Shown here in pieces: positions 1-64,000 of a DNA stretch of 64,000 nt; positions within the stretch are counted from its first letter, which is position 1; the number at the start of each line of letters is the position of its first letter. Where the stretch lies: NCBI GenBank assembly GCA_965237525.1, contig CBDEFO010000008.1, positions 640,001-704,000 of the forward strand, written 5' to 3'. Under the pieces are notes generated by a model. That model searched no databases. It was not told the origin of the DNA and was given only the letters and a program-made list of their open reading frames with translations. The stretch comes from Candidatus Latescibacterota bacterium (GTDB taxonomy: Bacteria > Latescibacterota > CBDEFO01). Both the position numbers and the translations under genes were made by a program.

Positions 1-1
1 C

Positions 2-949
2 TCCTTCTTGAATTCTCCCAACGATCCTCTCGACAGAGCAAGAGGCCCTGCAGATATACATCCCAACGGAGCATCGTTATTCTGCCACTATCTGTCCGAA
101 AGGGAAGAAGGCGGCGAAGACTCTATCAGGAGGACCTGGGAGGAGCTCGCTGAAGCCCGTAGGATGACCTTTTCAGCTTTTGAGAGGTCAATCCCTGGAG
201 GACTGGCGGATGCCCTGTCAGAATTTGCCGTGTGGAACTTCTTTACCGGCTCAAGGGCAAAGCCCGGCCTGTTCTATTCCGAAGGAGCATTCTATCCGGA
301 GGTGTCTGCGGACGATATAGTAATAGAATTGAGCAAAAAAGTGGCGGCAGATTCCAGATCCTGCCAAAGACTCGGATCCGATTACGTCATTGTTCTACCC
401 AGAAGGGGATCTGGTTCTGCATCAATCTCCTTCCAGGGGGATCAGAGCGCAAAATGGAAACATAAGGTAATCCTGCTTAACGAACAAACTGAAGTCCAGG
501 TATTAGACCTCACCGAGAGAGTGGGGACAGTGACAGGATGGGGATCTTACGAACAGGTCGCTCTGGTATCCACAGCCACAGCTACAACGGGCGGACCTTT
601 TTCTTACTCCTATGAAGTTCTTTTGGATTCTATGGCAGTAGAAATCTCCGGCCCCATTTTAGGGCAGAGCTACCCTTCTCCTTTCCTTTCTGACGGGACC
701 AAGAAAGTTACCATGCCCGTGAACCTCAACGAATCCCAGAGACTAAGCGCTCAAATATCCATATTCACATTTTCAGGGGAACTGGTCAAAAGGCTGACGC
801 TGGAAAATCCCGACTCTCCGGACAAATTCTGCTGGGACGGAAGAAACCAAAACAATGAACTTGTGGGATCTGGATTTTACATATATCAACTGGACGGAGA
901 GGGCATAATAGAAAGACGTAAGCTGGCGGTGATAAGGGAGAATCTATGA
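2..949 (+). CDS. C-terminal part of a secreted protein (possibly MXAN_6640-type metalloprotease) with C-terminal FlgD Ig-like domain; 5' end outside window
   Basis: Frame open from the window edge; C-terminus 'SYPSPF...IFTFSGELVK...WDGRNQNNELVGSGFYIY' is the FlgD-Ig/secretion-type CTD pattern. Confidence 0.65.
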   Translation, partial: SFLNSPNDPLDRARGPADIHPNGASLFCHYLSEREEGGEDSIRRTWEELAEARRMTFSAFERSIPGGLADALSEFAVWNFFTGSRAKPGLFYSEGAFYPEVSADDIVIELSKKVAADSRSCQRLGSDYVIVLPRRGSGSASISFQGDQSAKWKHKVILLNEQTEVQVLDLTERVGTVTGWGSYEQVALVSTATATTGGPFSYSYEVLLDSMAVEISGPILGQSYPSPFLSDGTKKVTMPVNLNESQRLSAQISIFTFSGELVKRLTLENPDSPDKFCWDGRNQNNELVGSGFYIYQLDGEGIIERRKLAVIRENL

Positions 950-2271
950 GCTTGTTAGGGTCTATGGTGCTTGTACTGGTCTCCTGGGGGCTATGCTACC
1001 CCGAATCGGAAAAGATGGACAGCTCCACCACATTGGTTAATCCTCCCTTCAAACATACCCTGGGCATCAACAGAGTCAACCAAGCCATGCTTATCCTTCT
1101 GGCGGGAAGCGAGGCGGCGATTGACAACCCGGAGGGCATAGCCGCTGTGAAACTTTCCGCCTTTGACGATCCTTCCACAGAGAAGGACGACGACGAAGTT
1201 ACGGTCTATGGAGTGAACTCTGGCAAAGGAAATATTATCTACAGCACATCCATATGGACTTTAGACGTATTTGGAGAAAAAGGAAGGGCAGACGGACAGT
1301 TTCTGAATCCCTCCGGAATCGCAGCCGATAGAGTGGGCAACGTATATGTAGCCGATACAGGCAACCACAGGGTCGTCCACCTTTTAAATTCAGGGGGGAA
1401 ATTAAAGTTCATAGCGAACATAGATCCAGGCGGAACGTCTGCTGCGGGGGGATTCGACAGCCCCAAAGACGTCGCATTGGGAGACGGCGAAATATTCGTC
1501 ACAGACTACAAAAAGAGCGTAATTCAAGTATTCGATGCGGACCATAAACTTAAAAGAACGATAGAAAATATCCCCCTCCCTCTGGGAATAGCGGCCAACG
1601 GCCCAAAAGAAAAATGGTCTTACAGAAAACAAAAAGCAATATACGTTATAGTCGAACATGGGAAGGGCATTATGAAATTGGACTTCTGCGGAAACCTCCT
1701 GTCCCAGGTCGATATAGAGAATACAGGTTTCCAAGACGGAAAACTTCTCTATCTGGCGCTGGACTACTACGACAACGTATATGCAACAGACCAGACAAGC
1801 AGTTGCGTCCACAAATTCGATAGAGACTTGAACTATATAACCTCCTTCAGCAGGAGGACAAGCGACGGAAAACTCATCTCGCCCAGGGGAATTGCTATCT
1901 CTCGCCAGTTGGGACAAGTCTTCGTCGTGGACCCAGATGGAGTCAGCTACTACTGGATCGGCACAGACTTCAAGAGTATTGATGTGAGCTTTTTGGAAAC
2001 CGAAGCTCGGGGCGAAGTCAAGATATCCCTCGTTCCCACAGAGAGATCATTTGTAAATGTGAATATATTTAGGGGCGAGGATCAAGTAAGAGGGCTCGCA
2101 GCCAAAAGCATAGTGGAAATTCTTGGACGCACCTTTATCTGGGATCTAAAAGACGAGGGTGGAAAGCCCGCACCTCCGGGAGAATACACCGTGGAGATCG
2201 GAGCTCGCTCTACCTACTCCTCCTACAAACACTTTGAAAAGAAAGTCCAAAGGGCTGTAAAAGTAAGATAA
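946..2271 (+). CDS. NHL-repeat beta-propeller secreted protein with C-terminal FlgD-Ig-like domain
   Basis: Signal peptide; NHL repeats 'GQFLNPSGIAADRVGNVYVADTGNHRV', 'FDSPKDVAL', 'SPRGIAI'; 'WDLKDEGGKPAPPGEY'; ATGA overlap with upstream stop. Confidence 0.8.
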   Translation: MSLLGSMVLVLVSWGLCYPESEKMDSSTTLVNPPFKHTLGINRVNQAMLILLAGSEAAIDNPEGIAAVKLSAFDDPSTEKDDDEVTVYGVNSGKGNIIYSTSIWTLDVFGEKGRADGQFLNPSGIAADRVGNVYVADTGNHRVVHLLNSGGKLKFIANIDPGGTSAAGGFDSPKDVALGDGEIFVTDYKKSVIQVFDADHKLKRTIENIPLPLGIAANGPKEKWSYRKQKAIYVIVEHGKGIMKLDFCGNLLSQVDIENTGFQDGKLLYLALDYYDNVYATDQTSSCVHKFDRDLNYITSFSRRTSDGKLISPRGIAISRQLGQVFVVDPDGVSYYWIGTDFKSIDVSFLETEARGEVKISLVPTERSFVNVNIFRGEDQVRGLAAKSIVEILGRTFIWDLKDEGGKPAPPGEYTVEIGARSTYSSYKHFEKKVQRAVKVR

Positions 2272-2287
2272 CCCACAGATTGAACTG

Positions 2288-3196
2288 ATGAAAAAGTTGG
2301 CCAAGACATTTGTGATAACAGCCTTGACGTTCATCCTATACGCCGATATTCTCCATAGCAAAGAGACAAACGGACTCGTCATTTTGATAACAGACTTCGG
2401 GACGAAAGATTTCTACGTCGGAGCCGTCAAGGGAGTCATATACTCGATCTACCCCGAGGTGAGGATAGACGATATCTCGCACAACGTCTCCTCCTTCGAG
2501 GTCGCCGAAGGAGCTTACACCCTCCAGAAAGCCGCAGCCGAGTTCCCAAAGGGAACAGTCTTCGTCGCCGTAGTGGATCCGGGTGTGGGAACCGAAAGGA
2601 AGCCTGTGGCCTTAAAGACCAAAGACGGAAAGTTCTTTGTAGGGCCTGACAACGGTCTCTTCAGTGTGGTGATGGATAGCTTGGGAATCGATGTCATATA
2701 CGAAATCTCCAACCCCCACGTAATGCGTAAAGGCAGACTATCCAGCACATTTCACGGGAAAGACATCTTCGGCCCCTGCGCCGCTCATCTGGCTTCGGGA
2801 TTCCCTATAGAGCTTGTGGGGCCTGTGCTTAAAGATTATGTCAGACTGAAAGCTCGTTCTCCTGTAGTGCAGAAGGATACGATCATAGGCAACGTAGTAA
2901 CGATAGACAAATACGGAAACGTGATTACAAACGTGCAGGAGGAACTGCTAAGAAAGATCGAAATTGGAAGAGGTGACCTTGTAATACTTAAGATCAAAGA
3001 TGTAGAAATGAGAGCCAAATACGTGAAGGCTTACGCAGATGTCCCTACAGGAGAATATCTTTGTCTGATCGGAAGTACAGGCGCCTTTGAGGTGGCGATC
3101 AACATGGGGAATTTGGCCCAAAAGATCGGGGTCAAAAGAGGGGATAGCATAAGCATAAGAAAGATCCTACAGACGAAAAGAGGTGAAAAGCTATAA
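2288..3196 (+). CDS. SAM hydroxide adenosyltransferase / chlorinase-fluorinase family (DUF62), with N-terminal signal-like extension
   Basis: Motifs 'ITDFG', 'VAVVDPGVGTER', 'GPDNG', 'STFHGKDIF', 'IDKYGN'. Confidence 0.9.
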   Translation: MKKLAKTFVITALTFILYADILHSKETNGLVILITDFGTKDFYVGAVKGVIYSIYPEVRIDDISHNVSSFEVAEGAYTLQKAAAEFPKGTVFVAVVDPGVGTERKPVALKTKDGKFFVGPDNGLFSVVMDSLGIDVIYEISNPHVMRKGRLSSTFHGKDIFGPCAAHLASGFPIELVGPVLKDYVRLKARSPVVQKDTIIGNVVTIDKYGNVITNVQEELLRKIEIGRGDLVILKIKDVEMRAKYVKAYADVPTGEYLCLIGSTGAFEVAINMGNLAQKIGVKRGDSISIRKILQTKRGEKL

Positions 3197-3882
3197 GTTC
3201 AACTCTTATCGCCTTTGTCAAAGAACCTGTTCCCGGGCAGGTCAAGACCCGACTTACCCCGCTTTTGGACCCTCACAACGCCGCAAAGCTGTACAGAGCT
3301 TTCCTTCTCGATCTACCGAATCTTTTTGAGTCCACAAGATGTGACCATAAGGTGATAGCTTATTCCCCCGCGCATGCCCAGGCGACGATAAAATCTATCA
3401 TAAAAGGCGCATTCAGCTTTCGGCCTCAATATGGGAAGAGTTTAGGCGAAAGACTGATCGAAGCGTTCAAATGGGTATTTGAAAAGGGAGGATCCAAGGC
3501 CGTCATAATCGGGTCAGACAGCCCAGATCTTCCTGCCGATTATATAAATTTATCCTTTGAAGCGCTTGATGATAACTCCGTTGTGTTAGGTCCCTGCACA
3601 GATGGCGGATACTATCTTGTCGGGCTAAAAGAGGAGTTCCCGAAAATGTTTACGGACATAGAGTTGGGAACGGATAAAGTTCTAAATGAAACGCTGACGA
3701 CAATCCGGACAGAGGGGAAAAGCCTCCATCTTCTGCCGCCATGGTATGACGTGGACACGCCTGATGAATTGGAGTTCTTAAAGACACATTTAACAGGGCT
3801 GGTCTTGGCGGGCAAAGACATAATCTGCAAGGAGACGTTGAAGATCTTGGAGGAGACAAATTTAGCAGACAGCAAACAGTAG
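3193..3882 (+). CDS. TIGR04282/DUF2064 family glycosyltransferase-like protein; true N-terminus lies upstream of the ORF-track start
   Basis: In-frame upstream 'LIAFVKEPVPGQVKTRL'; 'IGSDSPDL', 'VLGPCTDGGYYLVG', 'WYDVDT'; only start-like codon after the in-frame TGA (3184) and before the motif is ATA at 3193. Confidence 0.8.
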   Translation: MSSTLIAFVKEPVPGQVKTRLTPLLDPHNAAKLYRAFLLDLPNLFESTRCDHKVIAYSPAHAQATIKSIIKGAFSFRPQYGKSLGERLIEAFKWVFEKGGSKAVIIGSDSPDLPADYINLSFEALDDNSVVLGPCTDGGYYLVGLKEEFPKMFTDIELGTDKVLNETLTTIRTEGKSLHLLPPWYDVDTPDELEFLKTHLTGLVLAGKDIICKETLKILEETNLADSKQ

Positions 3883-4097
3883 ACAGCGTACAGGGACTCT
3901 CCCCGGTGCGCTTCGTCAACTATCTACGACCTTGCTTGGCTTGGCTGGAAATGACATCTGCTGAGAACTTTGGTCATTCCGAGGTGTCAATGCCCCGACC
4001 CCGTCAGGAGCTGTGACCTCGAAGAAGACGCGAAGCTGAATAAGAGGCAATCTCCATTAGAAGGCCTTTCCCTGTGTGCTATGTCTGCCTTCAGCAG

Positions 4098-4427
4098 CTA
4101 TTCCCCCTGTTCCTTCATCTCCTTTTCCATCTTCTCCTGTCTGACTGCTGACAGATGCTCCTCCTTTTCCTTTAACTCCGTCTCGAGCTCCTTGATAGTC
4201 TCTATGAGCCTGGTTACCTCTTCGTCCTTCTCGATGTTCGACTTTCCCTCTTGGATGAGCCGATATACGGTGATCCCTAACTCGGTTTGCGTCCCTTTTA
4301 TCCTGTTTTTGACGTTAGCCACGTTGAGTCTGGCCTTGCTCACTCTTGTCAGATCCTCGGTGGTCTCCACGATTGTAGAAACCCCCTCGCTGACGGTCTT
4401 TTTTACCTTATCCCAAACTCCTGCCAT
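4098..4427 (-). CDS. Small helical/coiled-coil hypothetical protein
   Basis: 109-aa ORF 7 nt downstream of the BMC gene, with GAGG-type RBS; amphipathic N-terminus and charged C-terminal coiled coil. Confidence 0.7.
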   Translation of the reverse strand: MAGVWDKVKKTVSEGVSTIVETTEDLTRVSKARLNVANVKNRIKGTQTELGITVYRLIQEGKSNIEKDEEVTRLIETIKELETELKEKEEHLSAVRQEKMEKEMKEQGE

Positions 4428-4434
4428 TTTTGGT

Positions 4435-4917
4435 TCACCTCTTTTCTCTGGCTTTTCTGATCTCCCCAGTTAACTTCTCTTTGTTGGCTGATGAAATCTG
4501 CCTCCCCTTTATACTCAATCCTTGGATGCCGCGGGCCAATCTTCTGAGTTGCACAACCGTCATAGAATCCAGATCGTTAGAAGGGACGTCACCGACTTTG
4601 GAGGGATCCTCTACTCCTGCCTCAGCCCTTTCCCTTGAAATGTCCCTCAGACCAAGCACATTTATGAGATCGCCATAGGGTCTGGGTATAACGTGCATGC
4701 TTACAAGCTCGCCCACTTCTTTGACGGCCTCTCCGCCTGCACTCACCGCAGCCTGCACAGAACCCACATCGCCTATGATACTTATCATAACCAGTCCCCC
4801 TGTGGTCAGTTTGTAAGAGACTACTTCTACGTTCGCGGCCTTAGCAGCCGCATCGGCAGCCTCCACAACACCCACAAATCCCTTAGTCTCTATAAGTCCT
4901 AGTGCCTTTTCTTCCAT
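4435..4917 (-). CDS. Bacterial microcompartment shell protein (BMC-H) with C-terminal helical extension
   Basis: 'ALGLIETKGFVGVVEAADAAAKAANVE...GDVGSVQAAV...HVIPRP' is the Pfam BMC pattern; likely start ATG at 4917. Confidence 0.9.
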   Translation of the reverse strand: MEEKALGLIETKGFVGVVEAADAAAKAANVEVVSYKLTTGGLVMISIIGDVGSVQAAVSAGGEAVKEVGELVSMHVIPRPYGDLINVLGLRDISRERAEAGVEDPSKVGDVPSNDLDSMTVVQLRRLARGIQGLSIKGRQISSANKEKLTGEIRKAREKR

Positions 4918-5118
4918 ATTAGGGCTCCGCATGAGGGCTCCACTTAGGGCTCCGCCAATTCTAAGTTAAGCCGACAGGACATCTCCCATCCCTTAAGATT
5001 TCTTCGCTGACCCTTCGCTTCGCTCTGGGCTTCCCCTGACCACCGATAGAGTCAATCGGGGACTCGCAATGACACCCTTTGACTTGACCCTCAGTCGTTG
5101 CAAGGGGTGGAACCCCGA

Positions 5119-5150
5119 CCCCGAAGGAGACGCGAAGCGGAACCAATCTC
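5119..5150. repeat. Dispersed 32-bp repeat, REP/MITE-like; inverted copy at 22599-22630
   Basis: CCCCGAAGGAGACGCGAAGCGGAACCAATCTC is the exact reverse complement of 22599-22630; CTCGCAATGACA lies near both; degenerate copy at ~4020-4055. Confidence 0.85.
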
Positions 5151-5170
5151 ATCTGTCTACTTAGATCCGT

Positions 5171-6187
5171 TTAATCCGCGAAATGCCGGTATCCTGAGCT
5201 CTCCAATTTCTCTTTTTTTCCATCGCCGTAGACAATATGGATCCCCTCTTTTGGATCTGTGATATTGCCTATAACTGACATGGGAGTTCCTGTCCTCTCC
5301 TGGAGAGAATATTTTACTTTCTGGACATCCGATTCCCCGAGCGTAAAGAGGAGCTCAAAGTCCTCGCCACCCGACAGGGCGTATTCCATACCAGTAGAAG
5401 AATCTTGGGCCGCCACTTGACGGGTGGCGCTATGTATCGGAACTTTATCGGAGAATATCTGCGCCCCTTTGTTGCTCTCTCTGCATATATGATTCATCTC
5501 CGACGACAGCCCGTCGCTTATGTCTATCGCAGCATGGATCGGAGCGACATCTCCCATAGCAAAAGCTTCTGAAATTCTGGGATAAGGTCGGCGATATCTT
5601 TCTTTTAAATAATCTAAATCTGCAGAGTCAAGATTAAAATTTGCGGTTCCAGATAGAAGTTCCAATCCGGCTTTGGAACCCCCTAATGCACCCGTCAGGC
5701 AGATTGCGTCACCGATCTGAGCGACGCTTCGAAGAGTCAACCTTTCTTTATTCGTCCTCCCCAAGACTGAAATCGAAATTACAGCCGAATCTGGAGACGA
5801 TGTAGTATCTCCGCCGATTATGGGACATCCGAACTCCGATCCGACCCGGTCCATCCCACTGTAGAGAGCCTCAACGTCCCCGACGTCCATCTTCTTTGAA
5901 AGGCAAAGGGAGACCAAGGCGCAGACCGGCTCACCTCCCATGGCCGCTATGTCGCTCACGTTAGCGGCCATCGCCCTCCATCCGACATCGCAAAAGGGCA
6001 TGTGCTCCCTTTTGAAGTGCACTCCTTCTACTAAAGTGTCGGACGCAAATAGCAAGAGATTTCCATCCTCTGCCTCTAAAACAGCAGTATCATCTCCAAT
6101 GCCAATTATAACGAATTTTTGGGGTGTTGTCACGCATTTTTTTATTCTGTCTATAAGGCCAAACTCTCCCAAATCTGTTATATTCAT
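5171..6187 (-). CDS. thiL: Thiamine-monophosphate kinase
   Basis: 'LGEFGLID', 'GIGDDTAV', 'NVSDIAAMGGEP', 'IIGGDT', 'IDISDGL', 'GGEDFELLFT'. Confidence 0.97.
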   Translation of the reverse strand: MNITDLGEFGLIDRIKKCVTTPQKFVIIGIGDDTAVLEAEDGNLLLFASDTLVEGVHFKREHMPFCDVGWRAMAANVSDIAAMGGEPVCALVSLCLSKKMDVGDVEALYSGMDRVGSEFGCPIIGGDTTSSPDSAVISISVLGRTNKERLTLRSVAQIGDAICLTGALGGSKAGLELLSGTANFNLDSADLDYLKERYRRPYPRISEAFAMGDVAPIHAAIDISDGLSSEMNHICRESNKGAQIFSDKVPIHSATRQVAAQDSSTGMEYALSGGEDFELLFTLGESDVQKVKYSLQERTGTPMSVIGNITDPKEGIHIVYGDGKKEKLESSGYRHFAD

Positions 6188-6192
6188 AGCCG

Positions 6193-7281
6193 CTACCTCT
6201 CGTACTCCCTGTCCAACTTTATCTTATAGTCCTCCGTCAGAATATTTTCCCCCTTATACAGCGCGTTAATGTTTGTCTCCTGCCTCTTCATATAAGGATA
6301 CGGGAGCATGCCCACCAGATAGATCGGATAGAGAATTGCAAAAAACCCTAAGAAAAAGTCCTGGAAAGAGTGCAAAAAGCGGACATTCCCGTATTCAGCA
6401 TAGAAATCAGCAAGTGGATCTAAGAGTCCAAGCGATATATCTCCGCTATTTCCGACCATCTTCAGGAAATCCTGTAAATATAAGACCCCCGCTATGCCCG
6501 CTACCATGCTCGTCCACCCCACAAGTCGCACCCTCCTTTTGATCTTGCGTATCTTGCCGTGGTTTTCCCTGTAGAACCTCTCCAGATAGTCTCTCAGCCA
6601 ACCACACCTGTGATTCATCCTGAAGTATTCTACGTAATCATCAAGGAACAGCCCACTTTTTTCTATCTCCTCTATGGCCGTTCCTTTCACCAAATTTATG
6701 ATGTATCCCAACTGCGAAGCCCTGTTCATCTTTGAAACTGATCTTAGCCTCTTTCTATCCGACAGAAAGTCCTGACAGCAAGCGTCCAAGGAGAAGAATA
6801 TCTCCTCAATTCGCTCTATGCGCTCCCCAAGTTCCTCCAAGTCCCAAGCGCCTTCTTGCTTAAAGAGATCCAAAAAGAGTCTGAGCTTCGCATCTAAGGA
6901 GCAGAGCTTTACATCGTCCTCCCGATGCCTGCGCTCAGACCAATCGAGGCAATCTATATGGAGGCCGTCTATCTGGTACTCTGACGTGCTCTTTATAAGG
7001 GACGCCAGAGACGAAAACGACTCCGACTTTAGAGCCATGTCCAATACGACATCTACCTTATTCCGTCCGGTGATAACCCCAGACAGACCCAGCTTCTGCC
7101 TTATGACCTCCAAAAAAGTGGAGAAGTACTTTTCCGCTATCAGCACATACCTGTAGTGGAGGGAATCTATGAAATGCGACAGCGCATCTTTTAGAAGCTC
7201 CTCCTGCTGTACTTCATATTCCCTTAGCCCCTCTGCACCTGAAGTCTGAAGGAGATCCTCTAATAGCTTTTTTCTATCCAT
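6193..7281 (-). CDS. Hypothetical membrane protein (helical N-terminal region, two C-terminal TM helices)
   Basis: 362-aa ORF; hydrophobic segments 'LVGWTSMVAGIAGVLYL' and 'FFLGFFAILYPIYLVGMLPY'; overlaps upstream gene and ends 5 nt before thiL. Confidence 0.75.
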   Translation of the reverse strand: MDRKKLLEDLLQTSGAEGLREYEVQQEELLKDALSHFIDSLHYRYVLIAEKYFSTFLEVIRQKLGLSGVITGRNKVDVVLDMALKSESFSSLASLIKSTSEYQIDGLHIDCLDWSERRHREDDVKLCSLDAKLRLFLDLFKQEGAWDLEELGERIERIEEIFFSLDACCQDFLSDRKRLRSVSKMNRASQLGYIINLVKGTAIEEIEKSGLFLDDYVEYFRMNHRCGWLRDYLERFYRENHGKIRKIKRRVRLVGWTSMVAGIAGVLYLQDFLKMVGNSGDISLGLLDPLADFYAEYGNVRFLHSFQDFFLGFFAILYPIYLVGMLPYPYMKRQETNINALYKGENILTEDYKIKLDREYER

Positions 7282-7535
7282 TCTCCTTCTCCTGTTTCCT
7301 CTTTAATAGACATATCCAACAGGGCGTTGAGGTAGTTTCTTGTCACTATGCTGTACGCCTCCTCGACATCCAGGTCTCTTTCTGCTCTATCTGATAAGTG
7401 AGCCCTTCGTATCGAAGCGATTCTCCAGTTGACCGAATCTATCAACTCCGATAGCGGTTCGTAATCTTCCCCGTCCTCTCCCTGCTGCAGTGGACGCTCC
7501 GCCTTCATTAAGTCTACCACCACCTCGTTCCACAT
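7260..7535 (-). CDS. Small acidic hypothetical protein
   Basis: 91-aa ORF that fills the gap between two co-oriented genes (2-nt gap and 22-nt overlap). Confidence 0.6.
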   Translation of the reverse strand: MWNEVVVDLMKAERPLQQGEDGEDYEPLSELIDSVNWRIASIRRAHLSDRAERDLDVEEAYSIVTRNYLNALLDMSIKEETGEGEWIEKSY

Positions 7536-7537
7536 AT

Positions 7538-10510
7538 TTATGAGGATACGTCGCCTGCGCCCAGGCGCCAGAAATTCTTTCTTATGCCTGTAAGCTGCTC
7601 TTTGGGCGTAAAGCCGCGCTCAAAATCCAGATCGATCCCGGAAAGTCCGCTCGCACTTAAACTTATATCCACAAAGCTTGTGACCCTCCTTTCGAATCTG
7701 CCTCTTGTGCTATCATCCGACTCTGAAATCGCCACTTGCTTGACTCCACTGGGGACAAAATCACCCAAAATTGTCGCCTTTAAGAGCGCTTTCTTGTCCC
7801 TTTTCCCATCTCTCTTGTCCATACCAGAAGGACCCTTAATCTCAGCATCCCGTGTGATCATGGAGTAAAACCCGAAATCCACGATGTAGCAGCCGTACTC
7901 AGGATCTCTGCTCTTGTGCTCTCCGAAGAAAAGACATCCCTTGCTATAATACTTTTTAGCACTATTCACACTGATAGCCTTATCCTTTATACCTTTGCGA
8001 TCTATAATGACCGCCTCTATGATCTCCTGATTGTCCAGAGGGGAAAATATCTCTGTGAAGGACCTGTGCAAATCGGATATTTTTCGCATGAAATCGCTTA
8101 TGGGGATGCTATCTTTGCCCTTTTTCTTGTTCTCTTCGTCCCATCTTTTCAGAACGTAAAGCCCCAATATCCACAGCAAGAGCAAAACAGAGATAGATAC
8201 ATATAGATTCTCTCTGGCATACCCTATGGAATGAGACAATATATAGTTCAGCTTATCTCTGATAAAGTCGTTGTAGACCGCTCTAATGCGATTAAACAGG
8301 ATCATCCACGGCCCTTCCTTTGTGCGGATACCCGAAGCGTCAAATATCCTCCATCCCATCCCCGGTATGTAAGCCTCTATCCATCCGTGTCCCGGAGGAG
8401 ACGCAGTGCCGGGTTTTGTCCTATACCCCACCACCAGACGGGTCGGAATCTCAAATTGATCCCGCACTATCGCTGCTAAAACAGTGTTGGCGACATCGCA
8501 GTCTCCCACCATGTACTTCAGTGCCGTATCTACGATATTCATCTGGCTGTTTTTGAAGACCCTGGATGTTCTCCTGCTGGTGCTGTACAACATGGTATTT
8601 TTGAGATAATCTTCCACCGCCTCCACCTGCGTTTCAGAATCCAGGCCGTAAAGGGAATTAAGACCGTTGAATATCTCTGCAGGATAAGCGATGTCAAAGG
8701 GCACCTGCGTATATTTGTGAAATTGGGCCTCGGTCAACTCCTCGGGCTCATAGATCCTGTCCCCATTCCCGTCCTGCGTGAGGACATTGTATCTAACCTG
8801 CCCGTCGAATTTTCTCCCCACCTCTACAGTCATCTCGCCTAGTTTGTTTACGTAAATTTCATCTATTTGGCTGTCGTTAAGACCAAACCATAAGGCGGTG
8901 GAATTAAAGGGCATCAGGACGACGATTTTTCCTTTTCTGGACTGAACTTTCCATTCGAACTCGAAATTCCTCCCCCGATTCTCCACATTCGGCCTTTGTG
9001 GCATTTCCAAAAGGGGCGAGTCTGTGCTACTTATACGATGGAACCTTTCTCTGCTTTTGGCCCAAGTTCCGTCCGGCAGCAGAATATCATATACCCCGGA
9101 CTTGAGATAGAGAACTTTTTTCGGTGTAAAATGAAGAAATGGAGGCGCGCCGTCCACAGCCCAAGAAATGCGGGGCTTGTGAATGGTGCTCGATGCATTT
9201 CCGTCTAACTCCGATTCTGCCACCTTGCTCCTGGACGACCCAAGTTTCATCTGGATTGAGTGAGCAATCGGATACAATCCCAGCGTCAAAATAGTTATCA
9301 ATATAAAGGGAAAAAAGAAAAAGGAGTTAAACGTCCTGACGTTCCTGTTCTGTAATATATCCCTTATCACCCTTCCAAAGGAGGGTCTGTATCTTTTCAA
9401 AAATCTCCACTCGTAAGCGTTGACAGAGGAGATATTCTCCTTCAAATAATAGTAAAAGCCCGTCTTTATGCCGTCCATCTTTCCGGTTATCGACTCCTCC
9501 AGATCCCCGGGGATGTTCTCCCTTGTCCTTGGGAGCAAAACGTTTGAAGGGAGTGCGAACGTGCTCTGAGTCATCCCATCGCGGCTCGGTCTTTTAAATC
9601 CGACCCAGCCTCCCTGAAGGAATACCTCTTCGGCAGAGGAGCGGTCCACAGCCCGTAAAGAGACGTCGACGGAGATCTTTCTATCTTCATAGTCGTATTC
9701 CTCTTTGGTTCTGTACGTCTTAATCCTTCCGCCCTTTGTCTCAGAATTGCCTGAGACGGGCTCTCCATTGACGGTCAAAAGATATTTACCTTCAGTCTGA
9801 TATGTCCCCACCTTGGAGAAGAAATCGGTAGGGTTGGCTGAATTTAAAACCAGCCCTTTAAGTGTGATCTTGGTTCCCTCAAATATGTCGCTCTTTTCGC
9901 CGATCCTCAGCGTATATCTATTCGGGCTTGCAGGCGACGATGGTCGATTGGAATATTCCCCATCTTTCCATGCGCGCGTCAGACCTCCATGTGATTCTAT
10001 CGTCACTTCGTGGCTGTACTCCAGGGCGGGCTTGAAGCCGATGCCGTGACCTCCATATTGATTCTCCTTTCCCATCTTTGTGGTATCGCCTATGGAAAGA
10101 AGCTTGAAAAGAACGTCGTGGAGGATCATCCCCAGAGCCCAATCCCTTATTGACACGTCGAATAGGTTGGGGCCATTCTGCTCCCAGCTTACCTCTATTC
10201 TTAACGGATACTCTATATGACCTCCGCTCTCTAAAAGATGAGTGGTCAGATCGTCGTACGCGTCCGTCACGTTCTGACATCCTATCTCTCTTAGAACCCT
10301 CTCCCCATCCAAGAGCTGATGCCTGACAATGTGGTCAATTCTCTTTCTGATGTTCTCTAAATTTGCTCTTTGCCCGGCCCTTTTCAATATCCATCCGATC
10401 CGGTCCAGGTCCAAATTTCCCACTGCTATCTCCCTGGAAAATGCCTCGACAAGCTTCGGATCGCACCTGACCGCTTCCAAAAGAGCGTATTCAAACTCTA
10501 TAAAATCCAT
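7538..10510 (-). CDS. Membrane protein: GHKL (Hsp90-like) ATPase + TM + transglutaminase-like domain + TM
   Basis: GHKL motifs 'LREIGCQNVTDA', 'IRDWALGM', 'GGHGIGF', 'GTKITL'; TM 'FFFPFILITILTLGLYPIA'; transglutaminase 'GDCD...IPTRLVVGY...HGWIEAYIPGMGWRIFDA'; TM 'ISVLLLLWILGLYVL'. Confidence 0.8.
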   Translation of the reverse strand: MDFIEFEYALLEAVRCDPKLVEAFSREIAVGNLDLDRIGWILKRAGQRANLENIRKRIDHIVRHQLLDGERVLREIGCQNVTDAYDDLTTHLLESGGHIEYPLRIEVSWEQNGPNLFDVSIRDWALGMILHDVLFKLLSIGDTTKMGKENQYGGHGIGFKPALEYSHEVTIESHGGLTRAWKDGEYSNRPSSPASPNRYTLRIGEKSDIFEGTKITLKGLVLNSANPTDFFSKVGTYQTEGKYLLTVNGEPVSGNSETKGGRIKTYRTKEEYDYEDRKISVDVSLRAVDRSSAEEVFLQGGWVGFKRPSRDGMTQSTFALPSNVLLPRTRENIPGDLEESITGKMDGIKTGFYYYLKENISSVNAYEWRFLKRYRPSFGRVIRDILQNRNVRTFNSFFFFPFILITILTLGLYPIAHSIQMKLGSSRSKVAESELDGNASSTIHKPRISWAVDGAPPFLHFTPKKVLYLKSGVYDILLPDGTWAKSRERFHRISSTDSPLLEMPQRPNVENRGRNFEFEWKVQSRKGKIVVLMPFNSTALWFGLNDSQIDEIYVNKLGEMTVEVGRKFDGQVRYNVLTQDGNGDRIYEPEELTEAQFHKYTQVPFDIAYPAEIFNGLNSLYGLDSETQVEAVEDYLKNTMLYSTSRRTSRVFKNSQMNIVDTALKYMVGDCDVANTVLAAIVRDQFEIPTRLVVGYRTKPGTASPPGHGWIEAYIPGMGWRIFDASGIRTKEGPWMILFNRIRAVYNDFIRDKLNYILSHSIGYARENLYVSISVLLLLWILGLYVLKRWDEENKKKGKDSIPISDFMRKISDLHRSFTEIFSPLDNQEIIEAVIIDRKGIKDKAISVNSAKKYYSKGCLFFGEHKSRDPEYGCYIVDFGFYSMITRDAEIKGPSGMDKRDGKRDKKALLKATILGDFVPSGVKQVAISESDDSTRGRFERRVTSFVDISLSASGLSGIDLDFERGFTPKEQLTGIRKNFWRLGAGDVSS

Positions 10511-12930
10511 TGTGACTTACTTGTGTTTAATATCTTGTATGTCCCTCTTAGATACGCCAGCGAAATTCCGTCATCAGTAGTCCGGAAGACCCTGTGATTT
10601 AAGTTTACTATCAGATGTTTTTTCCCCTTCATCGTCCACAGCACAAAGGGCAGTGGAGCATCTCCATTTAGATGATTTATTGGAAAGACCTCAATGCCTC
10701 CAGCTTCCACCTCTTTGAAGAATTTGCTGAACGAACCGTGCCAACGGGAACTCTTTGACCCGCCTGTTGTGGACGATCCACTATCTATCCCGTTTTGATA
10801 TAGGAAGCTACCGATATCTAAAAGGTGAGGGCTTACCTCAATCCCTGGGAAACGGCTCACATCTATAAGGTAACACCCCTTCAAAAAGAGCAATATATTC
10901 TTGTCTAACTCCGCGTCGAAGGATACTATGTCTCCCCCTTGATCAAGCTGGCTGTAGCTTTTGTGCAGGCGCAACAGTCCTGTTATCTCCTCCTTCGACG
11001 CCCGTCTGTAGAAGTCCTCAAAAAGACCTCTATCCTGAAGGAAGTTATAAAGTACCGATTCGAACTTTCGGAGCTGTTCCTTCTTGGAAAATTCCTCCCT
11101 TATATACTCAAGATAAGGGATCACTCCTCCTTTGACAAGGTTGTAATTATAGTAAGACACCGCTTGGCTCTTTACGAAGTGATCCCTTCCCTCCACAGGG
11201 TCCAGGACAACAGGATAGTTTACCACAAGGTTGAAGGGTCTCGACTCGGAATGAAAGAATATGTCCCCCGAAAGAACCCTGAATTCTCCCATGTCTCCTT
11301 GCGTCCGGTAATCTATCCCCGCCTGAATTGTACCTCTTTCTGTCCCTATTTGATACACCTTTGTAAGTCTTGTGAACCTGTAAGGATTCTGTTTGTTGAT
11401 CCTTTTCCTTCCGATGTAGACCTGCATCTCGGATTTGGATATGTTCTCAAGGTAGAGTTTAACTACGGTCTCCCTTTTCCTGTTTAATTCTCGGAGGCGG
11501 TTCCCCTTGAATACAAGTCCTTTCACAGCTCCGTATTCGCTCCTATCGCCGTAGAACATGTTCACCGTTACGCCTCTTTTTTTCCTTGAAGCCTTGGAAA
11601 ACCCTATAAACAGCTCCCCATCCTTCAGAGAATATCTGTTTCGGTATGTCTTATCTCTTTGCAGTGGAGATTCCGATTTTGAAATGACTATCACCTCTCC
11701 TCTTCCCTCCAACACCTCAACGAGCTTGGCTTTGCTGCCTATCCCCAGACGTCCTCTGCTGGTTACCACTCCTTTTTCGTTCAGTTTTTTCGACTCGTTA
11801 AAGAGCGGATACGTCCCGAACAGAAACTGCGGCTCCATAGCCAGCCCATCGTCTTCTATTGAGCAGCCGTTGTAGCAAAATTTGAAGACTACTTTAGACG
11901 ACTTGTGATCTAAACTGTTCTGTCCCTCTTCGGCCAAGTACCTTATGTGTAGAGGAAATTGATACTTTATCGAATCCTTCGTGTTGGACGATATTTCTCC
12001 TGAGGAGAAATCTATCTCCTCAAACGACAGCCGGTTGAAATGGATGAGGCTATAGACCAACTGAACTTTCCTTTTCAACTTATCCTCACCTTCTCCCTCG
12101 GGATAGAGCAAGTTCACAGAATCGTCCAGCCAGGAAAGCTCCTTAAGTTCCTCCTTCAAATCCATATCAAAGGAAAAAGTCTGAGAATCTATGTAAGCTA
12201 CAACCTCAGGCACTCGTATTTGATCTATCTTCTGCTTGTAGTGCAGATCCAATCGTTCAAATACCGCCTCTAATCTTGAGAAACTCCTGCTTACGTATTC
12301 CCGCAATATTTCAGCAGTTCTCCTCCAGGACCCCCGAGAGGTTATCTTATAATCTCTGTCAAACGGGAAGTCCTCCACAAGACTTTTGAACTCTAAGAAC
12401 TCATCAGAAGCAGAATCGTTCCGCTCTGAAATCAGATTCTTGAGCATAACGAACGACTCGTTGACGAGCGTTCTCTTGAAAGAGTCGTCTTCGAGTCTCC
12501 TGTAGCTCTCCTCTATCTTGCTGAGCTTTATATACGCCTCGCGCCTTAGATTGTCCCCTATATCGTGCACGTTGGACTTGCACATATATAGAGGAATAGA
12601 GCCTTCGGCATAGTTCCTATCCAGCCTCAGCAGTGACTCCAGGCGATTCCTGAAGTGGAGGAGAGACAGATGTCTCTTAAATTCCTCTCCCCATTTCAAG
12701 CTCAGCTCTCCGAGATCCTCATCCAGAATCTTAACCACAAGGTCGATGAACCTGGCGTAATCGTCCTTTCTGGCCTGAGAGAAGGTGAGCATCTCCTCCA
12801 GGGAAATCTCTATTTCCAACAAATCTCCGTCACGGAGTGGTCGCACGCGGAGTGTACGTCGCACCACCTCTCTTTCCAGATAGGGAGTTCTGGTTATAAA
12901 GTCAGCAGCTTTTTCTATAGCTTTCCTCAT
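10498..12930 (-). CDS. Large soluble protein with divergent GHKL/Hsp90-like ATPase domain
   Basis: 'SIEDDGLAM' (DxGxGM-like), 'RGRLGIGSK' (GxxGxG), 'RGVTV'; Hsp90-like 'LDPVEGRD' and C-terminal 'LIVNLNHRV'; no clear ExxxN motif. Confidence 0.65.
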   Translation of the reverse strand: MRKAIEKAADFITRTPYLEREVVRRTLRVRPLRDGDLLEIEISLEEMLTFSQARKDDYARFIDLVVKILDEDLGELSLKWGEEFKRHLSLLHFRNRLESLLRLDRNYAEGSIPLYMCKSNVHDIGDNLRREAYIKLSKIEESYRRLEDDSFKRTLVNESFVMLKNLISERNDSASDEFLEFKSLVEDFPFDRDYKITSRGSWRRTAEILREYVSRSFSRLEAVFERLDLHYKQKIDQIRVPEVVAYIDSQTFSFDMDLKEELKELSWLDDSVNLLYPEGEGEDKLKRKVQLVYSLIHFNRLSFEEIDFSSGEISSNTKDSIKYQFPLHIRYLAEEGQNSLDHKSSKVVFKFCYNGCSIEDDGLAMEPQFLFGTYPLFNESKKLNEKGVVTSRGRLGIGSKAKLVEVLEGRGEVIVISKSESPLQRDKTYRNRYSLKDGELFIGFSKASRKKRGVTVNMFYGDRSEYGAVKGLVFKGNRLRELNRKRETVVKLYLENISKSEMQVYIGRKRINKQNPYRFTRLTKVYQIGTERGTIQAGIDYRTQGDMGEFRVLSGDIFFHSESRPFNLVVNYPVVLDPVEGRDHFVKSQAVSYYNYNLVKGGVIPYLEYIREEFSKKEQLRKFESVLYNFLQDRGLFEDFYRRASKEEITGLLRLHKSYSQLDQGGDIVSFDAELDKNILLFLKGCYLIDVSRFPGIEVSPHLLDIGSFLYQNGIDSGSSTTGGSKSSRWHGSFSKFFKEVEAGGIEVFPINHLNGDAPLPFVLWTMKGKKHLIVNLNHRVFRTTDDGISLAYLRGTYKILNTSKSQWIL

Positions 12931-12959
12931 AATCCTGTGCCGTAAGTTATTTCTTCAAA

Positions 12960-13487
12960 TTACCAGCCTGAGGCAGTGCGGTCTATGATATCCTTGGCTA
13001 ACATCTCCATAGCAGCCAATTTCCCCTCTTCCCTTTCATCTTCGCTATCACCCGACTCGGCGCTGTACGTCCCCCATCCCTCCAGGACCTCTTCCTCCCA
13101 GAGCACTTTGTCCTTCTTCTCGTCGAAATAGGAGATCTGGGCAAAGATGCGAATCCTGAAACTTTGAGCCTCTTCCTTTGCGCTGTAGGTAAACGGCTCA
13201 TCTTTTATCCTCAGCACTACCCCCCGTATTATCGAATCGGCTCTATCTTCGTCTACGACCCTAAGACTGCCATCATCCACCAGACCGTCAATCACCACAT
13301 CTGTCAACTGTTCTATTACACCGTACTCAACGCTCTGGTCATCTGAGATCTCAAAGAGCGGCACCGCCACCGTCTTGATGTGAGCGTAGGAAGAACTGGA
13401 CATCGAATAGATTCCGCACGCTGAAAGGACACAAAGGACAGTAGACAGTAGACAGTAGAGGTTATTTATCAAATGAAATCGGTGCAC
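12960..13487 (-). CDS. lptE: LptE-family lipoprotein; original 5' end (ATG at 14792) displaced by an IS
   Basis: Lipobox 'LSAC'; 'HIKTVAVPLF', 'LTDVVI', 'ADSIIRG', 'LAKDIIDRTASGW' match the LptE-family pattern. Confidence 0.75.
   Translation of the reverse strand: MHRFHLINNLYCLLSTVLCVLSACGIYSMSSSSYAHIKTVAVPLFEISDDQSVEYGVIEQLTDVVIDGLVDDGSLRVVDEDRADSIIRGVVLRIKDEPFTYSAKEEAQSFRIRIFAQISYFDEKKDKVLWEEEVLEGWGTYSAESGDSEDEREEGKLAAMEMLAKDIIDRTASGW
13440..13459. repeat. AGTAGAC tandem heptamer array, split by the IS and continuing at 14762-14775
   Basis: Removing the IS and one TSD copy leaves (AGTAGAC)x4. Confidence 0.9.
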
Positions 13488-14761
13488 TTCTCTTTCGATC
13501 TTTGATTGATCTTGAATGATAGGTTTTCGACAATCTTTGGTTTCTGTTCTTTTTCAAAATGGATGTATAATTGTTCTTCTTTTAGGTTCCATTCAGCCAG
13601 GACAAAGTAGTTGGTGTAAGAGGAGGGAAGAGATACTTTCTCATTTAGGACATCGATAAAGGCTTTATCTGTCTGTTCTGTGTCCTGTTTGACTTGTCTG
13701 ATAAAATAGGTCTTGGGAATGAAATCTTTCTCGTTTGACTTCTCTTGCTTAGGTGGACGGTAGCCGGTGTATCTCTGTGATGAAAGATTAAACCATTCTA
13801 ACTTCTGATCAACTTCTTGTAAGCTTTTGAACTGAATTCTGTTCCAGAACTTCCTTGAAAATACAGAATTGTTGCCTTCTATAGATGCTTGAGAAAAGGG
13901 CCTTCTGGGAACGGCAAATATCGGAATCACTTGATTTTTCAAGAGAAACTGCATTGCTTTGCTGACATTCCTTTTACCTGAAACACTGCCAATAGTCGCC
14001 GAGCAATTGTCCACCTTAACGAAATCTGGTTTTTCAAACCTGTCAAAGAAAGACTGACACTTCTCGATAAAGTTAGTTGCTGTTTGACCGTCAACCCGCC
14101 GAAAATACCTTAACTTAGGCTCTTTCTTAAAGGAAAATCCAACGAAGTTGACCGGCTCAGTTCTGCCGGTAAGATACTTTTTACCAATAAAGTCTGATTC
14201 TAGGACTCTGCCTCCTGAAAGATAGTAAATGGTATACTCTGGATAACAAAGATAACGAGATGCACCCTTGTTTTTACCTTTCTTCCTTCTCTGGGAAAGT
14301 CCTAAATCTGAAAGCATTCTGCCGATAGTCGGCAACGACGGAGGAGGGGTGCTAGAATATCGATTCCTCCATTCTTGTTCAATAACAGTGGCTCCTGAAT
14401 AGAACTGATAAGGATCGTCCTCTAAGCTATGGTAAATCTCTTTGATTCTCTGTTCGTCAACTTTAGCCAATTTTCGCCTTTTTCCTTTTGGCCAACCCCG
14501 ATTATCTATGGCAAAATCCTGATCCAGAGATTTAGTCCAAGCCGTAACGAAATCATTGGAAACTCTCGCTTGTTTGATAACTTCTCGCTTTGACATTTCT
14601 TTCTTAAAATACATCTCGTTGACTTCTTGTCTTAATACGGCCAATCTCTCTTTGTCCATAGGACTCCGTAGATTAAAGTTAAGACAATCAACTCAACTTA
14701 ATCTACTAATACTCTAAACAAAGATCAAATTAGGTGCACCGATTTCATTTGATATTCAACC
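13460..14761 (-). mobile_element. Complete 1302-bp insertion sequence (DDE/rve-like transposase; family uncertain, IS481-like)
   Basis: 28-bp terminal inverted repeats at 13460-13487 and 14734-14761 (25/28 identical); 6-bp target duplication AGTAGA at 13454-13459 and 14762-14767. Confidence 0.93.
13469..14659 (-). CDS. Transposase (HTH + integrase-like DDE core)
   Basis: Putative D-D-E in 'ESDFIG', 'VKVDN', 'PFSQASIEG'; bounded by TIRs; stop codon inside the TIR. Confidence 0.88.
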   Translation of the reverse strand: MDKERLAVLRQEVNEMYFKKEMSKREVIKQARVSNDFVTAWTKSLDQDFAIDNRGWPKGKRRKLAKVDEQRIKEIYHSLEDDPYQFYSGATVIEQEWRNRYSSTPPPSLPTIGRMLSDLGLSQRRKKGKNKGASRYLCYPEYTIYYLSGGRVLESDFIGKKYLTGRTEPVNFVGFSFKKEPKLRYFRRVDGQTATNFIEKCQSFFDRFEKPDFVKVDNCSATIGSVSGKRNVSKAMQFLLKNQVIPIFAVPRRPFSQASIEGNNSVFSRKFWNRIQFKSLQEVDQKLEWFNLSSQRYTGYRPPKQEKSNEKDFIPKTYFIRQVKQDTEQTDKAFIDVLNEKVSLPSSYTNYFVLAEWNLKEEQLYIHFEKEQKPKIVENLSFKINQRSKEKCTDFI

Positions 14762-14905
14762 AGTAGACAGTAGACAGGGCAATCCTACCCATCCCTGTTT
14801 TAGGAGCAGTAGACAGTAAATAGCATGTAGAGGCGAAGTTACCTCGCCCAAAAGACAGGACATCCCTACCCAGTAAAAGTTTTGGGGTAAACTTTCGCAC
14901 GGGGT

Positions 14906-15334
14906 TTAAGCCTCCTGTCCCATGCTCTTGACTCTATCACCTACAGCCACAGGCTTGAGTTTGGGCCTTCCTGACATGTCCTGCGCATTAACGCTAAGTT
15001 CTTCTACGCCCTCTCCTCCACCGTGGGGTCCTTTTGAGATCTCCATCATCACAGAACTCAAGGGACGCCATCCCGAGCTGCCTGAACTTTCCTCGGAAGC
15101 TTCCCTAGGAGGAGGATTCGCCGTACACATCTTCTCCTGCGTGTTTGTAACCATTACCTGCCCCTTGATGATCTCCCACTTTCCCAGGGACTCTCCAGTA
15201 TCGGGATCTTTTACTTCATCTCCCTCGTCCAGGACGGCAAAGACCGTGCCGTCTTTGACCCCGTCTTCGGATCCTACGCTCAATATTAGCGTCCTGCTGT
15301 CGATTATTTTGGCTATCTTTCCCTCTATTGCCAT
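14906..15334 (-). CDS. Hypothetical protein resembling FlgT C-terminal-like beta domain
   Basis: 'EGKIAKII...LILSVGSEDGVKDGTVFAV...EVKDPDTGESLG'; AGGAG RBS. Confidence 0.6.
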   Translation of the reverse strand: MAIEGKIAKIIDSRTLILSVGSEDGVKDGTVFAVLDEGDEVKDPDTGESLGKWEIIKGQVMVTNTQEKMCTANPPPREASEESSGSSGWRPLSSVMMEISKGPHGGGEGVEELSVNAQDMSGRPKLKPVAVGDRVKSMGQEA

Positions 15335-15378
15335 ACCTTTTCTCCTGTGTCTTTTGTAGGTAAGTTCCTATTTTATCA

Positions 15379-15981
15379 TTACTTCTTACAGTTTCTTGAA
15401 TTCTCTACCAGTTCATTTATCTCATCATGCCTGAAGCAATCAACAGCATGATCATTTACCATGCCTACTGATTGCATAAACGCATAGCATATTGTGGCCC
15501 CAACGAATTTAAAACCTCGTATTTTCAGGTCTTTGCTCATGGCATCAGATTCCACGGTCTTATCAGGTATGTCCGAAAGTGATTTGAACTCATTTCTTAT
15601 GGGTTGATAGTTGACAAATTTCCAAAGATATTTGTCAAAAGCACCAAATTCCTTTTGAATATCCAGGAAAAGTTGAGCATTACGAACTGTAGAGCCAACT
15701 TTTAACCTGTTGCGAATAATTCCTTTATCATGTAGTAATCGTGTAACATCGTTCTCGGTATACTGTGAAACAAGAGCAGGATCAAAATTATCAAATGCTT
15801 TACGATAAGTTTCTCTTCTCTTAAGAATAGTTGACCACGTCAAGCCTGCTTGGGCCCCTTCTAAAGTCATCATCTCAAACAACATCCTATCATCGTGCAC
15901 AGGCACCCCCCACTCCAGATCGTGATATTCGATCATTAACGGATCACTACCTGTCCAAGAACATCTTTTTTCCTCTGTCAC
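15379..15981 (-). CDS. tag: DNA-3-methyladenine glycosylase I
   Basis: 'RCSW...YHDLEWGVP', 'LEGAQAGLTW', 'IIRNRLK', 'GFKFVG', 'GMVNDH...C'; likely GTG start at 15981. Confidence 0.97.
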   Translation of the reverse strand: MTEEKRCSWTGSDPLMIEYHDLEWGVPVHDDRMLFEMMTLEGAQAGLTWSTILKRRETYRKAFDNFDPALVSQYTENDVTRLLHDKGIIRNRLKVGSTVRNAQLFLDIQKEFGAFDKYLWKFVNYQPIRNEFKSLSDIPDKTVESDAMSKDLKIRGFKFVGATICYAFMQSVGMVNDHAVDCFRHDEINELVENSRNCKK

Positions 15982-16230
15982 CCTTTTATCCTTGCGTCTT
16001 CGTTCGATCTTCAAATCTCTTCGATGTTCTACCACTGACGCAGAGAAGCCGAACTGCCTCTGTGGACTATCGTTCCTTCTGTCTGCACAGTCTTTCTCCT
16101 GTTCTCTGTAGACATGGAGGAGAAGGTCTACTCTGTCTAATGTCTACCAGATTGTTTGGCTTTGACCTTTACTCCTTGCGAGGTGTCAAACCGCTAGGCT
16201 AGCTCATTGTCTAATTCTACTTTTTGACGG

Positions 16231-19200
16231 TTATTCTCCGACAACTGCAAATTTACCTCGTCTTATGTCCCCATTGTCTTCTACTATATATAGATATATA
16301 CCCGATCCTACGGTCTCTCCGTTCTCATTTCTGCCATCCCATTCGACTCCGCCGTCTCCTTCCTGATCGATTAGTGTCCGTAATAGGGAACCGTCCGAGG
16401 TATATATGTTGACCGTCGCACTCAGCGCTAAGTTCCCGAATATGAGCTCGGACCGTCCGACGCTCGGCAATCTGAAGGGATTTGGGAAAACAACTACATT
16501 ATTAATATCACCCGCTGCGATCCTGATAGTTTCAGCGTCGGATACGATCCTGTCCGATTCATCCTTTAGATTATCGACCGAGAGCACATATGTCTGGCCG
16601 TAAGATAGAAGGGGCGTATCCTGGCTTAGAGTCAGTATCACTTTCCTTCTATCCGAAGAATCCACCTTCGCTGACTCTATCAGTATCCCATCTGATGTGC
16701 TGCGACCGCTCCGTATCGAATAGAGAGAGACTTTATTGGAAAGGGGATCTATCTTGTCGCTGAAAGTTATTTCTATTTTCGTGCGCGAGAGAGTCTGTAA
16801 AGAGGCGATCTTTACGGCTGAATTCTCTCTTTTCAGGACGGAGAAGGAGACTTTGTTGTGATCTTTTATCTCTGAGCCGAACAGATCCCTTACACCCGTG
16901 ACTTCCAAAACGTAGCCCGAATCTGGAGGAATTGGATTCTCAAATCCCAGGACGACCCTCATCCCCTCTCTATCTAAGACAGTGGAACTCGGAGATCCTA
17001 TCTTATCTGATACGTTGTAATGTCCGGGTGACTTGGCCGAAGGTCCCAAAGGTTCATTGAAGATCGCCTCGATATGGTTTTTGGTTATAGCGTTAGCCGA
17101 AATCAGCCTCGGCGCAGCACTGGCCACTCCAGCTACGATGTCCGACAATCGCCCCTCAGAGGGAGGCGCATTAGAATCTAAAGACGAGATAGCGTAAAAG
17201 TATGTGATATCGGTCACAAGCCCAGCGTCTATGTAGAAGGGATCCGAGACTCCGTCCGCTATCAGAGTCAGATCATCTCTGTTACTACCTCTGTAGACTC
17301 TATACGATCCGCTTCCTCCCTCCCACGATAGTCTAACCCTTGTCGAATCCACCACAGAGACAGTCAATCCACCCGGCGGAGAGATTCCGCCTCTTGGAGC
17401 GTCCATCTCGTATATCCTTACAGCCCCGTCCCTGTTGAACATCACCTCTGGAAGACCGTCTCTGTCGAGGTCGCCGATAACGGGGAGGAACGTCAGATCC
17501 ACATCTATGTACCATACAGGACTGTAGCTGTCAGGGGCCTTGCTATCGAATAGATAGAGGTTCGGGAGTGCGCATACTGCAAACTCGTCCTCTCCGTCCC
17601 CGTCAAAATCTCCGGTAGATATTCCATTTCCCGGAGACTGAACCCCCAATATCTCCTGCTGCCATTCGACCTCGTAGCTGTCCTCTTTGGTAGATTGGTA
17701 GACGGAGATCCTCCACCTGCTCCCTCTTGGATCGAAAGGATCTGTGAACCTCCTGCCGACTATAAACTCTATCTTCCCATCTTTATCTATATCGCTTCCT
17801 CCCCCGACGATCCTGGCGTCAGAATGAGGGACACTCTCAGACCACGTCTTTCTGAACAGATCGTCCCCTCTGCTTTCGTATATGTACACGTCTCCGTCCG
17901 AATCGCCCGCTAAGATCTCTCCCTTTCCGTCGCCATCGAAGTCTCCCAGTACAAAGCGCGGCCCGATCTGGTTTTCGCCGCTCGTGAAGTTCGTCATTGA
18001 TCCCACAGTCTTGAACGAATTGTCCCCATCGCTTTCAAAGACGACTACGGCTTTGTCTATGTTGGAACGAGCTATGATCTCATACTGTCCGTCACCGTCT
18101 ATATCGCCCAATTCTCCGCCCCACATATCCTTTGCCTCCCATATCTTCCTCGTCGGAAAGGAGTTTGTACGATCTCCTTCAAATATCCTGAGCCTTGCAG
18201 AGTCGACGCCCATCAGCTCAAGCTTACCGTCTTTGTCTATATCCCCTATGTTCCAGGGAAGAAAGAGGTTCCTGCTTGAAAATTCTTTGGCGATGCCCCC
18301 ATCTGGCTGCACCTCATAGATTGTTGTAATGTCGTACGTGCTGTCCGTATAGGGCATCAGAGCTATCTCCATATTCCCGTCGTTGTCGAAGTCCGACGTC
18401 CTGTTAGACAGATATCCGTCGGGCAGAGACCACGCCTGTGAATATCCCCCCTGCCTGATATTTTCTCCTTCCAAGGTCACAGTTCCCCTCGAACTTGAGG
18501 ACAAAAGCCCTCCTGGGTTCTGAGCAGACACAAAAAAGGAATAATCCCCAGGTTCTATCTCATCGGGTATCCTTACGGAATGAAAATCGGTCTGATTGGG
18601 CGCTCCCAGAATTTCTGGATCTCCCGATTGTCCGTTACGAGTTAATGTCAGCGTTCCAGTCGTCGGATCGTCCGTCCTCCACTCCACAAAGTAGGCAACT
18701 TTGTTCCCGTCCAACCTTTTGGCTATGGAGATATCCCTTATCTGCGGGGCACTGTGATCCACCCTGACGACTACCCTGTCCTCCACTGCCGATCCATCTA
18801 TAAGGAACGCTCTCAATCTCACCACATAGAGTGAAGCTTCAAGCCTCGACGTATCCCAGAAAGTCAGGGTATCTTCCAAAGCTGTTGTTCCTACCGCTTC
18901 GAACAATTTATTCCAGCTTTTCGGATCGCTTCCCCTGCCCCAGCTTACCTCGTAAGAAGTGATGCCTTCTCCCAGTACGGTCCCCACTATGGCCGCGCCC
19001 AAGTCCGCTCCTCCTCCAGTCTCTGGCTTGGATATTCGAACTGTAAATGGAGAATTCTGGGAAAGCGCCTTTTCGACATCTATTGCCCCCGATCCTGAGC
19101 GGGCGTCCCATCCCTCCCCGCTTGAATCTATCGGGGACCGAATATCGAGCGCAGACGAAGCTACGGCCATCCGCAGCTCCTCCGGCGAAAGCCCGGGATC

Positions 19201-20442
19201 CTGGCTAAGCAAAAGTCCCGCCAGGCCCGATACAAAAGGAGCCGCCATAGATGTTCCGGAAAGCAGAACGTATCCTCCTCCCAGGCCAGCGCTGATGATC
19301 GCAACCCCCGGGGCGACTACATCCAAGTTCCATCCGAAATTGGAAAAGGAAGCCACTTGGCTCCTCACATCGATCGCCCCTACAGCTATAGTTTTGTCGA
19401 AACCCGCCGGATAGAAGAGACTCTCCTCAGCTTCATTCCCGGAAGATGCTACTAAAACGACGCCCAATTGATATGCGTACTCTATAACGTCCCTCATAAG
19501 AGGAGAGGGCCTGGGGTCTCCCCAGCTCATGTTTATCACATCTGCTCCATTATCTGCGGCATAGACTATGGCTGAGGCTACATCGTCGTCCTCAAGGAAG
19601 GCTCCCAGGCTCAGGTTCAGTCCTGCTCGCAAGGCCATAATTCTGCAATCTGGACAGACCCCCGCTATCCCCAGGTTATTGTCCACCACAGCTCCAGCTA
19701 TCCCGGCCACGTGCGTCCCGTGGCCCGACTCGTCCATCGGATCGTTGTCTGGCTCCAGGTAGTCGCCTACTCCCGGAAGTGTAGGGGCGTCAGTGAAGTC
19801 CCATCCCCTTATGTCATCTACATATCCGTTCCCGTCGTCGTCAACGCCCTCACTTCCTGATGCCTCTTTTAGGTTAATCCATATATTATCTTTCAGGTCC
19901 TCGTGATTGTAATCCACGCCTGAGTCTACTATTGCTATGATCACGCCTCCGCCTCTTGAGAATTTCCCCCTCGCTTTCTCCCAGCCGATAGCTCTCAAGC
20001 CCCACTGATCCTTATATTTTGGATCTTTCGGAGCTGTGTGATAGCGATTCAGATAGTTGGGCTGAGCGTATTCGACATAGCTTTCACTCTCATATTCCTC
20101 TATGGCATCTTCAACATCAGATGACACATCCATCCTCAGCTTATATATATAGTCCAATCCTCCCACTACAGGTTTGCCGATCCCTTTCCCGCTTCCATAG
20201 CGCGGGAAAAGTTCCTCCTCTGAGAACACTTTGAATTTCTCAGACATGCTGTCCCACTCCGCTGCCGCCTGGGACGACATCTTGGCACTTCCCGCCTTGA
20301 GCTTCACAATCAGTTCACCCGGAGCGTACCCCTCTGCTATAGCCTCCGAGACTTCATCGGATAGTGCTAACGATATGAATCCACAGACGAGCGCCTGCGC
20401 TGTAAGAGCTAACAGTACGATCCTTATCGCTATATCCCTCAT
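16231..20442 (-). CDS. Secreted S8 subtilase with FG-GAP/VCBS repeats, FN3/Ig-like domains and FlgD-Ig C-terminal domain
   Basis: Catalytic 'IVDSG', 'HGTHVAG', 'SGTSMAAP'; repeated 'GDxDGDGxxE'; C-terminal 'VFPNPF...WDGRNENGETVGSGIY'. Confidence 0.93.
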   Translation of the reverse strand: MRDIAIRIVLLALTAQALVCGFISLALSDEVSEAIAEGYAPGELIVKLKAGSAKMSSQAAAEWDSMSEKFKVFSEEELFPRYGSGKGIGKPVVGGLDYIYKLRMDVSSDVEDAIEEYESESYVEYAQPNYLNRYHTAPKDPKYKDQWGLRAIGWEKARGKFSRGGGVIIAIVDSGVDYNHEDLKDNIWINLKEASGSEGVDDDGNGYVDDIRGWDFTDAPTLPGVGDYLEPDNDPMDESGHGTHVAGIAGAVVDNNLGIAGVCPDCRIMALRAGLNLSLGAFLEDDDVASAIVYAADNGADVINMSWGDPRPSPLMRDVIEYAYQLGVVLVASSGNEAEESLFYPAGFDKTIAVGAIDVRSQVASFSNFGWNLDVVAPGVAIISAGLGGGYVLLSGTSMAAPFVSGLAGLLLSQDPGLSPEELRMAVASSALDIRSPIDSSGEGWDARSGSGAIDVEKALSQNSPFTVRISKPETGGGADLGAAIVGTVLGEGITSYEVSWGRGSDPKSWNKLFEAVGTTALEDTLTFWDTSRLEASLYVVRLRAFLIDGSAVEDRVVVRVDHSAPQIRDISIAKRLDGNKVAYFVEWRTDDPTTGTLTLTRNGQSGDPEILGAPNQTDFHSVRIPDEIEPGDYSFFVSAQNPGGLLSSSSRGTVTLEGENIRQGGYSQAWSLPDGYLSNRTSDFDNDGNMEIALMPYTDSTYDITTIYEVQPDGGIAKEFSSRNLFLPWNIGDIDKDGKLELMGVDSARLRIFEGDRTNSFPTRKIWEAKDMWGGELGDIDGDGQYEIIARSNIDKAVVVFESDGDNSFKTVGSMTNFTSGENQIGPRFVLGDFDGDGKGEILAGDSDGDVYIYESRGDDLFRKTWSESVPHSDARIVGGGSDIDKDGKIEFIVGRRFTDPFDPRGSRWRISVYQSTKEDSYEVEWQQEILGVQSPGNGISTGDFDGDGEDEFAVCALPNLYLFDSKAPDSYSPVWYIDVDLTFLPVIGDLDRDGLPEVMFNRDGAVRIYEMDAPRGGISPPGGLTVSVVDSTRVRLSWEGGSGSYRVYRGSNRDDLTLIADGVSDPFYIDAGLVTDITYFYAISSLDSNAPPSEGRLSDIVAGVASAAPRLISANAITKNHIEAIFNEPLGPSAKSPGHYNVSDKIGSPSSTVLDREGMRVVLGFENPIPPDSGYVLEVTGVRDLFGSEIKDHNKVSFSVLKRENSAVKIASLQTLSRTKIEITFSDKIDPLSNKVSLYSIRSGRSTSDGILIESAKVDSSDRRKVILTLSQDTPLLSYGQTYVLSVDNLKDESDRIVSDAETIRIAAGDINNVVVFPNPFRLPSVGRSELIFGNLALSATVNIYTSDGSLLRTLIDQEGDGGVEWDGRNENGETVGSGIYLYIVEDNGDIRRGKFAVVGE

Positions 20443-20490
20443 ATTGCTCCTATCTTCAAGACACCCTGTTGAATCTCTATTATATTAGTT

Positions 20491-20519
20491 ATATTAGTGA
20501 AATCAAGGACATATGTCAA
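20491..20519 (-). promoter_or_regulatory. Sigma70-type promoter for the S8 protease gene
   Basis: TTGACA-N17-TAATAT on the minus strand. Confidence 0.55.
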
Positions 20520-20541
20520 ATCTAAAAAAGACAACAAGAAA

Positions 20542-20566
20542 CCGCCTTTGGAAGGTTAAAAGGCGG
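20542..20566 (-). terminator. Probable intrinsic terminator
   Basis: CCGCCTTT...AAAGGCGG stem followed by a T-rich tract on the minus strand. Confidence 0.55.
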
Positions 20567-20610
20567 CTGAAGAGATATGGGATACTACCTGTAAGGGGAT
20601 ATAGTGTCGT

Positions 20611-21300
20611 TTATGGTATTCTCCCTTGGATTGCTAAATTAAGGAAAACTTGTTGCTTTATATGACCCCAGGTGTGGGATGACACAGCCGAGGGGCGAAT
20701 TGCATCCTGTTTTTCGACACGTTTACCGTCAATTATTGCGTACAATACTCTCAGCTTGTTCTGAAAAGAAGGGAAGTCTGAAAGAATAAATGCTATAGTG
20801 GATCGTCTCAGGCCAAAGAATTGGATAAAATTTGCATCCCTTTGGTCGTATGCTTGTTCGTGGCCTAAAAAAATAAAATTGAATTGAAGGATAGGAAGAT
20901 TTACAATCGCTCTTCTTACCATAGTGTCGCCGTTATGTTCTGGAATAGCATAGAGCCCCTCGATGTAAGGGCTAAAATTATAGAGAGAGCTCGGTATCCT
21001 GCGAGCGCTCCATCAGACGACCATCCTCAGCAAACCGAACCTTCTTGCCTGCTAGAAAGAAATAGGGCGCCCGCGGAAAGTCATACCCCAGGTCACTGAA
21101 CACATAATAGGTGTGCCTGTCAATCTCTTCGGTATGTGTAATTGTGATCGTTACCTCAGTAAGTGCAACCCTCAGTGAGTCCGGTATGGGATCGATCTCA
21201 GGCTTGATCAAATCGAGATCATTGAAGTAGCTGTGACTGTAGGTCCAACTAATTCCCCACCGCCAAGGGCAGGAAATCCTCAGGGTTATAGTCTTGTCCC
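20611..21300 (-). pseudogene. Frameshifted gene for a secreted protein with 'PLAVGNSWTY' N-terminal motif and 'TWGxIK' C-terminal motif
   Basis: Three frames join by frameshifts (near 21250, and in a CT repeat near 20985): 'DFLPLAVGN/SWTY...'; ends 'SAVSSHTWGHIKQ'; 5' boundary approximate. Confidence 0.6.
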
Positions 21301-21362
21301 CACGTCATATTTGCTACCCACAACTGCGCTACTACGAAAAACGCAAATCTTTTCATTTAGCA

Positions 21363-22574
21363 CTATACTAACCGTATAAGCGCAATCTCAGGCGGGCAGT
21401 TCAGCCTGACCGGAGTGCCCGTCACGCCCACTCCTCTTGAAAGATAAAGATGACTCTTTCCCTTCCTGTATAGCCCTTCTATATATTCTGTGACGAGCAT
21501 CGCAGGACACCACTTCAGACCCAGAAACTCAAGCACGACCTGACCGCCGTGTACGTGCCCCGATAAGGTCAGGTCGATCCCCCTTTGGACCGCATAAGGA
21601 AAATACCAGGGCTTGTGGCAGAGCAAGATCTTGGGATCTTCGTGAGAAGCCCTCCTCAGAGCTATATCCATCTCATCGTCCACTCTTCTCGTCCTGTTGT
21701 CCACGCCTATTATATTGATCCTATTCCCCTTAACATCCAAGACCTCCGCTTCATTCCTCAGAATACGGACACCTGATCTTTCCAAACTCGCTGCTATCTC
21801 CTCGGGGTCAACCCAATGATCGTGATTGCCAAGGCACCCGTAGATGCCGTATTTTGACCTCAATCGGGACAGGGCTTCCTCGCACGGGGGGATATACCTT
21901 GTCGAATGAGATACAAAATCTCCTGTCAGAGTTACAATGTCTGCCTCAAGCCCGTTCGTTATAGCGACCACCTCATCTAAGTTTTCCTTGTCCACAAATA
22001 TGCCCGAATGAAAGTCGGTTACGTGAGCGATTTTAAGCCCGTTAAGAGCGTCAGGCAGGTTCTCAAGCTCTACCTCAACGTTTGTGACATCGTACTTCTT
22101 AGATTGGTGCAAGGCTCCGTAAGTGGAAGAAATAAAAGGAGAAGACGCCACACCGAAGGAGAGTTTCTTGATGAAGTTTCGTCTGCTTACCGAATTTATA
22201 GGCGAAAATTTCCTCTCGCTTGAATGCAGGGACAAGCTGGCACTGCCCCTACGAATTATCTTCAAGATACCATCCTTGATTAAAAGAGCCCAATCGTTTA
22301 GAAGCAGAAAGGGCAGAAGAATTAAAGATCCTGTGGTCCACACCGCAAAGGGAAATATCACAGCCCAGATTGTCCATTCGGGAAATAGATTCTGAGAATT
22401 TCTCCAGAAGAACAGAAATAACCAGGGCAGATTCATATAGACAAAAAACGTAGCGGTCAGGCTTTTAAAGTTGCCGTATTCCTCTGCAAAAGCCACCACC
22501 TTGCGATAGATATAGTATTGACTCCCTACCATAAGACCTGCAAATGCCAGCGCGCCTATAATTCTCCCGATCAA
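21363..22574 (-). CDS. Membrane-anchored metallophosphoesterase (YkuE-like)
   Basis: 'TDFH', 'LTGDF', 'LGNHDH', 'LCHKP', 'LSGHVHGGQ', 'RLNCPPEI'; three N-terminal TM segments. Confidence 0.93.
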   Translation of the reverse strand: MIGRIIGALAFAGLMVGSQYYIYRKVVAFAEEYGNFKSLTATFFVYMNLPWLFLFFWRNSQNLFPEWTIWAVIFPFAVWTTGSLILLPFLLLNDWALLIKDGILKIIRRGSASLSLHSSERKFSPINSVSRRNFIKKLSFGVASSPFISSTYGALHQSKKYDVTNVEVELENLPDALNGLKIAHVTDFHSGIFVDKENLDEVVAITNGLEADIVTLTGDFVSHSTRYIPPCEEALSRLRSKYGIYGCLGNHDHWVDPEEIAASLERSGVRILRNEAEVLDVKGNRINIIGVDNRTRRVDDEMDIALRRASHEDPKILLCHKPWYFPYAVQRGIDLTLSGHVHGGQVVLEFLGLKWCPAMLVTEYIEGLYRKGKSHLYLSRGVGVTGTPVRLNCPPEIALIRLV

Positions 22575-22598
22575 CTCTTATCACCTGGACCTTTCTAC

Positions 22599-22760
22599 GA
22601 GATTGGTTCCGCTTCGCGTCTCCTTCGGGGTGGCTTGGCTCGCAATGACAGTTTAGGGCGTTCGTAATAATGTGACTGGCTTTGGGCTTCAACAGGACAG
22701 ACGAAAATGTCTATCCTACTACCAAGCACAGTGGGTCAGACCTCCTGTCTGACGAAGCAA
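22599..22760. repeat. Cluster of REP/MITE-like palindromic repeats
   Basis: 32-bp copy of 5119-5150; CTCGCAATGACA; GACAGAC..AATGTCTATCCTAC and GGGTCAGAC..CCT.TCTG, both also at 43899-43960. Confidence 0.75.
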
Positions 22761-22762
22761 TC

Positions 22763-23278
22763 TCACTTTCTTTCGCCTTTAGGTTTTGCAAAGAGCGGAA
22801 GCGAACGGTCCGTCTCGGCCTCTATTTTCCGGTGGCAGGAGTGACACACACAGATCAGGTTCTCCAGCCTGTTCGCTTCCACGTTCGACTTGAACATCCG
22901 GTATGGCAGAATGTGATGCACGTCCAACTGCTTTCCCAATTCTTTCTCCGTGGCACCGCATGTTTGGCAAGTGTAAAGGTCCCTTTCTCTTGCCTGTTGA
23001 GCCTGAGATTCCCAGTTCCCCCCTCTTTTGTCAGGGTGCCCGTCTAAACGGATAAGGGGCTCCTTATCCGCCTCCCTTTTCCATTTCTCGAAACACTCGC
23101 TGTCACAAAAATGGAGCTTCAGTCCATGCTTGACGTACCATTCGGGCATCTGGACAAGCTTTGAACAATAGCTACAAGGGACATCTAACATCTGATCCTT
23201 CGTCACATCCGCACCCGGAAACTCGAAAGTCATCTGATCGGAGAGAGAGTCCGTTTCATTTAATTTACATATCGACAT
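22763..23278 (-). CDS. HNH endonuclease with N-terminal Zn-finger
   Basis: 'CSYC...FCDSEC'; 'RDLYTCQTCG...LDVHHI...NLICVCHSCH'. Confidence 0.88.
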   Translation of the reverse strand: MSICKLNETDSLSDQMTFEFPGADVTKDQMLDVPCSYCSKLVQMPEWYVKHGLKLHFCDSECFEKWKREADKEPLIRLDGHPDKRGGNWESQAQQARERDLYTCQTCGATEKELGKQLDVHHILPYRMFKSNVEANRLENLICVCHSCHRKIEAETDRSLPLFAKPKGERK

Positions 23279-23537
23279 GACTACCTGGTAGCAAGTCTGG
23301 GAAAAACTCCGTTTATCCCGCGTTCGGGTTATTCGATTCTGCCGTTAGTCAGGTTCAGCGGTATGGAAAGGGGGGGCTCTGATGCATCTCTTGCAGACGT
23401 CTCCTCAGGGACAAAGGATATATCCACAGGAACATCTACTACGTCAGCGGGGATATTTATTATAGGGCCTCTGGCCGGCGATATTATCACCTCCCGGTCG
23501 TCGGTGGTTGAAAAGACTATTATCCTGAGCGTATTAG

Positions 23538-25056
23538 AAGCCTTGTGAAATAGTTATGTCCCAGGCAGCGTCTGAAGCGCCGATTATGGGTCAAAGAGAA
23601 GCATATCGTATCGTTTTGCTGTGGAATAAGCAAAATAGTCTTATCAGAGTTCTGGTCAGCAAGGAACAGGAGCTGTTTGAAGAACAGGATGCACTGTCTT
23701 TGACAGGCAGGGCACACATAGACGCTTTCCCCCTTCTTATGAAAGATACAAGCCTCTTGAGATTCTGTACTGTTGCAACAAGATTCAACTGTTCATTCAG
23801 TGAGGCTGGTCCTCTATAACGGGCTCGTCCCATACCGTGTTGTTGCCTGGCTTCAGCAAAGATATGTTCACTGCGTTTACGGAGTCTCCGGGAGAGTTTG
23901 TAGTCAGCTGTTAATGAGATAGACCGTGCATGATTTCTGGCTTTCGCCTCTCGCACTTTTCTATCCCGTTCGGCCTGAATATGTGCTGGATTTGTCTTGT
24001 TTTTCCATGTAGGAATCGGTTCAATCTTCTCATCGGCTCGCAGAGGAATATGGGGTATGATTCCCCGGTCAAGTACATCAGCGATAAAATTACCAGAACC
24101 GTAACCGGTATCGGCACTAAGTGTCTGAATGTCTTTGGGCATGGTGTATGTTTCAAGGTCATCTACCATCTTAAGGGCACTTTCGGGCTCTGCTGTCCCT
24201 GTCGCCTGCGTGCCCTGAGTCTCAAGGATTACTCTGCTTTTTGTGTCGATCAGATCATGGCCCATAAACGAGAGAAAAGCCCCTTTGCCCTTCGATTTGC
24301 TGTATAAGCGCGCGTCGGGGTCTGTAGTCGAACGGTGTGTTTGGTTCGTCCACTTTTCACCATGAAAGTCTTTATCCTGAGGATGCCCGGACCTACCCTT
24401 TGTCTTATCACCTTCAAAACCGATTCCCTTGAGATAATCATCAAGAGAAACAGGGGGTTCTATCGGCTCAATACTTTTCACTGAAGCATCAGCTTGTATC
24501 TGAGTGCCGTCGACACTAAGGTGTTTACCGCTCACAACACCGACATCTATGCAACACTGGACTACCTGACGCATTATCCGTTCAAACAACCCACTGGATG
24601 CCCACTTGTGATTGCGAAGCTTGTTGATCGTGCTCCTATCCGGAACCGCATCATCAAATGTCTGATGACAAAACAACCGATATGCCGCATGCATCCCCAC
24701 TTCCTGACAGAGCCGATTCTCACTCAAATTATACAGATAGCCAATAAGGATCATTCGAACAACTAATTCAGGATCAATACCGGGTCTGCCATTGTCAGGG
24801 CAATAACAATCTGATACAACGTCTCGTACAAATGAAAAATCAACTGCCTCATCAATCTGACGAAGGATATGATCCTCGGGAACTAAATCCTCCATCTGAA
24901 AATAGTGAAACATCGGATTTGTCTGTTCCTGCTTTTGTGGGGTCATTGTTTCCTCCATGTATAATATTATCAATAACATAATATAATACATCGGAGCTGC
25001 TTTATCAATGCTTGTTCTATACTACTTTCTGAATCTAAGGGTTTTTCACAAGGCTT
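23538..25056 (-). mobile_element. Complete 1519-bp IS1182-family insertion sequence
   Basis: 13-bp perfect TIR AAGCCTTGTGAAA (23538-23550 and 25044-25056); 4-bp target duplication TTAG (23534-23537 and 25057-25060). Confidence 0.92.
23591..24958 (-). CDS. IS1182-family transposase
   Basis: 'LVPEDHILR', 'GRPGIDP', 'VDGTQIQADAS', 'STTDPDARL', 'ADTGY', 'RKRSEHIFAE...GMGRARYRG'; start uncertain (24946-24991). Confidence 0.93.
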   Translation of the reverse strand: MEETMTPQKQEQTNPMFHYFQMEDLVPEDHILRQIDEAVDFSFVRDVVSDCYCPDNGRPGIDPELVVRMILIGYLYNLSENRLCQEVGMHAAYRLFCHQTFDDAVPDRSTINKLRNHKWASSGLFERIMRQVVQCCIDVGVVSGKHLSVDGTQIQADASVKSIEPIEPPVSLDDYLKGIGFEGDKTKGRSGHPQDKDFHGEKWTNQTHRSTTDPDARLYSKSKGKGAFLSFMGHDLIDTKSRVILETQGTQATGTAEPESALKMVDDLETYTMPKDIQTLSADTGYGSGNFIADVLDRGIIPHIPLRADEKIEPIPTWKNKTNPAHIQAERDRKVREAKARNHARSISLTADYKLSRRLRKRSEHIFAEARQQHGMGRARYRGPASLNEQLNLVATVQNLKRLVSFIRRGKASMCALPVKDSASCSSNSSCSLLTRTLIRLFCLFHSKTIRYASL

Positions 25057-25904
25057 TTAGATCCTATGAGATTAGAATCTATAAAGAATTCATCCGGAAC
25101 CCTTTCGGTCGTTTCAGGGTCCCCAAAGGTTATCTTGCTCATGTCAGCAGTTATGTCCATCTGGAGTCCGCGAACAGGTTCAGCATTATCCAATATGAGG
25201 GGGATTTGAATACTGTCCCCCGGATTTGCGTCTATCGTGGGGATCGAAAGCACTGTGACGCCTGAGACTACTTCTATGGTTTTGCTACCTGTCGACTGAT
25301 CTTTCCCGTCGCTGACTGTAAGGGTGATCGTGTATATTCCCGGTTGCAAAGGAGCTTGCCATTTTACTTCAGGAGACATGGATCCTTCAGGAAATGTCCC
25401 GCCGTCGCTGGTCCAACTGTAGTTAAGGAGATCATTTTCTGCATCAACGACCTCTGCGACGATGACGATTGTCTCTTCAGGTTTTACTTTGGCGCGCTCG
25501 GGTCGGATCGAGTTTATCTGAGGCGGGTTGTTGACAGGCCCTGTTGGGCTATCATCCCCTCCGCAGCTTAGAAATCCGAAGATCAAAAGACAGAAAAGGG
25601 CAAATAACGGTCGGGGCAATCTTTCAACTTTCATCTTTCCTCCCTAGAGATAAGAGATATTTCAATCCCTCTTTCTTCACGTTGTGGCCAGGAGCATCCG
25701 GGTGAATCTCTTAGGAAGCAGATCACACCGAAGACACAAGCTTATTAGCTTCCATCAAGGTACCAAGAAATCAACAACTTGTCAAGGGGAAAGTCGCCTC
25801 TTAGCTTGTATCCTGAAGGTACCGGATAAAGACACACAGTATCCACTTTCGACAGAATTAGATTGAAAAGATGAACATCGAGGTCTTCAGAATTCAAAAA
25901 GTAT

Positions 25905-25933
25905 TTGCAAAATGAATGCAAATTGTTTATATT
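25905..25933 (+). promoter_or_regulatory. Sigma70-type promoter for rpsU
   Basis: TTGCAA-N17-TATATT. Confidence 0.6.
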
Positions 25934-25992
25934 ATCTGTAGTTACTAAATATAGAGCTTCAAATTGCTAAGGAAAGGAGGGAGAATTTTTGC

Positions 25993-26181
25993 ATGGCTGG
26001 CGTTACTGTTAGAGAAAAAGAGCCATTTGAAAAAGCACTTAGAAGGTTCAAAAAGACCTGTGAGAAGGCTGGTATAATGTCCGATATAAAAAAGCACCAG
26101 CACTTTGAAAAGCCAAGTGAAAGACGGAAACGCAAGATTAATTCAGCAAAGCGGAGGAAGTTAAGATTCAGCTCATCCTAA
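25993..26181 (+). CDS. rpsU: 30S ribosomal protein S21
   Basis: 'VREKEPFEKALRRFKK...HFEKPSERRKRK'; AAGGAGG RBS. Confidence 0.97.
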   Translation: MAGVTVREKEPFEKALRRFKKTCEKAGIMSDIKKHQHFEKPSERRKRKINSAKRRKLRFSSS

Positions 26182-26447
26182 TGATAGGAAAGAGCACAAG
26201 GTAAGATTACTGGGATGCCAGATGCTATAAGCTATTTCTTTCCTGGCAGAGGTTTCTCGGTACTTCTGGGGCGCCTTTTGAATAGGCCTTTCGTGAACTA
26301 ACCTATTGTAACTCCCCGCGGTGGACGTTTCACTGCAAAGGAAGCTATAAGTTGTGTGCTAAAGCTTTGGATAGTACACAACTTTGGTTCTGACAAGCCT
26401 CAACGAAGTTGCAGTCCGTAGGCTCAATTTCGTCTTTCGCAGAAGCT

Positions 26448-26488
26448 ATGAAAAATGACCGGATCGAATGTGACCCGGTCATTTTCAT
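26448..26488. terminator. Long inverted repeat, probable terminator
   Basis: ATGAAAAATGACCGG...CCGGTCATTTTCAT. Confidence 0.7.
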
Positions 26489-26644
26489 TATGATCTTCTA
26501 TGGGCCAAAAAGCTATAGTTTGGGGGAAAACCTGTTAGCATGAGGTTACGAAGCTTAGCGTGTGGTAGTTCACATGCTGATGGACATCCAATACCTTCGG
26601 TCAAAAAAGACCGGAGGTTATTTTTTGCCTCCTTCAGAAAAAAG

Positions 26645-26671
26645 TGAAATATTTCAGGTCATTCCCTCGTA
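26645..26671 (+). promoter_or_regulatory. Putative ECF (SigW-like) autoregulatory promoter
   Basis: TGAAAT-N17-CGTA just upstream of the ECF sigma gene, close to the SigW-type TGAAAC...CGTA consensus. Confidence 0.55.
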
Positions 26672-26693
26672 GTACATAAAGAGAGAAACGCCT

Positions 26694-27242
26694 ATGCCTG
26701 AGCAGAACGATATAACGCTTGTTAAAAGGACGCTAAAGGGAGATAAAAGATCCTTTGAAAGCTTAGTTGTGCGCTATCAAGTTCCCGTCTACAACATCGC
26801 CTATCGAATGCTTCAAAACAAAGAAGAGGCACAGGACATCGCTCAGGAAGCCTGGCTTAGATCCTACAGGTCACTACGGACATTTAAGAGAAATCTCAAA
26901 TTCAGAGTGTGGCTCTTTAAAATAACTACCAACCTGTGTGTCGATAGACTCAGAAGCGGAACAAATCGTACGGTCTCCACAGACGAGGAGGATGCACCTC
27001 AAATTCCAGACGACAAAGACGCCCCTGATGTGGAGTTAGAATCCAAAGATATAAGAATGGAGGTACAAAGAGCTATAAACTCGCTTCCAGAACATTACAG
27101 GTCGGTCGTAATTCTCAGACATTTACAGGACTGTGCGTACGAGGAGATAGCGGAAATACTTGACATACCGACAGGAACGGTGATGGGGAGACTGTTCAGA
27201 GCAAGAAAGATACTGCAGAGTACATTGAAAGATCTGATATAA
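26694..27242 (+). CDS. ECF RNA polymerase sigma factor (SigW/RpoE-like)
   Basis: 'EAQDIAQEAWL', 'FRVWLFKITTNLCVD', 'YEEIAEILDIPTGTVMGRLFRAR'. Confidence 0.95.
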   Translation: MPEQNDITLVKRTLKGDKRSFESLVVRYQVPVYNIAYRMLQNKEEAQDIAQEAWLRSYRSLRTFKRNLKFRVWLFKITTNLCVDRLRSGTNRTVSTDEEDAPQIPDDKDAPDVELESKDIRMEVQRAINSLPEHYRSVVILRHLQDCAYEEIAEILDIPTGTVMGRLFRARKILQSTLKDLI

Positions 27243-27257
27243 ACGGAGCATGTAAAA

Positions 27258-27815
27258 ATGCACAAGGCCATGGGGAACCATCTTCAAGCCTACATAGACG
27301 GGAGGCTTATAGAGCCTCAGCGAAAAGAAATCGAAAGACACATAGAAGACTGTCCATCTTGCAGAAAGGAATTAGAATCGTTGAGCAAAGTAATAACACT
27401 CACAGAGACGACGCCCCAGATAGCTCCGCCTGAAGATTTCGTCCAAAGCGTTATGGACAGGTTGCCCTACATATATGGACAGGAGAAAGTCCCCCTCCTC
27501 CAGCGCATCCTCGAAGTCGTCTTGAAACCCGCTGTGGCCTTGGCCTCGTTATTATTGCTGCTCGGATTGACTCTGATCTCATACGTCTATGTGATCGGTC
27601 CTTTAAATCTCGCATCGGAGATAGTCTCAGCGCTCCTTGGCATCCGCAACACCGCAGAAGCGCTGTTGCCATATATAAGGATCACCGCAGAGATCTCAGG
27701 CCTGTTCTCCAAGGAACTTACCATAGCGATGGGAATTGCCCTCTTTCTTTTCGGAGGGATTTTGATGAGATTTATAAATCTTGTAAATGGACGTGTTAAA
27801 ATCAGAAACCTATAA
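27258..27815 (+). CDS. Membrane-bound zinc-binding anti-sigma factor (zf-HC2)
   Basis: 'HIEDCPSC' motif and two TM segments; follows the ECF sigma gene. Confidence 0.88.
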   Translation: MHKAMGNHLQAYIDGRLIEPQRKEIERHIEDCPSCRKELESLSKVITLTETTPQIAPPEDFVQSVMDRLPYIYGQEKVPLLQRILEVVLKPAVALASLLLLLGLTLISYVYVIGPLNLASEIVSALLGIRNTAEALLPYIRITAEISGLFSKELTIAMGIALFLFGGILMRFINLVNGRVKIRNL

Positions 27816-27830
27816 ACAAAGGAGAAGGAG

Positions 27831-28817
27831 ATGAATAGGATCTTCATCGTCACAACGTTAGCCACAGCTCTATTCCTTATGGCATCTCAGGCCTTCGCCG
27901 CCAACGATATGGTAAGGTCGGGCCAGAATATAGTAGTTGAGGAAGGTGAAACAGTAAAAAACGTAGTCGTTATAGGCGGCTCCGTCAAAGTGAAAGGAAA
28001 TGCCAAAGATGTTGTGGCTATCGGAGGAAGAATTGATGTCCAGGGCCAGATCAGAAACGCTGTGGCCATCGGAGGGAGCGCGAGAGTCTCAGGAAAGACC
28101 AGAGATGTAGCAGCTATAGGAGGAAATGTCTATTTAGAAGCGGGAGCCGAGGTCAAAGACGTACTCTCAATAGGAGGACATATAGTAACTGACAGCACGG
28201 CAATAATAAGCGGAGACGTGATGGAAGTGGGGAATATTCAAGGCTTAAAGGCAATACTCCCCCCTATAGCACGCCGCGCATTTACGCCTGAAGGCAGGGA
28301 TAAGATTTCCGGTTTCCTTTTCTTCGCCAAAATCATTTACAAGATCACGGTCGCCCTGGTTGTCATAGCCCTGGGTGCACTCCTTATGATCTTCTTTCCC
28401 AGACATATCGAGAGCATATCCCATAACGCAAGAAACAGTATATGGCAGTCTGTACTTATTGGTCTTTTCGGATTGATATGCGTAGGTCCTCTTATGGTGC
28501 TCATTGGCATAACCATAATCGGAATACCCCTCGTGCCGCTTGTTGGACTTGCCGCTTTTGTCGCTATGTTCCTCGGATACATAGCTGTCACACTCGTAAT
28601 CGGCAAGGAGATACCTCTTAAAATAAAAGGGAAGTCCCCCATACTGGAGCTTGCAATTGGAGCCATAATCCTGGCGCTTGTGAACCAGATACCGTATCTC
28701 GGTTGGCTCACCCTGTCAGCGGCTATTGCCCTTGGATTCGGAGCTGTTCTTACATCCAAATTCGGGACAGTAAGGATAGAGACAGTAAGGGAGAACGGAG
28801 AGGCCCAGGCTTCATAG
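27831..28817 (+). CDS. Polymer-forming/bactofilin-like beta-helix protein with C-terminal multi-TM domain
   Basis: Signal peptide; repeated 'VVxIGG' units; TM domain with 'ITIIGIPL'. Confidence 0.8.
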   Translation: MNRIFIVTTLATALFLMASQAFAANDMVRSGQNIVVEEGETVKNVVVIGGSVKVKGNAKDVVAIGGRIDVQGQIRNAVAIGGSARVSGKTRDVAAIGGNVYLEAGAEVKDVLSIGGHIVTDSTAIISGDVMEVGNIQGLKAILPPIARRAFTPEGRDKISGFLFFAKIIYKITVALVVIALGALLMIFFPRHIESISHNARNSIWQSVLIGLFGLICVGPLMVLIGITIIGIPLVPLVGLAAFVAMFLGYIAVTLVIGKEIPLKIKGKSPILELAIGAIILALVNQIPYLGWLTLSAAIALGFGAVLTSKFGTVRIETVRENGEAQAS

Positions 28818-28886
28818 ACTCATTTTTCAAAATCCACAACACGCATTAGCCTTTCGGGAACAGCTACCGCACAAAGGAGGAGAAAG

Positions 28887-29348
28887 ATGAACTTCATACT
28901 TTTCCTGGGTCTTATAGCCCTGGGAGCGCTCCTTATAACCTTCCTTCCTCGACACGTCGAGAACGTATCCTACACCTTACGAAACAGTTTATGGCAGTCT
29001 GTACTTATAGGTCTGTGCGGGCTGATTTGCATAGTTCCTCTTATGGTGCTCATAGGCATAACCATAATAGGGATACCCCTTTTACCGCTTATCGGACTTG
29101 CCGCTTCTGTCGCGATGTTCCTCGGATACATAGCTATAACACTCGTCATCGGAAAAGAGATACCGCTTAAAATAAAAGAGAAGTCCCCCATACTGGAGCT
29201 TGCGATTGGACTCATAATGCTGACCCTCGTAAACCAGATACCGTATTTCGGCTGGTTCACCTTATCGGTGGCTCTTGTTCTCGGCTTCGGAGCTGTGCTC
29301 ACGTCCAAGTTCGGGACAGTAAGGACGGAAGAAGTAAGGGAGAACTGA
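28887..29348 (+). CDS. Membrane protein; tandem paralog of the C-terminal TM domain of the upstream gene
   Basis: Near-identical sequence ('SLWQSVLIGL...ITIIGIPL...FGAVLTSKFGTVR') with its own AAGGAGG RBS. Confidence 0.85.
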   Translation: MNFILFLGLIALGALLITFLPRHVENVSYTLRNSLWQSVLIGLCGLICIVPLMVLIGITIIGIPLLPLIGLAASVAMFLGYIAITLVIGKEIPLKIKEKSPILELAIGLIMLTLVNQIPYFGWFTLSVALVLGFGAVLTSKFGTVRTEEVREN

Positions 29349-29559
29349 GAGACTCAAGTTTCATAAAAACTGGGTGTGTAGACTGCCTTCTCGCGCCGGG
29401 CGGAGGAAACGTCCATCTTCCCAATCTTATCCCACCTTTGTCGCAGGAGACATCTCGGCGCTCCGATGTCAATCTGTGGGGCAAATCTGCCTAATTTTCT
29501 CGCCGATCCGAATCACGGTTAAGAGAATGACAATTTGTCTGCTGAAGGCACATGAGATG

Positions 29560-29830
29560 CACTCTTCTCAAAGTTGGAGAGAAGAGAGTCGAGGATCAAG
29601 ATTTTCTGTGGTTTGGTGTTGAATGGCTATTTGTAGAAGGGGTTCGAATTCTTCGTAGCTATTCTTTCTTTGGGAATTGAACATCCATTGATAGGCTTGG
29701 AGTTTCAGGCAAAGGTTCGATCGGTCAGTGGTCTGGAGAGTATTGTAGAATTCGCATTCGATCAGGCCGTGACGCGTTCGGCATCGGATTGGTTTGTAGT
29801 TGCTCTTTCGGGGTCCGTCTATGTTTGAGA
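29560..29830 (-). pseudogene. Degenerate C-terminal fragment of an integrase-core (rve-like) transposase
   Basis: Minus strand reads 'TTNQSDAERV/HGLIECEFY...YQWMFNSQRKNSY' across a 1-nt frameshift; boundaries approximate. Confidence 0.5.
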
Positions 29831-29850
29831 TCTCTTTATCGAAAATATAG

Positions 29851-29879
29851 TTGACATCGGCATGTAGTATTTTTATATT
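29851..29879 (+). promoter_or_regulatory. Sigma70-type promoter
   Basis: TTGACA-N17-TATATT. Confidence 0.7.
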
Positions 29880-29930
29880 TGAGTTACAATCGGCTTTGGT
29901 GATTTGAGGTTATCAGGAGATCAAGAGCGT

Positions 29931-30164
29931 ATGTCAAGGCAGTTGAAAGAGGATATCGTAAAGGAATTGATAGAAGATTCTTGGGGGAATTCCTCCCAAG
30001 GCACGCAGGATGTGGAGGAAATAAGGAGTTCTCCCATGGGGATCTTTATAAGAATGGAGGAGAAGGTAAGCGCGATAGAACAAGATGTTAGTTTTTCAAA
30101 GGATGAGGTCCTCACTACGCGCCAAAGTGCGGTCACAAAGGACGAGTTAAGGACAATCACCTGA
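29931..30164 (+). CDS. Short hypothetical coiled-coil ORF, possibly truncated
   Basis: ATG near an AGGAG RBS downstream of the promoter; no recognisable family. Confidence 0.4.
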   Translation: MSRQLKEDIVKELIEDSWGNSSQGTQDVEEIRSSPMGIFIRMEEKVSAIEQDVSFSKDEVLTTRQSAVTKDELRTIT

Positions 30165-30221
30165 CCTACAGGACATTTTTGCAGTGTTAAATATGGGGAT
30201 CATAATCGCCCGTTATTTGGG

Positions 30222-30865
30222 ATGCGATGGAAAGCGATAAAATTAGCCTGCCAGGAGAAGAAGATTCCGGGAGATGATCTAAAGGAGAGGCTTGAGAAGC
30301 TGCACCGATACGGGTATGAGGGGGTGCAGTTTCGCGGCAGCAATGTTGCGGAGAGAGAGGATGAAATCGCTTGCATCCTCTATACTCTATCTGTACAGGA
30401 TAGACAGGTTGTGCGCTCGGTCCGGATAAGGAACAGAGGGACCTTGCGGTAAAAGACATAAAGCGCCTTTTGGAGGCGAGTGCGAAGATAGGTTAGGATC
30501 AGCCCTTCTTTTAAAGCCCTTAAACAGGTACGAGTCCCACCTCTTGAATACGTTGGAGGACGCAGTCTATTACGCCAAAGAGATAAATAGCCCTGGCGTA
30601 AAGATAACGGCTGATTTTTCCACATGCACACAGAGGAAGGAGACACGCCCCAAGCCATAAGGCAGGCCGGTAGGTACATCCATCATGGCATCTTGCAGAC
30701 AACCCCAGACTCCTTCCGGGTTACGGGGATATAGATTTCAAGGCTGGTTTTGCGGCTCTCAAAGAGATCGGTTACGATAAGTACATGGCTATGGAATGTC
30801 GTATCCCGGGCGATCCTGAAATAGAGATCCCTAAATCCGCTCAATATCTGAAAAAGCAGATGTAG
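30222..30865 (+). pseudogene. Sugar-phosphate isomerase/epimerase (AP endonuclease 2 TIM barrel) pseudogene
   Basis: N-terminal 'KLACQE..IPG...GYEGVQF'; C-terminal pieces 'DFFHM', 'HLADNPRLLPGYGDIDF', 'GYDKYMAMEC' in broken frames. Confidence 0.8.
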
Positions 30866-30881
30866 GAGGTGCCGACTGTCT

Positions 30882-31421
30882 ATGGATAAAAGCGGAGTCC
30901 AAAAGGAAGCTGAGGATTGTTGGAGGAAGGCATACCAGATTCAGATGCAGGCTCATCAGGCTCAAAGTGAGGGCAGGGAGGAGGAGGCGCTTATATATTT
31001 TGAGGAAGCGATCAAGTACTACGAGCAATCCATAGACTTTTATCCCACCGGAGAAGCGCATACGTTCCTGGGGTGGAATTACAGTTTTATGGGAAGTCTA
31101 CACGAAGCGATAGGGGAGTGTAAAAAGGCAATAGAAGTAGATCCCGACTTTGGTAATCCCTACAACGATATAGGAGCTTATCTGATCGAGTTGGGAAGGT
31201 TCGATGAAGCTGTACCCTACCTCAAGAAAGCCATGGTAGCCAGAAGATACGAGTGCTATCACTATCCTCACTTCAATTTGGCAAGGATTCTGGAACTTCA
31301 GGGAGCCTGGCTTGAGGCCATTGAGGAGTACAAGAAAGCTTACGAGGAAGCTCTAACTGCAAATTATGACTACCCTGAAGCTAAATGGGCTATACTAAGG
31401 GTTAAGAGCCTGATGAATTGA
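30882..31421 (+). CDS. Tetratricopeptide-repeat protein
   Basis: 'EAHTFLGWNYS...EAIGECKKAIEVDPDFGNPYNDIGAYLI'. Confidence 0.9.
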   Translation: MDKSGVQKEAEDCWRKAYQIQMQAHQAQSEGREEEALIYFEEAIKYYEQSIDFYPTGEAHTFLGWNYSFMGSLHEAIGECKKAIEVDPDFGNPYNDIGAYLIELGRFDEAVPYLKKAMVARRYECYHYPHFNLARILELQGAWLEAIEEYKKAYEEALTANYDYPEAKWAILRVKSLMN

Positions 31422-31439
31422 AATGGGGAATAGGCGAGT

Positions 31440-32324
31440 ATGACTCTTGATCAGATAGATCTATTTGAGAGCGAAGATGAAAAAACCGTAACGGAGTCTA
31501 CGTTTGACCTTTCGAACTCCGACATAGAACTGAAGAAGTCCTTAGATTTGCTCTTTGAAAAGTACAACACGCCGGATTTCATACCGAACGATCCGGTCAA
31601 ATTCGTGCACAGATACTCAGACGATAGAGATCGCGAAGTCGCCGGGATGATTGCCTCTATTATGTCTCAGGGCAGGAGGACTAACATACTTTCAAGCTTG
31701 GAGAAGATATTCAGACAAATGGAAGATAGACCTTACAAGTTCGTAGCCAATTTTGATCCAAAAAGAGATATCGAGCGTTTTGAAGGCTTTTCTCATTTTG
31801 CGTATCGATTGATATTGGGCGACGACGTAGCGTGTGTGATCTATCTTTTGAAACAGGTCATAGAAAAATACGGGTCCATACAAGAACTCTTTATAAGGGG
31901 GCTCGATCTCTCAGATGAGACGATCAGGCCGGCTTTAACGAGGTTTGTCCAGAACATCTATAATCTGGATCCACTCCCAGGGACGGATGCGATTCCCCAA
32001 AGGGTCAAAGCATTGATCCCTTCTCCGGCCGGGGGCAGCGCATGTAAAAGGCTGAACATGTATCTGAGGTGGATGGTCAGATCGGACTGTGTTGATATTG
32101 GGCTTTGGGGAGAAGTTCCGACAAGGATGCTGGTCATCCCGATGGACGTGCACGTGTCCAGACTCTCCAGAACATTCAAATTGACTGAGCGCAAATCAAA
32201 CGACTGGAAAACCGCCGAGGACATCACAGATAGCCTGAGGAAGTTCGATAAGGACGATCCTGTAAAGTACGACTTTGCCATATTCGGCTTGGGTGTCTCA
32301 GCAAAAGAGTCATCCATTACGTGA
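31440..32324 (+). CDS. TIGR02757/DUF2400 family protein (HhH-GPD-related)
   Basis: 'DPVKFVHRY', 'SACKRLNMYLRWMVR', 'IPMDVHV', 'DPVKYDFAIFG'. Confidence 0.93.
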   Translation: MTLDQIDLFESEDEKTVTESTFDLSNSDIELKKSLDLLFEKYNTPDFIPNDPVKFVHRYSDDRDREVAGMIASIMSQGRRTNILSSLEKIFRQMEDRPYKFVANFDPKRDIERFEGFSHFAYRLILGDDVACVIYLLKQVIEKYGSIQELFIRGLDLSDETIRPALTRFVQNIYNLDPLPGTDAIPQRVKALIPSPAGGSACKRLNMYLRWMVRSDCVDIGLWGEVPTRMLVIPMDVHVSRLSRTFKLTERKSNDWKTAEDITDSLRKFDKDDPVKYDFAIFGLGVSAKESSIT

Positions 32325-32337
32325 AGGAGGATAAGAC

Positions 32338-32976
32338 ATGGCAAGCGACTTCAAGATGCTGAACATACTGAGGAAGATCCCCATGTTCGGGGAACTCTCA
32401 GTGGATGAGGCAAAGCTGGTGCTGAGCGCATGCCAGCAGAAGGAGTATGAGCCCAATGAGGTGATATTCAAGTACGGGGGAGGCAGCAGGGAGATGTTGA
32501 TTCTGATGTCTGGTGAACTGGACGTAAAGTCCCTCGGCGGTGTCAGCGTAGCTCAGATCAAACCTGGACAACTGGTAGGGGAAATGGGTGTCCTCACAGG
32601 AAAGATCAGGTCAGCTACGGTAGTTTCTTCAGAAAAGTCAATGGCGTTGAGCTTGAACACCGCCGAGTTCGACAGGTTGCTTAGAAAATTTCAGAAAATA
32701 GGTCTGAAGATATTCAAGAATATTGTGGACGATCTGTCTGACAAGATCAAAACAGGCAATGTCAATTTAGAGGGAAGCACCAAAAAGATGGAGCAGTTGA
32801 GCAACATCGTAGACTCGAGCACTATGGGGTGCTCTAGTGCTCTGTTGTTGGAGCACGCCGGCATCTGGGAGGAGAGTCAGGACCTGGATGCGGTTTTGAA
32901 GGAAGTATGTGGGGAGCCTGCTGAGTCAGATATCCAGACTACAAGGAGAAGCCAAAGGAGGAGTCACGAGGAGTGA
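32338..32976 (+). CDS. Cyclic nucleotide-binding domain protein (no HTH)
   Basis: 'LRKIPMFGEL', 'GQLVGEMGVLTGKIRSATV'. Confidence 0.88.
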   Translation: MASDFKMLNILRKIPMFGELSVDEAKLVLSACQQKEYEPNEVIFKYGGGSREMLILMSGELDVKSLGGVSVAQIKPGQLVGEMGVLTGKIRSATVVSSEKSMALSLNTAEFDRLLRKFQKIGLKIFKNIVDDLSDKIKTGNVNLEGSTKKMEQLSNIVDSSTMGCSSALLLEHAGIWEESQDLDAVLKEVCGEPAESDIQTTRRSQRRSHEE

Positions 32977-33434
32977 GCTATCTGCTGGATACAGACATAT
33001 GTGTGGAAATTTTGAGGAAAAACGAAGACGTTATCTCAAAGATTAAGGCCCTGGAAAAAGACGATAGGATCACCACGTCGGCTATAGCAGCGGTAGAGCT
33101 TTTGTCTGTTGCCAATGGGGCAAGTACCAACAAAGAACAGCGTCTGAGTCAGGTAGAAAACTTTTTGGAGGATGTCGGTGTTTTGCCTTTTGACCTTTCT
33201 GCAGCGGGTCAGTACGGGAAGATATGGGCGTCCTTAAAATTCGCGGGAGCAACACTGCCTGAGAGAGATTTAAGGGTGATCAGCATAGCCTTATCTATGG
33301 ATTTTGTTCTGGTCACACAAAAGGTGGACAGCTTCAGTCAGGTTAAGGACATTAAAGTGGAAGATTGGTCCTTCAGTGAGAAGGAGAATGAAAGTCAGAA
33401 GGAGAACGAAAATGGCAGTGAGGGTGGGAATTAA
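32973..33434 (+). CDS. PIN-domain (VapC-like) protein
   Basis: 'YLLDTDICV', 'AVEL', 'VLPFD', 'ERDL', 'LVT', 'VEDW'; GTGA overlap with upstream stop. Confidence 0.88.
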
Positions 33435-34410
33435 CGGATTCGGAAGGATCGGAAGATTGGTCTTCAGGGCAGCGATGGAACAGGGGGGGTGCTATGTCCT
33501 TGCTGTGAACGACATAACTGATCCCCATACTTTGGCTCATCTTCTGAAATACGATTCAGTGCACGGCAAATACCCAGGTTCGGTCGAACCCAAGGACGGC
33601 GCTATCGTTGTGGATAGGGCTGAGATCAAGGTCTTATCCGAAAGGGATCCGGCCAACCTCCCCTGGGGAGACCTGGGCGTGGATGTAGTCCTTGAATCCA
33701 CTGGCCTCTTCACAGAAAGAGAAAAGACATCAGGGCATCTGAAAGCAGGCGCAAAGAAAGTCCTCATATCGGCTCCGGCCAAGGGTGAAGACGTTACCGT
33801 AGTTCTGGGCGTGAACGACTCTGCGCTCAAACCCGAATATACGATAGTATCCAACGCCTCTTGCACCACCAACTGCCTTGCTCCTATGGTGAAGGTCCTA
33901 AACGATAACTTCGGGGTTCGGAAAGGATTGATGACCACGATTCATTCCTACACAAACGATCAGGCAGTTGTGGATCAACCACATAAGGATTTAAGGAGAG
34001 CCAGAGCATCCGCAGTCTCGATGATTCCTACTACGACAGGTGCCGCGGTTGCTGTCGGTAAGGTCATACCCGAGCTGAACGGAAAATTGAACGGAATGTC
34101 TGTGAGGGTCCCTACTCCTAACGGATCTCTGACAGATTTTGTAGCGGAGTTGAAAAGGAGCGCCACCGAAGATGAGGTCAATGAGGCGTTCAAGGCGGCC
34201 TCCCAAGGAGGCAGCCTGAGGGGGTATCTTTTCTACAGCGAGGAGCCGATAGTCTTAGCTGATATTATAGGCGATCCAGCTTCCTGCATCTTTGATGCGC
34301 CTTCGACCTGTGTTGTAGAGGACAACCTGGTTAAGGTAATAGGATGGTATGACAATGAGTGGGGCTATGCCAACAGATGCAGTGAGCTCATAAAATTGAT
34401 GGCCGATTAG
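33412..34410 (+). CDS. gap: Type I glyceraldehyde-3-phosphate dehydrogenase
   Basis: '[11 protein letters not shown]', '[12 protein letters not shown]', 'WYDNEWGY'; ATG at 33412 after AAGGAG. Confidence 0.98.
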
Positions 34411-34432
34411 TAAACTAGCAATCTTTAGAAAG

Positions 34433-34452
34433 CCCCGATACTTCAATCGGGG
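34433..34452. repeat. CCCCGATA-N-CAATCGGGG palindromic repeat family (5 copies in window)
   Basis: Copies at about 5043-5061, 34433-34452, 43129-43151, 56105-56125 and 58064-58084, all outside confidently called genes. Confidence 0.85.
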
Positions 34453-34603
34453 CAGGGCGCTGGCCCCCAACCCTGTATGCTCTCTGCTACGTTAGCAGGC
34501 TCCCTTCTGAAAAATGGCTTGCAGATTGCGGGGATTGTTATTATATTTGACAAGCACGCTATAGTAGAGGGGGAAAATTCTGGTAGAGGAGACTTGAAAC
34601 CAA

Positions 34604-34999
34604 ATGGTCACTTTTTTCATAATTGTTCATCTTTTGGTAAGTGCAGCCTTAGTTATCTCTATCCTCCTTCAGTCCGGAAAGGGTGGAGGACTGTCGGGGG
34701 CATTCGGTGGATTGGGTGAAGCGGGGGCAATATTAGGTGGGAGAGGGACCGCTACCTTTCTTAACAAAGCTACCGTAGTCTTGGCAATTGTCTTTGCTCT
34801 TAACTGTTTCGTCCTTGGCTACTTCTATTCTCAAGGCAGCCAAGTTCAAACCGTAACAGAAAGGGTGCAGGGAGGAGGAGGCAGATTTTTCCCTCCCGCT
34901 GCTCTTCCTGATGTGACAGAGGGCCAAGAGCCAGGGTCTCCAGCTCAGACAGGGGGAGCTGTAGAATCGGAAATCCCCCAAACCTCAGAAACCGAATAG
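34604..34999 (+). CDS. secG: Preprotein translocase subunit SecG
   Basis: 'ILLQSGKGGGLSGAFGG...FLNKATVVLA'. Confidence 0.95.
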   Translation: MVTFFIIVHLLVSAALVISILLQSGKGGGLSGAFGGLGEAGAILGGRGTATFLNKATVVLAIVFALNCFVLGYFYSQGSQVQTVTERVQGGGGRFFPPAALPDVTEGQEPGSPAQTGGAVESEIPQTSETE

Positions 35000-35140
35000 G
35001 TAACTTTTACCTCTCCCCAAGTGGTCGGCTCGGTCAACGTTGTGCCTCCGTTATACTCCCAAATATTCCCTCCCGTTGGAGTGATTAGAGTGCCTTAGGA
35101 TCGATCTCCGGTGCTCCTATTCATCGCTAAACCCACAGGG

Positions 35141-35584
35141 TTACGTAAAAAATCGGGAATTGCTTATTCTGATCTTTACAGAGAGATCGTTTATAACATT
35201 TCTTAACATCTTGAGACCTATATTGTGGTATTTTCTGAGCAGTCTGTCGAACTCCGCGGTGTTCAAGCTCAGTGCTATTGACTTTTTTGAAGAAACTACC
35301 GTCGCTGACCTGATCGTTCCCGTGAGGATGCCCATTTCCCCTACCAGTTGTCCAAGGTTAATTTCAGCTATGTTAAGGTCGCCGCTAGGCCCCCTTACGT
35401 CCAGTTTGCCCGACATGAGGATCAACATCTCACTGCTGCCTCCCCCGTATTTGAATATCACCTCATTGGGCTCATAGTCCTTCTGCTGGCATGCGCTCAG
35501 CACGAGTTTTGCCTCATCCACAGAAAGTTACCCAAACATGGGGATCTTTCTTATCATGTTCAGCATCTTGAAGTCGGTTGCCAT
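35141..35584 (-). pseudogene. cNMP-binding protein; inverted paralog of 32338-32976 with a premature stop
   Basis: 'MATDFKMLNMIRKIPMFG*LSVDEAK'; GAA changed to TAA at 35528-35530. Confidence 0.85.
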
Positions 35585-35662
35585 GTCTTATTCTCTTTCA
35601 CGTAACGGATGGCTCTTCCCCTAAAACAGTGACGTCAACCCCCAAACATCCAAACTGGAGAT

Positions 35663-35691
35663 AATATACGACGATTCCAACGCTTTGTCAA
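35663..35691 (-). promoter_or_regulatory. Sigma70-type promoter upstream of the duplicated cNMP gene
   Basis: TTGACA-N17-TATATT on the minus strand. Confidence 0.65.
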
Positions 35692-35844
35692 CCTTTTTTA
35701 TCTTAACATATTTATTTTACAATAAGTTAGTATTCATAAACTATTCCATAAATACTATATAAAAAGAAAGCCCGCCATTTCTGACAGACTCTGTGTTCGA
35801 GTATCTCCGACCGTTCTACATTTAGAGCATCTTTACACATAGGA

Positions 35845-38826
35845 TCATTCACTCGTTACCATTATCACCTCGTGCAACGTCTTGCTCAGTTCTTCGACCT
35901 TATATGGTTTGGCAACAAAACTGCTGAAACCATATTGCCTGAAATTGGCTAATACCGGATCGTTAGAATAACCGCTCGATACAATTGCCTTAACCTCAGG
36001 GTCTATTTCAAGCAGCCTCCTGATGTCTTCCTCATCGTCCATTATCAAAATCTTGCCTTTGCCGGCAAGGGGTTTTTCCTCTAAATCTTCCTTTATCTGG
36101 ATTGCTTTTGAGGTAGCGGGGAGATAGATATGGAAGGTAGTTCCAACTCCCAACTCGGATTCTACACTTATGTACCCATCGTGGTTTGAAATTATGGAAT
36201 AGGAGGTGGTAAGACCAAGTCCGCTCCCTTTCTTCTTGGTTGTGAAAAAGGGATCGAATACCTTATCAAGTTGCTCCTGGGGTATACCGATCCCCTGATC
36301 TTCAACACATATTTTTATATATTTTCCCTCCTGCAAAGGGAGAAAGTGTTTTGCTCCCACAGTAACATTTTCAGCACGCACCTTAATTGTCCCACCTTGG
36401 GGCATTGCCTGGTAAGCATTGATAATCAAATTGTTGATGACCTGACTTATCTGTCCTTCATCAGCATTAATTGGCCAAACATCGTCTGGTGTGGAAAATT
36501 CGCATTTAACATTGGAGCCTCTCAAGGCAAAGTCAATTGAATCTTTTATGAGCTCTGGGATAGCGACTGTTTTCTTAATCGGTGCTCCGCCTTTGGAAAA
36601 GGTAAGCAATTGCTGGGTCAGGTCTTTTGCCCTCATGGACGCTTTTTCCACATTTGTCAATACTTCAGAGATCTTATCTTCCGATTCTGCATATATCTTT
36701 GCAAGGGAGGTATTAACCAAAATTGTAGCTAGAATATTATTAAAGTCGTGAGCAATTCCAGCAGAAAGGATACCTATCGATTCAAGTTTGCTGATTCTTA
36801 GAAGCTCCGCTTCCATTTTAATGCGCTCGGTGATGTCCTCCATATAGCTTTCAAATCGGTCAAGCTGACCATTTTCGTCCCGAATAGCCACACTGTGGCC
36901 TCGCACCAGGATTTTCTTTCTATCCTTCCGTCGGAGCCAGTACTCGTACTCGTGGTGGCCATAATTATTAAGGTGTTTCAGTAGCTCTTCTCGGTCTTTG
37001 GGGTCTACATAGACATCAGAAGGCTTTATGCTACCGTTGTCGCTCGGTTCCAGCCCCAACATCTCCAAACCTTTCGGATTATAATAGGTAGTCTCGTCCT
37101 GTTTCGTTATAGTAATCCCTAACGGTAAACGCTCAATGAGCATCCTGTATTTTGCTTCGCTTTCCCGCAGCGTCTCTTCCATCCGCTTGTGCACGGTGAT
37201 TTCGTGATAATACCAGACCCGACCATAGTACTCTCCATCCGGACCGAACATCGGAGCGGAGTAGCGTTCGAACGTTACGCCGTTGACCAATGCAATCTCA
37301 TCATAGCTCTTCTCGCTGCGGTGTTCATAGAGATAATTCACCCGTGCAACGAACTGCTCTGGATCGACTAACTTGTTCAACACCGACGGTAAGGCACGCT
37401 CGCTGGACCTTGCCTCTTCAACCTCAGGAGTGATACCCCACATGTGAATAAATCGCTGGTTGAAAGAGAGCCACTTCCCTTTATTATCGACCACAAGGAT
37501 CCCGTCGATCGAAGTTTCCTGCTGAGTCGATAGGATAATGTTCCTAAATCGCAGTTCTTCCTCTATCCGCTTGCGCTCGGTGATGTTTTCATGTATAATA
37601 ATAGCACCAATCACCTTACCATTTTTGAAAAAAGGAACTCCTTTCACATTGAAATAAGCATCAGTACCCCCAGTTGTCGTGGGGAAATACACATCCTTTA
37701 AATCCAAAGACTCTCCTTTGATCACTCTTGTGTAACTCTCCACAATACCTGTATTTACAATACTTGGGCGAGTTGCAAAATCTTCCCCAAGGTATTCTTT
37801 TTTAGAAGTTTTCCCCTTGCCTATGTGATCTATGTGATAAGGATTAATGTCGACTACTTTACCATCCTTGTCCAATAAGACAATCGATACAGGGGCTTTT
37901 TCAAATATACTCCTATACCTTTCCTCGGTTTCTCTTAATGCCTCCTCCGCCTGAATGCGCTCATATATTTCCCCTTGCAATTCTTTCGTTCGTATTTCTA
38001 CCCGTCTTTCCAGGTTTTTGTTTACATATTCCAATTTATCAACCATCAGGTTGAATGAATCAGCTAAGTGGCCGATCTCATCCTCTGACTCTGTCTCTAT
38101 TCTGTAGGTGAGATCTCCTGTCGCTATCCTCTTCGTTCCCCTCACCAGCATATTAATAGGCGAAAGTAACCTGCGAACATAAAACGCGCCTACAACTATT
38201 GCTATAATCACAATCACTAACGCCCCCAAGAGCGTATTTCTTACGGCTATCCTAATCCCTTGATCTTTGCTATCAGCGACCTCTTTGATCATCTGACTGA
38301 TGGTCTCTTGAATCCCTTCGGGAGAGAAACCGATACGGACAATACCCAGCCTCTTTCCCCCAAGCATAATAGGCGCCGATATATCAAAGATATTTGCCTG
38401 CCTTTGTATTAACAAATCTTTGGAAGCGATCGCCCCTTTAGTAAGCTGATCGGTAAGCATGCTCCCGGTCAATTTAGACTCTTCAGTCCCATCAACCTGA
38501 ACCCTCCCTTCTTCATCATGGACGTAAACATAAAGGATGCCCTTTCCCTTCATGGCCAACCTGGCAAGATAGTCCATTTCGAAAATGTCAAATTCATGCA
38601 TAGGCTCCACAAGCTTTTTGGCCAGTAGGGTTGTTAGATCACTTATTTTCTGATCCCATTCTTGCTGAAGAGCATTCTCCATAAGGACTATGTTAATGCG
38701 TTCTACATCAGAGAAACTCCGCCGGTGAAGATCTATTACAACGGCAATAAAAACCACTACCGTCAGTAGGATCACAAGCGCGGTAAATAACATTAACTTT
38801 GTCCGGATGCTTCTGAATCGGAACAT
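35845..38826 (-). CDS. Hybrid sensor histidine kinase (2 TM, HAMP, 3 PAS, HisKA, HATPase, internally deleted receiver domain)
   Basis: 'AGIAHDFNNIL', 'QVINNLIINAYQAM', 'DQGIGI', 'FDPFFTTK', 'GSGLGL'; receiver reduced to 'ILIMDDEEDIRRLLEIDP'. Confidence 0.93.
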   Translation of the reverse strand: MFRFRSIRTKLMLFTALVILLTVVVFIAVVIDLHRRSFSDVERINIVLMENALQQEWDQKISDLTTLLAKKLVEPMHEFDIFEMDYLARLAMKGKGILYVYVHDEEGRVQVDGTEESKLTGSMLTDQLTKGAIASKDLLIQRQANIFDISAPIMLGGKRLGIVRIGFSPEGIQETISQMIKEVADSKDQGIRIAVRNTLLGALVIVIIAIVVGAFYVRRLLSPINMLVRGTKRIATGDLTYRIETESEDEIGHLADSFNLMVDKLEYVNKNLERRVEIRTKELQGEIYERIQAEEALRETEERYRSIFEKAPVSIVLLDKDGKVVDINPYHIDHIGKGKTSKKEYLGEDFATRPSIVNTGIVESYTRVIKGESLDLKDVYFPTTTGGTDAYFNVKGVPFFKNGKVIGAIIIHENITERKRIEEELRFRNIILSTQQETSIDGILVVDNKGKWLSFNQRFIHMWGITPEVEEARSSERALPSVLNKLVDPEQFVARVNYLYEHRSEKSYDEIALVNGVTFERYSAPMFGPDGEYYGRVWYYHEITVHKRMEETLRESEAKYRMLIERLPLGITITKQDETTYYNPKGLEMLGLEPSDNGSIKPSDVYVDPKDREELLKHLNNYGHHEYEYWLRRKDRKKILVRGHSVAIRDENGQLDRFESYMEDITERIKMEAELLRISKLESIGILSAGIAHDFNNILATILVNTSLAKIYAESEDKISEVLTNVEKASMRAKDLTQQLLTFSKGGAPIKKTVAIPELIKDSIDFALRGSNVKCEFSTPDDVWPINADEGQISQVINNLIINAYQAMPQGGTIKVRAENVTVGAKHFLPLQEGKYIKICVEDQGIGIPQEQLDKVFDPFFTTKKKGSGLGLTTSYSIISNHDGYISVESELGVGTTFHIYLPATSKAIQIKEDLEEKPLAGKGKILIMDDEEDIRRLLEIDPEVKAIVSSGYSNDPVLANFRQYGFSSFVAKPYKVEELSKTLHEVIMVTSE

Positions 38827-38828
38827 TC

Positions 38829-39785
38829 TTAGCGAACCTCCTCTCCACAAGTCTTTAACACGTCCTCAATGGGCTTTAAGACCTCTTTTGTAATTTCAAC
38901 GAATCTATTTATCTGGCGCGGTTTAAGGGCTTCTCTACCTTCTTTGCTCTTATCCATCTTGAGCAGTTCTTCTTTAATCCTATCCACCAGTTTCTTTTCC
39001 AGCCCCGCTCGGACTATCACGAACATTCCTGGAACCTTCTGGGTCTCATAAATAATCTCAAACTCCTCTCTATAAGCCTCTGGGTTCTCCCTTGAATTAA
39101 CCCAATCCAAGTTGCTCAAAGCTCCAGCAGCGACCTTGTTATAGTACACCCAGCTGGAGATATTCAACTCTGAGCCGGAAAAAATATAGCCTATCTTACC
39201 CGGCGGAACAGAGGAATCAAAGTGATCCAATTCAACCAGATCCAGGCCCTTTATCTTCATTGAGCACTTGGGAAGGAGGTAAGCTGAGGTTGACACCGGA
39301 TCCTCGAAGGCGATTATCTTCCCCTTCAAATCTTCCATTCGACGTATTCCGCTGTCCCTTCGAACAAACACAAAGCTACTATACTCAGACATTCTGTTTC
39401 TCCAAGCTAAAAGAATTGGAGTAGCACTTACCTCAGCTTTGTACAGGAAAGCCGCAAACGGAGTATCTAAAATGATGTCGACCCTTCCCTCTTTCAGAGA
39501 CTTAATTATAGTAGCGTTGTTATTATTACCCGCAAGTATCACCTCACCTTTTTCAATGCCCACATCCTTAAGCTTTGATGCCAAATAGTCTATAATAGGC
39601 TCGAACTCCCTCTGTTTTTCCGATACTTTGTCAGTGGCCTTCCCTAGAGTAAGGACACGTTGTTTAGGCTTTTCTCGGCTATAAGCGACGTTTTCCAACA
39701 GAAGCCCCAAAGTCAAAATCAAACCCACCACAATTGTCCTAAGGCATAACCTTCTCCCTATGGTAGCGCCGTCTCCCGAGCCCAC
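38829..39785 (-). CDS. Phosphate/phosphite/phosphonate-binding protein (PhnD-like)
   Basis: 'FEPIIDYLA', 'YSSFVFVRRDSGI', 'DLKGK..AFEDPVSTSAYLLP'; exact start uncertain. Confidence 0.88.
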   Translation of the reverse strand: MGSGDGATIGRRLCLRTIVVGLILTLGLLLENVAYSREKPKQRVLTLGKATDKVSEKQREFEPIIDYLASKLKDVGIEKGEVILAGNNNNATIIKSLKEGRVDIILDTPFAAFLYKAEVSATPILLAWRNRMSEYSSFVFVRRDSGIRRMEDLKGKIIAFEDPVSTSAYLLPKCSMKIKGLDLVELDHFDSSVPPGKIGYIFSGSELNISSWVYYNKVAAGALSNLDWVNSRENPEAYREEFEIIYETQKVPGMFVIVRAGLEKKLVDRIKEELLKMDKSKEGREALKPRQINRFVEITKEVLKPIEDVLKTCGEEVR

Positions 39786-41005
39786 AGGGCAGAGAGCATA
39801 GTAATAGAACCTTCTCTCTCATTTGCAGTAAATACAATTCCATTTTCAGGATGGGCTGATAATCCCTCTGTACCTATAATGCTCTTTTCCATACTAATAT
39901 CATTTTCATAGTCAACACCGGTCGGAGCAATGGAATCGAATTTGGGATCCGTCGGATCGGTAACATCGTAAACTACCACCGCATGGGATTCCTGTAAGGA
40001 AATTAGCGCATACAGCTTGCCATCTTTTTCGATTAGGACACACTCTTCCGGTTCGGTCCTTTTCGTCGACTTGCGCTGATCGATATTATAGGGAGGCGCA
40101 GGAACATCGTCCTCAATGAAGTGGGTGCTCAATAGAGTCCCATCCGGCAGGCTCATCATACTGAATGAGCCGTTCTTCTCATTTGAAATCAAGGCGTAGG
40201 CGCCGTCCGGTGAAATTGCAAGACCATCGGGCTCGGCGGGTACCCCTTCAACATCCGGTAGAGCGACAAAGGTCATAGTTGCATCAGGGACATCGGACAG
40301 TTCAAATATGCCGATTTCGCTTGTCTCCTGCACAGAGACGATAACCGTGTTGTTGTCGGGCGATATTTCAACGCCCTCAGGCTCCGAATCTTCGGCATGG
40401 TCAACTCTTATCTCCTGTGTCACTTCTGCATCGGCAACGCCAACGCTCAAATCGATAACAGAAACGCTGCCGCCAAAGCGTTCAGCGGGCTTACAAGGTC
40501 TATCTTCACGATCGTCTTCGTTGGAAACAACAATCCATTTACCATCATTGGAAAAGGCGGCAGAATCGGGATTATAGCCGACTTCGATGCGTTTTTCGAT
40601 TGTCCCATCGGAAATTTTGACCAAAAGGATCCAGCCTTTTGCGCAGTCAACTTCGGCCACTGTAACTGCAATGTATTGACCGTCCGGTGAAACATCTATT
40701 GCTGTCATCTCGGAGGTTGCAGAGCCCGGATCCAGAGCGTAAACGGAGCTAAAATTAAAGTCTGTCGCCATATAGTCGATCAGGGTGAGTCTGTTTACGG
40801 CTGAAGACACGAAGACAGCTCGGTTATCTGTCCCTGGAACAATGCGAACGATCTCCGGATTGGCGTCCTGTTCTATGGCACGGGAAATGACGGTCTTAAT
40901 TTGAAAAGAATCTGTGGTTGACGGTCCAACGGGTCCTCCTCCGTCCTTCCCGCAGGAGACAACTATCAATAAAGCCATTGACGATAAGATCGACAGATTT
41001 CTCAT
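39758..41005 (-). CDS. Beta-propeller lipoprotein (choice-of-anchor I-like)
   Basis: Lipobox 'VSCG'; 'VGYNPDSAAFSNDGK..VVSNE', 'EPEGVEISPD', 'QESHAVVVYDVTDP', 'GTEGL'. Confidence 0.7.
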   Translation of the reverse strand: MRNLSILSSMALLIVVSCGKDGGGPVGPSTTDSFQIKTVISRAIEQDANPEIVRIVPGTDNRAVFVSSAVNRLTLIDYMATDFNFSSVYALDPGSATSEMTAIDVSPDGQYIAVTVAEVDCAKGWILLVKISDGTIEKRIEVGYNPDSAAFSNDGKWIVVSNEDDREDRPCKPAERFGGSVSVIDLSVGVADAEVTQEIRVDHAEDSEPEGVEISPDNNTVIVSVQETSEIGIFELSDVPDATMTFVALPDVEGVPAEPDGLAISPDGAYALISNEKNGSFSMMSLPDGTLLSTHFIEDDVPAPPYNIDQRKSTKRTEPEECVLIEKDGKLYALISLQESHAVVVYDVTDPTDPKFDSIAPTGVDYENDISMEKSIIGTEGLSAHPENGIVFTANEREGSITMLSALWARETALP

Positions 41006-41032
41006 AAGAGACCTTATTCATTTTATCAAAGC

Positions 41033-42163
41033 TTAAAACTTGAAATTGGATTGGATCAAAAGCTGATTGTCCCTCACACTATCTTCCGGAGGATCGCCGC
41101 CTGTTGTTTCGTCAAGGAGGTAATACTCCACCTTTATGATAAGATTTTTATTGATCCGAGTCAATAGAGCGAAAGCAGTCATCTTACGATCCCAGGTCAT
41201 AGGATTGCCTAGCAGGGGCGGATGGTCTCTGACATTTAAAACACCATAACGAATTAGAGGTTCGATATCTTTTAGCGGCAAAAGCTCGATTCGATAAGAC
41301 CCTTCGATGTAATAACCATCGCGGGGTAATAACCCGTCCTGCGAATTGATAAATTCAGCTCGAGCATGGACTTTATGCCGATCAAAGCTAATCCTTCCGC
41401 CATACCACCAATGAGTCCTATCGGTGCGATCGCCTAATTTATCGTATTCGGCTAAACTCTGGGAAAGCTGTGTCTTCCAGTCAAAGTCGTCTATCAGTTT
41501 GCCGTTATAATACCAACTCAAAATAGATAAGTCAAGTGCTTTTAATCCTAGAATAGCGCCATACTCAAAGGTCTGGCCATCTTTTGTCGCAGAATCATCG
41601 TAAACAATCAGTTTGAAAGATTTGTCCTCAGCGGCGTCGCCGGTTCCCAGCGGACGTTTCTGGGCAGTAGAAAGAGCGCCGACTAAACTGATATCTTCGG
41701 CTATCGGGAATTCGGTCTGTGAGGTAATGTGATATTCCCGGCCTCTCCAATAGGCAGTACCGATCAGCGGATAGCCCTCCGTCCGGCGACCGGTGTGAAT
41801 ATAGGGACGGTTTTTCCCAATTTCAAATAGAGTGCGGATCAATGGTGCATTAAGGTGAGCATAATGTTTATCTACGCGCGCTTTATTATCATCAAAGCGG
41901 AGCTATGCTTTATAGTATAGATTTTCGTTATAAATAATTTTGGTCGACAGTACAGCTTTATCTATTCGCGCGTGTGGGCTACGTGTTTTAACCTTTTGAA
42001 AGGTCAGATCTCGATGAGCAAAACCGCCGCTGCCTTCAACATCTACGAATTCCATCTCCACCACACCGCCGAATTGCATTAAAATACCATCGCTATTTCT
42101 AATCTGGAATGCATCCGATTGGGCAGTAAAAAGTAGGATACTTAATAACAGCAAGTTTCTCAT
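41033..42163 (-). pseudogene. Outer-membrane porin-like beta-barrel gene with one in-frame TAG
   Basis: The two ORF-track pieces are in one frame, joined through TAG at 41903-41905 ('YYKA*LRFDD'); signal peptide and C-terminal Phe. Confidence 0.75.
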
Positions 42164-42239
42164 TTCTTTTTAATCTCTTGCCGATCACGATAGACCATCA
42201 TTGACCTCCTTGATAGCGATTTTGTCAGTCTTGTATGCA

Positions 42240-42950
42240 CTATCCCCTGTCGCGCACCACTTCTGCAGCTTTGGCCCAGGGGTAGTCCGGATCATCGGCC
42301 TGTGCATCGCGATAAGTTGGGAGCCACACCCACCGATCTGCCCGTGATCTGTTTGGATGACTTGCATGTAGCATCAGATCGTGAAAGAACACCGCTCCAC
42401 CGGCACCAAGTTCTGCCGTTACAGCCGCACTTTCATCTACCGCGTCAGGACGAAGCCGATGTTCGAATCCGAAACCATCATTTGTATCCCCATCGTGAAC
42501 AACGAAAGCCTTGTGGGAGCGGGGCAGTAATTTCAGGCAGCCGTTCTCCACTGTGGCATCGTTCAGCGCGACCCACACAGAAATCTTTTGACTCCCCTTC
42601 CAGTACGGCCAATCCTGGTGCCAAGGGCTGCCGAAATCTGTTGATTCGTTCTTGAAGACTACCTTGTCACTTAAAAAAGAGATGTTGGGACTGATGACCG
42701 CTTCGAGGATGTCAAGCAGTCGCTCATCACTCACCGCACGGCGATACAGTTGGCTCTTCACTGCCAGACCCACGTACACCCTATTATGCAAGACCTACCC
42801 AGGATCCTTCCCAGCTCGGGCGGCCTCACGCCGCACTTCATCCAGGATATAACCGATCTCCTCTTTGAACACTTTCATCTCATCTTGATCAAATAGATCG
42901 GGGACGATAACAAAACCGTGCTCAACAAAGCCGTCGCAGACTTCCTCAAA
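42240..42950 (-). pseudogene. Phytanoyl-CoA dioxygenase (PhyH) family gene with an in-frame TAG
   Basis: 'PWHQD', 'SVWVAL..AT.ENGCL', 'LHAS..NRS'; upstream 'FVEHGFVIVPDLF' in frame across TAG at 42795-42797; start codon not found. Confidence 0.8.
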
Positions 42951-43300
42951 TGATGGGCGATCTTTCCCCTTCCTTCTACTTTAACATCTGCGTGGTTTCA
43001 AAGCGGAAAATTTGTACTCGATAAAGATACATAATATCAGCTACTTGTCAATATTCTTGTGCCTAAATTATCCCTATCAGTAAACGGTAAGGGCAGACCC
43101 GCGGGTCTGCCCCCAGTCAGTAGATAGGCCCTCGATAGATTCAGTCGGGGGCAGGGACGAATCTTCGCTCCCCTGTATGCTCCTTACTTAAAATATCGTC
43201 TCGGTCAGCCCGCCATCTGCAAAAACTTCCACCCTGAACCGAAATTCTTCATTGTTTCCGCGGCTCGAACTGAGGTATCGAAGAACTTCTTGAGGAGAAA

Positions 43301-43798
43301 TCAGTTAGTGACTCCTCGCTCGCCCAAGTGTCTGTCCAGCATCAGTAAAGCGGTGTCCTGGTCTCCTATCATCTTCAACTGCTCTATGATCTGGGTGGTT
43401 ACTTTTTCCTCTTCGACCTGTTCTGTGATGAACCACTGCAACTCCACCTGGGTTGCGTAGTCGTTCTCCTCAACCGAGAGCTCGTAGAGTCGGTGGATCT
43501 TCCCTGTCACCTCCTGCTCGTGTTCCAGGACCTGCTTGAAGATGGCCAGCGGCGATTTGAACTCCGAAGGCGGCTGATCGATAGCCTGAAGAACCACGCG
43601 GCCGCCTCGATCGTAAATATAGTCGAAGAGCCTCATAGCGTGTGAATACTCCTCCTGGCTTTGCAGTCGCATCCAGCGGGCAGACCCCAGAAGATTGATC
43701 GTTTCGCAATATGTGGACATCGAAAGGTACAGATAAGAGGAGTAGAGCTCATCTTTGATCTGTTCGTTGATCGCGTCTTGAACTGTCTTTTTTAGCAT
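43301..43798 (-). CDS. ftnA: Non-heme ferritin
   Basis: 'INEQIKDELYSSYLYLSM', 'QSQEEYSHA', 'HEQEVT', 'LQWFITEQVEEE'. Confidence 0.96.
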   Translation of the reverse strand: MLKKTVQDAINEQIKDELYSSYLYLSMSTYCETINLLGSARWMRLQSQEEYSHAMRLFDYIYDRGGRVVLQAIDQPPSEFKSPLAIFKQVLEHEQEVTGKIHRLYELSVEENDYATQVELQWFITEQVEEEKVTTQIIEQLKMIGDQDTALLMLDRHLGERGVTN

Positions 43799-43911
43799 CC
43801 CTTTGCTCCCTTCTATAAGAATAGATAGAATTGACGATTACTATATTTAAACTTGCGTTATACAGCAGGTTAGGTACTGCTGGCTCCTTAAATAAGAACA
43901 GACAAGAATGT

Positions 43912-44200
43912 CTATCCTACCGACATACAAAAAGGTGGGTCAGACATTCCTATCTGGCCAAAGTTATGGCTCTTCTGGGAATGAGTCCATCTCATTAGTA
44001 ACAGTATCCTTGTCCGCACTAATTTTCCAGTACCATACGGTTCCGTCCGATAGAGAGAGACCCCACTGGCAATGCCCTCTCTATTATTATCTTTGCTATC
44101 CCAGACTACAGAGCGATTGCCCGCATTCATCTCTCCATCCATCGAATTCGGAACCTTATGTCCTAACATATTATACACGGATATGTTGATTTAGGTTTGA
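43912..44200 (-). pseudogene. Orphan FlgD-Ig-like C-terminal domain remnant
   Basis: 'IRVYNMLGHKV...AGNRSVVWDSKDNNREGIASGVSLYR' with no upstream body. Confidence 0.55.
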
Positions 44201-44291
44201 ACACGAAGATCATAATAAATCACTTTCTTAGGTCAGAATAGAGAGATTCAACAACACTAGATACTCGAGGTGATACTTCAACCTGTCGTCA

Positions 44292-45335
44292 TTATACCTG
44301 GTAGGTCTGCCACGTGCCCAGACAGCCGTGGCCCCGGCGAACGTGTAGGACGCCTTTAGCCGGCTCGGCGATGTATCCTGATATGGAGTGCATCCCCTTT
44401 TCTCCGTGCCTGCATATGCCGCTTGCCTCATTTTGGTGGTCTGCTAGGATAGTCTTTAAGGTCTCTACAGTTATCTTTCCCCAGTTTTCCACGATCAGGA
44501 CACGCATACGGGCAAGTCGGGGGCAGGAATCGGGAAGGGAATTGGTCTCAAAGGGGGAAAACTGGGGCGTCAAGTAATGGTTGGTGTGTACGCAGAGGTG
44601 CGGATGTTCATCCTCAAAGAGGGCGATTCCCTCAGGACGAACCTCGACGTCGGCGATTTTACCCAGGCTGTCGCATAGAACCACGTTGTGTGCTGAGCAC
44701 GTCCGGTGCCGCTCCAAGAGTTCCACGCACTCCTCTACGGTCTCTTTTTCCAGCATTACCCGCTTTAGGGGATAGTGGGGCAGACCGTGACGCCACTGAT
44801 AGTCGTACAGAGCATTGGCAAAGTGAGTCAGACCGTGTTCGTTCATTCCCGAGTAGCCGAGTTGTCCGGCAAAGGTGAACATGAGCGCTCTTGGACGACC
44901 ATCGGCAGGCTTTACCCGAAGCAATATTGCCACGTCTGCGTATTCTGGCTCCAGGTCCTGGTTCTGGCCGGCAAGGGGCTGGCCGTCGGCTGCTGTGGCC
45001 GTTCCTGCCCAGGCAAAGGCGGAGCACCCCTCCATCGTCCCCGAACTGACTTGGGCGGACTCAGCGCGGACTTGGCAGAGCATCGCCTCTTCAAAGCTTA
45101 TAGCTGCCCCGTCAGCAAGGCCGCGTACCTCCTCCAGGAAAGGGGGACTTAGTATTTCCATTTCGTGCCTAAAGGCCATAGCGTTTTTGCGTAGTACACT
45201 CACTGGTGTGTGCGTTAGCTTCTCTATCCATGAAATGTATCGCCTCACCAGCTCGGCAGCCTGGACACCATGCTGGTAGCCCATCTCATAGGAACTTCCC
45301 TGCACCTCGATCAGGGGGAATGCATGACCTGTCAT
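44292..45335 (-). CDS. C45 family peptidase / acyl-CoA:6-APA acyltransferase-like Ntn hydrolase
   Basis: 'GSSYEMGYQHG', 'EGCS', 'GQNQD', 'GMNEHGL', 'HTNHY', 'ICRH'. Confidence 0.88.
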   Translation of the reverse strand: MTGHAFPLIEVQGSSYEMGYQHGVQAAELVRRYISWIEKLTHTPVSVLRKNAMAFRHEMEILSPPFLEEVRGLADGAAISFEEAMLCQVRAESAQVSSGTMEGCSAFAWAGTATAADGQPLAGQNQDLEPEYADVAILLRVKPADGRPRALMFTFAGQLGYSGMNEHGLTHFANALYDYQWRHGLPHYPLKRVMLEKETVEECVELLERHRTCSAHNVVLCDSLGKIADVEVRPEGIALFEDEHPHLCVHTNHYLTPQFSPFETNSLPDSCPRLARMRVLIVENWGKITVETLKTILADHQNEASGICRHGEKGMHSISGYIAEPAKGVLHVRRGHGCLGTWQTYQV

Positions 45336-45399
45336 ATTATCACTTGCCTCTACAAGTAGACACTCTGAAGGGAAGGATATTGATATGCTGTAGCCTTGT

Positions 45400-46188
45400 T
45401 CAGGAGTGCGCCCCTACGGCTGCTTGACGCATCTTTTGAGCCTTCATTTCGGCCCCTGTCTTAAGATGAATGACCTCATTACCATAGCTTGCCATCGTTA
45501 TGCCCATCTTCATCCACTCTATAAGCAATTCCACGTCGTTCTGCTGACAGCCGGGTGCTGCGTCATGCCTTTTACAGGCCTCTATAACCTCTTTGACGCA
45601 CTCGAACATTTTGGGGTCTCCCTGCTTTCCGGGAATCCCGAGGTTGATCGAAAGATCGTTGGGTCCGATAAATGCGGCGTCCACACCCTCCACAGACAGA
45701 AGATCGTCTATCCTTTCAATCGCAGTGGAGCTTTCTATCTGAATTGCGATCATCGTCTCACGATTGGCCTCCACTATATAATCTTGCATGGGCGTGCTCT
45801 CGTAGTCCAAAGCCACGGGTCTGAGCGCCGAGCCCCTCCTCCCCCAAGGCGGAAACTTGGTAGATTCGATTATTCTTTCGACCTGCTCCTTCGTCTCAAC
45901 TCTCGGAATAATAAGCCCCATAGCCCCTGAATCTAATGCCCTTGCCAAAAAGTGATAGATGGGATCGGGGACTCTCATAAAGGGCATAATCCCTATAGCT
46001 CTTCCCTCCTTCATCAGCAGCCTGGCTGTGTCCTCATTATACGGAGAATGCTCTGCGTCCACAACGAAAAAGTCAAAGCCTGCATCGCCTAAAATCCTTA
46101 CAGCCTCGGGGTCTTTCATAAGGTTAAGAAATGTACCTATCGAAGTCTTCCCATCCTTGAGGTCCCACTTTACCTTATTCTCTATCAT
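45400..46188 (-). CDS. HpcH/HpaI aldolase family protein
   Basis: 'VDAEHSP', 'RALDSGAMG', 'FPPWGRRG', 'IQIES', 'FIGPNDLS'. Confidence 0.93.
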   Translation of the reverse strand: MIENKVKWDLKDGKTSIGTFLNLMKDPEAVRILGDAGFDFFVVDAEHSPYNEDTARLLMKEGRAIGIMPFMRVPDPIYHFLARALDSGAMGLIIPRVETKEQVERIIESTKFPPWGRRGSALRPVALDYESTPMQDYIVEANRETMIAIQIESSTAIERIDDLLSVEGVDAAFIGPNDLSINLGIPGKQGDPKMFECVKEVIEACKRHDAAPGCQQNDVELLIEWMKMGITMASYGNEVIHLKTGAEMKAQKMRQAAVGAHS

Positions 46189-46246
46189 CTTAATATCCTT
46201 CCGTTGGGAGTAGGACAGGGTTGTCCCGTCTACTGGCTACTGTCCC

Positions 46247-46831
46247 CTATTTTACGACATTTCTGATCCAATCCCACACAAAGTCTTTTCCGTCTTTCGT
46301 CCTGGCTGAAAAGGGTACAACAGGAGAAGTCTCGAGTTCGTGTAACAGTTCTCCAAAGGTGTCCGTCTGCAGTTGCAGGTCATTTTTTGAGACTTTGTCA
46401 GATTTTGTCAAAACTAAAAGGAATGGCTTCTTGTAGTAAAGGAGCCATTCCATCATCTTCAGGTCGTTCTTCTGCGGATCGTGTCTTGCATCTATCAGTT
46501 GGATTATACCCTTGAGGTTTTTCCTTTTGAGCAGATAGGGCTCAACTAGATCGCCCCACTGTGCCCTTTCAAATTTGGGAGCCTTTGAAAATCCATATCC
46601 TGGAAGATCGACAAAGTGTAATTTATTATCGATTCTGTAGTAGTTTAAGGATCTTGTCTTGCCGGGTGTAGAACTCGTTTTGGCAAGATTCTTGCGCCTT
46701 AACAGGACATTTATCATGGACGATTTCCCGACGTTCGACCTGCCTGAAAAGGCGACTTCCGGGAGATATCCGCAGGGAAGGTCATCAACTGTGTAAAACG
46801 ATCTTACAAACTCCGCAGATACTATTTTCAT
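46247..46831 (-). CDS. engB: Ribosome biogenesis GTP-binding protein YihA/YsxC
   Basis: 'GRSNVGKSS', 'TSSTPGKT', 'DLPGYG', 'TKSD'. Confidence 0.97.
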   Translation of the reverse strand: MKIVSAEFVRSFYTVDDLPCGYLPEVAFSGRSNVGKSSMINVLLRRKNLAKTSSTPGKTRSLNYYRIDNKLHFVDLPGYGFSKAPKFERAQWGDLVEPYLLKRKNLKGIIQLIDARHDPQKNDLKMMEWLLYYKKPFLLVLTKSDKVSKNDLQLQTDTFGELLHELETSPVVPFSARTKDGKDFVWDWIRNVVK

Positions 46832-46942
46832 AACCTTATAAAAATATCCGGGATCAAGCGTTGACTCCGTATGACAACCCCGGATACTAATAGTAGACAG
46901 GGCCTCTCTTTGCTCCTAACTACTTTCTGCTTCATGCTTGTA

Positions 46943-48184
46943 CTAAGCTCGCCTCTTCTTTATCCTGTAATCTGGCTGTGACCCCTTTTCTATGACATCC
47001 TCAGTAATTACGACGTCTTCGACGTCGTGCATAGATGGGATCTCGTACATAATGTCCAGTATCACATCCTCAAAGACCGCTCTCAATCCCCTTGCACCGG
47101 TGCCCTTCTTCGTGGCTATTTCAACAACTTTCTTTAAGGCGTTATCCTCAAACGAAAGCCTTATGCCGTCCATGTCGAAGAGCTTTCGGTACTGTTTGGT
47201 GATGGCGTTTTTGGGCCTTATGAGTATATCCAGAAGGGCATCTTCGCCCAGATCGTCAAGTGTGCTTACAATAGGGATCCTCCCTATAAGTTCAGGTATA
47301 AATCCGTATTTCAAAAGGTCGTCAGGCTCGACCTGGGCAAGTGTCTCTCCTATGCTCTGCTTGCTGTTATCTTTCACCTTTGCCCTGAAGCCTATTGTCT
47401 TTTTCCCTATCCTGTGGGAGATGACGTCCTCAAGTCCGTCGAAAGCGCCGCCGCAGATGAAGAGTATGTTTTTTGTGTTCATCTGTATTAACGGTTGTTC
47501 CGGGTGCTTCCTCCCACCTTTGGGCGGAACGCTGACTATCGCTCCCTCTAATATCTTCAAGAGGGCCTGTTGGACACCCTCTCCCGAAACGTCCCTTGTG
47601 ATAGAGGGATTAACTGATTTCCGGGAGATTTTATCTATCTCGTCAATATACGCTATTCCTTTTTCGGCGCTGGTAATATTGTAATCGGCAGACTGAAGGA
47701 GTCTCACGAGTACGTTTTCCACGTCCTCTCCCACATATCCCGCCTCAGTAAGGGTGGTCGCATCCACTATGGTGAAGGGCACCTTGAGTATCTTTGCAAG
47801 GGTCTGTGCAAGGAGTGTTTTGCCTGTCCCGGTGGGTCCAATAAGGAGTATGTTGCTCTTTTCAAGTTCGACATCATCCATAGAAGCACTGTTGCCGATG
47901 CGCTTGTAATGATTATAGACGGCCACAGACAGAGACTTCTTCGCCATCTCTTGACCTACAACGTACTCATCCAGACGCTCTCTTATCTCGGCTGGCTTGG
48001 GAAGCGTTATATCCGCGAAGATCGCCTTTTGCTTGGCATCCTCCTCCAGGAGGATCTCGTTGCAGATCCTCAGGCAATCGGTGCATATACTGACCGAAGG
48101 CCCGCTGATCATCTTATCTACCTGACTTGCAGTCTTGTCGCAAAAAGAGCACCTTACATCCGACCTTGAAGATCTTTTTCTCAT
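46943..48184 (-). CDS. clpX: ATP-dependent Clp protease ATP-binding subunit
   Basis: 'CSFC...ICTDC' Zn finger, 'AVYNHYKR', 'GPTGTGKT', 'IDEIDK', 'GARGLR'; likely ATG at 48184. Confidence 0.98.
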
Positions 48185-48294
48185 AGCTGTCCTTTCTCTA
48201 CCGTGAAAATTTGCAGGCACTCCAAGTTTAGTAGAAAGCAAACAGTAAACAATTTACTGGTAAGGGAGAGGGGCTCTGACTACTCACTACTTTT

Positions 48295-48908
48295 TTAGTC
48301 TTCGTCCTCAATTTCGTCTTCATCTTCCTTCTGTGTGGAGATGACTTCATCTATAAGGCCGTATTCTACTGACTCTTGGGGAGACATAAAGAAGTTCCTG
48401 TCGGTGTCCTTTTCGATCTTTTCTATCGGCTGACCCGTGTGTTCGGATAGGATCTTGTTGAGACTCTGCCGCATTCTGACTATCTCCTGGGCGTGGATAT
48501 CTATATCTGAGGCCTGACCTCCGACCTGCCCCCAGGGCTGGTGCATCATAATCCTTGCGTGCGGAAGCGCAAATCTTTTGCCGTTGGTCCCCGCAGCCAA
48601 AAGGACCGCGCCCATACTTGCGGCTTCTCCCATGCATATAGTGGAAATGTCGGGTTTTATAAATTGCATAGTATCATATACAGCTAACCCAGATGATACG
48701 AACCCACCGGGGGTGTTGATATAGACTGATATTTCCTTTTCGGGGTCCTCGGACGCCAGAGCAAAAGCTGGGCGATCACCAAATTGGCTATCGTATCGTC
48801 TATAGGCATCCCTATAAATATAATCCTCTCCTTCAAAAGACGGGAGAAGATGTCCATTGCCCTTTCGCCCCGGCCCGTCTGTTCTATTACCATCGGAACT
48901 AAAGCCAT
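48295..48908 (-). CDS. clpP: Clp protease proteolytic subunit, with a 1-nt frameshift near 48760 (real or assembly error)
   Basis: '[29 protein letters not shown]' joins '[19 protein letters not shown]...AASMG...MMHQP'; span 614 nt. Confidence 0.93.
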
Positions 48909-48924
48909 AGTTCTCCTCTACTTT

Positions 48925-50217
48925 TCAAGCCTTGATTATCTTCTTTTCCTTTATGACTTTTTCTTCCTTTACGTCCGCATTTTCGATCAAAACGGACATA
49001 ACCTTTTCTTCCAACATGTCAAACTTTATGTTGTCTATGCTATTGTCCCTTTCCAATTTCCTCCTCATCTCCAACGGTGACATATTATTAATTTGAGCAA
49101 GTTCCTTTACTCTGCTTTCGACCTCTTCATCTGTAACCTCAAGGCCTTCTTTTTCGGCGATAGCATCCAAGAGCACACGCCACTTGGTCCTTTTCAAAGC
49201 CTCATCACGGCCTTGCTTCCTTATCTTCTCCTCATCAACGTCCTTGTATTTTTCTCTTATGTTACTCAAGTAAGCTTCAATATAGCTTTCGACCATCGCC
49301 TGGGGGACTTCAAAGTCGTTGGCTTCCACTATTTGATCTTTTAGACTGTTTTGCATCTTCTCGGTTGAGATATAGCTGACTTCTCTTTCTAATTTCTTCC
49401 TAACAGCAGCTCTTAAATCCTCAAGTGACGCGTAATCACCCACATCTTTGGCAAACTCCTCGTCTAAATCGGGGACTATCCTTTCTTTTACGTCCTTAAC
49501 TGCGACCTGAACGTGGTACTCTCTGCCAGCAAGGCTTCTATCTTCCAGGTCTTCGTTGTACTTGAACCTTATCTTCCTCTGTTCTCCCTTCTTAATTCCA
49601 ACTAATTGATTATCGAAATCCCGGCTGGTGGAGTTCTCTCCCCCTATTTGTATGAGCTGGTCTTCAGATTTTTCCCCGACAAGGGGGACACCATCAGGAG
49701 AAAGTTCCTGTAAATCCATAAGCAGAAGATCTCCCACCTTTGCCTGGCGTTCTACGCCCTGTTCTAAAGAGTGTCCTTCCTGAATATATTTCAGCCTCTC
49801 CTCAACATCTTTGTCGGCGACCTCGTATATCTCCTTAATCACCCTTATATCTTCATATCCTTGGGGGTCTATATCGGGCTTCACCTCCACGGAAGCTGTG
49901 AACTTGAGCGGTTGTCCTTCTTCGTACTCGATCTGATCTATGGAGGCCTGACTGACCGGTTCTATATCCTGGGAGTGTATCGCCTCATTGTATAAAATGG
50001 GCAGAAGGTCATTTAAGACTTCCGCCTCGATGGAGCTCCCGATGCGGATCTTAATTATATCTACAGGTACCTTTCCCTTTCTAAAGCCCGGAATCTGCAT
50101 TGTCCTTCTGTACTTTTTGTAGACTTTGTCCAGTTCCCTCTGTACTCTCTCGGGCGGAGCTTCAATCTCCAGTTCCCTTTTGACAGAGTTGGTCTCTTTG
50201 ACCGTTACTTTAAGCAT
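48925..50217 (-). CDS. tig: Trigger factor
   Basis: 'IPGFRKGKVP'; tig-clpP-clpX synteny. Confidence 0.96.
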   Translation of the reverse strand: MLKVTVKETNSVKRELEIEAPPERVQRELDKVYKKYRRTMQIPGFRKGKVPVDIIKIRIGSSIEAEVLNDLLPILYNEAIHSQDIEPVSQASIDQIEYEEGQPLKFTASVEVKPDIDPQGYEDIRVIKEIYEVADKDVEERLKYIQEGHSLEQGVERQAKVGDLLLMDLQELSPDGVPLVGEKSEDQLIQIGGENSTSRDFDNQLVGIKKGEQRKIRFKYNEDLEDRSLAGREYHVQVAVKDVKERIVPDLDEEFAKDVGDYASLEDLRAAVRKKLEREVSYISTEKMQNSLKDQIVEANDFEVPQAMVESYIEAYLSNIREKYKDVDEEKIRKQGRDEALKRTKWRVLLDAIAEKEGLEVTDEEVESRVKELAQINNMSPLEMRRKLERDNSIDNIKFDMLEEKVMSVLIENADVKEEKVIKEKKIIKA

Positions 50218-50556
50218 CTACATCCTTTCTTTTAGAGTAGCCAAGGGAACCTCTCCCTTGCCTATTTACTACTCAATCTGAGCCCGCAGGAGCGCCGTGG
50301 GCCCAAAGCTGTTTCCTGATGCGTCCGTTGCTAGCTATAACACGGAAAAGTATGGATGCTTCCCAGCTATAGCTTGACCAGCAAAAAGTGGGGTCTTTCG
50401 CCCGATGGCCGTGTTTAGACAGAAAGGTCTCAATCTGCCCATGCCTCCTGTTCTTCGCTTGAACAGGCGAACTCACGGATACCACCAATGCTTTCATCGG
50501 TATGCAACTTGACGTAAGTAAACCTAGGACCGGCCATGAATGGTACAGGACGAATT

Positions 50557-51469
50557 TCAAGTTGCGTAATCGTCAGGGTTATTCTTTCGCCAGTTCGGAA
50601 GGTAGCCTTCCCTTTTCCCAAATCCATAAGACGGACCGATTTGGATTTCAGTTGAGCAAGGCCACGCTTGTCCACCTATGATCCGATATTCATCTCCCTT
50701 TCCGCACAACCAATAGAACATATGAGCAAAGTATCTGGCCACGCCATGACCACCATAATAGGCAGTGCGAAAGTCAAAGTTCGGTTCAATAATCCAATCT
50801 CTTTCGGGAGGTACCGTTCGCCAGTAATTGTATTTCAGCATGTGACGGACCCCGTCTGCCGTGGATTCTCCCCTTCGATGTAGAATACTTTGAGAATGTA
50901 TGCCTATGGTCCCGGCGGGGTCCCTCAGTTGGAACGCCTTTTTCGCCCGCATCAGGACGGGCGGGGCCGATATGCGACCCTGGCACCAACTCAGTTGGTC
51001 CCATCTCAAGTGGGGTGTCCTGGGGAAAGTAAAAGACTTCGATAAAATTGATTTCAGGACCAAATATGTGGTCCGCATCACGATGCCATGCCTGGGCTGT
51101 ACCCGGACATTCACAACGGTGACTACTCACCAGAACTGGCAGACCCACGTTCCTACCAAGTAACGAGCGTAATACACCTGCTACTTGTGGATTCAGAAGG
51201 ACATGCTCAATAAACCAATCCTCCAGAAGGATTGTGCTTGGTCCACGCGAGTTGCGAATTCTCTCCAAATCCTCACGTGTGAGTCCCTCAGGAATGAAAC
51301 TGGGTTCAGCAGATATCTTTCCGTTCAAATAGTCACATGTTCGTTGATTAATATTTTCAGGGACAACGCCTTGAAGAAGTAGGAAACCATTTCTGCAAAA
51401 TTCCAGAACCTGTGAGTTGCTCAGGCTGGGATCGCAGTCAAATGTTCGATTAAGGCTATCGTATTTCAT
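50557..51469 (-). pseudogene. PhyH-family dioxygenase gene with +1 frameshift in a homopolymer
   Basis: 'QAWHRD', 'FYFPQDTPLEMGPTELVPGSH' then 'GPAGTIGIH..ILHRR' after a shift at 50917-50920. Confidence 0.8.
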
Positions 51470-51739
51470 CGTGAATCATCTCAAGCTTTCCGACCCATCT
51501 CTTACTTTGAACTCGCAGCCAGTAAGTGTAAGAATAGTATCATTTGTTCAAAAGCAGTAAATCATATCAGTAGCTGTCATAGCAGGAATGTCACCGACAT
51601 GTCTGTTCGAGAATGGCGGCCTTTCATTACACCTCAAAGCCTCAGGCTGCACTAAGAATCCTGTTCGATCAAAACGGAATTGCTTCTTATCAGTCATAGT
51701 CATAAGTTATCGCTACGTAAAGGCATCCTACTAATCTGC

Positions 51740-51827
<88 letters not shown>

Positions 51828-51854
51828 TATTCGGCTCGCTTTGCAACACAGAAA

Positions 51855-51883
51855 AATATAACACTATAGCGCGAACTTGTCAA
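51855..51883 (-). promoter_or_regulatory. Sigma70-type promoter for tRNA-Leu
   Basis: TTGACA-N17-TATATT on the minus strand. Confidence 0.75.
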
Positions 51884-51894
51884 ATAGTTTTGCG

Positions 51895-53238
51895 CTAAGC
51901 AAACATCTTCTCCACATCGGATATAGCCGAGGGCAAGGAGAAGATTACGGCCCTGTCATCGGGTTCAATTACGCTATCAGGTCTGGGGGAGGTCACCTTC
52001 CCATCTTTGACAAGCATGCCTAAGGTCGCGCCCTTGGGAAACTTTACATCTATTAAGGCTTTGCCCACTATCTTGGAGTCCCTGTTGGCTATCAGTTCTA
52101 TCACCTCAGCGTCCATACCCTTTATCCCCACCACTGAGACTATCCTACCGCGCCGCACAAACCTTAAGATTGTGTTTACAGTCGAGGAGTTCGGGTCAAC
52201 TGCTGCATCTATCCCTATGCTCGGCATCAGGGGTAGATAGTGCGGCTGGGTCACAATAGTGATGACTTTCTTTACGCCTATATGCTTGGCCAAAAGGCAC
52301 GCAAGGATATTAGTCTCTTGGTCGTCGGTCGCTGCCACCAGGCCGTCCATGTCCAATATCCCCTCCCTCGCCAAAAGGTCTATGTCCGTCCCGTCTCCGT
52401 GCAGGACCAGGACTTTGTCCATCTCATCGGCAAGGGACTGGGACCTTTCTCTGTCCGATTCGACCATCTTGACCTGGAGCTCTTCGTCTGCTAATAGCCT
52501 TGCGGCGTTTTTTGCCACTCGAGAGCCGCCGAGTATCATAACCCTTTGAAGTTTGTGGCTCCTTTCGCCCGTGAGCTTCACCACATCCTCTATCGACTCA
52601 GATTCGGCCATCACAAATACCTGATCGTTTATCCTTAGATAGTCATCGGCAGATGGGATGATCGTCCTTTCTGCCCTGTTTATGGCGACTACCCAAAAAT
52701 AGAGACCGGGAACGCTGGAACCTACATCTTTCAGCGTGCGGTTGACTATCGGAGAGTTCCTGTCTAACTTCAGGCCTATAAGCTGTATTTTGCCATCCTC
52801 GAACTCCACTATGTCTGTTGCCGCCGACATCTTTAAAAGCCTTACGGCCTCCTCTGCCGCCTCCTCCTCAGGGTTTATCATCAGGTCTATATTCAGCTTT
52901 TGGGGACTCAAAGCGGATGACCCTGTAAAGTATTCAGGATTTCGAACTCTGGCGACTTTCGTCTTTACGCTGAACTCTGAGGCGATCAAACAGGAGACGA
53001 TATTCACCTCGTCGGAGTCGGTAACAGCCAAGAAGATGTCGGCGTCATCTGCCCCGACATCTTTCAGCACCTTTGTGCTCGTTCCGCTCCCCCTCACCGT
53101 CAGAACGTCCATCTGCTCCGCGACACGGCGTCTTCGGTCTTCGTCCTTATCAACGACGATTATATCGTGTTCTTCCTTAGATAGATGCTCTGCGACACGG
53201 CGCCCGACTGTTCCTGCCCCGACCACTACTATTTTCAT
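51895..53238 (-). CDS. trkA: Trk potassium uptake NAD-binding subunit
   Basis: Two RCK domains: 'IVVVGAGTVG', 'AVTDSDEVN', 'ARVRN', 'VMILGGS', 'HGDGTD'. Confidence 0.96.
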   Translation of the reverse strand: MKIVVVGAGTVGRRVAEHLSKEEHDIIVVDKDEDRRRRVAEQMDVLTVRGSGTSTKVLKDVGADDADIFLAVTDSDEVNIVSCLIASEFSVKTKVARVRNPEYFTGSSALSPQKLNIDLMINPEEEAAEEAVRLLKMSAATDIVEFEDGKIQLIGLKLDRNSPIVNRTLKDVGSSVPGLYFWVVAINRAERTIIPSADDYLRINDQVFVMAESESIEDVVKLTGERSHKLQRVMILGGSRVAKNAARLLADEELQVKMVESDRERSQSLADEMDKVLVLHGDGTDIDLLAREGILDMDGLVAATDDQETNILACLLAKHIGVKKVITIVTQPHYLPLMPSIGIDAAVDPNSSTVNTILRFVRRGRIVSVVGIKGMDAEVIELIANRDSKIVGKALIDVKFPKGATLGMLVKDGKVTSPRPDSVIEPDDRAVIFSLPSAISDVEKMFA

Positions 53239-53249
53239 TTTCCCCCCTA

Positions 53250-54935
53250 CTAAGCCCTAAACAGTTCTCCCATCCTTCGACCTAGAAATCTCCCCGCTAA
53301 AAATAGGCTCAAAGACAAAAGGATCATCCCCAACATCCCCATAGCGCTGGCTATATACTGCCCGTCTGAGATGCGCGCCAGTAGATGGTAGATTGCTTTG
53401 GTAATGGGATAGTACTGCTCCTTAAACGCCAGAATAAGGCTGTCGCTGACCTCCAACATCGCAAATGAAAAGCACAATACCATTCCCGCAACTAAATTTG
53501 CCAAGATCAGTGGGAAGGTTATCTTTATAAAAGTTCTAAAAGGACCTGCTCCCATATTCAGCGATGCCTCCTCGAGAGTTATGCTCGTCTGCTGAAATCC
53601 CGCATAGGCGGACCTAACCATGAATGGAAGTCTCCTTACAGCATAGCTTATAACCAAAAGGGGCATAGGATTTTGCCTTGCGTCCAAGAATGTGCCTGAA
53701 AACGATGCTAAGTATCCGAAAGCTAAAACCAGGCCCGGAAGTGCCAGTGGCAGCATGGATACGGAATCCAAGACGTTCTTGAAGGGAATATTCTTTCGCG
53801 ACAGAAGATAAGCTATGCTTATGCCAAGCACTATATCCACAACTGTGCTCATGATGCTCAAAAGGAAGCTGTTCTTCACACTAAGCAAAGCCAATTTGTG
53901 TGTGAACACGCTCTTGTAATGCATTAAGGTCGTCTCCTCAGGCAGGATGGTCATAAACCATCTGTCGGAAATAGAGGTCAAAAAGATGCTTATGTGAGGA
54001 ATAAGAGCCACAAAGGTTATCATCAGCATCACTGCATATATAAAGAGTGTCGTCGAAATGGACGCCCTTTTTGCTCCGGAGACTACATGCCCTCTAGCTA
54101 CCATCTCGTAGCGCCCGCTCCCAAGAAACACCTTGGACAAAAGGAAGAATATCACCGTCACTGCTATGACGATGACCACCATAGCGTACCCCATCGGATT
54201 TTCGTGTATGTCCGAGACCATATTGAATATCTGGACGGGGATGACTCTTTGATACTCAAATATAAGTGGCGTTCCAAGGTCTGTAAAGGCCCAGATAAAG
54301 ACTATTATCGCTCCGGCAAAGTACCCAGGGAGCATCAATGGAAATGTGATGGATCGAAAGAGCTTAAACCCGGAAGCGCCTACGTTCCTTGCTGCCTCCT
54401 CCAGACTCGGATCTATATTGGCTAAAGCCGCTGCCACATTCAGATACATAATAGGATAAAGATGCAGTACCTCTATGATCACAACTCCCGAAAATCCGCC
54501 GCCGCCGAACCAGTCTATCGGAGAATCTATAAGTCCTGTCTTGAACAGCAAAAGATTGATAGATCCGAATCGGGAAAACATCTGTTTCATTCCTATAGCT
54601 CCCACAAAAGGGGGCAAAACTAAAGGAACTAAAATAAGTCCATTTAAAAGGTCTTTGCCTTTGAAATGGTACTTTACCAGTATAAACGCCATAGGCAGGC
54701 TAAGTAAAGTCGTAGCGATGGTGACTGCTATTCCCAGATTTACACTATTTATTATAGCTTCTCTAAAAATCGGGTTGACAAATATAAGTTTGATGAACGC
54801 TAAAGTGAAGCTACCGTCTGAATAGAAGGTATTTTTGAAGACGTACGACAGGGGATAAAGCAGAAATAAAACAAAAAAGATCGTCAGGATAACAAGGAAA
54901 CTGACGGTCTTTATATCTAAATCGTATCTTTTCAT
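53250..54935 (-). CDS. Fe(III)/thiamine-type ABC transporter permease (FbpB-like)
   Basis: Two EAA loops 'SLEEAARNVGA' and 'TLEEASLNMGA'; 'LPPFVGA'. Confidence 0.9.
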   Translation of the reverse strand: MKRYDLDIKTVSFLVILTIFFVLFLLYPLSYVFKNTFYSDGSFTLAFIKLIFVNPIFREAIINSVNLGIAVTIATTLLSLPMAFILVKYHFKGKDLLNGLILVPLVLPPFVGAIGMKQMFSRFGSINLLLFKTGLIDSPIDWFGGGGFSGVVIIEVLHLYPIMYLNVAAALANIDPSLEEAARNVGASGFKLFRSITFPLMLPGYFAGAIIVFIWAFTDLGTPLIFEYQRVIPVQIFNMVSDIHENPMGYAMVVIVIAVTVIFFLLSKVFLGSGRYEMVARGHVVSGAKRASISTTLFIYAVMLMITFVALIPHISIFLTSISDRWFMTILPEETTLMHYKSVFTHKLALLSVKNSFLLSIMSTVVDIVLGISIAYLLSRKNIPFKNVLDSVSMLPLALPGLVLAFGYLASFSGTFLDARQNPMPLLVISYAVRRLPFMVRSAYAGFQQTSITLEEASLNMGAGPFRTFIKITFPLILANLVAGMVLCFSFAMLEVSDSLILAFKEQYYPITKAIYHLLARISDGQYIASAMGMLGMILLSLSLFLAGRFLGRRMGELFRA

Positions 54936-54936
54936 A

Positions 54937-56046
54937 CTATTCCTTCAATATTATTACATCCTTCGGATCGAAAGATAAGTTCGCGTTTTGACCTGATAGA
55001 GCTTTTTGTTCGGCGGGCTTGTGCTCTACAGCCTTCAACAAAGTTCCGTCATTGAGCCTCACAAAATACTGCTCGTTGTCGCCCATGTACAAAACGCTTT
55101 CCACCTTGCCCGAAAGCTTGTTCGGGGTGGCAGATCCATTTACGTCTGATTCTGCTCTGTCTCCCGATACCACGATGAGTTCCGGTCGGATGGAACAGGT
55201 CACTTCCTCTCCTATCTCCGAGCAAATTTCATTGTGTATAGAAGAAACTATTTTACCGACAGTGGTATCCACAAAGATTCCCTGCTGTGGTCCGGGAGCA
55301 GACGTTCTCTGCGAGACCTTTCCCTTTATAAAGTTCGTCTCACCTATGAATCCAGCTACAAAGACGCTCTTTGGTCTTGCATAGATCTCTCTGGGAGGCG
55401 CCACCTGAACCACCTTCCCCATATCCATCACAGCCATCCTATCTGCCATACACAGCGCCTCAGTCTGATCGTGTGTGACATAGACCATGGTAACACCTAA
55501 TTCCTGATGGATGCGCTTTATCCTCTCCCTCATCTCTATCCTCAGTTTTGCGTCCAGATTGGAAAGCGGCTCGTCCATAAGCACAGCGTCAGGTTCTACC
55601 ACCAGCGCTCTTGCCAGGGCTACCCTTTGTTGTTGTCCTCCGGAAAGTTGATTCGGGGAGCGTTCTCTGTAACGCTCCATTTCGACTATCTCAAGCGCCC
55701 TTTGAACCCTCGTTTCCTTATTCGCCTTGGACACATCCCTCATATTGAGCCCGTACTCTACATTCTTGTAAACTGTCATATGGGGCCACAAAGCGTAGTT
55801 TTGAAAAACCATTCCTGTATTTCGCTTATGCGGCGGAACAGCGCTTATATCCCTGTTGTCAAACAGAATGCCTCCCTCGTCAGGGCTGTAAAATCCCGCA
55901 ATTATCCTGAGTATGGTCGTCTTGCCACAACCTGAAGGTCCCAAAAGGAAAAAGAGCTCTCCTTCTTCTATCGTCAGATCTACGTTGTCCACTGCTACGG
56001 TATCAGCGAATCGTTTTGTAACACCACGAAGACAGATGCTTACCAT
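54937..56046 (-). CDS. ABC transporter ATP-binding protein (FbpC/PotA-like, TOBE domain)
   Basis: 'GPSGCGKTT', 'LSGGQQQR', 'MDEPLSNLD', 'VTHDQ'. Confidence 0.95.
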   Translation of the reverse strand: MVSICLRGVTKRFADTVAVDNVDLTIEEGELFFLLGPSGCGKTTILRIIAGFYSPDEGGILFDNRDISAVPPHKRNTGMVFQNYALWPHMTVYKNVEYGLNMRDVSKANKETRVQRALEIVEMERYRERSPNQLSGGQQQRVALARALVVEPDAVLMDEPLSNLDAKLRIEMRERIKRIHQELGVTMVYVTHDQTEALCMADRMAVMDMGKVVQVAPPREIYARPKSVFVAGFIGETNFIKGKVSQRTSAPGPQQGIFVDTTVGKIVSSIHNEICSEIGEEVTCSIRPELIVVSGDRAESDVNGSATPNKLSGKVESVLYMGDNEQYFVRLNDGTLLKAVEHKPAEQKALSGQNANLSFDPKDVIILKE

Positions 56047-56225
56047 TTACGCCTCTTTTACGCCGTTCAAATCCGTCAGACAGTAGCCCCCGATCTCCGA
56101 TAGTCCCCGATAGGTTCAATCGGGGGTAGACAGTGCATTCTTTCTTCCCCACTGCTGTCTATACAGCTATCCTCCACAATCAAAATATAACCAATATTGA
56201 GGGAATTTCCATCTATTTTTTTGCT

Positions 56226-56474
56226 TTATCCCCCTTTACCCTCTGTCTTTCCGTTGCCTCCTTCGCTTGATTCGACTTCGGCCTTTGGGGGCGTGCGCTT
56301 TATCACCCTATCTTTTAAGCCGGCAACAGTTTCCTTTGCCCTTAAAGCCGTGTTTTTGGCCCTATTGGAGACCAAAAAGAGGCTTACTCCTGCCCCGAAG
56401 AGGGATCCTATTACAAAGCCACAATAGAAATAGTTGCTTCTCTTGCTGTTTTTGTTACCGCATCGGAACAACAT
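56226..56474 (-). CDS. Small YtxH-like membrane protein
   Basis: 'FYCGFVIGSLFGAGVSLFL' followed by a charged tail; GGAGG RBS. Confidence 0.6.
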   Translation of the reverse strand: MLFRCGNKNSKRSNYFYCGFVIGSLFGAGVSLFLVSNRAKNTALRAKETVAGLKDRVIKRTPPKAEVESSEGGNGKTEGKGG

Positions 56475-56528
56475 AAGTCACACCTCCTGGATAGAATACA
56501 TAGTAGACAGTGCGGGATAATATCTTGT

Positions 56529-57950
56529 CTACTGCACTTTGTGTAGTTTGAGCATGTTCGTTCCTCCGCGGGACGTGATAGGAGAGCCAGCGATGATAAC
56601 TATTACGTCTCCCCTTGCGACCGACCCGTCCTTAAGGAGTATCGATTCTACTTCTTGGACCATAGAGTCAGTCTCTATAGCCACGCCCATAGTCCTGGGG
56701 ATCACACCCCAATATAGGGAGAGCCTCCTTTGCACAGTTTCGTGGGGCGTAAAGGCTATTATCGGGGTGTGCGGACGTTCTTTGGAGATCGATCTTGCCG
56801 TGGACCCGGACTGAGTGAAAGCCACAATAGCCCTGGCTTTTAGCTCTTCAGCCGCGATGGACGCTGCCTCGCTTACCGCCTCTTCAAAGGTTACGTCTGT
56901 ATCCGTGGACCTTCGTCTGCGTCTGAATATAGGCTGAGCGAGGAGGCTCTCTTCTGCCTTTGCAATTATCCTGGACATCATCTTCAGAGACTCCACGGGA
57001 TAGGAACCGACCGCCGTTTCGCCCGAGAGCATAAGGGCATCCGTCCCGTCGAAGATGGCGTTAGCCACGTCTGAAGCCTCTGCCCTTGTGGGACGGGGAT
57101 TTGCAGTCATAGATTCGAGCATCTGCGTCGCTGTGATCACGACAACGCCGCACAAGTTGGCTTTAGATATAACCTCCTTCTGCACTACAGGCACCTGTTC
57201 TGGCGACATCTCCACACCGAGGTCGCCCCTTGCTATCATCACGCCGTCTGCAACTTCTAATATCTCGTCCAGGTTCTCTATAGCCTCCGGTTTTTCTAAC
57301 TTGGCTATGGCCGGGATATCTGCACCCCTTTCATCCAATATCTTCTTTACGTCGGATACGTCCTGGGCTCTCCTTACGAACGAAATGCCAACATAGTCAA
57401 CTCCCTGATCTATTCCAAAGAGGAGATCTTCCCTGTCCTTCTCTGTGATCGATGGTATGTCCAGGTCAACTCCCGGCAGATTTATCCCCTTGTGATCCTT
57501 CAATATTCCGCCATTGACTACTTGGCAGATTATGTCCTGACCGTCCACATACTTTACCTCAAGCTCTATCATCCCGTCGTCTATAAGTATTGTATCGCCA
57601 TCCTTGACATCTTCTGGCATGCTTTTGTAACTTGTGGAGACGATTTTGGATGTTCCGGCTACGGGACGGCTCGTAATTACAAATTTATCTTTTGCCTTCA
57701 GGGTTGCCTGGCCTCCTCTGATCTTGCCCGCCCTGATCTTAGGGCCCTGAAGGTCCTGGAGGATAGCAATGTGCTTCCCAAGGGTTTTTGAGGCCCTCCT
57801 GATCTTGCGGATAGACTCCTTGTGGTCGTTCCTTTCTCCGTGGGACAAGTTGATCCGCGCTACATCCATCCCCTCTTCTATCATGCGCTCTAACGTGTCC
57901 TGTGAGCAAGTGGACGGCCCCATAGTGCATATTATCTTTGCTCTTCTCAT
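56529..57950 (-). CDS. pyk: Pyruvate kinase
   Basis: 'KIICTMGP', 'DLQGPKIR', 'MIARGDLGVE', 'ATQMLESM', 'MLSGETA'. Confidence 0.98.
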   Translation of the reverse strand: MRRAKIICTMGPSTCSQDTLERMIEEGMDVARINLSHGERNDHKESIRKIRRASKTLGKHIAILQDLQGPKIRAGKIRGGQATLKAKDKFVITSRPVAGTSKIVSTSYKSMPEDVKDGDTILIDDGMIELEVKYVDGQDIICQVVNGGILKDHKGINLPGVDLDIPSITEKDREDLLFGIDQGVDYVGISFVRRAQDVSDVKKILDERGADIPAIAKLEKPEAIENLDEILEVADGVMIARGDLGVEMSPEQVPVVQKEVISKANLCGVVVITATQMLESMTANPRPTRAEASDVANAIFDGTDALMLSGETAVGSYPVESLKMMSRIIAKAEESLLAQPIFRRRRRSTDTDVTFEEAVSEAASIAAEELKARAIVAFTQSGSTARSISKERPHTPIIAFTPHETVQRRLSLYWGVIPRTMGVAIETDSMVQEVESILLKDGSVARGDVIVIIAGSPITSRGGTNMLKLHKVQ

Positions 57951-58249
57951 AGTAAGAATTGACTATCCTTTATGTATGGCCTTCTTCCGGCTTTCCTGCG
58001 TTAAATTGTATTGACTAATTCTTCAGAAATTATTATTATAGACCACAAGTATGGTAGACAGATCCCCGATAGCTTCAATCGGGGGCACGGGCATTTCTCT
58101 CATCCCTGTGTAGTTCTACTTAAAATAATCTATTGTCATTGGTATGTCAACAAGGGAAACGTACTTTTTAGAGAAGCGCTCCGTCAAATTGCAGCACCAG
58201 ACGTAAGGAATTCTCCCTTCCATAGCCTTCAAAACGATACGATAAGGGG

Positions 58250-58500
58250 CGACACAGTTAGGAGATTCTCCGATCTGAAAGTATTCCCGGTGCGCAACTG
58301 CGTGTCTGTTCAGATCGAGACATCAGATGGGAGTTACCGAATCGGCGAGGCGTCGCTTGGCGGACAGAATATGGCAGTTGTGGATACACTGCGCAATCAC
58401 CTGAAGCCTTTACTTATAGGAAAGGATGCAAAGTGGATCGAGCACATCTGTCAGGACATCTTCCGGGGACGTTGTGGCGCGGGGTACCGCTGCTACAGAG
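58250..58500 (+). pseudogene. N-terminal remnant of a mandelate racemase/galactonate dehydratase-family gene
   Basis: 'VQIETSDG...IGEASL...HLKPLLIGKDAKWIEHICQ'; no catalytic barrel; boundaries approximate. Confidence 0.65.
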
Positions 58501-58649
58501 CGCCGTGCCGGCATGAGGATACTGCTGGTAATACTCCTTCTACCAGTATAGCTATAACTTCCCACTGATGAACTGGAGCACCAACATGGAACGAAAATGA
58601 GCTTCTTTTCGGAAGATAAAAAGGATCATAAGACCGGGGAGGTAAGATA

Positions 58650-59135
58650 ATGGAGGATAAGGGATCCAAGGAAAGGTTTCTCTATCTGGTTCAGCACGGC
58701 GAGGCGAAGACCGGGGAGGAAGATCCGGAGCGTCCTCTTACGGAGCGGGGAAAAGAGACGGCGGAGCAGGTGGCGGCGTGGGCGGCTAGTACCGGTCTGA
58801 AAGTGGACCAGATCCGTCATAGCGGGAAACGCCGCGCCGAAGAGACAGCCTTCATCTTTGCTGAGCATCTTGAGGTGCCACAAGGCGCAAAGGCGGTCTC
58901 GGGTTTGGCTCCAAATGATGATGTCCATCCGGTGGCAGAAGCCCTGGAGCGGGAAACTGGCTCAGTGATGCTCGTCGGACACCTGCCCTTTTTGAACCGG
59001 CTGGCCGGTAGTCTGCTCGTCAACGATCCCGATCGCGCACTCATCCGCTTTTACATGGGCGGGTTAGTTTGCTTGGTCCGGCAGGAAAAGAAGTGGGCTG
59101 TGGCTTGTCTCATCCCGCCGGATTCTGTTTCCTAA
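58650..59135 (+). CDS. sixA: Phosphohistidine phosphatase
   Basis: 'LYLVQHGEAK', 'DPERPLT', 'HSGKRRA', 'MLVGHLPFL'. Confidence 0.92.
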   Translation: MEDKGSKERFLYLVQHGEAKTGEEDPERPLTERGKETAEQVAAWAASTGLKVDQIRHSGKRRAEETAFIFAEHLEVPQGAKAVSGLAPNDDVHPVAEALERETGSVMLVGHLPFLNRLAGSLLVNDPDRALIRFYMGGLVCLVRQEKKWAVACLIPPDSVS

Positions 59136-59263
59136 ACGCTTCCAACTGGCCCTAGGCGTGCTTGCACGCGGATAGGTTCTAGATCACCCTTAACTCCTAC
59201 GCAACCTGAGCGTCAGGCTCCTGCTGCGTGCTGTGAGTATTGCCGCGCGGGTCGTGATTTTAC

Positions 59264-59292
59264 TTGATTCCTACATGTTAGATGAGTATATT
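59264..59292 (+). promoter_or_regulatory. Sigma70-type promoter for the molybdoenzyme operon
   Basis: TTGATT-N17-TATATT. Confidence 0.6.
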
Positions 59293-59356
59293 ATCCGATG
59301 TACTCTAAGTAAATGTCCGTGTATGAAGGAAATCCGAAAAGGAGGTTCGAAGGACT

Positions 59357-59995
59357 TTGGAAGATCATAACGATGAAGGATCAGCGGCATCCCCGACAAA
59401 CATATCGAGGCGGAAGTTCCTTAAGGGCAGCGTTGCCACTACTGCAGCCGTCTCTGTGGGCACTTTTGTCTCTGAGAGAGCCGCGGCCCGGACCCATGGG
59501 CTTAAGGTCGAGGGCCCGGGGAAAGTGCCCGTACGGCTGAGTGTAAACGGAGTAGAGCATAGGATCAGCGCCGAGCCGCGCCTGACCTTAGCAGACGCTA
59601 TAAGGGACGAGCTTGGACTCACAGGTACCAAGATTATCTGCGATCGCGGCGAGTGCGGCGGATGTACGGTTCTGATGGATGGAATGCCAGTCTATTCCTG
59701 TATGATGCTTGCTATCGAATCTCAAGACAGACAGATCCTAACCGTTGAAGGTCTCTACAAGGGAGATCAACTGCATCCGGTACAGCAGGCTTTCATCGAG
59801 AAGGACGCCCTGATGTGCGGCTTTTGCACTCCGGGGTTTATTATGTCCGTCAAGGCGCTTTTAGACCAGAATCCAAATCCGACGTTGGAGGAGGTAAAAA
59901 GATCGGTATCTGGCAATCTGTGTCGCTGTGGAACCTATCCGAAGGTCTTTGAGGCTGCGCTGACGGCGTCAGACAACATGAAAAAGGGGGGCTGA
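59357..59995 (+). CDS. [2Fe-2S] subunit of Xdh/PaoA family with Tat signal
   Basis: 'SRRKFLK'; 'CDRGECGGC', 'CGFCTPG', 'CRC'. Confidence 0.95.
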   Translation: MEDHNDEGSAASPTNISRRKFLKGSVATTAAVSVGTFVSERAAARTHGLKVEGPGKVPVRLSVNGVEHRISAEPRLTLADAIRDELGLTGTKIICDRGECGGCTVLMDGMPVYSCMMLAIESQDRQILTVEGLYKGDQLHPVQQAFIEKDALMCGFCTPGFIMSVKALLDQNPNPTLEEVKRSVSGNLCRCGTYPKVFEAALTASDNMKKGG

Positions 59996-59999
59996 AGCT

Positions 60000-62099
60000 A
60001 TGGCAGGCTGGGAAAAGGACGGAGGACTGAGCGTAATTGGTCGCAGGCTTCAGCGCGTAGATGGCGCGGATAAGGTGACGGGACGTGCAAAATATACCTA
60101 CGACATCAGCCTTCCGGGCATGCTCTACGGAAAGATCTTGCGGTGTCCCTACCCTCAAGCCCGCCTTCTGAGGATAGATGCAAGCAGGGCGAAGCGTCAC
60201 CCCGGAGTCCAAGCCGTCTTAACCGATTTAGCTTCCGACCGGACGCTCCGGTTTGGAGGAGAAGAAGTAGCAGCAGTCGCAGCAATAAGCGAGGATGTAG
60301 CTGAGGACGCCTTGGAACTTATCCAGGTGGAATACGAGGAATTGCCCTTTGTCGTAAACGTAGAGGAGGCTATGCAGCCGGATTCCCCGAAGGTTTATGA
60401 AAGTGGCAACGTCAGAAAGGGGCGCGTCAATGAGCGGGGGGACCTGGACAGGGGATTTGGGGAGGCCGACGTCATCGTGGAAGGGACCTATAAAACGCAG
60501 GTTCAGACGCATACTTGCTTGGAGACTCACGGCGTGGTGGCAAAATGGGAGGAAGATGAGTTGACGGTGTGGGCGTCGACCCAGGCCCTGTTCGGCGTCA
60601 GGAATCAAATAGCCAGCCATTTTGGGATTCCCGCGAGTAAGGTAAGGGTGATAACAGAGCACATGGGGGGCGGCTTCGGAAGTAAGCTTGGCGCAGGAAG
60701 CTGGAGTATTGTCGCTGTGAGACTAGCCAAAGAGTCCAAAGCGCCTGTCAAGCTTATGCTCAGCCGGAAGGAGGATTTCCTGTATACGGGTAACCGTCCC
60801 TCATCGGTGCAGTATATTAAGGCCGGGGCAAAAAGAGACGGTACTCTTACCGCTTTCCAGCTCAGGTCATACGGCACCGGTGGGATCGGAGGAGGAGCAG
60901 GATTTCCGGCTCCCTACATCTATAGCGTGCCCAATTTCAAAGTAGAGCAGTCCGATGTCTTCATCAACGCCGGTCCGTCTGCGGCGATGCGGGCGCCCGG
61001 ACACCCGCAGGCCTCCTTCGGTATGGAATCGGTGATGGATGAGCTCGCCCAAAAGATAGAGATGGACCCCCTGGAGTTCAGAAGAAAGAATGACCCTAGT
61101 GGGACGAGGCAGAAGGAGTATACAGTAGGAGCGGAGAAGATAGGTTGGGTGAGGCGCAAAAAATCCGGCTCGGAGATGGGCCGGAAAAGGCGCGGGGTCG
61201 GCATGGGCAGCGGGACGTGGGGAGGAGGAGGAGGCGCTGGCACTCAGGCGAGGGTAACGATCCATCCGGACGGCAGCACGGATGTGACTACCGGAAGTCA
61301 GGATTTAGGCACAGGAACGTGGACTGTGGTAGCCGCGGTCGCCGCCGAGGAGTTGGGGCTTCAGATCGAAGACATCAAGGTGTATATCGGTGACACAGTC
61401 TACCAACTCCCCTCAGGAGGAAGCGGCGGAAGCACCACCGCAGCGTCGGTCGCCCCTGCAGTCAAAACTGCAGCGGCCAGTGCAAAAGGGGAACTGTTCC
61501 AGATAGCTGCACCGCTTTTGGGAGCTCAACCTGAGGAATTAGAAGCCAGAGATGGGAATATCTATATCAAAAGCGATCCGTCCCAAAGCATCTCCTGGAA
61601 GCGGGCGACAGCGCAGTTGGGAACGGATGTGATCTCAGTTCAGGGAGGTTGGACGAGCGGACTTTCAAGCAGCGGAGTTGCAGGCACTCAGTTCGCTGAG
61701 GTGGAGGTGGATACAGAGACGGGACAGGTAAAGGTCATAAAAGTAGTGGCCGTCCAGGACTTCGGCCTTGTCGTCAATCGTCTTGCGGCTGAGAGTCAGA
61801 TAAATGGCGGTGTGGTTCAGGGCTTGAGCTACGCCCTCTTGGAGGATCGCATTTTGGATGGTCCTACAGGACTTATGGTCAATCCTAATCTTGAAGCTTA
61901 TAAAATTGCAGGCTCGATGGAGATGCCTGAAATTGAGCCGATCATATTCGACGAGTCGGAACGGGGCGTAATAGGATTGGGTGAGCCGCCCGTAATCCCG
62001 ACTGCAGGAGCCATCGCCAACGCCGTCGCCAACGCCATCGGCGTGCGCATCCGGGAGCTTCCCATCACGCCTGACAAGGTGCTTGCGGCGCTTTCCTAA
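60000..62099 (+). CDS. Molybdopterin-binding subunit of xanthine dehydrogenase/aldehyde oxidoreductase family
   Basis: 'RVDGADKVTGRAKY', 'GGGFGSK', 'MRAPG', 'QDLGTG', 'GLGEP', 'LPITPDKV'. Confidence 0.95.
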   Translation: MAGWEKDGGLSVIGRRLQRVDGADKVTGRAKYTYDISLPGMLYGKILRCPYPQARLLRIDASRAKRHPGVQAVLTDLASDRTLRFGGEEVAAVAAISEDVAEDALELIQVEYEELPFVVNVEEAMQPDSPKVYESGNVRKGRVNERGDLDRGFGEADVIVEGTYKTQVQTHTCLETHGVVAKWEEDELTVWASTQALFGVRNQIASHFGIPASKVRVITEHMGGGFGSKLGAGSWSIVAVRLAKESKAPVKLMLSRKEDFLYTGNRPSSVQYIKAGAKRDGTLTAFQLRSYGTGGIGGGAGFPAPYIYSVPNFKVEQSDVFINAGPSAAMRAPGHPQASFGMESVMDELAQKIEMDPLEFRRKNDPSGTRQKEYTVGAEKIGWVRRKKSGSEMGRKRRGVGMGSGTWGGGGGAGTQARVTIHPDGSTDVTTGSQDLGTGTWTVVAAVAAEELGLQIEDIKVYIGDTVYQLPSGGSGGSTTAASVAPAVKTAAASAKGELFQIAAPLLGAQPEELEARDGNIYIKSDPSQSISWKRATAQLGTDVISVQGGWTSGLSSSGVAGTQFAEVEVDTETGQVKVIKVVAVQDFGLVVNRLAAESQINGGVVQGLSYALLEDRILDGPTGLMVNPNLEAYKIAGSMEMPEIEPIIFDESERGVIGLGEPPVIPTAGAIANAVANAIGVRIRELPITPDKVLAALS

Positions 62100-62117
62100 G
62101 CGGAGGAGGGATAGACG

Positions 62118-63110
62118 ATGAGACCATTCGAATATGCAAGTCCGTCGAATCTAAAGGAAGCTATCTCTGCGCTGGATGAAGGATGGGAGGGGGCGATGTT
62201 GATCGCAGGAGGAACCGATCTTATAGGTGAGATGAAGGAACGCGTCATCAGCCCGAAGCGTCTGGTAAATCTCAAATCGGCCGCTGGTCTAAAGTATATA
62301 GAGCACTATGGTGGGGGACTTAAGATAGGAGCTTTAACCACCATCAGCCAGATCGAAGCTGATCCGACAATTCAGGACAGATTCGCCGTACTATCTAACG
62401 CTGCCGGGTCTATAGCCACCTTGCAGATTCGTAATGTTGCGACTTTAGGCGGTAATCTGTGTCAAAGGCCCAGGTGCTGGTACTACCGCAGTACTGACTT
62501 TCCCTGTCTGAAAAAGGGAGGCGATATCTGTTACGCCATAGAGGGAGAGAACAAGTATCACGCCATCTTAGGTGTGGAGCCGGACGTCTATACATGTCAC
62601 ATCGTTCATCCCTCGGATATGGCTCCTGCCCTTGTGGCTTTAGGGGCAAGCGCCAAGATCGAAGGGAGGCAAGGTTCCAGGATAATCTCTTTGGAAGATT
62701 TCTTCACGATGCCCGATGGCGAAATATTCCGGGAGAACGTGCTTAAGCCCGGGGAGATTCTCACCGAGATCGGAGTCCCGAATCCGAAGCCGAACACCAG
62801 AAGCCTCTACCTTAAGCTCCAGGAAAAGGGCTCGATGGATTTTGCTCTTGTGAGCGTAGCAGTCGTCCTTACTCTTGAAGGGAAAGTCTGTCGGGATGTC
62901 CGCATCGTCTTCGGCGGAGTGGCGGAAAGGCCCTTCAGGTCCGAAGAGGCCGAGAATGCCTTAAGGGGGAAGACGATAGATGAGCCACTTGCCCTTAAGG
63001 CGGCAGAGGCCGCCACCAAGTCCGCAGAGCCCTTGCGAGACAACGGCTACAAGGTGGACTTGGCCAAGGCAGCGCTTAGAAAGGCTATATTGTCGGCTTT
63101 GAAAGCTTGA
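62118..63110 (+). CDS. FAD-binding subunit (PaoB/YagS-like) with Cys-rich Fe-S insertion
   Basis: 'AGGTDL', 'QIRNVATLGGNLCQRPRCWYYR...CLKKGG..C...C..HPSD'. Confidence 0.93.
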   Translation: MRPFEYASPSNLKEAISALDEGWEGAMLIAGGTDLIGEMKERVISPKRLVNLKSAAGLKYIEHYGGGLKIGALTTISQIEADPTIQDRFAVLSNAAGSIATLQIRNVATLGGNLCQRPRCWYYRSTDFPCLKKGGDICYAIEGENKYHAILGVEPDVYTCHIVHPSDMAPALVALGASAKIEGRQGSRIISLEDFFTMPDGEIFRENVLKPGEILTEIGVPNPKPNTRSLYLKLQEKGSMDFALVSVAVVLTLEGKVCRDVRIVFGGVAERPFRSEEAENALRGKTIDEPLALKAAEAATKSAEPLRDNGYKVDLAKAALRKAILSALKA

Positions 63111-63337
63111 TAGTGCCAAAGGAGGTAGCAATCGTGCCAGAAATATGTCAGCATCTCAGGACGAAGGCGTCATACGTTCCGGCAGAAAGGTCTCCCCTTT
63201 ATCTGACAAAGACGAGCCCTACGGCTCAGTATTGGTGTCTTAAGACAATGATGGTCGTCGGTCCTGACAACGACTTTGTGTGCCCGGAGGACTGCAAGCC
63301 AGACAGGGTATGCTTCGTATTGGGAGTTCAGACTTAA
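63107..63337 (+). CDS. Small Cys-rich hypothetical protein
   Basis: 'CQHLRTK...YWC..T...GPD...CPEDC...RVCF'; GGAGG RBS favours a GTG start at 63134. Confidence 0.7.
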   Translation: MIVPKEVAIVPEICQHLRTKASYVPAERSPLYLTKTSPTAQYWCLKTMMVVGPDNDFVCPEDCKPDRVCFVLGVQT

Positions 63338-63577
63338 GTTGAGCATCGTTTATGCCCTTCGGCACGCTCTGCGGAAGACGCTCTGAAATTTCTAATCCAT
63401 CCAGCCGTGGAGCAGACGCGTCGTGAGAGATCAATTTCGTCTCCATTGAAGTAGAGCGTTTAAATGCTTCAGACAATGCGATGTTTAAGACACATAGTCT
63501 CGATATAGATTTGTACTTATGCGGCTCGTTGCAGCGCGGAGAACGTGCCCCCCGCCCATCGTATCCGGACCAGCCCC

Positions 63578-64000
63578 TTAGAAATATCCGAGGCTATTTT
63601 CGGTCATCCCTGTGAAAAAGTCTATTACCAACCACATCCCAGAAGCAAATACCGCCCCCAAAATCAATCCCAGGAAAAATGGCCTCGTCCTTCTATACAA
63701 CAGCGATCCACCATATTTGAGAATTATCGTCTTAAAGAGCCATGCTAAAAATACGGAAAACCAGACCGCATTCATAGTATAGAACGTGCTGGTGGCAAAT
63801 CCCAGAGGGTGTACAGGCCACCACAAAAACCGATACCTGGCAAACGTCAAAAGACCCATGAGAAGAGCACCTATAGCCGTAAATATCCATCCCCCAATAT
63901 TCGCCGCGACAGGATCGGCAAATTTAGGGGCTATGTATGTAAAAGCCATCTGGGGGACAAAAATGAAAAAGAAGTGGTCGAGATTGATCCCTCCGTGCTC
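63578..64000 (-). CDS. C-terminal part of a DUF6784/DUF6785-like multi-TM protein; 5' end outside window
   Basis: 'RFLWWPVHPLGF...WFSVFLAWLFK..ILKYGG..LYRRTRPFFLGLILG'; frame open to the window edge. Confidence 0.75.
   Translation of the reverse strand, partial: EHGGINLDHFFFIFVPQMAFTYIAPKFADPVAANIGGWIFTAIGALLMGLLTFARYRFLWWPVHPLGFATSTFYTMNAVWFSVFLAWLFKTIILKYGGSLLYRRTRPFFLGLILGAVFASGMWLVIDFFTGMTENSLGYF

What the first reader, a model, noticed from the sequence alone, without database searches (positions are those of the whole stretch)
6193..12930. Candidate new system: four-gene block with paired Hsp90/GHKL-like proteins, a transglutaminase-like domain and a membrane partner
Seen: four co-oriented ORFs (810, 990, 91 and 362 aa) with a 13-nt overlap, a 2-nt gap and a 22-nt overlap, wedged between lptE (29 nt away) and thiL (5 nt away). 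Both large proteins carry GHKL-type motifs and a segment like the Hsp90 middle-domain catalytic loop ('LLPRTRE', 'LDPVEGRD'). Established: GHKL ATPases (Hsp90, MutL, MORC, sacsin) act as dimeric clamps and recur in anti-phage systems. Bacterial transglutaminase-like proteins usually pair with MoxR AAA+ and DUF58/vWA genes, which are absent here. Inference: a membrane-associated, ATP-driven protein-modifying or proteolytic complex, for defence or envelope quality control. I do not recognise it as a described system.
Basis: partly seen in the sequence, partly recalled or inferred. Interest (0 to 1): 0.85.

Follow-up and report, generated by a model that had tools for sequence, protein, structure and literature searches.

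The report
Paired Hsp90-like ATPases with membrane transglutaminase

Summary
The coordinates are right, but the block is three genes, not four. The 91-aa ORF is the C-terminal tail of the 990-aa ORF, cut off by a 2-nt strain polymorphism; the sister genome encodes one 1082-aa protein. Gene A (810 aa) is a soluble GHKL protein with intact motifs I-III. Gene B has an Hsp90-like N+M module (Z 21 to Hsp90/TRAP1), two predicted membrane helices, and between them a TgpA-like domain (Z 19.9) with an intact Cys-His-Asp triad. A lies next to B in 5 of 5 Woesearchaeota/Nanoarchaeota loci, followed by a conserved third gene; D's homology to it is only suggestive. In the host phylum (Latescibacterota) only this genus has A (2 of 168). 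The scan earlier found, on other DNA, a bacterial two-gene form with a dead partner; I confirmed it (41 of 41 loci). This lineage differs: the partner looks active, there is a third gene, and B nests among relatives with an HExxH motif instead of a transglutaminase. No PADLOC system matches and no paper was found. Likely mechanism: a heterodimeric ATP clamp that gates an extracytoplasmic amide-bond enzyme; binding is untested. Defence has little support.

The parts
10498..12930 (-). Gene A, 810 aa, soluble: about 300-aa helical N-terminal extension, GHKL ATPase domain (E334, N338, D341, D360-x-G362, G393/G396/G398, G453), middle domain with invariant R582, C-terminal domain with an 'LIVNLNH' motif
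   Evidence: (HATPase_c_3 E 0.045, weak); homologues P0160 and L143-A pass the HATPase_c_3 cut-off; no hydrophobic segment
7538..10510 (-). Gene B, residues 1-990 of a 1082-aa allele; frameshifted near codon 985 in this strain
9341..10381 (-). B: Hsp90-like N (GHKL) plus middle module, about residues 44-390; motif I with a one-residue insertion (E75-x4-N80), D123-x-A-x-G127, G153/G156/G158, G212-T213, invariant R328
   Evidence: AF2 model of the fused allele, pLDDT mostly 80-97 here; Z 21.2, rmsd 5.1, 309 aligned to Hsp90 7l7i; Foldseek TRAP1 E 4e-12
9266..9322 (-). B: predicted membrane helix 1 (residues 397-415)
   Evidence: hydropathy; same position in most bacterial homologues
8321..9217 (-). 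B: predicted extracytoplasmic TgpA-like region (432-730) with triad C671, H708, D724
   Evidence: PF01841 E 3e-11; Z 19.9, rmsd 3.5, 248 aligned to the TgpA periplasmic domain 6g49; Cys in 74 of 78 rows, the other 4 being the transglutaminase-less relatives
8150..8206 (-). B: predicted membrane helix 2 (residues 769-787), followed by basic residues
7556..7558 (-). 2-nt insertion in a short GC repeat that splits B from its tail; polymorphic among strains
7260..7535 (-).
6193..7281 (-). Gene D, 362 aa, helical, with a C-terminal hydrophobic segment (309-327); positional counterpart of the conserved third gene of archaeal loci
   Evidence: z 5.4 against one of 4 homologues; rank 2 of 1809 genome ORFs by summed score; HMM rank 27 of 1809; hhalign not significant
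12960..13487 (-). lptE (flank; 5' end interrupted by an IS)
5171..6187 (-). thiL (flank)
13453..14760 (-). IS481-like insertion sequence in the lptE 5' region, upstream of the block; strain-specific

Best explanation
A and B likely form a heterodimeric Hsp90-type ATP clamp on the inner face of the membrane, whose closing would pass through B's two predicted membrane helices to switch or position a TgpA-like Cys-His-Asp enzyme outside the cell that likely cuts or cross-links (iso)peptide bonds in surface or envelope proteins. D would be an accessory membrane subunit. Shown: gene order, domain content, catalytic residues and conservation. Predicted: folds and topology. Inferred: A-B binding, coupling across the membrane, substrate and role. 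In this lineage A looks like the canonical ATPase, while B has a conserved atypical motif I. This would reverse the bacterial form, where the soluble partner lacks the motif I Asn. The module is accessory in this bacterium, probably acquired long ago from an archaeal-type pool, and is broken in some strains.
For: A abuts B with 4-17 nt overlaps in 5 of 5 archaeal loci, plus the window and G001. A second GHKL gene also abuts the B-like gene in 41 of 41 testable bacterial loci; 17 of these built the profile. Tandem GHKL pairs recur in four further Nanoarchaeota-phylum loci, L143, L146, L147 and L153. GHKL proteins act as dimers (established knowledge), and a soluble paralogue is the natural second protomer. 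The fold of B matches Hsp90 N+M and TgpA. The triad is intact in all 74 transglutaminase-bearing rows at the Cys. TgpA's periplasmic domain has transglutaminase activity in vitro (PMC3507681, passages read). PF01841-related enzymes include isopeptidases (PMC10318531, passages read). Transglutaminase-less relatives carry an HExxH motif instead, and one tandem-pair protein passes the WLM cut-off, so the shared theme is a GHKL pair plus an amide-bond enzyme. dN/dS against G001 is 0.35 (A), 0.52 (B) and 0.28 (D), all below 1.
Against: No experiment or expression data exists. A's own fold could not be predicted (pLDDT 33 from a single sequence), so its Hsp90-like middle and C-terminal domains rest on motifs. 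The C-terminal region of B is low-confidence in the model, and profile comparisons of the C-terminal domains between subfamilies were not significant. D's homology is weak. B is frameshifted at two different places in different strains (7557 and 8925), and its dN/dS is higher than thiL (0.18) and the S8 peptidase (0.29), so it may be decaying here. Alignments of the archaeal-type lineage are shallow (6-9 rows).
Confidence: 0.45

Rival explanations
1. Anti-phage or anti-parasite defence: the GHKL pair senses an invader protein and activates the membrane-bound protease, as a Tiamat- or MORC-like conflict system.
For: Patchy distribution and cross-domain spread. Strain-level breaks in B. Weak TmtA matches of the GHKL lid region (E 2e-5 over 39 aa). 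The Tiamat preprint reports effector swapping, including peptidases (10.64898/2026.09.30.754977, section 21 read).
Against: No PADLOC model matches any of the 14 archaeal A, B or D proteins at 1e-5; only the related L143-A has a short TmtA hit. Neighbours are mostly housekeeping: MutS, aminotransferases, RpoE, antiporter. Only L044 has two PDC-type singles nearby and L046 one. Codon usage is native. No nuclease or TPR/DUF3684 core was detected.
Confidence: 0.2
2. Dedicated chaperone and maturase: the clamp folds or holds a cytoplasmic client (perhaps D or a surface protein), and the outer domain modifies it after export; the two halves act in sequence rather than by allosteric coupling.
For: Best structural matches are Hsp90, TRAP1 and GRP94, ahead of topoisomerase and GyrB. 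No PF00183 Hsp90 was found in this 96.6% complete genome. A conserved third gene could be the client.
Against: The module is rare in the phylum (2 of 168), so it is not a general HtpG substitute. The bacterial form has no conserved third gene. B's middle domain is interrupted by membrane helices.
Confidence: 0.2
3. Decaying passenger: an old acquired locus that no longer works in this bacterium.
For: Two independent frameshifts in B among strains (protein P0157). An IS upstream in this strain. B has dN/dS 0.52.
Against: Intact 1082-aa alleles exist in G001 and P0152. All catalytic motifs are kept despite about 75% divergence from archaeal homologues. A and D show purifying selection similar to a neighbouring peptidase. 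The claim concerns only this host, not the system.
Confidence: 0.15

Closest known systems
TgpA (PA2873) of Pseudomonas aeruginosa and the MoxR-DUF58-transglutaminase operon theme
   Same: Membrane-anchored extracytoplasmic domain of the same fold (Z 19.9 over 248 residues) with a Cys-His-Asp triad, encoded in a three-gene unit (PA2875-2874-2873 are co-transcribed, PMC3507681 passages). That PA2875 and PA2874 are MoxR and DUF58 is recalled and echoed in earlier scan notes; those words are not in the paper's text.
   Different: No MoxR or DUF58 in the locus. The ATPase is GHKL-type, fused to the enzyme across the membrane and paired with a second GHKL protein. TgpA is reported essential, whereas B is patchy and broken in some strains.
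Hsp90 / HtpG / TRAP1
   Same: N-terminal GHKL plus middle-domain fold (Z about 21), ATP motifs and an invariant middle-domain Arg. That this Arg is the Hsp90 catalytic-loop Arg is recalled, not checked residue by residue.
   Different: About 15% identity and no PF00183 match. Two membrane helices and an enzyme domain are inserted. The predicted dimer is a heterodimer from two genes, with N-terminal helical extensions.
Tiamat (TmtA) / sacsin-like GHL ATPases
   Same: Hsp90-like ATPase with swappable effectors; a Wss1/WLM-like fold occurs in Tiamat (preprint passages) and in one tandem-pair relative (L153).
   Different: No DUF3684/TPR core and no PD-(D/E)xK nuclease detected; S5-type middle domain kept; membrane-spanning. 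The word transglutaminase does not occur in the preprint's main text.
Unpublished bacterial two-gene GHKL-transglutaminase plus pseudo-ATPase module (earlier scan notes e1-7667891, e1-1122274, e1-1246724)
   Same: B architecture (profile-profile probability 99.9%) and an abutting soluble GHKL partner.
   Different: The partner here lies upstream and keeps E, N, D and G motifs (9 of 9), against 0 of 16 bacterial partners with the motif I Asn. A third gene is present. The GHKL modules form a separate clade that includes transglutaminase-less HExxH proteins.

Membership tests
GHKL ATPase superfamily (gene A) | Motifs I-IV (E-x3-N-x2-D, D-x-G-x-G, G-x2-G-x-G, G/T) | tested here: met
   E334, N338, D341, D360, G362, G393, G396, G398 and G453 invariant in 9 of 9 rows; the second Gly of motif II is G/A/S (Ala in the window); motif IV keeps the Gly, mostly without the Thr; homologues pass the HATPase_c_3 cut-off. 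Motif definitions recalled.
GHKL ATPase superfamily (gene A) | Bergerat fold in a model | tested here: inconclusive
   Single-sequence model pLDDT 33; no PDB sequence hit for profile A4; Atlas neighbours carry HATPase_c_3
GHKL ATPase superfamily (gene B) | Bergerat fold plus S5-type middle domain | tested here: met
   Z 21.2 to Hsp90 over model residues 44-385; Foldseek E 4e-12
GHKL ATPase superfamily (gene B) | Canonical motif I and II spacing | tested here: inconclusive
   All key residues present, but E-x4-N and D-x-A-x-G in the window, G001 and 7 of 8 archaeal-type rows; the effect on hydrolysis is unknown
GHKL ATPase superfamily | ATP hydrolysis and nucleotide-dependent dimerisation | not testable with these tools
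   needs biochemistry
Hsp90/HtpG family | PF00183 match | tested here: not met
   no PF00183 match in A or B or in the genome
Hsp90/HtpG family | Soluble homodimer without membrane helices | tested here: not met
   B has two predicted membrane helices and an inserted enzyme domain
Transglutaminase-like superfamily (PF01841) | Profile match and Cys-His-Asp triad | tested here: met
   E 3e-11, above cut-off; C671, H708, D724; Z 19.9 to 6g49
Transglutaminase-like superfamily (PF01841) | Transamidase versus hydrolase activity | not testable with these tools
   needs an assay
MoxR-DUF58-TgpA operons | Adjacent MoxR AAA+ and DUF58 genes | tested here: not met
   flanks are lptE and thiL; DUF58 genes lie over 1.2 Mb away; no DUF58 or MoxR hit among the 32 neighbours scanned
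Tiamat (TmtA/TmtB) | Full-length TmtA match with DUF3684 core and C-terminal nuclease | tested here: not met
   only a 39-aa GHKL-lid match; no DUF3684 or NOV_C domain by Pfam
Any PADLOC-DB 2.0 system | Component models matched in the system's gene combination | tested here: not met
   (library of 2023; later systems are not covered)
WLM/Wss1-type zincin (C-terminal domain of B) | HExxH motif | tested here: not met
   absent in B; present in relatives P0009, P0076, P0106, L143-B and L153; homology of the domains is not significant

The most novel reading that the evidence does not exclude
A widespread, undescribed class of heterodimeric Hsp90-like clamps acts as transmembrane switches for interchangeable proteolytic or cross-linking effectors. 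The effector is a cytoplasmic HExxH zincin in some members and a transglutaminase plugged between the two membrane helices in others, the latter gained independently in a Woesearchaeota-type lineage and in the Myxococcota-type bacterial lineage. The catalytically dominant protomer is swapped between lineages, and the archaeal-type three-gene version crossed from DPANN archaea into a Latescibacterota bacterium.
Probability: 0.3. Interest if true: 0.85.

Novelty: categorically new. Interest (0 to 1): 0.66.

Why it matters
My searches found no described Hsp90-type ATPase that spans a membrane and controls an enzyme on the far side, nor one that works as a two-gene heterodimer with a swappable protease-type effector. 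Archaea are generally held to lack Hsp90 (recalled), so a conserved Hsp90-like operon in small DPANN genomes points to an unknown surface-remodelling or host-contact function. The triad and ATP-site residues give direct mutational tests. The bacterial form, reported by the Atlas as commonest in Myxococcota, may offer a culturable model.

Tried and rejected
Word-index homologue searches for B and A returned only the window's own cluster; the A profile added one protein. No search of longer or shorter forms was run. The single-sequence fold of A failed. BLASTP of A against B was not significant, and profile-profile A against B was weak (E 0.026). The complex prediction of A(295-805) with B(45-372) and B(940-1070) gave no answer (score 0.03), which is no evidence either way. 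PHROGs gave no useful match. Atlas neighbours of A are mostly viral HATPase_c_3 clusters; this lead was not followed. No RNA holder was listed. The promoter scan was at chance level. No lptE-thiL empty site was found in 7 relative loci; the only same-genus genome also has the block. Independent origin of the archaeal-type and bacterial forms is not established. Transglutaminase-bearing B proteins as one clade were rejected (p-AU 2.5e-6, 36 of 66 rows, group named after seeing a tree). All membrane B proteins as one clade were rejected with unassigned archaeal pairs included (p 0.002) but not after removing them and one long branch (p 0.12). Soluble partners as one clade were not rejected (p 0.115). 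The transglutaminase-domain tree leaves the window's B unresolved outside the bacterial clade (9 of 20 GHKL-free rows were skipped for lacking the anchor motif). Sequencing or assembly error as the cause of the B/C split is unlikely, because contigs from a second study carry it, though at low depth. Literature searches gave no description of this system. One relevant subscription paper on prokaryotic Hsp90-like immune components (recalled) was not held, and bioRxiv supplements could not be seen, so a mention there cannot be excluded.
Full report
Observation. I call them A (10498-12930, 810 aa), B (7538-10510, 990 aa), C (7260-7535, 91 aa) and D (6193-7281, 362 aa). A locus holding the sister genome's 1082-aa protein is titled Candidatus Latescibacterota (L041), which places the host.

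Three genes, not four. In the same-genus genome G001, B and C are one 1082-aa ORF; the window has 2 extra nt near 7557. Two of the 8 members of B's 90% cluster are 1082 aa and a third fragment also reads through. C aligns with the C-terminal domain of distant homologues and equals residues 992-1082. Eight runs were laid. X1 (possibly the source) and X4 show the window allele; X2, X3, X6 and X8 show the fused allele; X5 shows both; X10 does not cover the site. A different 1-nt insertion at 8925 (codon about 529) occurs in X3 and X10 and matches the truncated protein P0157. B is therefore broken in two ways among strains, while intact alleles also exist.

Anatomy of B. Pfam finds Transglut_core at 625-725 (E 3e-11). 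An AF2 model of the natural fused allele from a 78-row alignment has mean pLDDT 74. Residues 44-385 match Hsp90/TRAP1 N+M domains (Z 21.2, rmsd 5.1, 309 aligned; Foldseek E 4e-12). Residues 432-729 match the periplasmic domain of P. aeruginosa TgpA (Z 19.9, rmsd 3.5, 248 aligned). Hydrophobic helices at 397-415 and 769-787 flank the TgpA-like part, and most bacterial homologues show the same two. The predicted topology is N-in, enzyme out, C-in. The triad C671, H708, D724 is conserved; the Cys is missing only in the 4 transglutaminase-less rows of 78. R328 is invariant (78 of 78). In the window, G001 and 7 of 8 archaeal-type rows, motif I has one extra residue (E-x4-N) and motif II reads D-x-A-x-G; bacterial homologues are canonical. 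Residues 896-987 and the tail are poorly predicted.

Anatomy of A and D. A has only a weak Pfam hit itself (HATPase_c_3 E 0.045) and its single-sequence model failed. Its homologues P0160 and L143-A pass the family cut-off, and E334, N338, D341, D360, G362, G393, G396, G398, G453 and R582 are invariant in 9 of 9 rows. It has no membrane segment. D has no family match and one hydrophobic segment at 309-327. The four archaeal third genes are clearly homologous to each other (z 15-115). D scores z 5.4 against one of them and 1.5 or less against the other three, and ranks 2 of 1809 genome ORFs by summed global score but 27 by HMM; hhalign is not significant. I treat D as a probable, not proven, orthologue.

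Conservation. phmmer over 1.84 billion representatives gave 193 hits. The five best non-self hits (E 1e-55 to 1e-68) share the whole architecture, and two of them are named Woesearchaeota. A pattern scan of genome contigs gave 6 loci from 78 matches: the sister genome and 5 Nanoarchaeota/Woesearchaeota records. In 5 of 5, an A homologue (24-25% identity) overlaps the start of B by 4-17 nt. A third gene follows in 4 of 4 complete loci, and its start is seen at the contig end in the fifth (E 9e-5). The form is rare. Full-length A occurs in 2 of 168 genomes of the host phylum, both of this genus, and in 2 of 401 of the archaeal phylum sample, one being the search centre. Full-length B occurs in 1 of 401 of the order sample, the centre itself. 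Codon usage of A, B and D is native, so any acquisition is old. dN/dS against G001 is 0.35, 0.52 and 0.28, against 0.18 for thiL, 0.29 for the S8 peptidase and 1.29 for the short glycosylase-like gene, on few changes.

Wider family. Of the 160 stored proteins, 79 carry both GHKL and transglutaminase parts. The Atlas has a 108-member cluster of this architecture, commonest in Myxococcota, and the two subfamilies align at 99.9%. In 80 metagenome loci of that bacterial form, a 500-600-aa GHKL-like gene follows within 900 nt in 41 of 41 loci where B's end and enough flank were present; 17 of these built the profile. It lacks the motif I Asn in 16 of 16 rows where the motif was located (of 17). No third gene is conserved there. 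This agrees with three earlier notes of this scan on other DNA. New here: four further archaeal loci hold tandem GHKL pairs without a detected transglutaminase (L143, L146 with three pairs, L147, L153). L143 has an A homologue (E 3e-45) followed by a B homologue whose two membrane helices form a bare hairpin and whose C-terminus has HEYAH. L153's second protein passes the WLM cut-off. In a 66-row tree of GHKL plus middle modules, the window's B groups with archaeal-type B (95/87), nested among HExxH proteins (100/95), and the window's A groups with archaeal A (100/98); bacterial B is a separate clade. Transglutaminase-bearing B proteins are not one clade (p-AU 2.5e-6). Whether all membrane B proteins share one origin is unresolved (p 0.002, 0.12). 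The window's A and B are sister to, not inside, the five-locus archaeal clade, and several basal rows have no taxonomy, so archaea-to-bacterium transfer is likely but not shown.

Mechanism. GHKL proteins work as ATP-gated dimers (established knowledge). A gene for a soluble GHKL paralogue that always abuts a membrane-anchored one, across two domains of life and in either order, most simply supplies the second protomer. Because the enzyme domain hangs between two helices rooted in the clamp's middle region, clamp closure would be placed to move it. I therefore favour an ATP-gated, membrane-spanning amide-bond enzyme for surface proteins (0.45). The rivals are defence (0.2), a sequential chaperone and maturase (0.2), and a decayed passenger in this host (0.15). 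TgpA's periplasmic domain has transglutaminase activity in vitro and its three-gene unit is co-transcribed (PMC3507681, passages). Related folds include isopeptidases (PMC10318531, passages), so cutting and cross-linking are both open. Defence has little support: no PADLOC model matches the 14 archaeal A, B and D proteins, and neighbours are mostly housekeeping.

Known or new. It fails the defining tests for HtpG, Tiamat, MoxR-DUF58-TgpA and PADLOC 2.0 systems. Searches found no description. I read passages of PMC8195603 and PMC3710099 and the abstract, passages and section 21 of the Tiamat preprint, none of which describes it; other papers were seen only as search listings. Subscription papers and bioRxiv supplements were not visible. 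Verdict: a real, rare, undescribed operon of three genes, a distinct lineage of an unpublished paired-GHKL membrane enzyme class; interest 0.66.

Noticed in passing
window 13453-14760: An IS481-like element (1308 bp, terminal inverted repeats) sits in the lptE 5' region, in a CTACTGT-repeat tract, and removes the N-terminal codons seen in G001. An in-frame GTG inside the IS end could supply a new start. The IS-free allele is seen in run X3.
   Followed up: partly
G000, six of eight contigs: The same IS has 49 near-identical copies (1250 nt or more, 98.8% identity or more), while G001 has only diverged partial matches: a recent burst.
   Followed up: partly
window 8925: A second, independent frameshift allele of gene B (1-nt insertion in an A5 run) in runs X3 and X10 and protein P0157.
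   Followed up: partly
L146:6635-20000 (G238): Three tandem copies of a GHKL pair (680-708 aa canonical plus 935-1115 aa degenerate, membrane-helix-bearing partner) in a Nanoarchaeota-phylum genome, with no transglutaminase detected.
   Followed up: no
L143:8847-12558 (G235); L153:8070-11917 (G352): GHKL pairs whose second protein ends in an HExxH zincin-like domain (WLM match in L153) instead of carrying a transglutaminase.
   Followed up: partly
window 4098-4932 and L037: thiL followed by a BMC-domain gene and a 109-120-aa coiled-coil gene is syntenic in another family of the phylum (G002), where the gene upstream of thiL is unrelated to the block.
   Followed up: no
G000 whole genome: No PF00183 (Hsp90/HtpG) match in this 96.6% complete genome; five PF01841 matches in all.
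   Followed up: no
proteins P0008, P0011, P0030, P0047: Large transglutaminase-like proteins without GHKL (three with Pfam TPR hits) whose catalytic domain resembles B's; context not examined.
   Followed up: no
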